Positions 1-64,000 of a DNA stretch of 64,000 nt are shown here, one piece after another. The notes beneath the pieces are model-generated. The model saw only the letters and a program-made list of their open reading frames with translations, ran no database searches and was not told where the DNA came from. The translations under genes were made by a program, and so were the position numbers. The stretch comes from Isurus oxyrinchus. Lineage: Eukaryota. The stretch spans positions 4,216,001-4,280,000 of the forward strand of contig JANJGN010000038.1 in assembly GCA_026770705.1 (NCBI GenBank), read 5' to 3'. Numbering within the stretch: the stretch's first letter is position 1; every line of letters starts with the position of its first letter.

Positions 1-480
1 TTCCTCCAATTTGAAACATTTTTTGACTCGTCAGGTCACTTTTTAAGAATACCGATGTAAGGGGAAAACAACAATTTATACTGCATGTGAAGAGAGTGCT
101 GATTGCTTAGCAAGTGGACTCCGGCAGAGGAATTATCATAGAGAATGCACGAATTATGGCGACTGAAAGTTAACTCCTAAACTTTGTTTGAAATTTTAAC
201 TAGGCAGCTTGGCCTTGATTAGTCAATGCATTGCCTTGAAGAATGAGTCAGCGAATGGCTGTCACTTATTGTGTTCAGCTGAACCAGGTACAATGTGTGT
301 GCATGTCACTTTTGCTTACAAAGAACAGGGTCCTGTGTATTAAAATATGCAGCGTCCATTACATGCAAATGCACCACTCTGCAAGCCCAACTAATAATCT
401 GATTTGGTTGTCAGCGTTATTCCTAGTGCAATTAATTATATTTAGCAAATGTTCTCGAGTTCCGAATCACATCCAATGTT
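1..480 (-). mobile_element. Degenerate Penelope-like element 3' terminal remnant
   Basis: Reverse-complement similarity to 22915-23160; begins with a decayed CTGACGA hammerhead-like core on the minus strand; no intact ORF. Confidence 0.4.
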
Positions 481-559
481 GAACACTGTAATTTGAGCTT
501 TACCAGCATAGTCTGTTTGGATATGTTCTGTAGTTTGCCCATTTCGAGGTTCAGCCAGC

Positions 560-1035
560 ATCAACATTTGCATGATTTACGCCATTTAGAAACATTGTAT
601 TTCACTTTCTTACCGCTAAATTGCACGACTTCACATTTCTGCACTTTGTACTCCGATAGAAATTTCATCTGTTGCCCAATCCCTTAACCTTTTGACATCA
701 ATTTTCAGCCTCCTTGCGTTCTCCTCACAGCTTACACCAGCACCTAGCCTTGAATCGTCAGCAACTCTGTTATTTTCCAGGTCTTTTCCTAATTGATTAA
801 AGCAAATTGTAGCAGAGGCCATCATTGAAAGTTGTGGCATTCCACTAGTGACAGCCTGCCAGCCTGCCACCCTGAAAATGCCCGGTAAACCATATTATTT
901 GCTTCCTCGATATTGACCGATCTTCTACCCATGCTAATGTATTCGCTTCAAACCCATGAGTCATCATCTTGTGAACTAACCTTTGTGTGGAATCTTGAGG
1001 GATTTAAGTTCGAAATCCAAGTGTATGGCATCAAC
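560..1035 (-). mobile_element. CR1 LINE reverse-transcriptase fragment
   Basis: Minus-strand translation GWQAVTSGMPQ...ADDSRLG matches the CR1 RT W..VTSGVPQGS and FADD motifs; paralogous to 6035-6470. Confidence 0.7.
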
Positions 1036-3502
1036 TGGTGTTAAAATGTATCAAAAACGATGTCACTATCATAACCCATGAAGATTTCCTCCAATCATAG
1101 CATAAACATCTTAATGAATTGTTCAGAATTCTAAACAAACGATTCCCACAGTTCCTAGCGACCGAAGAAAGGCTCGTTGCACTTCTGGTCTACATGTGGC
1201 ATTTATTTTTTACCATTCCTATCTGTTGAAGTGCAAATACTGTCTCTCTCTCATATTCCAAACATCTTCCTGGAGCTAATCTTTATCAGGCTTTGCAGTC
1301 GACCATGTTCAACAGCTTTGTTTCCTCCACAAATTCGGCCATTGTTGTTGTGTCTTTGAGCTTCGGGTCATTATCAACTGCATTAAAAAAATAGGTTCAA
1401 ATAAGGAGACTCTAGGATATCCACTTTAGACCAATTCATCTCTGTATCCATGCCGTATAGGCACAATGCATCAACATGCTAGTAACACCTTGTGAAATAT
1501 ATCCACCGATTCTAGCAACTGATTCCTAGATGAACTACGTGCAAGGACTGAAAAAGCCAAGTGTATCGCATCCATTAAATGGATCCTACCTGGTGAAGTT
1601 GAATGGTACAGACTCCCTTTCATGAACATCTTTCCACTATATATTGAGATTACTTTGCATCCATCTGTTCCATGGCTTTATTGCAGCAACGGTTGCTCAG
1701 GAGTACACACTCTGAACATCAACTCAATACTTTGTACTTTCCTGGATCAAATTGGCATCTGCTTTTCTGGAGCACCAACCACTCTTTAATGGTCAGGACT
1801 TTCTCTTTGATTTGTGTGCGGCACCCTGCAATGTGCTTACGTATTTGCATAAGGAAGCTCGATTAAAGTTAACTGACCACTTAGGTCGACGAATCAGAAT
1901 TGAATTTTGGACAGCTGTTCATCAACCATGTTGATCGCAATGTGACCTGAGTCACAACGATTCTCTGACATACTCTAAAAAAAGTCATTTTTTTATCCAT
2001 TAAATGCATGGAGGTGTTTTAAATATCTGCAAGAAATTCGCCTATTCCCACGTCTCTACTACCTATAAAAGTATGTATTTCTGAGTCCCAATTATTGATC
2101 ATTGAAAATTTGTCTGTCTCAATATCCCACTCCAATAACATGAAAAAAATACAATATTAATTTATTGTGCTCCCTTCGTAGACTGTTTATATATGCAAGA
2201 GGAAATGCTGGACACATTTCGTTGACTGGATAACATCTCTGGATTGAGAACAAAAAAACAGGTAACCGTTTCAGGTTGATGAGCTATCAACGGAACTGCA
2301 AAAGTGTTAGGGGTGTTTTATGGACGTGCTGATTGGACGTTCAGTCAACATGCGTGGATCTTCAGTGGACATATTTGTGAAAAATTCTTCTTGAACATTT
2401 AATCAGTTGAAATTTCCCAATCATCTGCAAATGTTGCGGCATTTTTCTCAATGGGCATTCCTTGATTTGTGAAGCACTACCATTCTGGATGACCCCGAGT
2501 CTTAATCTCATTTAAGATCATTATTTCCAACCAATAGTTTGCCTCGGCTTAATCTTCCTACCAAATTACAGCACTTCAGTCTTGGTCAGAATTAAATTAC
2601 TTTGCCATTTATCCTCATATGTTTCTGATATTCTTGTATTTGGTCACATTCATCCTTAGCATTAGCAAAACCTCAACCCTTCCTAAGTTAGCGTGGTACG
2701 CATTTTTTTATACTATACTTCCCAGCACTGAGATCATCTCATTCAAGTCCATGGTGGAAAATTGTGGCTAAAGTTGCTATCCCCATGGATTATTACTGCT
2801 ACTTGGCACCCGTAGTAATAACTATATCCAATTCCTGCTCTCTGTATTTCTTTTCTGTTTGTTTTACTTTGGTAGTAGAGGTTAAAAAACCAATGGGAAT
2901 ATCTGGACTTTTTAAATAAGTTATTCATGGTGACCTGTGTATGCACAAGCTGAACACGTGGTAGAAGCAGACTGGATAATATTTCTTACAAAAATGAATC
3001 ACTATTCAGAAAGGAAAATAAATTACTTTGAGAAAGAGCATTGGAACCGGACAAATGGAATAGCACTTTCAGGAAAAGGAATAATGGGTGTACTGGCCTC
3101 CATCTGTGCAGTGCAATGCTATGCTTTGTCATCCATTCAGCTACCGCAAAACTGAAATAAAATGTTAGTAATTTTATCCTCAAATAAATAAACGGCAATA
3201 AAATGGTAGGAAAACTTGCACAAGTCAAAAAAGTACGGCGTAAACGTAACAAAAAACACTGGATTTTGAAGACATGAATGTTCAGATGAAATGGCGTTGA
3301 TTTGAAACCTTGCCTTTCCATCTTTCTCCTCGTGAGTGTTATCTGTTTCTATGTAATAACAGGTACTTTCACATGGATAAATTCCAGCTTCATTCCGACA
3401 TCGCATGATTTTAAATGTATTACATGATTTGTTGTTGTTATTTTTTTTTGCTGAGATTAATTGAGGTTCCCATTGGCCAACCCCTTGGTAATATCCGTGT
3501 AG

Positions 3503-3630
3503 ATTCAACAGACCGCATCTGGATTGAAGGCTATGAGGACGATAACGGGAACATCTGGACAATAGCTCCAACATTCATTGTCCTGTTCTTCCTGAGCATT
3601 TTCGACAGTGCTGCCGTCACTCTGGTAAAG
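3503..3630 (+). CDS. IGH: Immunoglobulin heavy-chain membrane exon TM1 (IgM/IgW type), possibly decaying
   Basis: tgtag acceptor, phase 1, (D)STDRIWIEGYEDDNGNIWTIAPTFIVLFFLSIFDSAAVTLVK, then gtgaga donor; acidic spacer plus the CART motif of membrane IgM (human [27 protein letters not shown]). Confidence 0.88.
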
Positions 3631-3777
3631 GTGAGAAGATTCAATCCTCATGGATTGAACACTACAATCTGACAGAAGCGGTTTGAAAACTTTCTAAACA
3701 TTTCAACAATTAAAAACTATAATATGAATGCACCAGATCATAAACATCTGCTTCATTATTTTCTGCCTCTTTTACAG

Positions 3778-3786
3778 ATCAAGTGA
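3778..3786 (+). CDS. IGH: IgH membrane exon TM2 (Ile-Lys-stop; KIK cytoplasmic tail)
   Basis: Pyrimidine-rich acceptor ctcttttacag followed by ATC AAG TGA; identical in the inverted copy; equivalent to the IgM KVK tail. Confidence 0.8.
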   Translation: MK

Positions 3787-4195
3787 TCGGTTGAATTTGG
3801 ACCCTGTAGCTTTTCCTCAGCTGTTTATTCAGATCTCTGTATTCCAATATAAAATATGTTGTCTTGGTGATTCTAAAGGTGAAATGTCTTCACTTTGTGA
3901 TCCCGAATCTGTAACCGAACCTGTAGCAGTATTTCCTTTTTCATGTATGAAATGTGCGAGATGATAATGGTTGTAATGTAATTGTAGCATCTAATTTCCC
4001 TAGAGGAAGGATTTCAATTGTAATTAAGTAACGTTTTCATTCGTTATTCATTATTGCCCGCTTCCCTTTCCTTTGAACCACAGTTTTCTCTTTCTGATCT
4101 ATGTTCCAGTGGTACATACAATTTACCAACTCAGCGTGCATGTGTTCTGTTCCCAACGTGACCTCAGGCATTATATTCACTTCTGTTAACTTTAA

Positions 4196-4237
4196 AATAA
4201 ACTTTCTTGTGAAATATTCTCTGATATTACTAATAAA
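4196..4237 (+). terminator. Candidate polyadenylation signals for the membrane IgH transcript
   Basis: AATAAA at 4196-4201 and 4232-4237, ~400 bp after the TM2 stop. Confidence 0.35.
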
Positions 4238-5189
4238 ATGGAATGAAAAGTGGACTAACTGTGACTTTGCTGGATTCCTTTCTCCAAGGCCCATTCACAC
4301 CGCTCCATTTTCCCTATTACGCATTTCTCCCAGTTTTACCAGTCTTGTCTGGGATCTGTTTGCACCGAAGACCCCATTGGGCCACCCATCGTCCCATCCG
4401 TGTAAGGAGACCTTTACCTCTGCCTGTTTCTGGCAATTGCCCGAGGCGGAATGATTGAACAGGGAAGGTCACCTCTGTGATTTCACTCTGGGCGGTCACA
4501 GTCACATGTCTGGTAATTCTAAACTATAGTGTTCGGCTTCATTGGAGGCTGATATAGGACAGGAAATTGGAGCAGAAAACTTCCTTTAAAATACCCCATC
4601 AAACACTCCCACCGTTGGTGCAATCATGGTCAGAAAAAAGGTAAAGATCCCTCTGCATTGTCCGATTAAACACTTTGAAGTGGGGATGCCACAAGCTAGA
4701 TATATAACACAGGCAGAAAATGGAGCACAAACCACGGGATGTTTCCAGGGGCTGGGGTGTGTCTGGCACTGATATATTATTAAGTACAAATCCTGCAAAT
4801 TATTACAGAGCTTTAGGTCTATTCGACATACGGGGTGTCAAAACCGTGAAAATACTCAAAGGTGGGGTCTAACTTTATGCTGCAAGTAACCATAAACATG
4901 GGGCTTGTTCACAGACCCTGGGGCCAATCGGATACTGAGACACTGGCTTTGCATTTTCTCTAAAATAAACAAACAGACATAGCCCACACCTCGCCCTGGC
5001 CCACCCCTTTCCGTTTGGCATACACACGGTCCTTATTCGGGTAAACACAGACCGACTCTCCACTTCCACCTTTTCTGTTAAATCCATTAGCGCTGTCATT
5101 CTCCCTTCTGCTGTGATAATGAACTGTATTCCTGATCAGCTCATTCCTACTAATACCATCTCCCTGAACTCGCTGAACATCACCCCAGG

Positions 5190-5400
5190 GGTAAACACAG
5201 AAAACGCTGAAATTATCAGCAGGTCAGATAGAATCTGTGGAGACAGAAACAGAGTGGTCTTCTCGAGACATTATGACCCTTCTTCAGATGGACTCGAAAC
5301 GTCAACTCTGTTTCTCTCTCCTTAGATGCTGTTAGGCCTGATGAGTTTTTCCAGCAATTTTTGTTTTTGTTTCAGATTTCCAGCATCCGCAGTATTTTGC
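5190..5400. mobile_element. Palindromic pair of Penelope-type terminal repeats with decayed hammerhead cores
   Basis: Two inverted arms (cagcagg..catctgtggag / ctcc..agatgctg..cctg.tgag); gacccttcttcag on one arm and gactcgaaacgtcaact on the other. Confidence 0.65.
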
Positions 5401-5739
5401 ATTTATCACCCCAGGGATTTCGTTCTACCTGCTTCATCGTTTCGTCAGACGATACTTCAGAGCCTCCCGATCACGGGAATAACAGCAGAAGTTTCTCTTC
5501 ATGTCCCACTATCTTCCAATGTTTTCCTTCTGAAACTGAGCCACTTTTATCTAATGCCCCAGAGTTCAGGCACGAGGTTCCTTGTTGTTGAATATAGGAA
5601 GGGTTCGGCAGAGAAAAATTACCTACACATCTTCAAGACTCGGAATGATATTTATGAATGAGTGGAGTTAATGCTTAAACCCTTTCTCTCTCCCAATCTC
5701 TCTCCCTTCCTCTACTGCAATGGCATTCAGGACATCTGA

Positions 5740-5990
5740 ATCAACAACAGAAAAGGTTCTAAAAACGCAAAGGTTCTTAAAGCATCTGTGGAGAAAAATA
5801 TAGTGTTAACGTTTTGAGCCTGCATGATTCTACTTCAGAGTCTTCTTATCTAAATAAAAGTCGGACAGACTCAAAACGTTAATCCCATCTTTCTCTCCAA
5901 AGGTGCTGTTGGACTTGCTGTGTTTTTCCAGCATTTTCTGTTTTAGTTTTAGATTTCCAGAAACTGCAGCAATATTTTGCTTTTTCCATT
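5740..5990. mobile_element. Second palindromic pair of Penelope-type terminal repeats
   Basis: gttaacgtttt ... aaaacgttaat inverted arms; counterpart of 59995-60235. Confidence 0.6.
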
Positions 5991-6034
5991 CAGGACTTCC
6001 CTCGTCTGGTGGCTGCATTTTTCTTTCACCGCTG

Positions 6035-6470
6035 CTATTGCACATGGGATTGAGGATGGTGTATTGCGATGGATAGAAAACTGGTTGACAGACAGGAAAT
6101 AAAGAGTAGGAAGAAACTGTTCTTTTTCTGAATGGCAGGCAGTGACTAGTGGGCAACCGCAGTGATCGGTGCTGGGACTACAGCTATTCACAATATATAT
6201 TAATCATTTAGATGCGGGAGCTAAATGTAATATCTCCAAATTTGCAGATGACACAAAGCTGGGTGGGAGGGTGAGCAGTGAGGAGGATGCAGACATGCTT
6301 CAGTGTGATTTGGACAAGCTGAGTCAGTAGGCAAATGCATGGCAGATGCAATATAACGTGGATTATTGTGGGGTTATCCGTTTTGGTAGCAAAAACAGTA
6401 AGGCGGATTATTTTCTGAAAGACTATAAATTGAGAGAGGGGAATGTGCAACGAGACCTGGGTGTCCTTGT
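6035..6470 (+). mobile_element. CR1 LINE RT fragment
   Basis: Encodes HGI..WIENWLTDR..RV, WQAVTSG.PQ*SVLG and SKFADDTKLGG, with stop codons. Confidence 0.85.
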
Positions 6471-6659
6471 TGTTTCAGCAGAATGGATGTGTGAGTGAAT
6501 CACTTGTAGCCACCGGAGCAACTGAACAACTGCTTCCCAGTGGGAACAGACAATTAGAGTTTTGGCGGATCCATTCTTTCTTCCGTTGTTCGTCCAGTGC
6601 TGTAAACATCATCCCAGGCATTCTCTGCTATGCCCCCGCCCCCTCCACACCGACAGGGA

Positions 6660-7050
6660 GATCCTGGTGTATTGGTAATGTCACGATGCGGATAAGCTAC
6701 AAAGACTGAAGAAATGTTCAAACCCCGTTACAGCAACTGGCTGAATTTCCGTCAAAAAATCAGGAGTTGAAACCCTTTCACGAATGGGGATGATTTTGGT
6801 CTAAATATGAAATCTCCGGTAATCTCCAAGAATTCCCCACATTCTGGCGGCTCCACGTGATTCCATACTCACAGCAATGTGGCTGGTCCTGAAATAGTCT
6901 GGACACCGTGAGTTATATCAAACCGCTGCAGACAAGCCAGACCGGATGGACAACTTCTCTTCAAGAACGTCCCCACCAACATCTTCCCTAGGGAAATGAG
7001 GGATGGCAATAAACACTGGCTTTGTCCACAATGCTCCCTTCAAATAAACA
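6660..7050 (+). mobile_element. Diverged HE1-like tRNA-derived SINE
   Basis: Box A/B-like start (tggtgtattggt ... gttcaaaccc) and 3' tail gggatggcaataaacactgg shared with the LINE tail near 12380. Confidence 0.5.
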
Positions 7051-7069
7051 ATGCAAAAAAAATCCAAAC

Positions 7070-8100
7070 CTATTGCATGGAAACAGAGGAACAGGAGAAT
7101 GCCATTCAGCCCATCGAACCTGTCCCACCTTTCATTGTGATCATGGATGATCTTCCACTTCAACATCTTTTTCCCGCACTATCCCCATACCTTTTATATC
7201 TTTGCTATTTAGAAATCTGCCATTATCTGCTTTAAACATACTCAATGATAGAACTTCCACAGCTCTCTGGGATGCAGAATTCCAAAGGTTCGCAAACTTC
7301 TGAGTAAAAAAGCAATTCTCCTCATGTCAGTCGTAGTGGCTTTCCACTTATTTTGAAATTGTGTCCCCTGGTTCTAGAATCCCCAACCAGGGGAAACATC
7401 TGACCTGCATTTACAATTTCTTCCATTCAGGTGTTTTGTTTGTGTTAATGAGATGTTTTTGCTCATTTTTCGAAACTCTAGAGAATACAGGTCCAGTGTC
7501 CCCAATCCTTCTTCACAGGATAGTCACACCATCCCTGATGCAAGTCTGGTGAGCCTTCGATTCACTCCCTCAATGACAATTACACCCTTCCGAAGGTAAG
7601 GGGGCCACACCTGCACATTGTACCCGAGGGGTGGCCTAACCAAGATTATATACAAAAGAAACGAGACTTCGCTACTGCTGTATCCAAATCCTCTTGTGAT
7701 AAAGACTGACATTCCATTCGCCTTCCTAATTGCTTCATATGTCTGTGAGGTTTCAGAGACTTATTGATGAGGGCACCCAGGCCCCCTTGCACAGCTACAT
7801 TTTCTCGGATCTCACGTTTTGTGAAATAATCTGCACATCTGTTGATCTTACCAAACTGGTTAACCTCACATTCTTCCAGGTTAAATTTAATCTTTTCTGT
7901 TCTGTCCCCATCACTAAGTCAGTCCAAATCGCCTTGAAACTGCTTTTCACCTTCCTCACAACACACGTTCCCATCAAGCTTTGTGTCATCCTCGAACTTG
8001 GAAATATTACATTTGATGCACACATCCAAATCATTGATATGTTGTGAACAGCTGGCTCTCAAGTGGTGTTCCTTGCAGTACCCCACTGGCCACATGCTGA
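7070..8100 (-). mobile_element. CR1 LINE 3' part
   Basis: Minus strand encodes LVRPPLGYNVQVWPPYLRK (CR1 RPHLEYC.QFWSP motif) and carries the CR1 3' tail (ccattcagcccatcgaacctg). Confidence 0.8.
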
Positions 8101-9012
8101 CAAAGTTTGATATTTCACTCTAAACACCCCCCCCCACCCCAGCACCACAAACCCCACAACAAAAAAGCCCCCACTTAGGCCGCCAGCCCCCCTCACCCCA
8201 CACCTCACACTTTGAAATGACATGCTTCAGTTACTGCTGCAGCAGGAGGAAGCCTTTGGATCACCTAAGAGTGTCACAACACTGATGGAAGCCCTTGAAG
8301 CATTCGTCTGTTTCTCGCTACACAAAGGTAGCGAGGGCTGCTGATTATTCCCAGCATTTCTGTTTTTTTTTCAGATCCGAGCACATTGCCCCCCCCCCCC
8401 CCCCCCCCCCCTCTCTCTCCTCTCCTGAACATCCTTTTTCAGGCTGGGTTCAGAGTGACATTTGAATTGACGAATTTCACTGGAACATAACTTATGCATT
8501 GGAAATACACCATTATTTGAAACGAGGAGACTTGCCGCTCCGAGGTTCTGTAACTGTTCAGCTCTAAAAACACTGGAATAAAATCACAGAAAGAATTTGA
8601 AAAGCTAACATCACTGACCTTCGAACCTCTAGAAAACACCGTCCCATCTGCAGATTGGTCCGAAATGTTTTGAACAAGGTTTCCCTGTGATACTGCAGCA
8701 TGTCCGCCCCTGGACTGTAACCTGCCTGAGTGGCCTTTTCCTCCAAAACCCCTTTGCGTAATGACATGAAACTCGAGCCTGGTGGGTGGGAATTTCACAC
8801 ACCATGCCCAAGGACAACAGGAGAGTTGGAATAGCCTGAAGACCAGCAGGACAAACAGGACTGAGGTAAATTACTTCCCAAATGCACCGTTTCTGTTAGT
8901 CATTGAATCCTGGTGGTGAAAGATGAAAACTGGCCTCACCCTGTGCTCATCACCGAGGTGAAGAGATTGGGAATAAAATAGGGTCAACTCGTATTGATAA
9001 TGGATATTCTTG

Positions 9013-9907
9013 TCACTGTTTAATAAATTTAACAATTACAGAAAAGGGATATTTCACCACATTCTTCAATTGCTGAATTGAGTCTGGGTCACTGCATAAA
9101 TGGCCGTGTTAGTGCAACAACTTAGGAGCTGAATATAAATCCCAGTTCCTGCACAAACCTAGGAAGGTATACAGGAATAGCATCTAACAAATATAGTCTA
9201 TTACAAACAAAATGTATCATAAAACTACCCACAACAGGATAAAATTCCCCGATAAAGCAAACAGTAAAATGATGGATTTCCTGCGTTTCTCCATCTGTGG
9301 GTCCCTGGGTCTCTCCCCACTGCAGTGAGCCCGGAGTCTCCTGCGGGCTCTGCTCAACACTAAAATATATCTGACAGTTAAAGCGTTCAACATCAAAATC
9401 AAAACAAGTGGCGCAAATGGTGTTAAAATATAATGAAGACATTCGATTGCTGCCCACATTGATGAGAATTCAGCATCCGTCACTAATGTGCAAAACCAAG
9501 GAGCATTGGAAAGCGAATATTGACCTACATACATAAAGTACCAGAATGTATCCTTCACACAGAATAGCAGATTGACTGTTCCGAGAACCACAGCCGCCGT
9601 ATGCTCTGTGCAATATTTTTTTTCAACTTCTGGGAACAAATAGCCAGAAGTCTATCAAAGGTGAAAGAGACTGTGAACCAGACAGAACAATCTGTGGCCG
9701 CATAAAGCAGGACTGCATGGATATTATACACTTTAAACCTCGACAAGAACTGAAACTGAGCCCAGTAAAGAATAGCAATTTGCCTGAATATGAGATCAAG
9801 GATAACGACCAGTAGATCCGCGGTTGCCATGGACACCAGGTAAAGGGAAAGACATTTTGAGAGACCGCACCTTCCCGGAGACAGGGTCACAATAGTCAGT
9901 ATGTTCA
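9013..9907 (-). pseudogene. GPR139/GPR142-like GPCR pseudogene A, exon 2
   Basis: cttacag acceptor; VNILTIVTLSPGRCGLSKC, SFTFDRLLAIC, RARRRLR..DPQMEKRRKSIILLF and NTAIY; at least four frameshifts (~9620, ~9222, ~9132, ~9075). Confidence 0.9.
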
Positions 9908-10654
9908 CTGTAAGGAGGAGAAAGGCATGATAGTTATTGTTTAACTTAGAGCAACTGTTACAGACTGATGGAGTGACATTTGAACAGAGTTATCCAAGAG
10001 CAGAATCTAATTACTTTACCAGTGTTTGAGCTTTACGCTGGAGGGAGTGTTTCGAGTTAAACACCATCTTGTTGTAGCAGGAAACCAAATCCTGCAACAG
10101 GTCCCATCGCCACTTCCTTAAATTATTCATGGAATTCGGAGTGAAAATCATTCACCCCATTACTAGTCCTGCTCAATATCCCATGAACATGCTGCAAACT
10201 GCATCACAACGATATGTAAGATGGGCTGTGATTTGTACTCAAGGAAAATTGTTCATTTATTTTTGAGAAGACATTTGAGTGGAACATTAAGGTTGTGTAA
10301 AGAAGTAAATACAGATTTGAATTCAGAAATTGTATTTCAAATCAGGATGTCCAAATGTGCCTTGCTGATAATTATTGACTTTGCCAAAAGGCACAATGAA
10401 CGCTTAGACTGTATCCCAGTAACAAATAGACTCTCGAAAATAAATAAAGAACAGGCAGATAAATGGATCGCTAGACTGAAGAAAATAAATTAGAGATTGA
10501 ATCAGAGCTGGATATTGGCCAACACTAAGGAACAGCAGAGAGTGGCAGAACCCAAAATCAGGCTGGCTAGCAGGAGAGAATTTACCAATGGATCGGATAT
10601 CTGTGTTTTGGGCCAGGAATTAAATGGGCCAGTGGTTGGGAAATGAAGTTGTTA

Positions 10655-11170
10655 CATAAGAATGCAAGAACTAGGAGCAAGAGCAAGCCATATTTCCCTT
10701 TGGCCAACTCTAATGTTCACTAAGCCCATGGCCATTCTTCGACCTCTACTTTCCAAAACTATCCCCATTTATCTTAATGGCCTTAGAGCAGAAAGACCTA
10801 CCGACCAACAGCCCTCGAGAGTTGATAATTCCGAAATTTCTCCACTTTCTGAGTGAAGAAGATTCTCTTCATCTCAATTCCAAATGGCCAACATTTTATC
10901 TCAGGGATCGAGTTCTCGACTCCCCACCTAAGGGAAACATTCTCTCAGCATCCATGCTATGAGGACACTAAATTATTTTCTATGAAACGATGAGATAATC
11001 ACACATCCTTTCAATTTAAGAAGATGCATGTCAAATTTGATTGATGGATTGATTACTTAAGTATATTTTTCCTTAGGCAAGGAGGCCAAAACTGTACACA
11101 TTAATCGATATGTTTTCTCACCAATTACATGCATAATTCTATCAAAAGTTCCTTACTCGAATACAGGGAA
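10655..11170 (-). mobile_element. Diverged CR1 LINE 3' fragment
   Basis: Similar to 7070-7600 (acataagaa..aggagcaagag..gccat tail; aattcc..ttctgagtgaagaa). Confidence 0.6.
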
Positions 11171-11174
11171 GACT

Positions 11175-12435
11175 GCCATTTATTATCCTATTCACTTGCT
11201 ATATTGCTGTATCCTAACCTCATTACAGCTTTGTTTCAAACATGGAAAAAAGAGCTGAACTCCCGGGGGAAGGTGAGAGTGGCTCCCCTTGATATGAAGG
11301 CAACATTTCGCAGAGTGTGGCATCAAGGGCCTCCAGCAAACCTGGAGTCAATAGGAATCAGGGGGGAAATCTCTGCTGCTTCTAACCATACCTAGCAGAA
11401 AGGAAGATGGTTGTGTTTGTTGGGGGTCGATCATCTCAGCGCTAGGACTTCACTGCAGCATTGCTTCAGGGAACTGTCCTCGGCCCAACCATCTTCAGCT
11501 GCTTCATCAATGACCTTCCTTCCATCACACAGTCAGAAGTGGGATGTTCGCTACTGATTTCACAATGTTCAGCACCACTAACGACTGGGGTACTGAAGTA
11601 GCCCATGCTCAAATGCAGCAAGAGCTGGACAATTACCAGGTTTGCACTGACATGTGGCAAGTATCTTGTGCACCGCTCAAGTGTCAGGCAATGACCATCT
11701 CCAACAAGGGAGAAACTAACCATCGCCCTTTGTCATTCAATGGCATTAACATCACTGAATCCCCCACTATCAAATCCTGGGGTCTACCATTGACCAGAAA
11801 CGGAAGTGAACGAGCCATATAAATACTATGGCTACAAGAGCAGATCAGAGGCAAGGAATATTGCGACGTGTAACTCACCTCCTCACCGCCAAAGCCTGTC
11901 CATCATCTGCAAGGCACAAGTCAGGAGTGTAGTGGAATGCTCCTCCCTTGCTTGGATGGGTGCAGCTCCCAGAACGCTCAAGAAGCTTGACACCATTCAG
12001 AGCAATGCACCTCGCTGGATTGGTAGCACATCCAAAAATATTTAGACACTCCACTACTGTTGCATAGTAGTACCAGTGGGTTGCATCTACAAGATGCACT
12101 GCAGGAACTCATCAAGGCTCTTTCAGCTGCACGTTCAAACCCCGACCACTACCATCTAGAAGGAGAAGGGGAGCAGACAGATGTGACCGCCACCAAACGG
12201 AAGTTCCCCTTCAAGTCATTCACCATTTTGACTTGGAAATATATCGCCGTTCCTTCACTGTCGCTGGGCCAAAATCCTGGAATTCCCTTCAGAGCAGCAC
12301 TCTGGGTGCACCTACACCCCGAAGACTGTAGCAGTTCAAGAAGGCAGCTCAGCACCACCTTCACAAGGGCAACTAGTGATGGGTAATAAATGCTGGTCCA
12401 GCCAACGAAGCACATTTCCCATGAATGGATAATAA
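11175..12435 (+). mobile_element. HER1-like LINE, 5'-truncated (RT and 3' tail)
   Basis: LDMKATFRRVWHQG and GTVLGPTIFSCFINDLP RT motifs; 3' tail gcaactagtgatgggtaataaatgctgg shared with the HE1-like SINEs. Confidence 0.8.
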
Positions 12436-13919
12436 TAACACATATTGCATGTTCGCTTTCTCTAGATTGTGTACTCGAGCACCCAAATTATGAAAATTTA
12501 CAATTTTTACCAGTTTCTCGCCTGTTTAAACGCTGGATGAGGATAGAATGAACCTCGTCTGTGTTATTATCTCAGGGAATCTGAAGGTTCTGGTGCAACA
12601 TTAACACAGGGCTTTGATGCGTGTGTAAATTAATATGTGAGATAATTCATAAAATTAATGGTCCTGGCCTCCCATTTGGTGGCGATACTCGGATAATCAG
12701 CACTGATTGTAAATGTTATTAAAGCCCTATCTTTTTCCACCCTTGCAGCTTGTTTTTCTTGCCTACGTAGCGGGGTGGGGGAGATGAGGTGTGTATGACA
12801 TGCGTAGATGGCGGGTGGTCAGCAGTTGGGATTGGGATGGGTGAGTAGTTAACCTGCTTTGCAGTCGGTTGGGGGTTGAATGGACGGGCGATGGCTAGTG
12901 AGAGCTGTGCAAGTGGATCGACGGGAAGGCAATCGAGTCAGATTAGATATTCTGGGGTCAGCAGTTGGGGGTGTTGTGGGTTGCTGTGTGTGGGATGAAT
13001 GTGGGAGTTCTGTAGGTGGGGGTTGGGCGTGCATGGGCTTTGCTTGAAAGTTATTCACTGACACATGCTAGAAATTAATAGCGGGAAAATACTACGCCAA
13101 GCATCTGTCACACAACAGGCACAACAGTCCAAAACTAAAGGCAGTATTGGAGTCATTGTTAGAGGGGCCTGGGCAATACAAATCTGCCCATCTGAAGTTT
13201 AAAGTTCATGGGAAATTACCATGCATGCTCCTGGATCAAGATTTCAGATCGGTCCTGATATGCAGAGCGGCAGACATTGCAATATTCACCACTGTTGGCA
13301 TCAGGAGTTCCGGTTAATGATATAGTCAGTATTAATTTCACGGCAATGGACTCCAGACACTAGCTGCAGATAGAGGGAAATTACACAAGAGTGAAATGGA
13401 GATCAGGTCAAAAAAGGCTGGCTTAGGGTGAATAACAATAAAGAACACATTTTAAGAATTATCTTAAAGGATGATAAGTTTGTGGCGAGGACAAAGGATT
13501 TAGGAGGAAATTCAGAACATGAAACTCTTAATATTTCATTGTGGTCACCCATGACAAAGGCTGCAGACATGTCGACAAAAGGGAAGAGAGGCAGCTCGAC
13601 ATTAGCAGAGTCACATCAGATATAATTTGTGCCTTTGCTAAGGACGGTGTAAGAGTTGTAATAAGGTAGAAAAATGGTTAGAAAGATTTAAGCATGGTGT
13701 CCCTGGAAGATGGGGCAGAAACGTGGGGGGTAGCAGCAGGGACAAGGAATTTGTAGAGGAAAGAGAGGTTAGAGATGGAGTGTTTGCTTACAAGGACTGA
13801 GGCAACAGGGGTTGCTTATTTACAAGGGCAGGGGTAATGACTACAGAATGGAGCAGCAAAGAACAGTGGCTAAGCAGATGGAACTATTAATTATATCAGC
13901 AACTGAGGAACATGATGAG

Positions 13920-14500
13920 GAAGTTCGGTGTTCAGCAGTTTGGTGGGAGTACGGTGAACCAGTCCCCACCAGCAGCCGCCCCTCCGCCCACATCCTACAC
14001 CATGCCTCCCATCAACCCAATCAAACGCCTGGAAATCTCGCATCTGAAACATAATGGAACTCTCACTACTCATCAGTATGGTTATCAGAGCAACACCCAA
14101 TAAACAGAATCACCTTCAATAATGGAATAGATTTTCCATCAGTGTCCGTCCATCATTAAACTTGCTATTTCTCCACCTCCACCTCTGTGGATGAAGGAAG
14201 AATGTCTACAGAATCAACTACAACAACACACCGGGGCTACTTCGACAGCACGTACCAGGACAGCAAAATGCAGAAGGTTTGCAATGCCGTGAGATTCACC
14301 TTCTCTAACGCACCATCCTGAGTTGGAACGGTAACATCTCCCTTCATCAGCGTTCCGGAATTCCCTAACAGCAGGTAGGAGCACAGTCAGCAGAGGGAAT
14401 ACTTCAGCTCAGCAAGAAGACTCAGCACCAACTTCTCAGCTCACTTCCGGATGGGTAATAAATGGAAGTTTGTCACAAGAATCCATTTCCCAAGGACACA
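13920..14500 (+). mobile_element. Older copy of the HER1-like LINE 3' end
   Basis: ctcagcaccaacttctc...ggatgggtaataaatg tail homologous to 12350-12420. Confidence 0.5.
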
Positions 14501-15177
14501 TTTTGAAAATAAAAAAACTTTGGGAGGGGGATAATGATTTGCAGCTCTAAATAACGTCATGCAGAGACAAGGGAAGGAAATTAAGACTATGGTCAGAAAT
14601 GGGAACGGAGCCAATTTTTGGTGAGGGGAGCAAATATTGTTGAACAATTATTACATTTTAAATTCTCTCCTAAATATCTAAATTTGGTTATTGTTAGGCA
14701 AAGCGGGAGATGGTGGAATGGAATTTGCCTGGAGCTGAATTATTATGTGAGATCTTCCCTCGTTCCTGTCTGCCCTAATTTCCGCAGATCAGGGCAAATT
14801 ACTATCTGCATCGCACTGCAAAACCAATACCTGAGCAACATATTCTGCTCAGATATTGGGGTTCAGTTTAAACAGCAGACTGCAGCTGTTCAATAGATAT
14901 AATTCATCACTAATATTTATTGCGTAAAATATTACACCAGCCAAATTCTGAAGAAAAAAGTCACTTGAAGCAAGTCTTGAGATGTACAAACGGTCCAATG
15001 AACTGTGAACAGTGAATCAGCAACTGCTGAAATGCTACTTCACAGAAGCACAGGGCATTACATGTCACAGGACACAAGAATTACAGAGAATAAAATTAAT
15101 TAACTCACGTTAAGGGCAAGGACAACAAACATGGTGAAAGATGTTTTATAAAATAAGTTTCCAAAATAATCACTCAC

Positions 15178-15274
15178 CAGGAATGCCAACAGCAGCGAGG
15201 AGCGGAAAGTAAATCCTTTGCAAATCATAAATCACCCAGACAATCCGAAGTGCAGTTGGAATTTCAAAGAACAT
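15178..15274 (-). pseudogene. GPCR pseudogene A, exon 1
   Basis: MFFEIPTALRIVWVIYDLQRIYFPLLAAVGIP followed by G|gtgagt donor; phase 1 matches exon 2 at 9907 (5.3 kb intron); start codon uncertain. Confidence 0.8.
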
Positions 15275-15537
15275 GATCTCATTTGCTGTGAGATCCAATG
15301 ATCGCTGTTTATACTGGCAACCACACTCTGTCAAACACTGATATACACATTGAAAACATTGCCTAGATATAGGCGGAGGAGAGTCCTGGTGATTCAATTA
15401 AACAATACACTGGCTGGCATTAATTACAGTCACTTAACAAACAAGATGCCTTAACCCTTTCATCCCATCACTTTGTATGGAAAAAATATACTAAAAACTG
15501 CATGGCATTCCTGTCAAGATAATTTATTCAAAGCAAG

Positions 15538-15549
15538 CACGTGACGTCA
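15538..15549. promoter_or_regulatory. Overlapping E-box (CACGTG) and perfect CRE (TGACGTCA) upstream of GPCR A
   Basis: cacgtgacgtca ~270 bp upstream of the exon 1 ATG; motif match only. Confidence 0.3.
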
Positions 15550-15990
15550 GCCACTTTTGTGATAAACAGGTTATGGAATTCTGCAGGCTTGCAGCACAGA
15601 TAAGAAAAGAAAAACAGACTCAAATCCAGAGCTTTGATTATTCCGGAGATAAAATGCTGCCAAACAATTTCATGGTTTCAATTAATTTCTCAGGGGGTGA
15701 ACACAAGTGCCAGAGTATGGACAGAAGCAGTAACTGTCCAAAAGGATGCATAGTTGATCATTGTCTAGTGATCAGAAAGGGAAATAGTAGACTGATGATT
15801 TGAAACTGCTTGGTTTAACAGTAAACGTAAAACTGATGCTATGGATCAACAATTACCATGGAAATGATATGAGAGTTTAACTTTAAAGCTGACCTGGAAA
15901 ATGATGCCCCGGTGTAACTTAACCCTGCAATTGAAATCCAAGAAATATGAGTGTCCATATAAATGACGCTAGACAATCTAAAATGATTTT

Positions 15991-16395
15991 GTACCTGACA
16001 CCACGGACTTACAGTGACTATGCAACTAATACCTGGTCATACAGTGCTCATTTGAATTATGCATAAGTCCATCAGTGGGCTTCCTACAGATACTGTTGTC
16101 AAACGGTGACCATGGGATTGAAATATGGTATCCTATTCGCCTTGTACCCGAAACTTCGCTGTAACTGATAATCGAGTACAACAGTGACGTTGTAACTGAT
16201 ATCCCGATCTTACATTGACCATGTACATGACATTCCAGTCTATCAGTGCTATTCTAACTGATAATTCAGTCTAACAGTGGCTTTGTACCGGATACCCCAA
16301 TTTGAACGTGAACATGTACCTGACGCCTCGGTCTAACTGTGACTTTGGAACTGGTATACCAGTTTAATAGTAAATTTGTACCTGATACTGCGGTG
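15991..16395. repeat. Degenerate 31-bp minisatellite
   Basis: Units such as tgtaactgataatcgagtacaacagtgacgt, tgtaactgatatcccgatcttacattgacca and tgtacctgacgcctcggtctaactgtgactt; strict 31-bp phase over 16160-16395. Confidence 0.75.
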
Positions 16396-16929
16396 AAAAA
16401 TTCACCTTCTGTTACCCATGGCTAGTGTCATAATTCAGCTGATTTTCAATCCAATTGCTAGTTTTAGGAATTAAAGATTTAACTGTAGGCAGTGGGGATA
16501 TCTGGTGGCAAAAACTGGTAAAAGCAGCCGTAAATTAAATGCATTTTAACCAACTTTGAAGTTTATTATTCTTAAAAGTTTGGAACCATGTTGACTTAAG
16601 AGGCTCACAGCTAAAATTACAAGATCATGATAATGTGGGCGCTTTTAATTAGCTAACGACAAGGAGGCAGGACCTTTGAAGTTATTCCAGTAAATAAAAA
16701 GCTTGTTACGTCGTTTCCCAAGGTTAAGGTAAGTTTTGGAGCTAACAGGTAGTTAAATTGCATTTCTAAGTGGTAACAGACCTTGTGTATCACCTGAGGA
16801 TCGGTGAAGCTCAGTTGAGATTTTAGAACAAGGTGGAGTGAAGGAAACGTATTTGTCATCAGAATTCAGTTCAAATTCTGGGTGTTTGCTTAAAGAATTA
16901 AAACTTTTGTCATCTTCAGGGTTTTTTCA

Positions 16930-18650
16930 ACCCTGATTTAAATGTCTGGTATGGCCAAGCTAAGGGAGCAGAGAAGGAATGATTTATAGATACAACCCTC
17001 CATAGTCGGAGATGACCACAGCAAGGGGACCCCTGGCTGGAGGCCGCTACGTCGCCAGAGACAGCGATGTTGAAAGGTGTAGGGGTCCTCCACCAGTCCG
17101 TGGCCTCTCAGTGTTGTTACGGGCTGCCTTCTCCTGAAAGCACAGAGGAGCATTCATTAGTCCACATCCAACATGCAGCGCCATTACAGCCTGGCGAACC
17201 CCAGCATTGGGGCGCCTTGCAGGCCACATCCATATCATGGCCGGTGATTCACATGGCACTCAGTCAAAGCAGCCAAAGCTCAGCAACTTGGCCAGAGCCG
17301 GAGTGATTGACAGTTAGGACTCAGGTTCTGACACGCTGAACTGCATGGGGAGGGCGGCTTGTTCAAAACAATTCCACACACTGACTGATGCCAACACAGC
17401 AATCATCTTTTCCGAGTGCAGCAGGTCAATCAAACGCCTCTGGCACTGCACCCAGGTGTGCCTTATGGCTGTTCACCAAGGCTGCCTCTTCCTCCCAATG
17501 CTTCTTTGTGAGGTTTGGAGGTGTCCTCCTTCCATCTCTTCAGACAAGGGTGTCCCTTCCGGCAGCCACCCCCTCCATGAGGTCAGCGAGGCACACCTCA
17601 GTAAAACTGGGGGCCGAATGCCCAAACAACATGCCCTCCAGCCTGGTGTGTGCTGCCACACAGGAGTCTATCTTTGCAACAGCAGACAGAGGTCATTCTC
17701 CAGCAGCCTTCCTGGGGCTGCCTGGGCCGTTTTCAAACTGGCGGCCGGATCGCCATTGGACCCGGCGGCCGAGAGGCTCCCATCCCCGCTCGGCCCCTCC
17801 AACCTGTCACCAGCTGAGTTTCACGCGGGGTGGCCCTTAATTGACCTGCCAGCGTGAAATCGCTTTCCGGCCCTGATCGCGGGCTGGCAGTCGCATTCCG
17901 GAAAGCTCCTGTCCACCTCTCTGTGCCCGCCCAATGAGGACAAAACTCCTCCCTTTGACCTAGTGGCCATTGGTAAAACCCCCATCTCTTTCATCATAAA
18001 CTGCACTCTCTATAGCGTGATGGAGAATTGAGAGTTTAATTTGAGTCCATTTTGCTTTGGAAATGGGTTCAGACTTCATGACCTGCTGAGAAACCTATAA
18101 GTCCACACCTGGGCTGTGTAATTAGCCTGCCATGTGTGCAGGAGAGAATGCACCTACTGTCCAACCTGCTGAGTTTCTAGTGGCTCTATGCAGACCAAGC
18201 GATGTGGCTTAATTGGTTAATCACCATTTAGATCCAAGTTCACTCACACGTTCCACCAATAAAGGCATAATTGCATTCAGATACAGTAAGAGCAAGAAGA
18301 GATCTACTGCCCCTCCTCAATACTGTCTCATACAGACAACCACACCGGTGAGTAGCTGTTACCCACTCCCAATGACTTCAATCTTCCATTTCACTTGGTG
18401 ACTCATTGACACAGCGATACCAAAGAGTGGACCTGCAACAGTCCGGGCTGTGGCCAGGCGTTACTTTCTGCTTATGCACTAGAGTATTCACATTGATAAG
18501 AGGTCAAATATCTCTTTGGCGTTTCTGTGGGATTTCAACCAGCAAATATCACTGCGAAAGGGATATCATGCACCTGTTCCAGCTCTGAGAAGGGCTGTGC
18601 ATAGTTGCCCTTCACAATGAGACACGAACGTCCTTGAGTAATGGGGGGAG
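16930..18650. mobile_element. GC-rich composite of degenerate LINE (possibly Tx1/L1-like) pieces and a MITE-like element (~17720-17950)
   Basis: Abrupt GC rise, broken ORFs, internal inverted repeat tttcacgc...gcgtgaaa; family assignment is tentative. Confidence 0.35.
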
Positions 18651-21362
18651 GGCACTGGAATATATAAATATATTTTTTCAGAATATCTCTTAGAGAGAAA
18701 AAAATGCCTGATCTATAATTTACATCATTATATGACTCCAGAAAAAAGAGGATATAGAACGTTTTGAAAATTGACTCATGGGAATTTGAAGTCGTTCCTG
18801 TGCTGTAAGTTCACTATTGTGTCACATAGTTTGAGCTATCGAAGTCTTAGAGCAATTTCGGGCCTCAATTAGTTGCTTATCGAAAATATTACAATAGCTT
18901 CCAGAAAGAACCTGAATTGGCATCAAATTTGCAAACACAAAAATAGTTTCAAGCCCCTGGAAGAGTAACGATTGGTGTTTGGAATTAAAATTATTCTAGG
19001 ATTTATCCAGTTTACTCTTTTTTTTTTTGAGTGACATGAGTTGAAAGATGCTGTTCAGAGTCCGGAGATTTGCAAGCATTTTTAAATTATGTAAAATGAG
19101 GATTTCCTTCACCATCCATTGCTCCTTGTTCATGCCTCTACTGGTATCTTCTATTTAACTAACTTAGCCAGCCGTCACGTGTAGCTAATTGTGGACACTG
19201 ATGTGACTGGTAACTGATCAGTCACTGGACCAAAGAGTAATAGATAGTCGTTGAGCATGTGACCTTGATATTCATCACCAAGCGGTGTATAAAAGATCAA
19301 CTTAACACTGTTGTGTGATTGCCTTCTGAAATGTTAGGCATAAAAGCCTGTGTTTGGGGATCCTTATGGCCTTGGTAACTGCTTGAATGTAAACGTTTGT
19401 TAAGTGAATATGAACCTGAACTGTTTGAGGGAACAACTGCAGCGCCACCACTAGCGATACACGGTGGTGGTGGTATCACGGGTGTATGCGCAATGTTTAC
19501 TCCCCTCCTCCTTGCACCCTGACAGTGTTGTTGGGTTCTCCATTTTGATAGACTGTGCATTAATAAAATAAGTCAAAATAGCAGCCAATGTTCTTCCAGT
19601 TTGTCCGCTTCTATTTCCATTTAAAACGACATAAAATATATACAGATACATACGTGTTGATGTCGAAATGCATGTGGTTGTGTGGGTACGTGCGTGTTTG
19701 CTTGTGTGCAAGCACGCCTATGTGTGTACGCGTGTGTGTTTGTTTGTGTAGCATCTTTGACATGTGTCTATGCGCATGCCTGCCTGTGTTATTATAGTTC
19801 AGAGCTTCAACATTTTTTTTGACCAAGAGTCTGTTTATCTCCGCCTTGATGCCAGGTCATTTAAATCTGGCTCTTTCTATGCAAGGAGGTGGGAATGTGA
19901 CACATAAGTTTTCGTTTAACGTTGTGTGGTCTACGGTTAAACTATGTCATCAAGTAGCAGATGACAAGATTCACTGGAGCAGGAAGCATGATTTATGCTG
20001 CCAGAGAGTAACTGAGAGCTGTTAATTACCTTTGATCATAGATCCGTTGGTTTCTCTGACAATAAACTAAGAAGCGGGTATCCAATGACCCCTCCAGCTT
20101 GCAGCAGTTATAATCATTCAAAGGATTTCATTACAATTGTTTAACTTCCTTAACTTCTCCTTGCGCTTTTAGAACATAAAAAATTAAACATCTTATTGAT
20201 TAGAGAATGCTTAGAGGCCTGATTCTTTGTTCCAAATTTCTGTGAATTTCATGCTGTACGAGTGAAATTTTAACAGAGCAGAAGTTGAAAATTCAAAAGA
20301 CCTTTACATCTCCTGGATCTTCATCAAGCATCGTAAATACAGGGAAAGAAAAAATCACGTTTCTATCTCTTTCTTAAGATGTTATTTAAACAGATTCTGT
20401 ATTTCCTCTAACTGTATCACTAGATTAAAGGAGTGACTATTCTTCACTAGATACGCCCTTGTCATTAAGCAACCTGGGACACTCTGAACTATTGAAGGAC
20501 TTTGTATAAGTTTAGAAGGTGCTGTCTCCCAGTAACTATGAATGAATAATGAGATGGAATTGTGAAATGAATGTACAGCTTCTTTCCACTAATTGTCAGT
20601 TTCTATGCCTGTTTCCCTTTCCCTTGTCTAGGACTCTCCTTCAATTTATCTCTGTCTATTTGACTCTGTATCTATCCTTAACTCTTTTTTTTCTCATTTG
20701 CTCGCCTTGATCTCTCTGTGTGAAGAATATTCTTGCTCTCGCTCTGGTTAATTAGGCCAGGGTTGTTTCTAGATCGATTATTGCTCTGACATGGAATTCA
20801 TAGCTGTGCAATGGATTAGCTCCGATTCAATACAATGAAGACTAAATCCATCCCTCACTTTTGATTCAGTACTCGGAGGAACATAGTGTTTTTTTGAGTT
20901 GCCATTTTGTATCTATAGCTCTCTGTCCGTCTTCGAATTAAATACGTACAGAGAGAAAGGGAAGAGCCAAAAATATGCAGGAGAACAATGTCTTTATGTT
21001 TTTTTTCTCAGTTCAAACTGGTTAATAACAAAGACTAATCAACAGTGTTTGTGAAGCCGTCGCAAGAGGCTTGGATAAGGAGTGTAACGAAGCTTTGCTG
21101 CAAATATATAAGATTTTACTAACAACACATTTGGAGAACTGTGCTCAGTTTTGGTCCACCTAACTGGGGCTGGGTAGATCTGCCATAGATTGGTGCAACC
21201 AGATTCACCAGTCTCATTACAGCACGGAGCCGGAAAGAAGGGGAGGGGGGCGCTGTGGTGGCGGGGTTGGGGGGGGGAGTGGAATGGTGGGGGCGGGGAG
21301 GGAGGCATTCGACATACACAGTCTTTGCCGGACCTCCGGAGAGCAAACCAGTCAGATCAGCA

Positions 21363-21376
21363 ATATCATCTTCATC
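21363..21376 (+). repeat. Left target-site duplication ATATCATCTTCATC
   Basis: Exact 14-bp match to 22883-22896. Confidence 0.85.
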
Positions 21377-21394
21377 ATCGGCGGAGAAGAAAAG

Positions 21395-21433
21395 AGTTAA
21401 CGTTTCGAGTCTTCATGACCCTTCGACAGAACT
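21395..21433 (-). ncRNA. Minimal type I hammerhead ribozyme motif (unit 1, GUU triplet)
   Basis: AGUU-CUGUCGA-A-GGGUC-augaa-GACUC-GAAA-CG-UU-AACU. Confidence 0.6.
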
Positions 21434-21771
21434 TGATTTCGAGTCCAGGAAAGAGTTGAAATATAAGCTGGTTTAAGGTGTGTGGGGGGGGGGGGGGGGG
21501 GGCGGAGAGAGAGAGAGAGAGACAGAGGTGCAAACACTAGGAGGGAAATGGAAAGCAAAGAAGGTGAACAAGGCAACAGAGAGATACGGAAATCTTGTCG
21601 CAGAGAGGAACAGAACTTCTTCAAGGGGGTAGGCATTTCTTGAAGAGCAGTGGCAGTCAATTAAACACAGAGATAAAAACAAAGAGAACTGCGGATGCTG
21701 GAAATCCAAAACAAAAACAGAATTACCTGGAAAAACTCAGCAGGTCTGGCAGCATCGGCGGAGAAGAAAAG

Positions 21772-21810
21772 AGTTGACGTTTCGAGTCTTCATGACCCTT
21801 CGACAGAACT
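21772..21810 (-). ncRNA. Minimal type I hammerhead ribozyme motif (unit 2, GUC triplet)
   Basis: AGUU-CUGUCGA-A-GGGUC-augaa-GACUC-GAAA-CG-UC-AACU. Confidence 0.65.
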
Positions 21811-22150
21811 TGATTTCGAGTCCAGGAAAGAGTTGAAATATAAGCTGGTTTAAGGTGTGTGGGGGGGGGGGGGGGGGGGCGCGGAGAGAGAGAGAGAGAG
21901 ACAGAGGTGCAAACACTAGGAGGGAAATGGAAAGCAAAGAAGGTGAACAAGGCAACAGAGAGATACGGAAATCTTGTCGCAGAGAGGAATAGAACTTCTT
22001 CAAGGGGGTAGGCATTTCTTGAAGAGCAGTGGCAGTCAATTAAACACAGAGATAAAAACAAAGAAAACTGCGGATGCTGGAAATCCAAAACAAAAACAGA
22101 ATTACCTGGAAAAACTCAGCAGGTCTGGCAGCATCGGCGGAGAAGAAAAG

Positions 22151-22189
22151 AGTTGACGTTTCGAGTCTTCATGACCCTTCGACAGAACT
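22151..22189 (-). ncRNA. Minimal type I hammerhead ribozyme motif (unit 3)
   Basis: Identical to the unit 2 motif. Confidence 0.65.
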
Positions 22190-22745
22190 TGATTTCGAGT
22201 CCAGGAAAGAGTTGAAATATAAGCTGGTTTAAGGTGTATGGGGGGGGGGGCGCGGAGAGAGAGAGAGAGAGACAGAGGTGCAAACACTAGGAGGGAAATG
22301 GAAAGCAAAGAAGGTGAACAAGGCAACAGAGAGATACGGAAATCTTGTCGCAGAGAGGAACAGAACTTCTTCAAGGGGGTAGGCATTTCTTGAAGAGCAG
22401 TGGCAGTCAATTAAACACAGAGATAAAAACAAAGAGAACTGCGGATGCTGGAAATCCAAAACAAAAACAGAATTACCTGGAAAAACTCAGCAGGTCTGGC
22501 AGCATCGGCGGAGAAGTTGACTGCCACTGCTCTTCAAGAAATGCCTACCCCCTTGAAGAAGTTCTGTTCCTCTCTGCGACAAGATTTCCGTATCTCTCTG
22601 TTGCCTTGTTCACCTTCTTTGCTTTCCATTTCCCTCCTAGTGTTTGCACCTCTGTCTCTCTCTCTCTCTCTCTCCGCGCCCCCCCCCCCCCCTCCACACA
22701 CCTTAAACCAGCTTATATTTCAACTCTTTCCTGGACTCGAAATCA

Positions 22746-22784
22746 AGTTCTGTCGAAGGGTCATGAAGACTCGAAACGTCAACT
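22746..22784 (+). ncRNA. Minimal type I hammerhead ribozyme motif (inverted unit)
   Basis: Stem I AGTT 22746-49 / AACT 22781-84; core CTGTCGA 22750-56; stem II GGGTC/GACTC; GAAA 22773-76; predicted cleavage after C22780. Confidence 0.65.
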
Positions 22785-22882
22785 CTTTTCTTCTCCGCCG
22801 ATGCTGCCAGACCTGCTGAGTTTTTCCAGGTAATTCTGTTTTTGTTTTGGATTTCCAGCATCCGCAGTTCTCTTTGTTGTTT

Positions 22883-22896
22883 ATATCATCTTCATC
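22883..22896 (+). repeat. Right target-site duplication ATATCATCTTCATC
   Basis: Exact match to 21363-21376. Confidence 0.85.
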
Positions 22897-22914
22897 TTCT
22901 TCTTCATCATCATG

Positions 22915-23160
22915 AGAACCGAGTCAGCCTGAACCTATCAGGGTCAAGCTGTCTGGCTTAAATTTCAAACAATTCTTGGCAGTTAACTGTCCTTCGCCAT
23001 AGGTGGTGCATTATTCAGGGAAATGCCACTTGCCAACCAATCATCATTCTCCTCACATACAGTATAAATTGTGCTCCCCCCTCCCATGTATTTTTATTCT
23101 TGTAAGTTTCCTGATGAGTGCAGGGTGATAAGCTGAGACCTGTCTCTTTTTCAGAAATAC
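22915..23160 (+). mobile_element. Older Penelope-like terminal remnant (same family as 1-480)
   Basis: ttaaatttcaaaca..ggcagttaactgtc..ccacttgccaaccaatca..cagtataaattg..cctgatgagtg, the reverse complement of the window start. Confidence 0.5.
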
Positions 23161-24198
23161 TGAAGTTCTGTCCGAACAAAAACCAAAGTGTATTCTTTCT
23201 GCATTGAATAACAATGCGCAGTGTTGATTGTTGTATGAGTGTCCATGACACCAATGTTATATTGGTGTCCATCACACAACTTGCATCTGGTAAGGAACAG
23301 CATTTATTGGAGTCAATGAAATATTAAAGATCAATTGTGTCTATTAACTAACAAATGCCATTGATGTACCTCGATATTGAGGCCGGGCTATAGATATGAA
23401 TTTGGATTTTTTAAAATTTTGATTCGTTGCCTTTGTTTGTCTGCCCCACCCCTGCCAGCATCGCACCTATCGGCTGCTGGAAGACATCAAACTGAGGAAA
23501 CTTACATTTGCAATTTTTGTGTTGTTTGTAAATCTCGGAGTCATACTCATGTGCAGCTAAACGTGGTGGTAGGATGTAACAAATGTCTTGAATATACATC
23601 ACATACTTCCGTACAGCATGGAATTCTGACACAGGATACAACTTCAACATGTCTTCTGATCGCCAGTGTGTCTCCTGGACAAGAATAATATTCGTCAAAG
23701 TGTTCCTTTTCCTCATAAATGTTCAACCAAGTAAGTATTTCATGCGATTGTAACGCTTTTATTTTGTTAACTGTATTGTTATTTTTCCTCCAATTTTTCT
23801 TCACTCCATTGGTGAGGTCAGCTTCCTCGACTTCGCTCACTGGTCAGTGAGTGTTCGTACAGTATCTAAATTAGTCACAAGCTGACCTGTCATTGTCTCA
23901 GCGGGCCGGAGAAGGGCTTCTCTATTTCCTGCAGAAATGGTAGCCTTGGCTGAACACTGCCAGAAGGAATTTACACCGATGATGGCCTGGGATCAGTTAA
24001 CTGAGGGGTGAAATCGCTGAAGCTCCCTGTTTTTGTTGTTGTCTTCACACTCGAAATGCAGTCAACCGTTGTATTGAAGGGAATGATTTAACGTGAGCTC
24101 GTGTGTGTGCGCGTGTGCGTGTGCATTGGAAAGCCTATTTCGTCCAAATGAAAAAAATCTAAAAGTTGCATTGATAACATTCTGTTATTGTTTTCCAG

Positions 24199-24506
24199 AA
24201 TGCGGCCAACAGGAGAGACTTTCCCAAACACCCTCAATTGTAGCAGTGAGTGAAGGAGATACTGCGGTGTTGTCATGTATCTACTCAGCGACATACACAG
24301 CTGTTTACCTATTCTGGTACGTACAGTACTCGGGAAAAGGCCTTCAGTATGTGCTGCTCAGACACACGGCTGGGAATGAAGAGAATGCACCAGCTTTTGC
24401 AAAGCGCTTTTCAGCCGTACAGGATAGGAGCAACACAAACATCCCTTTGAACATCACAGACACCCAGCTCTCTGACTCAGCCATGTGTTACTGCGCGGCT
24501 ATGAAG
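24199..24506 (+). CDS. TRAV/DV: T-cell receptor alpha/delta-type V segment 1 (open V exon; no intact leader found)
   Basis: ttttccag acceptor; LSQTPSIVAVSEGDTAVLSC..YLFWYVQYSGKGLQYVL..RFSA..LNITDTQLSDSAMCYCA with C23, W41 and C104; 23-RSS follows; no nearby D or J RSS, as would be expected in an IgH cluster. Confidence 0.88.
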
Positions 24507-24545
24507 CACCATGTTACATAAATCCTTACCACTGGTACAAAAACT
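24507..24545 (+). other. V(D)J recombination signal sequence, 23-bp spacer
   Basis: Heptamer CACCATG 24507-13, 23-bp spacer, nonamer ACAAAAACT 24537-45. Confidence 0.9.
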
Positions 24546-25569
24546 ATCAGCTCCAGTTGTTGTGAATTCTCTGAATTCCCTGCTTCAATCAGCCGTCGCA
24601 CTGCTGTTATTCCTTTACAGATTTGTGGATCAGTGGTGGCACTCTGGCCTCAGAATCAGAAAATGTTATTTTATGTCCCAGTCTGGAGATTGCGTTTTTA
24701 ATATAGACTGGCATTTCGGTGTAGAACTGTGGGAGCTTTCGAATGTATTGTACTGTAGCCCCGTTTGCTTCCTCTGTTACACATAAATGATTCATTGGCA
24801 TATTTCAAGAAGGGCATTGCAGCTCTCCCAGTGCCCTGAATTAATACTTCATGCTGGCAGAGCGGCAGACTCCGTCTGAACATGACTTTAATGGTGGAAT
24901 GTGTTGTCAACATTGGGAAGGGGCAAAGATGAAGAAACTACAACCACTTGCATACGCTTATTCGGACAGCAGGCACGTTCTGTTGAAGAGTTATGCGGAC
25001 TCCAAACGATAACTGTGTTGCTCCCCGCAGTTGCTGTCAGAAATGCTGAGGTTTTTAGATGTACTTTTATTTTTGATTTCGTTTATTGCAAATGTGGCTC
25101 ATCCCACCTTTTGACACCGAATACACGGTCTACAGATTCAACATCAATATCTATTGTATAAAATGGCAAACTGCATTTGATATTCACAAGTCTATAACTT
25201 GGTACTCCGCGGTATATCTGTGTGTGCAGGAATAGACAGTGTTAAAGTCACACGGAATCTGCTCAATAACAGAACAGTTGTGGTGTATCAGTTGTGGGCT
25301 ACAACATTCAGTTGTGACAGTGAAAACTTCACATTACATATTGAAGAATTTCGATGGGAGGAATGGAAGAACGAAATCAGGAAGGGCTGAGGAAGGGTGA
25401 AGTTAGGAAGCTGAGTAGGATGGAAGGGAGGAAACTAAAGATCTGCCTGATCTGTTGGTGAACATCTATCAGCAATCAATATAATAAAAAGGGGTGACAT
25501 CGTCAGGATCACATTGCTGCTTTTTGGGGGTTTGCTGGGCTAAAGTTTCCTGACGTGCTTCCTAAATTT

Positions 25570-25950
25570 CTTATAGTTCTTTCATAGGATATTGGCGTCG
25601 CTGACAAGACCTGCATAAGCTGTCCATCCCTAAATGTCACTGAGCTGAATGGCTTGTTAGGGTGTTTCATCAAAGGGCAGTTAACATTCAATCTGTAGTC
25701 ACATAGAGGCCAGACCAGGTAAGGGCGACAGATTTCTTTCCCTGAAGGATATCAGTGAACCACATGGGTTTTGTGACAATCATTGATAATTCACAGACAG
25801 GATCATTGAAATGAATTATAAATTCAGATTTTGTTAAGTTAATTTTACCAGCTTTCTGTGGTGGGATTTGAATAGGCATCCTCCAAAGATGAGCCTGAGT
25901 GTCTGAATAATTACTCTGGTGACATTGCTACTAAGCCATTGTCTGCTCTT
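25570..25950 (-). mobile_element. HE1-like SINE
   Basis: Reverse complement of the 54001-54288 type: ccatccctaa tail, ggtaagggcgacagatttc, gtggtgggatttgaa (box B). Confidence 0.75.
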
Positions 25951-27089
25951 AAGAGGTGATGTTGCACGGCGTAACTTTACACGTAAAGTATGTAAAGAGC
26001 AGCCTTAGTTTCATGTTTTCCATGAAAACATTCCCCACCCCCTTGTCTGTTCCGATCCTAATTCATGTCCTTTATTTAAAAAAATAAATAAATTCTATAA
26101 TCAGTTCCCCAGAAATGCACTTGGAGAGTGAACATGTAGTGTCACCAGCGTTTTCAAATGTTTAATCATTTTCTTTGAATATTTTGTCTCATAGAATTGC
26201 CCTACTTTCCATTCAGTCTTTTTCTTCTGTCACCACTCAGTTGGAGATAAGGAGCCGCCATTAGAGCCGGAAGTGCACCTGTCTGGTTCTGTCCCACCTT
26301 GTACCGCAACTGTTGCTCCCAGGTTACAGCAGCGGCGAGAAGCGTCACCTCACGAGGTGGTTTTAACATCACCTCAACGGCTAAAAATGCCCACGTGTGT
26401 TTCAGGTCTCATGGAAGCTTTGCTATGGCAAAAGCGATATAGTTAGCATTTCATTCACTATGCAAATTATTGCACTTGTTAATGTCACCGAAGGAAGTAA
26501 AATACAAAGTACCGTTTAGATGAGCAGTTGGTAACTAATAATGTAACAAAATTGTCCACAGGGGAAACCTTTTATTTATATGTCCCTTGTTTATTTTTTG
26601 TGAACTTCGTGCAGGACTCTAATATTCTAGTGCCTTTAATGGGACTCAAACAGAAAAAGAAAGGTTCAATATTTACAAAATATCCCGTGCAAGTTACTGA
26701 CTTATGCCACGTTCTGTGACACGCTACATTATATACAAGACGTTGGTGAACTTCAGTGCATTTGGTGAAATTCAATCGTAATGTCCAGCTGTTAGTGATT
26801 GCAACAAGTTCACAAATACGTCGAGAGCGAATAACCTAAATTAGATACTATAAAAATATATTGCTTCCTTCCCTCTGAATAAAATCGTTATCCTGTTTGG
26901 ATTTTTGATGCTTGCAGCTTGTGCGATTGTAACATTTCCTTTCTCATTGCCTGGAGACTCGTAGCCGTGTTTTACCCGAAAGATTGAACATTATGACATA
27001 TCACTGGGTACACAAGAAGGGAACATCGACCCTCAATGCGGCTACTTTCAGAGGTCAATTTGTGCCAGATTCTATAGGTTACTGTGTTA

Positions 27090-27539
27090 ATGAAAACGGC
27101 AGTGCGCTTACTCTTTTTCGGTGCCGTATTTGGAGCACTTATCATGGATAAGTATTCTTGGTAGTAATTTTGAACCAAACGTAACAGCACTTTATAAATG
27201 GGATAGCTTTTGCATTTTCCATTTAAAGCTGGCCTGACTCAGGAAATCTCTGTGACACAACGCCTCCTGACAGTGGTTTGGACAAAAGGAGGCATTACAA
27301 TTTCAGACTGCATCTATTTCAGTACCAAAGGTTCCTTCAGCTTATTCTGGGTCCTACAATACCCGGGCAAAGAATCACAAATTCTACTTCACAGGGTTTC
27401 GGCTGGTTGCCAAATGAGAGCACATTCTGCTCGAAGTATTTTCTCGTCTGTACTGGTCACTACGAATACCATCATTACCTTAAAATTCTCCAAACTGCGG
27501 CTCTCTGATGCAGCCTATGTATTACTGCGTATTGATGCT
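27090..27539 (+). pseudogene. TRAV/DV: TCR alpha/delta-type V segment 2 pseudogene (leader 27090-27147, V exon 27229-27539)
   Basis: Leader MKTAVRLLFFGAVFGALIM with donor mutated to ATAAGT; V exon ISVTQ..DC..LFWVLQYPGKESQILL..LKFSKLRLSDAA, then a +1 frameshift before MYYCVL. Confidence 0.85.
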
Positions 27540-27578
27540 CACAGCAATTAGAACCAGCCCGACACTTGTACAATAACT
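27540..27578 (+). other. RSS, 23-bp spacer
   Basis: CACAGCA + 23 bp + ACAATAACT. Confidence 0.85.
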
Positions 27579-30500
27579 TGATGGGCCCTTGTGACTTGGA
27601 GGTAAGCTCTCATTGCGACTGTGGAGCCTGGTAGTGAGAAGAACAACACTACGGTGTGCTGTCAGAGTCACAGGACAAATATAATGTAGCGGTTCAGATA
27701 AATATTTGCAAACTGTACCAAAGGCCCAAATGTATCAACATGGCCTATAGAGTGGATTGAGTTCGATTTAGTTTCCAAGTTATCGATCCGAACATGAAAG
27801 TCATATTTCTCTGGTGCATCTCTAGTGAAATAGCAAAGAAAGACTTCAGCAAGGACTGGGTTTACATTATAATGATTTTAAAAAAAAACTTTGTTGATGA
27901 CGTGAGTTGCAGTGCATAACGCATAGTTTAACTGAAAGCATTTCCAAGCGGTGAAGGGAGATCAGTTCAATCAAGGTCAGATTTATTTGCTTGGGAGGTC
28001 ACTTTGCTTACTATAGATAAGTCAGGAATGAGCTTGTCTTCATCTCTCTTGGGTATGTGGTAACCTTCAGGTCCATACGGTATAACTTCAGAAAATGCCT
28101 CCATCGAGGCAGGTGACATAAGAAATGCAGGGAGTCCCTGTTTGGCGCTGTAATTGTCGTCCGTTGAATGATTAGATTGGCAGTTCAGCCAAGGGCAAAG
28201 TTTTTCGAGTGATCCTTGCTAAAGCTGATTTTTTTCGCAGCTAAACCTGGTGAAGTAATGTCTGGAACACGTAACATGTAATAAGAGAGAAAATAATGGT
28301 CAAAGGGTTGATGTTAGGGCAGGTACGCATCAGCCGGTCCTCTTCAACCAGGGAGCTGTAATAGGAATTCCCCAGAAACTTGTGTTGCCCGAAACACTCT
28401 ATTAAATGCAAATGATGAATAAAATCCTTCTGCAACTTCAAACTTTCAAAGCGTAGAAACTACACCTGAACTCAGAAAAAAAAATCAGTGCCAAACCGAT
28501 GACTAATTTCAGTGCTATTCTAAAATTCATACCGTTAACATTGTTAATGATGCGCTTCTGTTCATTAAAACACTCAGAAACAAGTGGAGACGGATTTCAG
28601 CCAGGTGGAAAATCGAATTTAATGATGCATCACAAACAATGGAAATAATGTTGAAACCCATAAATTTAAATTGCATTATGTTAAAGCATCATGAAATATG
28701 TTTTCATACGTAGTTTGCTATCCCATATCTGCCTTCATATGTATTACATTTTATAGGTATTACATTTTAAACCTGCAGAAAGTCCTTTGAAAATCTATAT
28801 GAGAAATTGTTATCAATATTATTTTTCTATGTATGGGTGATGACTATGAATGCAAACATATGGCCTTGAACTTATTAAATTGTCAGATAACATAAATTTA
28901 ACATAAAGGGAGACCATTCACTAAAATTACAACACATCGATAAAAGGAAATGTCTGCCATATTTGTCACATGTCTTACAAAGGCATCAGGACGAAACAGA
29001 TCCCACACATTACCATCTCTGTTCTATTCTAGATGACGAAAACGAGCAGAGAATGTTAGAATTAATATTTTTTCTATCCTATTCATATGGATAAAATAGA
29101 TAAGATACAGAAGCAAGATTAGGTTATTCTGACACTCCAGGCTCCTTTGTCACTCGCTAGAATCCAGACTAAAATTATTGACTGAAATTCCTTGCAACAT
29201 TTATTTGATTGTCTTTGATTTCTCGATATCTGTCTTGAATAAACATACAGTCCATTTGCGGTCGAGATTTCCAATGATTCACAATTATCTGAGTGTGAAC
29301 ATTTATTGCGACCTCAGTTCTAAGTGGTCGATCTCTTAGTTAGCACGTAATATATTAATTACACCAAAAACCCTAAGTCTGGACTAGCACCCAGTATTTG
29401 ACAAAGGCTTAGAGGAAAATCATTCCTCTATTAGGAAATTTATGATCCTGAGCAGCCATCTCTGTTCGTCCTGTGACCTACAAATTTTGGTTTCATATAA
29501 CTCCAGGAGCTCTTGCCCCCTGATAAAATCGCGTATTTAATCCATATTACCTTTCCTCACTATACCTACCAAAATGGAGAATTTAATACTTCTCCGAGAT
29601 AAGTGTTACCTGTTATGTGAGTGTCTGTATCACCAGAATGCGTCAATTATTTCCCACGTCACTAGTGGATTGCATAACTTCCAATAATCTGCAAAGCTAG
29701 ATATTATGGCCCGAAAACCAATTGAAATTATCCTAATGTGCGGTCTCGATGATTCTAAGCCTTCCATGTGGCCTGAACGTTTCTTCACGCTCAAAGAGCC
29801 TGAGCTGGACAACGAGCAACTGGAGGTACACCTGCTTGTGTTGAGAAAGAGGACAAACAAATCGTCCTGGACTTCCCAAATGGCACATAAATTACATGCA
29901 ACAAGACTCCGTCTCCATGCTCAGTGCCGAAGGCGAGCTAATTTAATGTTAAATATGAGACATTTTTCTGTCATTAATGCGTGAACATTTCTATGACTTA
30001 TTCACGTAATTAAAAGATAAAACTATGTAAATACACCTCCGGACCATGATTGTCCGTGTAGCTCTTTGGATTTGTGCTTGCAAACACTCAGCACTGCAGA
30101 GATACGGCCCGGTTGAAAAGCTAAACCAAAAAAAGTTGCTTTAAAAGTCCTAACTGGTTTGCATTCTAACCAATAATAATAACAAACAAAATGTAAGTGT
30201 TTGCAGTTTTAAAAATGGAAGCAGATAATAGTTGACTTTAAATGGGGCCCGATGTCTGCTTTGTTCCCCGGACCAACAATTCACTGCTTGTTAATCAGCG
30301 TTAGGAAGAATGTACTAATGTTGACTCATCTGTGGATCGTCACTCGTAATAGCTTAAGCATGGCAGGCACTTCTTGCTATTGTCACACTGAGTGCTGTAA
30401 AAAGTGTCTCAAACACAATTTGTTTTTAATACCCCAGAGATGGTGAACAATACTATAAGATATCTTCTGGAAACTTCATTTAATATAAAGCAGATCAACA

Positions 30501-31129
30501 TTCAAAATTTCACGCGCGTTTTCCAAAATGTACGAAAATATCCTATATCCACTCGGTGATATTTCAAATAAAGACATTTTTTTTAAAAAGCCGAACGCTT
30601 AGAAATCAGACTGTCCTGATCAATTGTTCCTGCAGTGTCAGCAGATCAATGAGGAAACTATCATTGAAATAATATATATTATTGATTTTAAGGGAAACAC
30701 GAGTCTCTTATTGTGATGCGGGTCGAATTTCTGTCACGCTAATGTATAAAACCTCGGCTGCTGAACCCGCCAGCAATAACCTCGGGGTTGTATTTGAGGG
30801 CGGCGCTGCACTGAGTATTACTTCCTTTCCTAAATGATGGAACTTACCCTCGTGACCAGCAATGGCGAAGTAACATGCGGGAGAAGCTGTCGGTGCGTTT
30901 GATTTTCGGATGTATGAATCAATGAAGCAGGTCCAGCCTATCCTTTAGTCCCTCTTACATTTCTCTAATTCTGCAACAATACTTTGAGCAGAATCTAGGC
31001 CCTTTCAATGCACACGATGCAAGAACATTTCAGACTGATATTAGTGTCCATTCCAGTCAGTTTTATAACATGTGAGTATTTAAATGTGTAAAACAATACT
31101 GACAGAATGTGCAAAATTTTATTACATTT

Positions 31130-31860
31130 TGTCCCTCCAAATATGTAAGCGTAGTTATTACGAACATTATTAATGACCTGGAGTAAATGAAAGTGAATTA
31201 TACACCCAAGATTGCATATTTAATTAAATTATGTATGTGGCTGTACGAGGAAGTTGACGGAATAAATAAATGGATACAATGTGGCAGATTGAGTTTACTG
31301 TGTGCAGGTGTGAGGGCTTTCACCCTGAACCTCCAAAACCTAAACGTGGAGAAAGGAAGGAATTTAAAGAGACTTAAGTGTCCACTTTTACAATCATTGA
31401 AAGCGAGTAGAGGGACAGAAAATACCATCAGAATGGCGAAAACAAAGTGAGTCCTTATAGAAGATAACTGGGACATGGAGCAGCAAAAGTTAGACTTCAG
31501 TTGTCTGGTCAGACGGTATCTGCATGAATGCATTCAGCTCTCTGCGCCTCACCAAAGGCAACATTAATTTGCTTCCTAGTTAATACAGCACAGATTCACC
31601 AGCAGGATGCAGGAGATATGATATGCAATTATGGGGAAGGGTAGCAGAATTGTCCGTTGTATTCCATTGACCATCGAGTCTTGAAAGGAGAGCTGTTAGA
31701 GGTGGTTTACTGTTTAACTGTTTGACAGGGTAGATACAGAAAAAAAAAATCTTCTTATAGGAGAATAAAGGACGAGCGTATATAATCTTAAAATTAGAGG
31801 TAGGCTATTTTTGAGGGAAAACTGAATTTCTTCCATGGAGAAGGTTGTGAATCCGAAGCT
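31130..31860 (+). mobile_element. Diverged CR1 LINE fragment
   Basis: attaatgacctgga; ttggtcagacc-like ctggtcagacggtatctg..tgcattcagctct; gattcaccag; ataatcttaaaattagag, all CR1 RT C-terminal patterns. Confidence 0.5.
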
Positions 31861-32659
31861 CTTGACTCCATTCGAAGCGTTAAGTAGTTAGACAGGATAT
31901 GCAGCGCAGAAACAGGGTGCTCAGCCCAACAAGTCTGTGCATCTGATTACGCTAAGTAAGAGAATTCCCGTACAACTCTTCATCTATCTTATATGTATGC
32001 TACGACTTCTAGTATCTCCCACAAGTAGAGACGTTTTCCTTATATATGTCTTCTCGAATACTTCTGTAACCCAAAGGCTATTATAGGGGCAAAACCCACT
32101 TTATTCATTTCTAGATATACGAGATAAATCGTTGTCATGGTATCTGGCCAGTATGATCTCAAAATTCGGGTCATGAGATTAAAAACAAATGCATCGAAAT
32201 AGAAACTAGAACTTAGGACAGAGATTCACGCGTGACCTAACGAAGTTCCGTGTATCAGAAAAGCAACTTTTCTGATTTTCAGCTTTCCTCCCTTTAGAAA
32301 TGAAACCCAGTTTTCTTCTTATGTGCCCAATTGCCTTGATAAACTCTATCGCTGCTCATCCTGCAACAGTCCCAGCAGACTTCCTTGTCCTCTGCCACAT
32401 TTAGGCTCTATTTTCTCAAGGGGTATCTTACCTCTTTATTAACTCAAACAAGAATGAATGACTACACACACAAACACAATTTTTTGTATTTCTTTCGCTA
32501 TATTTCCAAGATGTTCCTTAGCTAAGCACAATTACATCATGTGGTAATGGGCTAAGGAAAGCAAATAAATTTATGCATCAGACGAAATGATAACTAATTG
32601 AATATGGAGCAGGGCTGTAGAGTTGAAAGTCAAACAGCTGCTCCTATGTTCTGAGATAC

Positions 32660-32975
32660 ATGTTGGGACAGATTAGAGCTGGTGGCTTTGCTCTAGTGAT
32701 CACTTTGTGTGTTAAATGTAAAGAAGATGCTATACAAATTTATCCATTACAGAATCCGGGTGAACAGAAAGGATGTTGATACACTGCTGCAAAACCATCC
32801 CATTCTCTGTGATATATTGGTAAGTTCAGTCTCCGAACCAGAGCCCAAAGCTGCTTCTAATGGTGTCGGCAAACAGTGACTTTAGAGCCGTCATTCGTAG
32901 TTTGTTGAAAAGCAACTCCCTGACCATCTCAGCCTTGAGTCTCACAGACACTGCCACCTACTTCTGGGCTGTACA
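32660..32975 (+). pseudogene. TRAV/DV: TCR alpha/delta-type V segment 3 pseudogene
   Basis: IHC..VIYW*VQSPNQSPKLLL..NSLTISALSLTDTATYFWAV: stop after W41, C104 changed to W, frameshift in FR1; leader-like MLGQIRAGGFALVITLCV at 32660. Confidence 0.8.
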
Positions 32976-33013
32976 CACAGTGTAGCAAGGAGCGAGAACG
33001 CTGTACAAAAACG
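32976..33013 (+). other. RSS, 22-bp spacer
   Basis: Perfect heptamer CACAGTG + 22 bp + ACAAAAACG. Confidence 0.9.
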
Positions 33014-33789
33014 TCATCTCCTATTAATACCCTATCTTTACAAAGAAGAATTAATGAAGTCGATTTTGGATGATGATGTAAATTAGGTTATAAAGAAATT
33101 GGTAAGAGGTTTTATGGCTGCCTGTTTATGGTTTTACTCACTTTACCACACGGAAAGTTAAACCAACCCACTGAATATTATCGTTGGCTTAAAACCTCAT
33201 CTCAGAAAGAAATAGATCATTAAAATAATATAGTCAGCTTTACGAGCTATAAACGTGGACCCGAAATAAAATACCTTCACTCCTCAGAGTTTTCGAACCA
33301 GAAAAATTATACCAGGGTAGAATATTACTACAGGTATATTACAGTAAGAAAAAACTCTTTAAACGTTTACCAATATCCGCACTTAGAAAGCAAACTTACA
33401 ATTTCTATGATATTGTTACTTATATGTGGGTTCGTGAGAATTTCAGTATGAGGCTACAACTCATATCTATATCAATACTATATCATCGAATATAACCTAG
33501 CAATCCTATGTAAGATAGCATAAAATTATAAATCCACTGCATTGAACAATCTGGATATTCAAACAAATATTGATTTGAAGAACTTATTCTTAAAATCCAA
33601 TATAATTTCTTAATAGTACAGTGTACATTTGTCTTAACTTTTAAAGGGAATTCTCTCATAACTCAACCCTTTGTATCCTAAAGATGGCTGAACTATGTCT
33701 CTCTAGTTTTGTGTCTGGGTAATGGCTTTTACAGGGGCATGCGTCTTGTCTCTGTAGCTTCCTGTACTATCTGGCATTGTTCATTGTAT

Positions 33790-34657
33790 TCTACATTTTT
33801 TTCCCGTCAACCTTTGCTTAACTGTGAATCTTTGAGGGTCAGATGTTTACTATGTAGCTTCTACAGGTTTTTGGCTGCGCTCCAATGGCAAGACATTCAA
33901 GACTGATTTATGAGTTCCCAGGCGTTCTGTTTCTTGTGTTGACAGGATTATAGGCAATGATACAGATGCTGCATAGTATAGTTTAATTGTTACTTCAATA
34001 TTGTAATTTACACCTCAATTTCTTCATTAAACGGGTCATTTATTTTAAATGGTTAGATATTAATTTACATTGATATCAATGTAAATTTAACTCACGATGG
34101 TTACGGTGTGTACAAAGCTCATCTAATTTGTTGATGGATCGTGCGAATACAGTTGAATTGACAGGGGGTGACAGCTGATTCGCAGGATTTGTATTTGGGC
34201 CTCAGAGTTTCACCGCATTTAGGAGGATCAAAATGAAGCAACCATAAGTTTTGTATCCAAATTGCTGCCGAAAATAAGCCATGTGGTACAGTAAATAGTT
34301 TACAGAAGAACAGGACATTGCGAAGGATTGTTGTTGGATAACTGAGTGAGCAAACTGTGGGAGAAGGAATACAATTTGTGGAAGAGAATTTTTCTCTGGC
34401 GCTTTAAGCTTAACCATTGCACGTCACCATATTTTCTATTTAGCGTGAAACTATAAATGATAGTGGTAAGTATTTTCCATGTTATTGTTTACCCACCACA
34501 TGTTTATTGCTGTTCGATTTGCAATGCGTAACTTTAACATCAATCATTTCAGTCGATGATCTATTATGAAGACCATTTTTAACTCCGTTGCTGCGGTTAA
34601 CAGCTGCATTCAATTCACCTTAGAAGTGCACTTTGTTGTCAAGGCTGTGTGGTAACC
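33790..34657. repeat. ~850-bp direct duplication, copy 1
   Basis: Collinear with 35680-36532 (e.g. ttgacagggggtgacagctgattcgca occurs in both). Confidence 0.9.
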
Positions 34658-35481
34658 TTCGAAGCCGGAATTCATTATGCTCATAGCCACTTTATTTAGC
34701 TCAACTAAATTTTGAAACCTCAGTGATCATTCGGAAAGCCTTGGGTTTGATCCCTACTTCCGATCTCGTGTCTGTAGACGAGCTCCATGCCCCTGAGATT
34801 GTCCAGCACTGTCTATTCTGTCGTCCTTCTGACGAGGCTCTAAGCCAAGGCCTTGCTGTTTTATCAGTTGAAAATCCACACTACTGCTGCGAGACCTGAT
34901 CTTCCACTACTGCAATCACTGAACTGCAAAAAAGCCTTTGATGCGCTTTGACTTGTTTCCACAGGGGCAAAACTCAAATTTTCTTTTTGATCGTACCTTG
35001 GTTCCTTCTGATATTTATTAGGAATTCGTTATTACCCATATCTTATGTCCTGTCATTCGATTGCTTTCATTGTTATAGTGGTTTAACGTTTCATAATGTT
35101 ATCATTTACTGTATTTATAAATGAATAAATGTACTAAGCTTTTATCTGTATTTTTATGCCATTCTCAGGTTGTCCTTTTGCCAATTTAATGACGATCAAT
35201 TCCTTCTACTTCTAGATTACATAAAATTTACATCAGTCGGAAAGTAGTGTTTTGTGTCATTTTATATTCCGACTTCCACTTTATCTGCGACAATATAAAT
35301 AAAAAATGGACCAGCATTAATACATTGGCAAAGTAGTCAGTTCCAGCGTTGAATGAAGTATTGTTGGTCCATGTGCCATACCATTCTCCCGCCAAACGGA
35401 CGTTGTAGCTGGGAGATTCAGCACTAATTCTTCCCTTCTCTCTCCTCTCTCTCTCTCTCTCTCACTCTCTCTCCCTTGCAG

Positions 35482-35637
35482 CTAACTTGTTGACTATCGT
35501 GATCCGTTCCCGAGGAAGATGTGGTCTTTCCAGATACGCAGAGTCCATGGCGGTGACAGATCTCCAAGTTATTATCATTACACTGGTATTAAGCCGGTTT
35601 ACGGCTGTTTATTTTCCAGTCAGTTTCCTGAGCCACT
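35482..35637 (+). pseudogene. Truncated GPR139-like exon 2 fragment (D)
   Basis: CT tract and ttgcag acceptor; ANLLTIVIRSRGRCGLSRY(deletion)..SMAVTDLQVIIITLVLSRFTAVYFPVSFLS, after which homology stops. Confidence 0.8.
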
Positions 35638-35679
35638 CAAAATACGAAACGGAAACATTCTGAATCTGAATTATACGTA

Positions 35680-36532
35680 TTTTTTTTCCGGAATTAGGTC
35701 TTTTCAATGTTTGTTCAACTGTGAAGCATGAGGGTCAGATGTTTACTGTCTAGCTTCTCCGGATGTTTGGCTGTCCTCCAACAGCAAAACATTCAAGATT
35801 GTTCTATGTGTGTCCGCGATTTCTGTGTCTTGTGTTGACGGACGTTTTGGTAATGATACAAATGCTGCACAATGTAGTTTAATTGTTACTTCAATAATGT
35901 CATTAAAACCAGAATTTCTTAGTTAAACAGGTCATTTATTTTACATGCCTAGATGTTAATTTAAATTGATATCGACATAAATTTAATTCGCGATGGCTGT
36001 GGTATGTACAAAACTCATTTAATTTGTTGATCGGTAATGTGAATACAGTTCAGTTGACAGGGGGTGACAGCTGATTCGCACGATTTGTATTTGGGTCTCA
36101 GCTTTTCACCGTATTTAGAAGGCTCAAAATGAAGCAACAGTAAGTTTTGTATCCAAAGTGCTGCCAAAAACAAGCCATGTGATACAGTAAATATTTTGGT
36201 TAAGAAGAGGACATTGCGAAGGGTTGTTGTTGGATAACTGAAAGAGCAAACTGTGGGAGAAGGAATATAATTTGTGGGAGGGTGTTGTTTTGTGGCGATT
36301 TGAGCTTAACCATTACAGATCAGCATATTTTCTAATTGGCGTGAAACTATAAATGATAGTGGTATGTATTTTTCCATATTTTTGTTTACCCTCCACATGT
36401 TTATTCGTAAATTTATCAAATAGTTGCAATCGATTAACTGTTATGAAGAGCACTTTTAACTCTGTTGCTGCTGTTAACTGCTCCATTCAATTCTCCTAAG
36501 ATGCATTTTGTTGTCAACGCTGTGTGATACCC
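35680..36532. repeat. ~850-bp direct duplication, copy 2
   Basis: Collinear with 33790-34657. Confidence 0.9.
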
Positions 36533-37729
36533 ATCGGAGTTCATGACTGATGTAATCCTGGCCTTAACTCCGTTTTCCTGCCAGACTGAGTAACCATTGG
36601 ATCTCCTGTCGATCAATAATTTGTCTAACTATGCCTTGAATATATTTAGTGCCCCTGCCGTCTCTTGTTTTCTGGAGAAGACAATTCCAAAGTCTCCAGA
36701 ACCTCCTCATCCCCTGGTACTTTTGCCTATGAACCTTCCTTTATCAGTAACAATAGACCTAGATTTTGTCATGGAAAATCACAATGAATAAAATCTCTCC
36801 GGCCGAGATCAGTCTGCACTGAAAATCATGCTACAGAACTGCAATTACGCAAATTGAATGTAACCTCACTGATCAAGACATCTGCACACGAAGCATAGCT
36901 GCTGGGAAATTAAAAGGTTCACAGTGATCAATTGGGACTGTCCACCACAGTGAACCACAGAAGCTCAAATTAAAAGTAAGAATGCAGAACTAAACCAGTC
37001 CAGTCTGAATGCAAATGTCCATGTACACATTTATTAACACCGAGCAGACTTTCATAAATCTACACGAAACATAACCATGCTCGGCCAGTCCTGTCTCCAT
37101 CGAATACAGCAGTAATGAAATTGATTATTCTATATGGAATGTAATCACGCTGAAGTGAAATTTTCCACTGCAAGAAAGAAAGTGTTCACAGCCGGGGCTG
37201 TGCACATTGTACGTAGTTGTGTTCCACTGGACAAAGTTGACAATAATCGGGCAAAAAGTCGTCCATGAACATTCAGTGTAACAGGATAGAAATTGGCCTG
37301 TTCGTACTGAGTGCAGCTGTGCACAATTTAACCTGAATGCAGTGAATGCAATTTACTGAACTGGACAGTCACACCAGCGTGATAATCCCCTAAACTGGTT
37401 TTCCACTAAACAGTGATTGCTAACGAGCTGAACAGGACTTTCTACATGGCTTATAACTATGTTGATTTGGAGCGCTCCATCATTCTCTGAATGTGAGTGG
37501 ACTGAGCTTAGACTGAAAGCACCAAGCACACACGTTATGAACTGGATCTTGCCACACAAAATGTAAATTCACACACCTGTGCACATTGGTTATTGCCGGG
37601 ATTGACATGGCTACACTAACTGAATTGAACTAGTCCACAATGGAAGTAACCGTGCCAAACCAGGCATGCGCACTGTGAATATAACCGTGCTGAGCTGCAC
37701 ATTTCTACACTGAATGTAAACACCCTGAA

Positions 37730-39230
37730 TGGAATTAAACAGGAAACGATGGAAATACTCAAGATATCCGGCAGCATGTGACCTTTCATCAGATCAGGCA
37801 AAAGTTACAGATGGAACAGTTTTAATGCAAGTGTAGAGGCAAAAAACGGATATAGGGGAAAAAGGTTCAAAAGGAGATGCTTCTGGTAAATGGGAAAACA
37901 GGAGAAATCAAATGACAAAAACAGTGATGGTGGAAGTCAAAGTGGAACAAGGAAAAGCAGAAGAGGAATGTCTAAAAGATGGCAAACTGTTTATAACAGA
38001 ATCAAAATCAAGAAATGTTTTCCCAACGCAATAACAAAGAGCAAAGAAGGAAGAAAAATACAGTGGGTGTGATCACGATTGTTGAAATTTATGGAAAATC
38101 CAAAAGCCTAGAAAGTGCCTTAAGGAAATATGAGATTTTACTCCTGGAGCACAGGTTCCATTTCCTTGGAGCAGTAGGAGGGTTCAATCACAGTCATGTC
38201 AAAGTGAGAACGGACAGATAATGAGGGTGACAAGTGACCAGAAGATCACACTTGTGGACCGAATGGATATACCTGAGAACTTATCACCAATCTACATTTA
38301 ACCTCCAGAATGTAGAGCAGACGGCATATTGAGCAGTGAACAGGGTATACTCAATGGACAGAAGTTCAAACAAATAGATTTTCCATTTAGAAGCATTGTT
38401 TGGGACGTAGGACAGAGAGAAGGGCAGGGAGGCAGGGGCAGGCGTTGCATGTTCATTGCGTGCATGGGAAGGTTCTTCGGAAAAGGAAGGGTTGGATTGA
38501 TTTTGGAGGAGGCAAGTGCGGAGTGGAGCAAAGACCCATTCTCAATGTTAAAGAGTAGAAGTGAGTTGGGCATATTGGGCAGTGACAACATGCCGGATGA
38601 GTTTGAAAATGCAGAGGTGGACCAAATGATACTAGAGATGTGTGGAATGGTAGGCAAGGGCAAGGAGAAGCCTATTGTGGAAACTGGAGGGGGAGAAGGT
38701 GTGAAAGCAGAAGTGTGAGACATGTTGCATGCCCGGCGCTGGGTTCTGTCAACCACAGTGCGCTGGAAATACTCGGCTGAAGTAATTGCATGCTCTATTG
38801 GAGAAAGCTAGAAGGGATAATCGAACATATTCAGCAGAAACTGAGATTCTGAGAGAACGGAAAAGTTCCTTTCCAGTAAGCGAGGTGCATGGATGTGTAT
38901 TCAAGATAACTGGGTGTTGGTGAGCTTCTGTTGAATATTGGGCCATAGCCAATTCCCCGATGTGTCCACATCAAAGTGGCAGAAGGAAATATAAATTTCA
39001 AACATGGAGCAAGTAAGGGCATGGGGAAGCTTACATTCCAAAGCAAACGTAACCTCATTTTCCAGTTCAGGGGTTGAACGAGATCAATACTGATCTGGTC
39101 ATGAATATACCAGGCAAAAGTGTGATGGAGGTGCCTGAGTGGGACTGGATCAATAATTCTGCTACAAATCCATCTAAAAGCCAAACAGAAATAGGACACA
39201 AGCCAATACCCATAGCATTGGTGTTTCATT
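37730..39230 (-). mobile_element. Old Penelope-like element (GIY-YIG/RT remnant)
   Basis: Decayed LYI.E...RL.D-like segment at ~38280-38315; similarity to 63780-63980; ctgatgaaaggtc remnant near 37785. Confidence 0.5.
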
Positions 39231-39371
39231 TACAGAGTTAATTGAGACACGTTTCGTCGTGAGTTGACATCCAAGCAGGCAGAGAGGCTGATGATGGATG
39301 GCTACTGATTGGTTCCTCATTCCAGAAGGGAAAGGGAGCCACGTTACACGTGATCCGTGTTCACACGGGCT

Positions 39372-39491
39372 GAAAAATGATCAAGAGTGAGAACTTTGTA
39401 ATGTTTTCCTGCGGAGTCTAAATACATGGACGAAAAATGATCAAGAGTGAGAACTTTGTAATGTTTTCCTGCGGAGTTTAAAGCCATGGAT
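39372..39491. repeat. 60-bp tandem duplication
   Basis: gaaaaatgatcaagagtgagaactttgtaatgttttcctgcggagt occurs twice at an exact 60-bp offset. Confidence 0.95.
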
Positions 39492-39644
39492 GCTCATGCA
39501 CAGTGCTCACTTTCACAATTACAATGGCTTATTTGACTTGTTATTTAAATTTTAGGAAAAAATGCAACTTGGACCGTACTCTCCTGTCTGATTATTTCAA
39601 TTTGGAGCCGCGCCAGTGTCCTTGAAAACAGATTCCATTCCATC

Positions 39645-39763
39645 AAAAATATAAACGTGAGCGTGGCAGCAGCTGCACTAAAATGTTTTTTTCAGTTAGT
39701 TTAATTAATGTAAAAAGCCAAACCTTCTCATTGTCTCCCTAGAGTTTGACATCATGTATAAAT
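39645..39763 (+). promoter_or_regulatory. Core promoter of GPCR B (E-box CAGCTG, CRE-like TGACATCA 39747-54, TATAAAT 39757-63)
   Basis: TATA box ~45 bp upstream of the ATG; block conserved in paralog C (58099-58230, minus strand). Confidence 0.65.
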
Positions 39764-39804
39764 GTAACAGTCTTTCGGTGTAGCACAGAGCACACTTGGA
39801 GCTT

Positions 39805-39883
39805 ATGAGAGAAATGCATGGGATACCAAAAGGTCTGGTGTTCGCCATTTACTATCCCGTTCTTGCAGCTATCGGTATTCCAG
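39805..39883 (+). CDS. GPR139/GPR142-like GPCR gene B, exon 1
   Basis: MREMHGIPKGLVFAIYYPVLAAIGIP followed by G|gtaaag donor, phase 1 (alternative start at 39814). Confidence 0.88.
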
Positions 39884-41130
39884 GTAAAGTATTAGGGTTA
39901 GTTACCAGTTACCAGAATCATTTTTCATTCTATCACTTCTTTAATTTAGCTGTACTGCTTCTCTAAGGTTCACCCCATTAAAAGGATAATTTGTTTTTTT
40001 TATAATGTTTTCCCCTTTTTGCAGTATCCTTATCTCCACGTTTAGTGCATTCTTCTTTTAAATGAGATTAAACCTTCCCTTTCCTTGCAATATTACTGGT
40101 CATTACTGGTCTCTTTTCTCCACTTTAAGGCTATAACTTTTCCCCTTCACGAGAACAGTTTCTTCCCATTGCCACTATACTTACTTCCATGTCAGGGATT
40201 ACTATGTTTGCTTCGCCAATGCCGTTTTATCTCTTTAACTAAAACTTTTCTCCCAACTTAGCAGTGCCGCCTCTCAGTCTAAACGTAATTAGATGTTGTT
40301 ATTGTCATTATTAACGTGGGCGAAGTATTTAGCACACTAATATCACAGTGCAATGTAAATCAATTGTATTATTGACACTGGCACCATGGATGATTTATCA
40401 CGCTGTAAATATAGCTCTTTGGTGTTATTGACAGAGCTGTTCAATTACCTCACTTTGCCATGTGCATATATTGCTCCTTGCGCTGGAATGTGAATAACAG
40501 CTATTTCTTAAGTAAGATTTTGTACTCACGACCAGTCCTCAGTCTTTTGTTTTAGCTGAAATATAGCATATCGGGCAGTGCAACGTTGCTGAAGTCCAAC
40601 AGTTGGGCTTGAACGCTAAACCTTTTGACTCAAAAGTGAGATTGCTGTAAACTGAGCCATAGTAAGCATGATCAGCTTTACTCGTGGCTGTGAAGCCTTG
40701 TTCCTTTGACTTCGAATTGTTACAGCTCAGATGCATCACATCTCCTTCATCTTCTTTTCAGTTAAGTAGTAGCTTTTTTTTTGCTGAACTTTTTTCAAGC
40801 TCTATAATGTATTTGTTAACCTTCGATTTTCCAATGTTTCAGAGTATTGTTATATTTTCCCATCTCTAAACGTTGAATGAGAACAACATTGACTGTATTT
40901 CAGGGTCACAATGCAGGACGTTCAATGTTCACCTTGAGTTAGCCCTTAGTGTTGCTGACAGTACAGAACAGATTGCCGTGTTTTAGGATATTTTCCTCCA
41001 GATCATCTTTCTGACATGCTAACTTGTTCCTCTCTTTTCAACTGCTGCCTGACTGAGAATTTCCAACATTTTATGTTCTAAATTTCTTTCCCAAAATTGG
41101 CTATTTGCTGGCTGCGTTTCGCTGTCACAG

Positions 41131-42041
41131 CTAATCTGGTCGTGATTGTGATACTGACTCGAGGAAGATGCGGTCTCTCCAAATGTATCACTTACTATTT
41201 GATGTCCATGGCCGTGACGGATCTTCTTGTCGGGATCACAGTAGTGATATTAAACCAGATTATAGGTATTTATTTCCCGTTCAGTCTCCTGGCCATCACT
41301 CCGGTCTTCAGCCTCAGACTTGTGCTAAATTATGGAGTCATCGATTCTTCTGTCTGGGTAACAGTGGCTTTCACCTTTGACCGATTTGTAGCCATTTGCT
41401 GCCAGAAGCTGAAAATTAAATATTGCACTAAGAAAATGGCGGCTGCGGTGATAGCAACTGTCTCTGTACTTAACTGCGTTAAAAGCATTCCCTTGTATTT
41501 TAGGTGTGAGCTTGCCTTTATCATTGACAATATACCCTGGCAATGCAATTCAAAATCAATATTTTATACGGCACCTGAATGGGTCGCTTATGAAAGCATA
41601 ATTGCCGTTTTAACCCTTTGCCTCTCCTTCGTCCTTATTTTACTACTCAATGCTCTGACCATCAGACACATTGTAACGGCCAGTCGAGCCCGCAGGAGAC
41701 TCCGGATCCAGAGCAATGGAGAGAATCAAAGTGACCCAGAGATGCAGAAAAGAAGGAAGTCCATCGTTTTGCTCTTCTGTATCTCGGGCAGTTTCATCCT
41801 GTTATATTTGTTAAGACTTATAAACTTCCTCTATGTCCGAATTGCGAATCTTAGCTATGCAGACTCTACCAATTTCAATGAATCAAATTTTCTTATGGAG
41901 GAAATCGCACGTATGCTTCAGCTCCTGAATTCTTGCATCAATCCGTTTATTTATGCAGGGACCCAGAGTAAATTCAGAGAAGAGTTAAAGAATGGTGTGA
42001 AATTCCCATTGAATCTGCTTGTTAAATTATTTAAAAGATGA
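41131..42041 (+). CDS. GPR139/GPR142-like class A GPCR gene B, exon 2 (spliced product 329 aa, intact)
   Basis: gtcacag acceptor; with exon 1 gives seven hydrophobic segments, TM2 MAVTDL, AFTFDRFVAIC, TM7 NPFIY and helix 8 KFREELK; 79+911=990 nt open frame. Confidence 0.93.
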
Positions 42042-42045
42042 TATC

Positions 42046-42051
42046 AATAAA
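42046..42051 (+). terminator. Candidate polyA signal of gene B
   Basis: AATAAA 4 nt after the stop codon. Confidence 0.35.
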
Positions 42052-43989
42052 ATTCAATATGAGTCATAATGTGTGTTCCATCCATTGCTGCTTCTGTTTA
42101 TCTCACACAAAAGTTTTGTCTCCCGGAAGCAGCGTCATTTTCTTTGAGTCCCTTTTCCTCCGTGTGAATTTAACAATGTATAAAGAACGTTGCCTGCTCC
42201 CTGTTAGTTTTTAGTTGTCTTCCTCGTGCGAGCAGGGTCCTGGTACATCCACACCAGACGCCAGGGCCTTGGAAATCCATGTAGGAGACAGAGAGTCCGG
42301 CTTAGATCTGATATTGGATACCAAAATTTAACAATTTAAGGTAGGAACCTCAATGTTATTGCTTTGTGTGGTTTATACCTTATAGGTAAAAGGCGTTCTG
42401 AAACGGTAACAAATGCTGCTCCCATGCATTGTTCTCAACTCACTAGTCACCGCTTCACACTCGCTAACCCTTGTCATTAAACATAGGAATAAGGGGCAGG
42501 AAAAAATGAACAACAGTAATTCGCCTTCTACACTTTCAACCGGACAATTACGATGACATTTCCAGTATTATCAAACAGCATAAATCGAGTCTAACTACAG
42601 TGTCTTATTTTCAACGGGCATCAATCGTGAACAACAGAATTATTAAAAATCACTCATCAAATGTAATGGCAAATTCAGAATTTTATGGCCCCTCTCGGCG
42701 GCGAGATTTTTTGGTTCTGCCAAAGCCAATGAGCTTTTGAATGACTCGTCACACTTTACAGCACTGCCGCTCCCCACTGACCATGCACAAACACATTTCT
42801 TGCCATCCTGATAGCCACAAAATCTCACGCCAGAGAAGTTATTGGCTGCTCATTGCAACAGATCATTATCCCAATCTCGGGTGAGTACTGCACATGAGCT
42901 TGGGGTATGGCAGTTCTCCTGCTCCCCAAATGCAAAATGCAGCACAGGTCTCAATATTTGTCATTGTTGCCAGCGGAAGATCGTGAGTAAGGAAGTAATT
43001 ATTTGTTATACCTCGAAAGGTCTTTCAATGTCGAGGTGGAAACTGATGCATTAGCCTTCGCTTTATATGCCCTTTGTCCAGATTATTAAATAACCCCAGA
43101 TGTGATTAACATCATTAGTAAGAACATAATTGAAATTCTGCTGCTACTTGAAATTTCACGCATCTGTCAGCAATTGAAATGCACGACTGAGTCAGTCGCC
43201 AACTACATATCATTTGAAAGGTTTTTCCTACGTCTACCTCTTGAACATAACGGACTGCGAGAAGAAGAAACAACTGTTAACATCTTCCCTAATCCATGCA
43301 GCATGTGAACGACTTCTTCTCAGTGGGAATGTATCGATTAATGTGCAGGCAGGCTGAGGAAGCGAGTCCCGTCCTACAGTGTCCTCATTTGCAATGTTTC
43401 GCAGTATACCGCATCCTTGTGCTACTGACGTTGGATGATTTGTTGAAACTTTGTCCAGTCATTGAAAACGTGCAAGACCTCTCGCCACTGTGAATGGTGC
43501 GATGCGTTTATTTATTCATGCTGTGCTAACTAGTTAAAACGTTGTCCACATCCATTGCATTGGAGCACTCTCTGTCCAGTGTGCATCACATTCTTTTTGC
43601 TGTCACACTATTGAAATATAGTCATACTTACTATACTGGCGACCATTTTTCCAATCTGCTTGGTGCTGTTCTATGCCTCCTTGGTCCCTTCTCGCTGCTT
43701 TGCAGAAATTGCTGACTATAGCTGGTTTCTGGTTTCAGTTATGCATTTACCAGTGCAATTTTGGATCCTATCCCGAAGTTGTTGACCCATAGCAAAAGAA
43801 GAAGGATATTCTGGTCCGAGAATCTTCCCTGTCCTTCAATTAGTGCATTGCTAATATGCAGAATGTCTCCATTTGGACACCTTAGTTTAAAGCAGTTGGT
43901 ACCAAATCCTATCAATCTCAGTTTTGATATTTTCAATTGAACCCTAGTCTCTATATCTCGTTGGTAGACAATTGCCTTGGTGTATGTTG

Positions 43990-44400
43990 GAATAGTGGTC
44001 AGGTTCATGGTTTAGTAAATCTGAAGGCAAGGTTAGTGATTCAGGGACGAAAATCTATATCCCACCACGTCAACTGATGAACATAAATTCAGTTCACGAA
44101 AGTAAGCTGAAAATTAAAAAAGAGCAATTATGAATGATGACCATGAAACTACAGAATTCTCATGAATTAGCACAGTCCGTTTCATTCATTTACTTTCATG
44201 AAGGAATTCAGTTGTCTTTCCCAAGTTTGGCCTCTATGTGACGCTACGCCCAGGGAGATGCAGTGGAGTGACAACTTCCCCCTTAACTGGCCTAGCAAGC
44301 GGGAGAAAATATTTGAAAATAGAACCGATGGAACACCCGGCATCGAGCTAAGCACCAGAAACAACAAAAAGACAGTCAGCTCTGTCGATCCTGTAAAGTC
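43990..44400 (+). mobile_element. HE1-related SINE
   Basis: atcccaccac.., gatgaccatgaaact and tggcctctatgtgac body shared with 54001-54288, but with a different 3' tail. Confidence 0.55.
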
Positions 44401-45719
44401 TTCTTCACACACATGCGGATGCATGAGATCTGCCCCAGAGAGCATTCAGGCAACAGGCTGACATAATCATATTTTGAATTGTACTGTTCAGCCAATATTC
44501 CAGGTTTCTATCACCATTCAGAGTTAGGTTCGGCCATACCGCGGAAAAAAAAATCTTAAAGTGTTGGGCGTTTTTGTCCGCAACTAGAAAGTGACCTGCA
44601 CCAAACTGGCCCAATGACAATTAAATAATGATTAAGTTCAAATACCTCTTTGATGTTTATTTAGAACAATTAGATCTCCTGACATTAAATAAACTTGTTA
44701 TCTTTAAAAGAGCCGAACCTTTCCACTCAAAATGAATGTCCATATTGATTGGTTAGTTTCTCTGTCATTATCAAACAACCTACCATTTCCGTTTGCATAT
44801 TTGCTGTTAGTCTTGGAGCCGATGCAATTATGCTGCAGGACACCCATCACAAAACATGTGTCACACTTTGTTACAAATACATAAGAATTTTTTATAAACG
44901 AGAGTTCTGGCGAAGGAACAAGAAGCTGAAACTTAAAATAAAAAGTAATTATCCTCTTGGTTGGATTTGTGCATTTTGAGAAATTGCTATTAAAGTGGAG
45001 GTTTGGTTAGCAGTTACATGTAACAATTGTGTTTCACCTCTGAGACGACACGTAAACTTCAATGCCCTATATCTAGCTTAGTAAACTTACAGATCGACTT
45101 CCATTTCAAAGTCTTTTCTTAATTACATGTTCATTTGAACTTTGTGAAATTAAGAAGACTTCATGATTTAAATTAGTGTGTTTTCTATGATCGGCTGGAG
45201 TCTACAAAACAGGGATTGGAAATTATATGTAGAAAAGCAAACACAGGTTAATAAATCAATGAAATAGAATTGCTCTGTTTTAAGCCACACCTTGGTCCGT
45301 ATCTCATCTCGGTTTAATGATGTGCTTGAATCCCTGATTACTGTAATTTTTACACTTAAGGTATTTGAACAAAGCGTTGGTTGTAAAAAGTTATACTGTA
45401 ATTAAGCCATTAGAGCCAGTAATCACAAGCTGAAAAAGATGAAAGTAATTCAAAGGCAATAATGTAACATGGAAAGAAATCTGAAAATCTCATAAAGAAA
45501 CAAAAAGAAAAAACGCTGGAAGTTATCAATCGCATCACCAGCTCCTGGACAAAAACATACTCACCGAACTGGGTACAATACACAGGGGCCTGTGACTGTG
45601 CAGAGTCTATTTTAAAATAATTATGTATAAATAACATTTAAAGCAGCGGTAATATGATCCTTTTCTAGTAAACTTCTAAATAATCCCTTGCGGAGCTCTG
45701 ACGAATGTTCCCTGCAGAG

Positions 45720-45995
45720 AGCGCATTGTTCAATTTATGGGTGAATCAACATTATTTTTAGGGGACAGTGAAGATTGCATTCAGGGGACGTTAATGATTG
45801 AACTTAGGAGAAGATGATCATTGTAGTTTGGGGACATTCAAGGATTGTATTTAGCAGCCAGTGATCATTATGGTTATGGTACAGTGGTCATTGTTTTAGG
45901 GGACAGTGAAAATTGTATTGGGGACAGAGATCATTCCATTTACAGGGCAGAGAGCATTGTATTTAGGGTCAGAGCAGACTATATTCAGGGAACCA
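45720..45995. repeat. Degenerate ~23-bp minisatellite
   Basis: About 11 units of consensus attgtatttaggggacagtgatc. Confidence 0.7.
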
Positions 45996-45999
45996 TTGT

Positions 46000-47130
46000 C
46001 ATTCACACCGAACTTCCGAATTCGTTATGTGGGGGTGGGAGGGGTTGTGCACGGGGAGTGCCCAGAAGATGCTCCCGGGGCCCCCACAGGAATTTCTCAT
46101 GTAAACATTACACAGATATTGCACAGGAACTTCAAACTTCCGATGGGAAATTATCCTGGATGCCTTGGAATTGCAGAACATACGTAGCTCCACCACTCTG
46201 AGCAGAATAGGTATCCAGGAAAAGTTAGGGGATTTGAAATAATTTCCTACTTTCCGATTCCCCACTTGACCCCCAATATTCCCCTCCACCATTCCTCACT
46301 CGGTTGCCCTGATTATCCTCCTGACAGCCCGACTACCTTCCTACCCCGGACTACAACCCCATCCCCCTGAATAACCCGACTAAAAAAACACCACCCGATT
46401 ATTCCTCCCTCCACAAATCGTCTCGCCCACACCTCGACTGAAACCCGCAGACACAAAATACCCCTGGACTAATTCTACACCCTCCGACCCATCCTACCTA
46501 CTCCATCTATCCTAATCCCAAAGTATCCTATTCCCCGGAACGATGCTACCACCCTACCCTTCCTATCCCATTCCACCTACCCTAAACCCGGGACCATCCT
46601 ATGCCCCTGACCGATACTGCCCCACTCAACTCATCCAACCAGGCAGCCACAGATTACATCACTGAACTATCCTACCATACTCCACCATTCTACCCCTGAT
46701 CCATCCATCCCGAATGGCACACCCAACCCCACTCGCCCCGTCCTACCTCCAACCCATCATACAGCACTCCAAGTATCATACCCTGAAGCACCCGATTCTC
46801 CTAGCCCAACCTACCCCCCTCAACCCATCCTGCCTCCAAGGACTATCCTACAGTCTGGACTATTCTAACCCACTCGACCTATACTACCCACTCTACATCC
46901 CCAACCCAGCAGACAGCCTGAATCAGCCAACCCGCCCGAACATTTATGCCCCGAGCTATCCTGCCCCACTTGAACTGGACTACAAGCCCGACCATTCCTC
47001 AACTGCCGACGAAACCTACTCCTGACACAAGTTACACTACGTCAACTGTTCACAACACCTTACACATTCTGTCAGTTCAAAGCATCCTACCTCACGCCGG
47101 CTTTTCTAATCCTGATCTACCCTTCCCCTG
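46000..47130. mobile_element. Half copy (core plus C-rich arm) of the foldback-like element at 50445-51980
   Basis: gcagaataggtatccagga (46202) matches 51422 and the reverse complement of 50961-90; followed by cccgactac-type repeats. Confidence 0.6.
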
Positions 47131-47132
47131 AC

Positions 47133-47782
47133 ACATCCATTGACTAGAAACTGAACTGGGTTAGCCATCTAAACACTGTGGCTACAAGAGCAGGTAAGAG
47201 GCTAGGCATCCTGCGTCGATTAACTCACCTCCTGATTCCCCAAAGCGTGCCCACCACCTACTTGGTGCAAGTCAAAAGTGGAATTAAGTACTTCCCACTT
47301 GCCTGGAGGAGTGCTGCTCCAACAACGCTCACGAAGCTTGAGACCATCCAGGACAAAGCAACCCGTGGGATTGACCCCCCATGCACAAATATTCACTCCC
47401 TCCACCACCGGTGCACAGTGGCAGCACTATTTGTCATCTACAAGTTGCAATGCAGGAATTCACTTTAGACAGCACCTTCCAAACTTCCGGCCACTACCTT
47501 CTTGAATGACAAGGGCAGCAGATATATGGGAACTCCAACAACTGGAATTTCCCCTCCAAGTCACTCATCATACTGACCTGGAAATATGTCGCTGTTCCTT
47601 CAATGTCCCTGGGTCAATATCCTGGAACTCCCTCCCTAACAGAAACATAGGTGTACCAACACTACATGGACCACAGCAGTTCAAGAAAGCAGCTCATTAA
47701 CACCATGTTCTCAAGGGCAATTACGGGTGAGCATTAAATACTGACTGGACCTGGGACACCCATATCCATGAATGAATAAAAA
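47133..47782 (+). mobile_element. HER1-like LINE 3' fragment
   Basis: Collinear with 11785-12435; ends in catgaatgaataaaa. Confidence 0.8.
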
Positions 47783-49399
47783 TACTATTACAGAAGCATC
47801 ACTTTACCCTTTGACTTTTTAACTGATATTGTGCCTAATTGTGACGAAGTACTGATATCAGATTCTAACATTGATGGAGTAAATGATGCTTTGGTCAGTT
47901 ACGTTGAATGACCACATGTGTTGGGCTCCATATCCTCTTCCAAGTAATTGACCAATTTCCTTTTGAAGGATTTTCTGCGGAGTGCTCGCACAGATTACCT
48001 GAATAAACAAACTTTCCTGATGGAAAGACACGAAGAGTTGGGCTTGTGATTCTTATACAGTTTTCGACATATGCAGTGTTTACTTGTGCAATTGAATTCA
48101 TACCAAAGAGCCAAAAGTCGTTTTTTTCTGATCAAGAGGGTTTTCATTACTCTGAATGGATATGCACAACGTAAGTCTATTTACTGTACCATGAACTGAG
48201 GCTTTAACAGAAAAGGAGAAAAGCTTTGCTACAGCTATACAAATTAGATTACATGCTGGATTACTTGTATAGTTCTGGGAACGGAACATTAGAAATGATA
48301 AACATTGGTCTGGAAACAGGCCGGCACTGATCTACCAGAATGCTTGGAAGGTTTTAATATTTAGACTCAGGCGCCATGCCAGTTAGTACAGCAGGACAAC
48401 TGTTGGTTTCCGCCTGGTGCCTCAGCTTGTAATGAATTTCAGGATGTTAGAATCTATGTCCAGCAAATGTCCAAATGTATAATTACTTTTACTCAATCAT
48501 TAGTAATGCCATGCAAATTCAAACAACTATACTCAGTATCTGTACTATGATACAATGTTTAAAATCAAAGTTGTAATATTTGTATTCTCATTTTGAAATT
48601 AGGCACTCTCCACTTTGCAACACAAAATGAGTTGTAAACCTGGCGGAGTTGCACCATTTTTTGCAGCGAAGAAACAACTCCGGCCTGGAGTGTTGCTTTC
48701 AAAGGTCAGTTGTGATCGGTTGATCAGGAGTAATGTGTGTATCTGTGTAAACAGCAAGCAGAAACATCTGTCCAATTGCAACCCATATTCAGCCTTACAC
48801 CACCATCTTTAGTCAGTTAACTTTTTGTGCATTGCGCATTATCACAGCCCATCTCACCCCATTCCTTCACTTCTAATCTCCGCCTCTATAGCTGTTCTCG
48901 ACCAGTGGACACGTGAATTTTCCAAAACCTGATGCGAAATCTTAACTCTCAGCCCTCGTTTCATTCTTTCAATCAAGACGTAATTCATGCTAGTTTTGAC
49001 AATTCGCATGATATCAAGTGTTGTGACTAGCCAATCTGGTAACTCGTGTTTTCTTTTAGTTTTAGTAATAATAATTGATGTGGGGAAGCATGGATTTGTG
49101 TAGTGGGTAAACAATAATTACAATTCACTGGATAGTCCATGTCTGCATAAAGAGGCCAGATCTGCCAGTGTGAAATCCTTAAAAAATAGGCAGCTTTTCA
49201 TGGTGTGGACGTACTATCTGCAGTTGTCTTCATAAGGGGTTCAAGTAGTCATGCAGCTTCCAGATCAAAGAAGCTAAAAGTGCCAGAGAAGGCATTAGGG
49301 TTTGTGTATTAGACAGGCCCCGGTTTTTGGGCCACATCACTTTGTTTAGGCTGATTTCCTTTTTGTGTCATAGAGGCCCCAATGTCCAACGGGTTCTGC

Positions 49400-50445
49400 T
49401 CCCTCTCAAGCCTGAGGGAATACAAATTCTAGCGAAAGCTTGTAGAACTTCTGTTCAATAGTATGTCTATATCAGATCTGCATTGGTCCCAATCTCTCGG
49501 AATCGTTCTCATGTTTTTTGCCCGGATCAGCATAAGAAGGCCGACAAGATTTTGTCTCGATGGTGTTTATGTGCCATATATTTCCCGGCCTCTAGGAATT
49601 AGCCTATGGTTGTGCCAACGGCAATATCAGTGTTATATATCGGCTGTGCAACTGGCGGGGGGTGGGGAGGCACTTTACTCCGTGCCTAACCAGAGCTGTA
49701 GAGGCCTGGGAATATTTTATGTGATATGTAAAGAACGTATTCTTCCTCAAACATTGTGCTGCATTAACCTCTGAGGAAGAGTGCCTTTATTATTTAGAAC
49801 GACCCGACGCTGACTGTGACAGATCAGAGAAGTCACTGAATTGCTCTTCGCCGTTCCATCATTCTGCTTCTGGTTTTTACCATAAAAGGGAAGGGGTAAA
49901 CATCTCTTTACACGGGTGGGGCGTTGTGTGGGGAATCGTTCTTTGACTGAAGGGCCTCGAGTTCAAACACTTCGCAGACTGGAATCGTGATAAATACCAG
50001 TCGGGAAAGGAGGAAAACGTGAAATAGGGAAAATGCAGCCATGTCGATGAAGCGAGGAGAAATGAATTCAGCAAAGTCATACTTGGTGCAATTATCATTG
50101 AAGATTTATTAACAATTTCAGGGCATGTTTTGTAGACATTATTCATTTAAAAGTCACAAAAGTGAATGTATCGTTTGAGCGTCACATTGAGACAACCCCA
50201 TGTGCTCTGAGCTGCCAACTGTAAGTAGAAGTGTAACATAGGCCAGAAAGAGAAAACAGAAATTTAGCATAAAGGGAAGAGGAGAACAGCGAAAGAAAAT
50301 ACATAGTTACAAATGCAATTCAAGCTATAGTGAAATTATAAGCTAGTTATTTTAAAATAATAATTATCTCGCGAATTTCAGACAGAAAGGTGGAAATACT
50401 GTCCACGAATGTCTCAATTACAGATTCAGAATCATAAAATGAAGA
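49400..50445 (-). repeat. Third, more diverged copy of the IgH-TM 3' flanking block; TM exons absent
   Basis: aatagggaaaatg.agc..tgtcgatg, gaattcagcaaag.cata, tgagcgtcacattg and cagaaagagaaaacag are shared with 61580-62100. Confidence 0.7.
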
Positions 50446-51980
50446 TTGGCACAGCGTGGAGAGAAGGTCAGTGTGCAAGACAGCAGGGTCAGGTAGTCGG
50501 GTGGCAAGTATAGGGGTGAGGGAATAGGGTAGGTCGAGGGATATCAGGCAGTTTGAGGTTGTTGACGTTTAGTGGGGGAAGGGGGCTAGACGATTGGACG
50601 GGGGGGTGGTTAGCGGGTGGGCGTTGAAGTGCGGAGTAGGCACAGTGGGGTGGGAGTGTGGGTAACGTTTGGGTTATCCGGAGGGTTGTCTGGGGTAGGG
50701 GGAGATTCGGGTGTTCGGGAGGGTAGTCGGGGGTTGGATGTAATGGGAATGTGGGGGATTAGTTTGGGGATGGGGGTTGTCCCCGTCGTCTCGGCGGCAG
50801 TTGAAGTTTCAACGTATTAGTCAGGGTACGGGTAATTGGATTTTGGATGGTTGTCGGGGTTCTAGGGCACACTCGGGCTGTCTGGACAGTATTTGGGGTG
50901 TCCATTTCAGAAATGCAGATCTTAATTCTGGTTCCCCAGGAGCTGGAACTGGTATTAATCCTTCTCACGTTTCCTGGGTACCTATTCTGCTAAGTATGCC
51001 AGGACAATCCAACTCCTCCAAATCTAACCCAGGGTTCTGGAGTTTTCCAGATGCAGTATTAATTGCCCAAAGGATGTGGAAAATCTGGGGGAAGTTGCCG
51101 GGCAGTCCTGAAGTGGGGAGTTACATGGCATCGAACATCGCATCTCTCTGGTACCTCGGGGTCAGGCCATCTACTGGTGAGAAGATCTGGGATATATTGA
51201 CAATACATTCTGATCTCCGTAGGGCCGCAGCCATGAGGCACCCCAAAGATGCTGTGGGAGAAGCACAACCTCCACCATCCGCCCCCGGTCCGGAAGCCCC
51301 CATATGAGGGCTGCATGGGTATTGACCGGAAAATTCAAACTTCTGAAGAACATCAGGAACCATCCAAACCATCCGACACGTGGATTTAAATTGGAAACTT
51401 CAGTTCGTTATGCCTGTCCCGGCAGAATAGTTTCCCAGGAGGAGTGAGAAGAACGAAAATCGCTTCTAACTCCTGGGTCACTATAGAAATGAGAACCCCG
51501 ACCCCCCACTGGAAACCTCAACTATATCTCCCACCTCCCCAACTGCCGAAGCACCCCCACCTATCCTCTCAAACCGCCCCTGACTACGCCCCATTGCCTT
51601 CCCCAACCCCTGACTACCCTCCCGCCCCCAGGCTGTCCTCCCAACAATCAACGAACCACAAGCACCCGACTGCACCGTCACCCAGTGAGGACCCAACTGA
51701 CCTCACGAATACCCCCGATAACCTGCCAAACACACTCCCAACACATCGAATATTCGTCAAGCATGACATCGACAATTTCCCTCGATTCCCCAAACACCCT
51801 GCAGACCACTGATTACCCCATAAGCCTTCCAACTGCCTGAACAGACCAGGGTATCACTCTAACACCTCGACCACCACCCCAACCACGCCGAATTCTCTCC
51901 TGGTATCCAATTGTAACAACCCTGGACACACCCGATGATTGCAACACCGCCCTCCCACCCTCTCCTCCAGCGGCCCATCA
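50445..51980. mobile_element. Foldback/MITE-like palindromic element with G-rich left arm and C-rich right arm
   Basis: Inner inverted repeat 50961-50990 vs 51422-51451 (25/30 match); arms built of gtagtcggg and cccgactac motifs. Confidence 0.65.
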
Positions 51981-54000
51981 CCTCCATGCCCAATCCTGGA
52001 AAATTGGATTCTGGATGTCTGATATCTAATAGCAGTAGTTTTCCTTATCCATGTTTGATTTGATGTTCTCTGATGTCATGAGATTTGATGGATTCCGCAG
52101 CAGATTTTGAGAACTCCAAAGGCCCTCCTTCCAGAATATAACCACTGTACTGGCATCACCGAAAGTTCTAGCCTGTTGGTTTATGTTGCTTCCCAACTCG
52201 ATTTTTTTCCAATTATAGCATTCCAAATCATATTTTTTGCAGAAAATTCCATATCTCATGCGCTTGGCATTCCAGCTGTCTTTCCTGAATTATGTCAACT
52301 AGCCTGCACACAGTTTTCTCCATATCCATGTCTTGCGCTATCGGCAAAGCTTAAATTTTTACCCTTTGTTCCCGTGTCCATATGTCTAACAGATATCACA
52401 AATGACAATTGACTGAACACCAATACTTGTGGGACACTGTGTTAACTTGCTTCACGATGCAAAACCATCGGGACCCACGAATACCATCCCGTCTATTACT
52501 TCAGAGAAAAGTTCTGTCAAGTTTCTCTATTTTGCCTTATTACAAATCCATGTTAGCTGTCGGTTATTAACCGAAAATCTTCCAATTCACCATTAAAATT
52601 GCCCCGATTCTGCTCACTGGACATTCACCTGGCGGCAATGTTAGGCTGACTGATTGTAATGCAGCAATGATTTTCACACAGGATAGGAAATGTCTCTGTG
52701 GTGAATTTGTAAGGGGGCTTCTAGATTGTCACGTGACATTCAATGTCAACATGCTTCATTAACATTCAACATCATAACGTGAGAAACGTGTAACTTTTAA
52801 AGATATTGTAAGATATCATGGGGGTAATGTTTCCTGTTAAATAAGTTTTTAAAAAATCTAGTTTGTAAAGGAGAACATGAAAAAATAACGACTGATCTTA
52901 TTGGGAATTACAATGGATTAATTCATGCAACGGAAATAACGAGACAACCCGACTAATAAATTCATCAAATTCTTTCTGTACCTTCCTTTCGAAAGACGAA
53001 TGTGCTCCTGAGCAGTGTCAGTGTAATCCAGCATCCACCCAAAATGAAAACGAATGGAACGTCTCGCCAATCAGCTCAAATTGCCGAGTTGTAGGCCCCT
53101 ACTGCATTACAAAGCAACACTGCAGCACCAACATCCTGTTGTTTTCTGGAATCCATTAAGTGTCAACTAAACTCGATTGTGTTTCACGCTATGCACACCC
53201 CAAAATCCTGCCCACCAGATCATTGATAAATGGATCTATTGAGTATTGCGAGAAGATCGAGTGAGTTTGTTAATATTGGTTCATACAATGCAATGGCAAC
53301 TCCTGCCGCTGTCAAGGAGCATTAAAGAGTCTGGCTCCAATTCAACAGATTGCATTTGGCAGAGCTTCACCTCTTCATAGCCGACACTGCATTTCAGCTG
53401 TAACGTTGCTGGTCCAGAGGCATCGCAACCGCTGGCCCCGCTACAGCCTTTCCATGGACACATCATCAGATCTGCTGCCTCTCCTTCCAGGCTGCAGAAC
53501 AGTCATCTGGGAAATCCAGAAACCAACCACAAGGCCTCCAAAAACAAGCCTTAATAACACCAAATAGTTTGTGAGAGGAGAACTCCTCCAAATTAAATTC
53601 CATGATATTAAGGTGCCAAGCCCATCGTGAAACATTGGTGGAGGGTCAGTTTTGCAGAACTAGAGTTTCTGTTTGCCGAATGATGTATTAATGCATTTTC
53701 CAGTCCACATTCGGTATACTGCCATCACCTCAGTCGTCAGGATGTGTGACTTCAGTGTAACATCAATTCACCTCTTCCAGGCAAATACGGGGGATACTCC
53801 CACAGGCCTCTTTCACAAATGGAATTCTGGGTCATGGTAGAAGGTGCCTCAGCAAACCACAGCTAAACCTCGGTACCACTGCTGCAAGTAAGTTCGCGCC
53901 CCGAATATTGAAGCTATCAACTGACATTTTAGTTGATCACGTCTGGGCCTGTTGTCGAATAACTGTTAAGATAAATTGGTAGGACCAGCTAAGTACTGAT

Positions 54001-54288
54001 GGGAGGTGGTGGTGTAGCAGCATTATGACCAGGTTAACATTGCATAAGGCCCAATCTAATTCTCTGGGGACCTAAGTTCACATCCCACCGTGGAAGGTTG
54101 AGCAATTTGAATTCAATAAAAATCTTTAATTAAGCGTCTGATGATGATCATGAAACCATTGCTAATTGCTGTAAAAGCCCATTTGGTTTAATTATTTCCT
54201 GCAGGAAAGAGCATCTGCTGTCTGGCCTCTACGTGACTCTTAAATGCTCTCTGAACAAGAGCATTTAGCGATTGAACGAATAAAAAAA
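54001..54288 (+). mobile_element. HE1-like SINE
   Basis: ggtggtgtag box A and gttcacatccc box B; tgaaaccattg..gtaaaagcccat body; A-rich tail. Confidence 0.75.
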
Positions 54289-54999
54289 TCCCTTCTACCT
54301 TTATCAACGTGGCTAACAGGACAGCTGGAAACGAAATCAGCTGAAGATTTATAAATGATAAATGAAGATAATGTCCTTATGCAGTTTTATAACGTTTTAA
54401 AAAATTATTTTGTTGGTCATTTTTGGGGCCCCTTTCGAGATGGGACTCTTCCCAATTGGCCAACGGAAAGTGCAGAAGATGAATTGATGGTGTTTTGCCA
54501 TTGCAATCCCCCAGTCCGCTGTTTGTATATTTAGGGGCTCAGGTGTTTGCTGTAAAGCGGTGCTTGGTCAGTGGAGAACAATTCCTGAGGATAGTATGTG
54601 CATCCATTTCGAAGCGTATCCAACCATCAAGATCAGAATCATTACTGGGGCAGGACGCGGGGAGATTGTAGTTGCTTTATCTACAGTTCATCTTGGAATG
54701 TGGTAACAAATCAGATATACGACACTTTGCCGTCCACATGAACGTAGAGATACGACGAGGACTACAAGGACCCTGGATTCTGATGGGAATAAGACAGACC
54801 ACAGAAAATATGGGGAAGAGAACATTTAACTACCAGAGAACAGATACTGACACTTAATTGTGCTCGGATGTATTGCGCCTTTAACAGTCTTATTTTCAAA
54901 CTGAGTGACTGTGAACTAGAATGGAAAACAATGCGTGGCATCGACAAGAAGGGGAAAGGATGGAATCTTGTGTACAGCTGAAGTTGGATTTTGCTGTCC

Positions 55000-55906
55000 T
55001 TATCGTCCAAATAATTTAACAATTTCAAGTAGTGGATATTTCACCCCATTCTTTAACTCTTCTCTGAATTTACTCTGGTCCCTGCATAAATAAACAGGTT
55101 TGCGCAGGAACTCAAAAACTGAAGCATATATGTTTTTTCCTCAAGAATGAATGTTGAAAGATTGATTTCAGAGCTTGATAAGTATTTAACATTTCCAATT
55201 TGCACATAGAGGAAAGTTATAAATATTAACAAATATAACAGGATGAAACTTCCCGATATACAGAAGAGTAAAATGATGGACATTGTCCGCTTCTCCATCT
55301 CAGGGTCACGCTGATTGTCTCCATTTCTCCGGGTCTGGAGTCTCCTGCGAGCTCTACTGGCTGCGGCAATGTGTCTGACTGTCAGTACATTGGGCAGTAA
55401 AATCAGAATGAATGGGAGACAAGGGGTTAAAATGTGTTGAATGCAGTCATAGGCGATCCATGCAAGTGAGGTATAAAATATCACTTTTACATCGCAGCAC
55501 CAGGGTACATTGTCAATTATGTACAAAGATTCGTATATAAAATACTGGAAGGTGTTTTTGACACAGCTGATTGCGCGGATTGTCCCTATAACCCATGCCG
55601 CCGTTTTTTTGGAACAACATTTTACTTTCAGATTCGGGCATCAAATGGCCACAAATCGATCAAAGGTGAAAGCTGTAGTTAACCAGGCAGAGCTGTCTAT
55701 GGCTGAATATATTAGGGCGTCACAGAGACTGCATACTGGTGTGATTGACAGGAAACTGAGTGGGAAATAAATACCAGCAATCCAGTTCAATATCACAGCG
55801 GTTATAATGAGCAGATCTGTCACCGCCAGGGATTGTAAATAATAGATTATACAGGTGGAGAGGCCGCATTTCACTCGAGAAAGGATCACAATCACCGCCA
55901 GGTTAG
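55000..55906 (-). pseudogene. GPR139-like GPCR pseudogene C, exon 2
   Basis: ttgcag acceptor; ANLAVIVILSRVKCGLS..AFTFDRFVAI* (TGA at 55641-43), same frame resumes; 1-bp deletion near 55078; ancestral stop at 55000-02. Confidence 0.9.
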
Positions 55907-56469
55907 CTGCAATAAAGAGAGAGAGAGAAAGAGAGAAGATGGAAAGAGACTGAGTTTGTGTGTGTGTGAGTTTGGGAGAGAACGAATACAGGAAGGTTAC
56001 TGCTCAAACTATAAACAAATCAACAATTGTATAGGATTCTGCATGAATTTGTACCTTTAAGATGTCGTCCCCAGTTGCGCAATTGCAATGGGCAAGTGAT
56101 TCAGCTTTGAAAATTGAAATCTTAATTCAATATAGGGCAGGTCAAATAGTTTAATAAAAACTAATGGAGAACAAAAGACATCGTTAACACAGAGAAACCA
56201 ACATAGAATTTTTGTATAAGCAACAAGAAAGTGTACGCATCTGCAAGGCATTGCAGGAAATAATGACGAAGGTAACTAACAAGACAAGCAACAAGAAGTG
56301 TGGAAACTAACAAGGGCGCGGATTATATCTCACTGAGGATCAATATAGTTCCTTTTTCTATATAATAATTGGCAATAATTATTGAAAACTATTCGTTGTT
56401 GTGAACTTTGGGAATTAAACCTGCTTCTAAATATCGACATACATCGAGGAGTAAAGGGGCAATGAATGA

Positions 56470-56745
56470 TTTCTGATCTTCCAGACAGGGCGTTTGCCTG
56501 CATGTGAAGATACATCCTAGCTCCTCACATATAGTCAACTGGAAGATCAGTGTCGATCTGAACATTTGGAAATGACGGAAGCCGAAATCTCCTTCCGAGT
56601 GAGGTCCCTCTTGCAATACAGCACTGACTCCGCACTGCACTGCACTGTCGGGACCAACTATCAATGTTGTCCTGTAGTGGATATTTGAAATCAAAGCATT
56701 GAGCCTCAGATGTGAAAGACGCAACCTAGTAGGCAGCCTCACTCA
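56470..56745 (-). mobile_element. Ancient SINE remnant (possibly DeuSINE/SacSINE-like)
   Basis: gactccgcactgcactg..atttgaa..ctcagatgtgaaag pattern resembling old shark SINEs; family assignment from recall only. Confidence 0.35.
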
Positions 56746-57097
56746 ATGTGAACAAACAGCGGAGACGGGAAAATGTGGGACATTGCCCGGTGATAGCAGA
56801 AGGAAATTCCGGTGTCAACGGTGGTCAGGTAGAAGCGTCAGCAGCAGCTCATGAACCAATTAATGTTGGAGTTTGAGAGCAGAAACACATCTTTGTGATT
56901 GTGGTGTTAATATAGAATATTCATCAAACGTCTACTATTACATTGTTTATACATCTGTCAAAAACTGGGTGCTCATGATGTCCTTCCAACAAATTCATTG
57001 GGGAAATTTTGAATGTTACATTGCTCTCTATCAGTGAATCATTCGTGGGAATTATTCGATCATTGTCAATGTGAACAACACAACAGATTTACATTTG

Positions 57098-57445
57098 CAC
57101 CGTGAAAACAGTGTGATAGCTCATCCACGGTTAGACTGTCAGTAACAGAACACAATCACATTCTAACTGTGATTAAAGTGTGATCATTCAACCACAGTTA
57201 GACAGTCAGTAGCAGAAGGTGTTCACATTCACACCGTGATTACAATGTGATAATTCACCTTCAGTAACGATACCGGAAACACAATGGAAAGATATTTAGA
57301 CTGTAATGTCGCTGTTGAAATACAACTACAGTAACAGAAGTTGATCATACTTGCACCGTGATTACAATGTGATAATTCTCCTTCAGCAACAATGCCAGCA
57401 ATAGAATGGAAAGGCAATTGCACTGTGATAACAGTGTGAAAATAC
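57098..57445. repeat. Degenerate ~66-bp intronic tandem repeat
   Basis: Recurring caccgtgattacaatgtgataattc and gttagac.gtcagta.cagaa. Confidence 0.6.
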
Positions 57446-57478
57446 ACCAGTACTAAATGGTGCAAAACACCGTTGAAG

Positions 57479-57722
57479 AGGGTAATATAATACCACTTAC
57501 AACGAAAATTTGCACCCTTATAAGGGTGATATTATACCGCTAACAGCGAGAAATTTCACCCTCAACGGTAATATTTTGCCATTAACAGCGAGAAATTGCA
57601 CACTTAGCAGGGTGATATGATAGCACTTAAATTGTGAAATTTTGTTTTTAACAAGGTTATATTATGCCACTAACAGCCTATAATTGCATCTTTAACAGCA
57701 TATTATTTAGCCATTAGCGACG
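57479..57722. repeat. Degenerate ~44-bp intronic tandem repeat
   Basis: Five or more units of agggtgatattataccactaacagcgagaaattgcaccctta.. Confidence 0.7.
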
Positions 57723-57978
57723 AGAATTTTAGGCAAAGTGAACAAATTATATTTTCAAAATTTAGACATTATACCTATAAAGTGGGGAAAATGTTCTTTT
57801 AGAGGGATAAAATATACTTGATAAAAGAGGGAAATTGCTCCATTAATGGGGAGAATTGTACAGATAAAGGGCGAACTGGGAGCATGAGTATAACGTTATG
57901 GATATACAATGCTTTTAAAAGGTAGAATTCCTGCAGATAACCGATTTCCGTATCAAAATACTAATTACAATACTTTAC

Positions 57979-58048
57979 CTGGAACCCCGAGAGCTGCAAG
58001 GACTGGATAATAAATGGCAGACAGAAGGTCTTTTGGTGATCCGTTCAT
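57979..58048 (-). pseudogene. GPCR pseudogene C, exon 1
   Basis: MNGSPKDLLSAIYYPVLAALGVP followed by G|gtaaag donor, phase 1. Confidence 0.88.
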
Positions 58049-58098
58049 TTTCAACAAATGTTCTGAACGCCTTCTGCACTGCACTGAAAGATTGTCAC

Positions 58099-58230
58099 AT
58101 TTATAACTGATGTGAAGCTCCAGGGAGTTAATTAGGTGGTTTGATCTCTTGCATTAAATGTATTAATTTTAAATAATAACAGTTCAGCCCAGCTGCTTCA
58201 GGACTGACGTTTATGTTTTGGGAGAATAAA
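58099..58230 (-). promoter_or_regulatory. Core promoter of GPCR C
   Basis: ctccctggagcttcacatcagtTATAAATgtgaca vs gene B ctccctagagtttgacatcatgTATAAATgtaaca; shared ataaacgt and gcagctg. Confidence 0.6.
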
Positions 58231-58939
58231 AGGTTTTTTTTTCAATGGAGTTGACACCCAGAGATTGCGGCATGATCACAATTTATTTTCTCATAAAAAG
58301 ATACCGACCTGGATTTTGTGGTCAGGGGTGAATGAGAGGCCTTTGGCCTTGATTGCTCTGGAGAATCCCAATTTGACTGGTTCACTGGCTGCCGCCAGAA
58401 TTTAAGCCTTTGGCTGGTGCATGGCCCATGGACAAAATGATCTGTGAAATGTAGCATCGGGGTGACTTCTGGCGACGGCCGCCCCTCCTGACGTCACGAG
58501 CCTGATACAAGTTCCCTGCGGTCCCTTTTCAGGCCAAAGGCAGATGGGTGTTTTGTTATGATTTAAAGCACTTCTACGGACTTTAAAACTTTTCAAATTT
58601 TTCTAACGCTTTCATATACTTGAAAAGCCCTTTAAACACTATGTGAGTGCTGCACAATTAAATGTACGCTGTGGTAGAAAATCCCCCGATGCAAGAATTT
58701 TCAAACAGGACAGGAAATGGGACACAGGATGCAGGATTGTCATGTAAGCTTCGATGTTCATATGCTTGTCTAATGTTATAAGTTGCAACGTGAGTTTTTA
58801 AAGTGGCCTCAAGATAATTGTACACCTACTGCTTTGGAAAGTATGCACTGCATCACCTTACTGCAATTCTCTCATAAATTCGACCACGCTGCCTCTGGCT
58901 TTTCGTTTCATAGACTTCCGTTTTCAACAGGATCAAGGA

Positions 58940-59560
58940 AGTTTAGGACTGGATGCTAAATATTCCTCTGTATAATGCGTGCAGTAAAGATTATGCAGGA
59001 AGAAAAGGACGGGGGTGACGGTATTGGTTAAGGAGAGCATTGCAGTGCTGCAGAAAGAGGATGTCCAAGAAGGTTGAAGGACAGAATCAATTTGGCGAGA
59101 TCTACGGGGGAAAAATGTGCCATTAAGTACAAGGTGTTGTCTGTCGTCCGTCTGCCAGTAGGAAGGATGTAATGGAACAATTCTGCAGGGTAAACACAGA
59201 GGTGCAATGATGAAAGAATACTAATAATAGGGCACTTTAATTACCGGAATATAGACTGGGATACTCGCAGTATAAAGGACAGAGAAGGGCAAGAGCTCCT
59301 CGATTGTGTTCAGGAGAATGTTGTATAGCAGTATGTGTCCGGTACAACAGGAAAGGAGGCACTGCTAGACCTGGCTCTTGCAAATGAGGTTAGACAGGTA
59401 GATCAAGTGTCAGCGGGGAACATCAAGGAGACAGCGATCATTGTCTCATAAGGTGCAGGGTGACGGTCGAAAAGCATCTTGGAATATCCAGAGTAAGAAT
59501 AATGAACTGATGCACAGCCGACTTTAATGGAACAAGAACCAATCACGGTGCAGTGACGTG
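58940..59560 (+). mobile_element. CR1 LINE endonuclease fragment
   Basis: Decayed IIGHFNYRNIDW (GDFN.P.IDW motif) and EALLDLALANE (LDL motif). Confidence 0.75.
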
Positions 59561-59994
59561 TTGGAAAAATTGTGACATCATTTGCTGCAGGACCAATCGA
59601 CGAAGGCCATGTTATTGTGAAGTCATACACTGCTCGTGCCTGCTGTTTATTAAAAAGAGCGTTTCAATTGAATGAAAAGATGACTTCCGTTCTCATTAAA
59701 ATAGCCACTCAATTTCAACATTCATTGAACCGTAACATATATCGACCGTAATTGATAATTTCCCGCACTGATTCAGCAGCGAGCCGTCCACAGCCCCCAC
59801 TCAGCGGGAAAGTTTGTTCCGCCTGTGACTCCTGACTGAGGACTGTGGGCCCGTGGGAGTGAGTTCTTGGCATCTTATTGGGGCCGTGCGTCCATTGAGT
59901 GTTTCCGAGACTGGGAAAGGACAGAGAAACACAGGAGCACAACGGTGGTGGCTAAAAATAAATGCAGCTAACAGTGGAGAGATATCCTGAACGG

Positions 59995-60235
59995 TAAAAG
60001 CAAAATACTGCGGATGCAGGAAATCTGGAACACAGACAGAAAATGCTGGAAAAACGCAGCACGTCTAACAGCATCTGTGGACAGAAAGGCAGAATTAACG
60101 TTTCAAATCCGTATGACTTTTCTTCAGAGAAGAAGACTCTGAAGAAGAGTCATACGGACTCGAAATATTAACTCTGTCTTTTCCTTCGCAGATGCTGTCA
60201 GACCTGCTGAGCTTTTATTGCCTTTTCTGTTGTTG
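59995..60235. mobile_element. Palindromic pair of Penelope-type termini with two hammerhead motifs
   Basis: Plus: CTGAAGA-A-GAGTC-atacg-GACTC-GAAA-TATT-AACT (60139-60173); minus: CTGAAGA-A-AAGTC-atacg-GATTT-GAAA-CGTT (~60095-60127). Confidence 0.7.
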
Positions 60236-60544
60236 TTTGAAATGTCCTGAACGGTAGTGTGGAAGAGGATGGGAGTCAGATTGGGAGAGATAAAGGCTTT
60301 AACAGTAACTTCACCGATTAACAAACAGCATTCCGAGTCTTTAAGACGCGTCGGTAATTTTTCCCTGCCTCACTCTTCCTACTTTCAACAACAACGAACC
60401 TCGCCCGTGAACTCTGAGATTTTAGAGAAAATGTTGGAAGATATTAGGTCGAGAAGAGAACTTCTCCTGATATTCCCATGATTGGGAGGCGCTGAAGGAA
60501 CCACTGAAAAAGCAATGAAGCAGATGGAACAAAACCCGAGGGTA

Positions 60545-60730
60545 ATAAAAGAATAAAACTGCAGATGCTGGAAATCTGAAAGAAACACAGAAAACTCTGC
60601 AGGTCTGACAGCATCTGTGGAGACAGAAACAAAGTTATAACGTTTCATCAGACAGACTCGAAACGTCAACTCTATTCCTTCTTCCACAGGTGCTGTCCGC
60701 CTGCTGAGTTTTTGCAGCATTTTCTGTATT
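60545..60730. mobile_element. Palindromic pair of Penelope-type termini (centre deleted)
   Basis: Inverted arms around aacgtttcatcag / gactcgaaacgtcaact; counterpart of 5190-5400. Confidence 0.65.
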
Positions 60731-62189
60731 TACGTAACCGTGGGGTGATGTTCATTTAGTTCAGGGAGATTGTATCAGAAGGATTGGAGCAGGCAGAGAG
60801 GATCCCTGGGGTTATGCTCAGTGACAACAGAGAGATGGTATCAGTAGGAATGAGCTGATCAGGAAACAGTTCACAATCGAAGGAAAAGGGAGGATGACAG
60901 GGCTAATGGATTTAAAAGAAAAGTTGGAAGTGGACAGTCAGTGTGTATTTACCGGAATGTGGACCGTATATATTCTTAACAGGAAGGTGTTGGTTTGGTG
61001 GGGTGCGAGTAATGCCTGTTTGTGTATTTAAGAAATACTTCGAAGCCAGTGTCTCAGTATTCGATAGGCCCCAGGATCAAGGAACAAGCCCCATGTTTAT
61101 GTTTACTTGCTGTATCACGTGGAACCCCATCTTTGGACATTTTCGTGGTTTTGTCCCCCTGGTGTGTGCAAGAGACCTAAAGCTCTGTAATAATTTACAG
61201 GATTTTCACTCGATCATATATCAGTGCCAGACACGTTCGAGTCTCTGGAATCGCCCCTTGGTTAATGCTCCCAATTATGACTGTGTTATATATCTAGCCA
61301 GCGGCACCCCTGCCTTCAAAGTGTTTAATTGGACAATGCAGAGGGATCTTAACCCTGTTATGACCCTGGCTGTACCAACCGTGGGAGTGTTGGCTAGGGC
61401 AGTGTAAAGGAAGATTTCTGATCCAACATCCTGTCATGCGTCAGCCTCTGATGAAGCCGAACGCTACTGTATAAAATTACCTGACATGTGACTGTGACCG
61501 CCCAGAGTATGAGTCAAATCACAGAGGTGACCCTCCCTGTTCAATCATTCCGCCTCAGGCAATTGCCAGAAACAGGCAGAGGTAAAGGTCCCTTTGCACG
61601 GAAGGGGCGATGGGTGGCCCATTGGGGCCTTCTGGGCAAATAGATCCCAGACAGGACTGGTGAAATAGGGAGAAATGTGTAATAGGGAAAATGGAGCAGT
61701 GTCGATGGACCGCAGAAAAAGGAATTCAGCAAAGCCATAGTTAGTTCACTTTTCATTCCACATTCATTAGCAATTTCAGAGAATATTTTACATGAAAGTT
61801 TATGTTATGGTTAACAGACGTGAATATAATGCCTGAGCGTCACATTGGGAACATGCACTCTGAGTTGGTAAACCGTATGTACCACGGAAACATAGATCAG
61901 AAAGAGAAAACAGCGGCTCAACGGAAAGAGAAGGGAACAATAGTGAAAACAGAACGAGAAAAGTTAATTAAAGACAAATGGAATTCTAAGTCCATGGAAA
62001 TTAGATGCTCCAATTTCATTACGACCATTAACACCTCGCACATTTCAAACAGACAAACGGAAATTCTATGGCAGGTTCGGTTACAGATCCGGAATTACAA
62101 AGTGAGAACATTTCACTTTTACAGTGACCAAGAGAACATATTTTAAATTGGAATTAAAGGAAAAGCTACGGGGTCCGAAATTCAACCGA

Positions 62190-62198
62190 TCACTTGAT
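62190..62198 (-). CDS. IGH: IgH membrane exon TM2 (IK*), second copy
   Basis: ctcttttacag|ATC AAG TGA on the minus strand. Confidence 0.78.
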   Translation of the reverse strand: MK

Positions 62199-62337
62199 CT
62201 GTAAAAGAGGGAGAATATAATGAAGCAGATGTTTATGATCTGGTGCATTTATGTTATAGATCTTAATCATTGAAACATTAAGAAAGTTTTCAAACCGCTT
62301 CTGTCAGATTGTCGTGTTAGTAAATTCAATTTCTCAC

Positions 62338-62465
62338 ATTTACCAGAGTGACGGCAGTTCTGTAGAAAATGCTCAGGACGAACAGGGCAATGGATGTGGA
62401 AGCTGTTGTGCAGACGTTCCCGTTATCGTCCTCATTGTCTTCAATCCACATGCGTTCTGTGGAAT
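62338..62465 (-). CDS. IGH: IgH membrane exon TM1, second copy, probably decaying
   Basis: ctgtag acceptor; (D)STERMWIEDNEDDNGNVCTTASTSIALFVLSIFYRTAVTLVN; gtgaga donor; same 128-bp length as copy 1. Confidence 0.85.
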
Positions 62466-63299
62466 CTACAGGAATATAACCGAGGAAATTTAATTACATT
62501 GTTAGAATCCGAGGGCATCTTACTTTTTAAAATATATATTAAATCTATTGTATTTCCCTCAAACTATTGATTTGTCTTCTCATTAAATTTTCAGTGCATA
62601 TCTGGTAATAAATTGGCGACTCTCAGCAATCTCTGCCTGTCACTAACCCCACAGCTGTTCTCACTTTACTTTCCTCATCCTGCCCGTATTGGAAAAAAGT
62701 GTCTTTTCCCCCTTCGGTACCAGTTCTTTTTGGATCAATTTCGTGCGGCCTATCATTGGATTATATTATGCAGTAAACTGCAGGACGTTTAATAATTGAT
62801 AACAATTATTTTAATGGTAGGTACTGATCGCTATTAATTCTGAGATTCTGAACTCTGTAAATTTTCAACTTGTTTATTTATTTGTGGTAGTAATGTTTGG
62901 CACATAGTTAACTTAAATCAGTTTATAATTCAGAACATTGCTTCAGTGTGTTTCCTGGGTCTTTATGTGCTCCCAGAAATTTTTGGAAGATGTGCCCGCT
63001 AAAAAAGGACACTTGAAATAGACTTCCGTCTGGCATTTGTTTTTTTTTTAAATATGTATTTGCGTATAGCGTGCAGGGGTGTCTCGTGCTCTGCATTTAA
63101 CTGTGTTTGTGTGCCATGTTGTATGAATGCTGATGTGTATGTTGATGTGGAATCAATGTTGATATGCTTATTTATGTGTGGCGCACCTGTGTATGTTTGT
63201 TTGTTCATTTGTAAATGTTTGTGTATCAGTGTGCCTGTTTATGTGTTGATGTTTATGTTGACTTATTAATGCCTGTGTCAAAGAGTTTGTTTACGTCCA

Positions 63300-64000
63300 T
63301 AAAAGCAAAATCCTGTGGATGCTGCAAATCTGAAACAAAAACAAGAATAGCTGCAAAAACTCAGCAGGTCTGACATCATCTGCGGAGGGGAATAGAGTTA
63401 ATGTTACGAGTCCGGATGACTCTTCATCAGAACTGAGGAAAAATAGAAATGAGGTGAAATATAAGCTGGTTGAGGGGGGTGGGATAGGTAGAGCTGGATA
63501 GAGGGCCCGTGATAGGTGGCGGCAAAGAAGAGATTTCCAATGATGTCAACGAGTAAAGGATAAAGGAGTGTTGATGGTGGAAATGTGATGGGGTTGCGGT
63601 GGGGGGAAGAGACCGAAACAGGCTAAAAGGTGAAGAAAAAATGAATGGAAATCAATTTAAAAATAATTGAAATAGGTGGGAAAAGGAAAATATATTTAAA
63701 AAATCATATTTTAAAAATTATAAATTTTTGGAAATAGGGGATCAGAATGGGGGTGGGGATGGAGGAGAAAATTGATGATCGGAAGTTGTTGAAATCAATG
63801 TTAAGTCTGGAAGTCGGTAAAGTGCCTAATCAGGAGATGAGGTGCTGTTCCTCCAGTTTGCGTTGACCTTCCCAGAACATTGCAGCAGGCCAAGGACGGA
63901 CATGTGGGCATGAAAGCAGGGTGGTGTGTTGAAATGGCAAGTGACCAGGAGGTCTGAGTCATGCTTGCGGACAGACTGGTGTCTGCGTATAGTCCAATAT
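63300..64000 (-). mobile_element. Penelope-like element 3' end: GIY-YIG C-terminus, 3' UTR and hammerhead-bearing terminus
   Basis: Minus strand reads HQSVRKHDSDLLVTCHFNTPPCFHAHMSVLGLLQCS..QRKLEEQHLIS*LGTLPTSRLNIDFN; the 3' UTR shares gaaatataagctggtt and the downstream terminus with the 21.4 kb array. Confidence 0.8.
63396..63434 (-). ncRNA. Hammerhead ribozyme motif (canonical CUGAUGA, GAAA mutated to GUAA)
   Basis: AGUU-CUGAUGA-A-GAGUC-auccg-GACUC-GUAA-CA-UU-AACU. Confidence 0.6.

What the first reader, a model, noticed from the sequence alone, without database searches (positions are those of the whole stretch)
21363..22896. Very recent tandem hammerhead retroelement (retrozyme-like) with TSD and terminal inversion
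Seen: three almost identical 371-379 bp units, then 13 bp of a fourth, then an inverted near-complete unit, all bracketed by an exact 14-bp duplication (ATATCATCTTCATC). Each unit has AGUU-CUGUCGA-A-[GGGUC/GACUC stem]-GAAA-CG-UC-AACU. Known: Penelope-like elements (PLEs) carry minimal type I hammerheads whose stem III is only a short palindrome (here ACGU) and which cleave as dimers; PLE insertions often show tandem termini with an inverted segment. Inference: one retrotransposition event copied a ~375-nt non-coding, possibly circular, RNA several times (rolling circle or template jumping) using a PLE RT/GIY-YIG in trans. Neighbouring units would supply dimer partners in cis and release unit-length RNA. 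The core has U at the normally invariant A6, so it is either a non-canonical active variant or an inactive ribozyme in a still-mobile element.
Basis: partly seen in the sequence, partly recalled or inferred. Interest (0 to 1): 0.82.

Follow-up and report, generated by a model that had tools for sequence, protein, structure and literature searches.

The report
Recent Penelope-type hammerhead repeat insertion
A 1.5-kb block of four near-identical 375-bp repeats carrying a degenerate hammerhead motif is a recent insertion made by Penelope-type retrotransposon machinery, a known kind of element that here shows clearly how such insertions are built.

Summary
There are three direct units (377/379/371 bp), 13 nt of a fourth and an inverted 368-nt unit, flanked by an exact 14-bp repeat. 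Each unit carries a 39-nt Penelope-type minimal hammerhead with U at core position 6.

The layout matches published Penelope-like element (PLE) insertions: head-to-tail copies, an inverted copy at the 5' side and a low-complexity target. The inverted arm starts at the family's canonical 3' end, 104 nt past the predicted cut. The array starts internally, with 4 nt of microhomology. This fits priming of reverse transcription from both nicked DNA strands, as shown in vitro for an Anolis PLE (PMC11167929).

One contig from the same species joins 21373 to 22885, an apparent empty site, so the insertion is probably polymorphic. That contig implies a 6-bp duplication rather than 14 bp.

Nothing here supports a circular RNA template or an active ribozyme. 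The units differ at sites that include a known family polymorphism, which favours an uncleaved multimeric transcript. Published data show that hammerhead catalysis is dispensable for PLE insertion.

Non-LTR retrozymes derived from PLE terminal repeats are already described, including in one cartilaginous fish. This scan had already noted the U6 hammerhead family and a similar array elsewhere in this genome. Verdict: a new member of a known kind, of moderate interest.

The parts
21363..21376 (.). Left copy of the exact 14-bp flanking repeat. Under the 6-bp reading the true target-site duplication is 21374-21379 (ATCATC).
   Evidence: (D6)
21377..21753 (-). Unit 1 (377 bp), the 3'-most unit of the sense array. 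Its outer end is internal to the element, 19-22 nt past the predicted cut, with 4-nt GATG microhomology to the target. Its cut triplet is GUU.
21754..22132 (-). Unit 2 (379 bp). It has two private transitions, one of which equals the majority state of genomic family reads.
22133..22503 (-). Unit 3 (371 bp). It has a shorter poly-C tract and one private transition.
22504..22516 (-). 13 nt of a fourth unit, the 5' end of the sense array. It begins at the 10th nucleotide past a predicted cut site.
22517..22884 (+). Inverted arm of 368 nt, nearly one unit. Its outer end (22884) coincides with the canonical 3' terminus of the dispersed family, 104 nt past the predicted cut.
   Evidence: (I1-I6)
22883..22896 (.). 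Right copy of the 14-bp repeat. Under the 6-bp reading, 22883-22884 are the element's last two letters and the duplication is 22885-22890.
22746..22784 (+). Minimal hammerhead-like motif of the inverted arm: helix I 4 bp, core with U6 (22753), unpaired A, helix II 5 bp, GAAA, ACGU palindrome, predicted cut after C22780.
22151..22189 (-). Same motif in unit 3 (U6 at 22182; predicted cut between 22155 and 22154).
21772..21810 (-). Same motif in unit 2 (U6 at 21803; predicted cut between 21776 and 21775).
21395..21433 (-). Same motif in unit 1 (U6 at 21426; U instead of C at position 17, 21399).
22848..22884 (+). Candidate 37-nt PLE 'tail'. Many genomic copies end at 22846-22848 with unrelated AT-rich flanks, while others run on to the long end at 22884.
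   Evidence: loose ends: 2090 and 3249 reads at 22846/22848; 3058 at the equivalent 21708; PMC11167929
63299..63503 (-). Context: an older diverged copy of the same 3' region, with a canonical CUGAUGA core and the same 3' end. An ORF remnant resembling the C-terminus of PLE ORFs lies upstream (about 63760-64000).
   Evidence: Pfam negative

Best explanation
This is one recent insertion made by the reverse transcriptase/endonuclease of an autonomous Penelope-like element acting in trans. The RNA copied came from a non-coding, tandemly repeated ~375-nt element whose 3' ~220 nt are the hammerhead-bearing terminal region (pseudo-LTR) of an abundant PLE family.

Proposed steps:
1. The target, a low-complexity ATC/TTC stretch, was nicked on both strands a few bp apart (6 bp, or 14 bp).
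2. Both 3'-OH ends primed reverse transcription.
3. The minus-strand end primed at the family's canonical start site (22884, 104 nt past the hammerhead cut) and copied 368 nt.
4. The plus-strand end primed internally, through 4 nt of microhomology 19-22 nt past a cut site, and copied 3.03 units.
5. The two cDNAs were joined head to head at 22516|22517.

The template was most likely an uncleaved multimeric transcript of a pre-existing array. The U6 hammerhead is probably a weak or inactive descendant of the PLE ribozyme, and its catalysis was not needed.

Shown: the anatomy, the homology of the ends, family abundance and the empty-site contig. Inferred: the order of events, the nature of the template and ribozyme inactivity.
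For: - Anatomy and near-identity of the four copies.
- The outer end of the inverted arm aligns exactly with the 3' end of dispersed older copies.
- The other end is internal and shares GATG with the target.
- The geometry of the two arms fits extension from two staggered nicks, and PAc protein nicks and extends both strands in vitro (PMC11167929, text read).
- Head-to-tail copies plus an inverted 5'-truncated copy at the 5' side, and a bias for microsatellite targets, are stated PLE hallmarks (PMC8557442 passages). PLE TSDs of 8-10 bp or none, and trans-mobilisation by pLTRs alone, are reported in PMC3846280 (passages).
- A contig of the same species joins 21373 to 22885 with 79 and 82 nt on either side (X1 record 2). 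Its private letter at 22919 is also in 5 of 6 reads of another individual (X21).
- Relative to flank depth of about 8, the tail/hammerhead part reaches depths of thousands and the unit interior hundreds.
- The units differ by 5 substitutions. One of them (unit 2) equals the state seen in 104 of 146 genomic reads at the equivalent site.
- Hammerhead-dead mutants insert normally, and unprocessed multi-copy RNA is the substrate in vitro (PMC11167929).
Against: - No read shown to me spans a junction of the filled allele.
- The empty-site contig could come from a paralogue rather than an allele. Its right part has 3 mismatches in 82 nt and runs into another repeat.
- I could not fetch an autonomous parent element. 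The window holds no RT or GIY-YIG ORF recognisable by Pfam.
- The origin of the 145-nt unit interior is unknown.
- The array's internal start site does not match either of the two family end clusters.
- PAc initiates without homology to the target, whereas 2-4 nt of microhomology are seen here.
- Both arms are close to whole numbers of units (3.03 and 0.97). A circular template could explain this more naturally than chance.
- Five substitutions could also be polymerase errors.
Confidence: 0.7

Rival explanations
1. First reader's model. Unit-length ~375-nt RNA is released by (dimeric) hammerhead self-cleavage and circularised by a host ligase. A PLE reverse transcriptase then copies it several times round by rolling circle. 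On this view the U6 core is an active non-canonical variant.
For: - Both arms are near whole numbers of units: 1140 nt is 3 units plus 13 nt, and 368 nt is one unit minus about 10 nt.
- The 5' end of the sense array lies only 9 nt from a predicted cut site.
- This is the published life-cycle model for metazoan retrozymes (PMC7229834 passages; PMC4209133 discussion).
- A natural A6C hammerhead keeps activity with Mn2+ (PMC7151607 passages).
- The PAc hammerhead cleaves only when its protein is present (PMC11167929).
Against: - The units are not identical: 5 substitutions, one matching a common family polymorphism.
- No arm end lies at a cut site.
- The unit RNA is not unusually self-paired (z +0.40 and +0.75), whereas metazoan retrozyme circles are described as highly self-paired (PMC7229834).
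- Changes at A6 give low activity (PMC3088659 passages).
- The available helix III is a 4-bp duplex.
- No RNA evidence: the one 'RNA?' run is only a guess.
Confidence: 0.15
2. The array grew at the DNA level. A single or dimeric pseudo-LTR fragment was inserted and then expanded locally by unequal crossing-over or replication slippage, as proposed for satellite birth from PLE termini.
For: Li et al. 2026 (preprint 10.64898/2026.07.22.740005, discussion read) propose local amplification of PLE terminal sequences into tandem repeats. The unit lengths differ in a slippage-prone poly-C/(CT)n tract.
Against: If the insertion is still polymorphic, there has been little time for several rounds of unequal exchange. 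The array-specific variants are shared by all four copies, including the inverted one, which unequal exchange cannot produce. Earlier notes report similar TSD-bounded arrays with an inverted arm elsewhere in this genome (s1-896960, unchecked).
Confidence: 0.08
3. Assembly artefact: a chimeric or fold-back long read, or a collapsed or expanded repeat, created the array.
For: No read-level support for the filled allele was visible. PLE tandem/inverted structures are known to trouble assemblies (PMC8557442 passage). The only bridging contig is the empty form.
Against: The block ends exactly at the family's canonical terminus and is bounded by a short duplication of a target that exists uninterrupted in another contig. 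The inverted junction is not a zero-spacer palindrome: the nearest arms are 106 nt apart (I4). This speaks against a missed-adapter fold-back, a criterion I recall rather than tested.
Confidence: 0.03

Closest known systems
Metazoan non-LTR retrozymes (Cervera & de la Pena 2020, PMC7229834; Li, Clavereau & Pollet 2026 preprint 10.64898/2026.07.22.740005)
   Same: Short tandem repeats of 150-450 bp with a type I hammerhead in every unit, GC below 50% (47% here), no coding capacity, a TSD longer than 4 bp, and sequence kinship with PLE terminal repeats. The preprint reports such elements in one chondrichthyan, with a mean consensus length of 363 bp.
   Different: The core has U6, so the motif would fail descriptor searches that require the canonical core. 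The hammerhead is the minimal PLE type, without the loop-loop contacts of 'canonical' retrozyme ribozymes. The unit RNA is not unusually self-paired. Circular or linear unit RNA has not been shown. An inverted arm is part of the insert.
Penelope-like element insertions and their pseudo-LTR hammerheads (Cervera & de la Pena 2014, PMC4209133; Craig et al. 2021, PMC8557442; Arkhipova et al. 2013, PMC3846280; Frangieh et al. 2024, PMC11167929)
   Same: Minimal hammerhead with an unpaired base after A9, a G10.1-C11.1 pair and a palindromic 15.1-16.1. The ATG sits in loop II next to stem II. The insertion end lies about 100 nt past the cut. There are head-to-tail copies with an inverted truncated copy at the 5' side, a short variable TSD and a low-complexity target. 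Two alternative family ends lie 37 nt apart (the 'tail').
   Different: There is no RT/GIY-YIG ORF between the repeats, so the element is non-autonomous. One arm starts at a non-canonical internal site with microhomology. The core has U6.
Non-autonomous Chlamys elements such as MRC1 of Chlamydomonas (PMC8557442 passage)
   Same: Non-coding PLE derivatives that share the 3' end with autonomous families and make multicopy head-to-tail insertions. They are polymorphic within species.
   Different: A different PLE clade with an N-terminal endonuclease and no canonical hammerhead, in a green alga rather than a vertebrate.
Twin priming of LINE-1
   Same: Two cDNAs primed from the two nicked strands, one at the RNA 3' end and one internally, joined to give an inverted plus direct structure with a TSD.
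   Different: A different enzyme family. For PLEs, extension from both strands appears to be an intrinsic property of the protein (PMC11167929). The template here is a tandem repeat.

Membership tests
PLE minimal hammerhead (min-HHR, PMC4209133) | Core boxes C3 U4 G5 A6 N7 G8 A9, G12 A13 A14, A15.1-U16.1, H17 | tested here: not met
   All positions match except A6, which is U in 4 of 4 array copies. H17 is C in three copies and U in one. Of the older window copies, 3 have A6, 1 has U6 and 1 has G6.
PLE minimal hammerhead (min-HHR, PMC4209133) | Unpaired nucleotide between position 9 and 10.1, and a G10.1-C11.1 pair | tested here: met
   A at 22757; G22758 pairs with C22772.
PLE minimal hammerhead (min-HHR, PMC4209133) | No helix III hairpin; palindromic 15.1-16.1 that allows a two-motif helix III | tested here: met
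   ACGU in the array and AUAU in the old copy at 60.1 kb, a CG to UA change that keeps the palindrome. The duplex is only -3.1 kcal/mol.
PLE minimal hammerhead (min-HHR, PMC4209133) | Short helix I (4-5 bp) and a longer helix II | tested here: met
   Helix I is 4 bp. Helix II is 5 bp including one G-U, shorter than the 6-8 bp described for Schistosoma and Drosophila. The fold with helices I and II is -6.7 against an MFE of -7.9 kcal/mol. There is no energy signal against shuffles (z 0.25 and 0.64).
PLE minimal hammerhead (min-HHR, PMC4209133) | Self-cleavage (weak, as dimer or with protein) | not testable with these tools
   Needs in vitro transcription. Rfam gives no hammerhead hit, but it also misses the canonical-core copies of the family, so it is uninformative.
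Penelope-like element insertion | Head-to-tail (partial) tandem copies with an inverted 5'-truncated copy adjacent at the 5' end (PMC8557442) | tested here: met
   Read in hammerhead sense (minus strand), the order is inverted arm, then 3.03 sense units.
Penelope-like element insertion | Insertion 3' end at a fixed internal RNA site about 85-120 nt past the hammerhead cut, with an optional 30-40 nt 'tail' (PMC11167929) | tested here: inconclusive
   The inverted arm and older copies end 104 nt past the cut. Reads show a second cluster of ends 37 nt earlier. The sense array starts elsewhere, 19-22 nt past a cut.
Penelope-like element insertion | Short, variable TSD; AT-rich or microsatellite target | tested here: met
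   The duplication is 6 bp, or 14 bp, in an ATC/TTC low-complexity stretch. Published TSDs are 8-10 bp or none (PMC3846280).
Penelope-like element insertion | RT plus GIY-YIG ORF (autonomous element) | tested here: not met
   No such ORF lies in or near the array: 10 ORFs of at least 130 aa were scanned and none is RT or EN. The unit frames are short. The old remnant at 63.8-64.0 kb matches only 5 unannotated eukaryote fragments and no Pfam family. The block is therefore non-autonomous at best.
Metazoan non-LTR retrozyme | Tandem units of about 150-450 bp, GC below 50%, each with a type I hammerhead; at least two consecutive complete motifs (Li et al. 2026 methods) | tested here: inconclusive
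   Size (371-379 bp), GC (47%) and motif position are met. 'Complete motif' fails if the canonical A6 is required.
Metazoan non-LTR retrozyme | [quoted passage not shown] | tested here: inconclusive
   Self-pairing is not above shuffles. One small run that is only guessed to be RNA has contigs on the unit interior (83 nt, 1 mismatch) while most flank bins are empty. No test for circles was possible.
Metazoan non-LTR retrozyme | Sequence kinship with PLE pseudo-LTRs (Li et al. 2026) | tested here: met
   About 220 of 375 nt align with dispersed PLE-tail copies in the window. One of these copies lies downstream of a PLE-like ORF remnant.

The most novel reading that the evidence does not exclude
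The U6 core is not a dead ribozyme. It would be a selected, conditionally active variant (protein-assisted or Mn2+-preferring, like the natural C6 hammerhead) of a PLE/retrozyme system that is still transposing in a cartilaginous fish. Arrays like this one would then give unit-length circular RNAs that are copied by rolling circle, which would explain why both arms are near whole numbers of units.
Probability: 0.15. Interest if true: 0.7.

Novelty: new member of a known kind. Interest (0 to 1): 0.4.

Why it matters
PLE transposition is still poorly understood in vivo. This locus is a young and probably polymorphic insertion in which both junctions, the head-to-head joint and the empty site can all be read. 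It looks like a genomic record of the both-strand priming and internal initiation that have so far been shown only in vitro for one lizard element. It also belongs to a very abundant family whose hammerhead carries U at a normally invariant position. That agrees with the in vitro finding that ribozyme catalysis is not needed for insertion, and it offers a natural test of that finding. It does not reveal a new kind of element.

Tried and rejected
- Rfam: the whole window at gathering threshold and the locus at E up to 10 gave no hammerhead. The best hit, MIR840 at 22377-22549, is just the hairpin made by the inverted repeat. A control on 59900-64000, which holds canonical-core copies, was also negative, so I dropped Rfam as evidence either way.
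- My first DNA pattern had a spacer one base too long and found nothing. It is uninformative.
- Scan of metagenome contigs with a 20-nt tail motif: the 9 loci are all chance matches inside bacterial histidine-kinase-like genes, with no homology beyond 20-22 nt. Viral contigs gave 0.
- Protein route to other unit copies: the 121-aa unit ORF gave 16 candidates and 0 hits.
- Route to the autonomous parent: the 57-aa ORF remnant gave 8 hits at E up to 0.001. Only P0003 and P0008 are meaningful; the others are Kelch, ankyrin or Ig repeat proteins. A follow-up search gave 5 unannotated fragments. The GIY-YIG identity of the remnant rests only on my recollection of PLE ORF ends.
- Idea that the unit interior is the decayed end of the PLE ORF: a CSS...LEE match is the top local hit against 3 of 3 fragments, but E is 0.17-1.2. 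At the DNA level, 27 of 300 shuffles score as well. Not supported.
- Thermodynamic signal for the motif or the unit: none.
- A nested-structure energy for the two-motif hammerhead could not be computed because the pairs cross.
- I considered and rejected a missed-adapter fold-back artefact, a Helitron or DNA-transposon origin (no such termini; recalled criteria, not tested), and a chance origin of the flanking repeat.
- Copy numbers are only relative to flank depth. A flank depth of about 8 after reading 1.9 Gb of run X21 does not fit a multi-gigabase genome, and I cannot explain it.
- Supplements were closed and I did not ask for them. Supplementary Tables 1-2 of Li et al. 2026 (which chondrichthyan, which families), the supplementary alignments of PMC4209133 (core exceptions) and Figs S1-S2 of PMC11167929 may already cover this family or bear on U6.
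- 'Not in print' rests. No paper in the library links hammerhead, Penelope and sharks beyond the items cited, and none mentions an A6U natural variant.
Full report
WHAT IS THERE

Window 21363-22896 holds a 1.5-kb block of one ~375-bp unit. TRF reports a single array at 21376-22516 (period 379, 3.0 copies, 97% matches). The repeat finder gives copy spacings of 377/379/371 bp and an inverted arm that is 98% complementary to the direct units. BLAST of unit 2 against the window gives 98.4/100/97.1% identity for the three units, a short fourth piece, and inverted pieces of 290 and 78 nt ending at 22884.

In a four-way alignment each copy has only one or two private transitions, apart from length changes in a poly-C/(CT)n tract. 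The 39-nt motif occurs four times, on the minus strand in the three direct units and on the plus strand in the inverted one. U stands at core position 6 in all four, and U replaces C at position 17 in unit 1.

THE MOTIF

The motif reads: helix I (4 bp), CUGUCGA, one unpaired A, helix II (5 bp, one G-U), GAAA, then the palindrome ACGU with the cut expected after the next C. Cervera & de la Pena 2014 (PMC4209133, parts 1-2 of the text read) define the PLE minimal hammerhead by four things:
- the core boxes;
- an unpaired base between positions 9 and 10.1;
- a G10.1-C11.1 pair;
- a palindromic 15.2-16.2 with no helix III hairpin.

All are met except A6.

The motif is homologous, column by column, to older diverged copies elsewhere in the window (near 5.2, 25.0, 44.9, 60.1, 60.6 and 63.4 kb). 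Three of these keep A6, one has U6 and one has G6. The copy at 60.1 kb keeps the palindrome through a CG to UA change.

Rfam finds no hammerhead here, but it also misses the canonical-core copies, so it decides nothing. Energies give no signal. The motif folds no better than shuffles (z 0.25 and 0.64). The fold with helices I and II is 1.2 kcal/mol above the MFE, and the only inter-unit helix III is a 4-bp duplex of -3.1 kcal/mol. That is what the literature describes for these weak ribozymes.

On A6: passages of PMC3088659 say that changes at this position give low activity. Passages of PMC7151607 show that a natural C6 variant is nearly dead in Mg2+ but active in Mn2+. I found nothing on a natural U6.

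THE FAMILY

About 220 nt of the unit, from the poly-C tract through the hammerhead to the end, align with the dispersed copies. Their 3' ends fall exactly where the inverted arm ends, at 22884. One old copy (63299-63503, minus) lies downstream of a frameshifted ORF remnant (63760-64000). The longest unbroken piece of that remnant matches a 37-40-aa block in five unannotated eukaryote ORF fragments. Pfam recognises none of them. I take the remnant to be the end of a PLE ORF from memory only.

Reads of an independent individual of the same species (X21) give a depth of about 8 on the flanks. On the tail/hammerhead part the summed depth is in the tens of thousands, and on the unit interior it is about 2,000. 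So there are thousands of tail copies and on the order of 100-300 interior copies at 92% likeness or more. These are rough figures, because the flank depth itself is unexplained.

At one interior site, 1946 of 2090 reads carry the bulk state and 144 carry the array's state. The array therefore belongs to a minor subfamily that has further members. A second species (X11; its flank differs by 20 of 365 letters) has the family at similar depth.

HOW THE INSERT IS BUILT

Read in hammerhead sense (minus strand), the block is: the inverted arm, then 3.03 sense units. Craig et al. 2021 (PMC8557442, passages) describe this as typical of PLEs: partial tandems, often with an inverted 5'-truncated copy at the 5' end, and a bias for microsatellite targets. 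Arkhipova et al. 2013 (PMC3846280, passages) report TSDs of 8-10 bp or none, and mobilisation of foreign inserts by pseudo-LTRs alone.

Frangieh et al. 2024 (PMC11167929, parts 1-2 read) show the following for an Anolis Poseidon element:
- The protein nicks and extends both strands.
- Reverse transcription starts at two internal RNA sites 111-118 nt into the ORF. The cut lies 26 nt past the start codon, so these sites are 85-92 nt past the cut.
- The stretch between the two sites is the optional 30-40-nt 'tail'.
- Hammerhead-dead RNAs insert normally.
- Unprocessed multi-copy RNA is the substrate.

This locus compares as follows:
- The canonical end is 104 nt past the predicted cut.
- Many genomic copies end 37 nt earlier, at 22846-22848, with unrelated AT-rich flanks (2090 and 3249 reads; 3058 at the equivalent site of a direct unit).
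- An ATG sits in loop II, next to stem II.
- The two arms point away from the two ends of the target, as expected if each nicked strand primed its own cDNA.

The inverted arm began at the canonical site. The sense array began 19-22 nt past a cut, where GATG is shared with the target. The arms meet at 22516|22517, with the sense array starting at the tenth nucleotide past a cut.

EMPTY SITE AND TSD

In Logan contigs of a run of the same species, one 161-nt contig lies with letters 1-79 on 21295-21373 (no mismatch) and letters 80-161 on 22885-22966 (3 mismatches). Two of the three mismatches fall in a flanking repeat. The third (22919) is also seen in 5 of 6 reads of X21. This is an uninterrupted target, most simply an allele, so the insertion is probably polymorphic and very young.

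The skip is 1511 nt, not the 1520 nt expected for a simple 14-bp TSD. The implied target has a 9-bp periodicity over 21 nt, and only 6 letters fit both sides of the joint. With that target, the filled allele needs a 6-bp duplication and no other event. The 14-mer then arises from the periodicity plus the element's last two letters. The alternative is a 14-bp TSD plus an independent 9-bp slippage in the empty allele. It is not excluded, and earlier unchecked notes mention 14-bp TSDs for related mini-elements (s1-897380, s1-900762).

No read or contig shown to me spans a junction of the filled allele.

THE TEMPLATE

A single circle copied by rolling circle should give identical units. Here there are 5 substitutions in about 1.5 kb of a probably polymorphic insert. 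One of them (unit 2) equals the state of 104 of 146 genomic reads at the equivalent site. That favours a multimeric transcript of a slightly heterogeneous source array. Such a transcript would have kept at least three internal hammerhead sites uncut, in line with a weak U6 core and with PMC11167929.

Against this, both arms are close to whole numbers of units, and one arm begins 9 nt from a cut site. These two coincidences keep the circle model alive at about 15%. The unit RNA is not unusually structured, whereas metazoan retrozyme circles are described as highly self-paired (PMC7229834, passages).

WHAT IS KNOWN, AND THE VERDICT

Metazoan non-LTR retrozymes were described in 2020, with PLEs proposed as the mobilisers (PMC7229834). 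A 2026 preprint shows that they derive from PLE pseudo-LTRs and finds them in one chondrichthyan, with a mean consensus of 363 bp (10.64898/2026.07.22.740005; results, methods and discussion read). Its pipeline needs a recognisable hammerhead core, so a U6 family may have been missed. Its supplements, which I could not see, would tell.

This scan had already noted the U6 family (s1-869593) and a similar array with an inverted arm (s1-896960) on other DNA of this genome.

The locus is therefore a new member of a known kind. Its value lies in being a clean, young, apparently polymorphic example that mirrors in vivo what was shown in vitro. Interest is 0.4.

The organism is coded in the tools.

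Noticed in passing
window 21432-21433 joined to 22745-22747 (reads, not this locus): Many genomic copies of the family are perfect fold-backs whose axis lies exactly at the first nucleotide of hammerhead helix I. For the joint 21433|22746 there are 16 contigs in X1, 36 reads in X21 and 4 contigs in X11; for 21432|22746 there are 13 contigs, 7 reads and 6 contigs. Either a palindromic mini-element is itself amplifying, or cDNA synthesis often ends or snaps back at the 5' edge of the ribozyme.
   Followed up: partly
window 5209-5351, 60017-60249, 60546-60731: There are three older head-to-head inverted pairs of the same PLE tail (71-76% complementary arms, 7 nt between the arms in two of them). 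Fold-back insertions of this family are therefore long-standing.
   Followed up: partly
window 63760-64000 (-): A frameshifted ORF remnant lies upstream of an old hammerhead copy. It matches a short block in five unannotated eukaryote ORF fragments but no Pfam family. It is probably the C-terminus of a PLE ORF, but this is not confirmed.
   Followed up: partly
alignment A1 of the four units (21377-22884): Four of the five substitutions that distinguish the units are C to T on the hammerhead-sense strand, and the fifth is G to A. The sense strand is C/T-rich (32% C, 36% T), so with n = 5 this may be chance. It could also point to deamination of the RNA or of the sense DNA strand.
   Followed up: no
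window 22916-23083: The right flank is itself a moderately repeated element (X21 depth about 80-265 against about 8). A shared boundary at 22991 is seen in both species.
   Followed up: no
window 20900-21320 and 23084-23400 (run X21): Flank depth is about 8 after only 1.9 Gb of one run was read. This does not fit a multi-gigabase genome if the flanks are single-copy, yet the flank variants look like ordinary haplotype differences. Unexplained; it makes all copy-number estimates rough.
   Followed up: no
window 22377-22549 (-): The Rfam hit to plant MIR840 (35.4 bits, E 0.00026, far below its gathering score of 150) is merely the long hairpin formed by unit 3 and the inverted arm.
   Followed up: yes
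window 24093-24521 (+); 41097-42041 (+); 55053-55526 (-); 9217-9639 (-): Neighbouring coding potential: an immunoglobulin V-set domain ORF lies 1.2 kb downstream of the block, and there are three rhodopsin-type 7TM receptor ORFs (one complete, 314 aa). The block therefore sits in a gene-bearing region.
   Followed up: partly
run X20: A coral metatranscriptome run holds a small share (0.07) of the sampled words of this stretch, presumably the repeat family from fish material in the sample.
   Followed up: no
window 21230-21312: A G-rich low-complexity stretch just left of the insertion weakly resembles the poly-G/GA tract of the unit's antisense strand (63-77% over 30 nt). It is either chance low complexity or an older decayed fragment of the family.
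   Followed up: no
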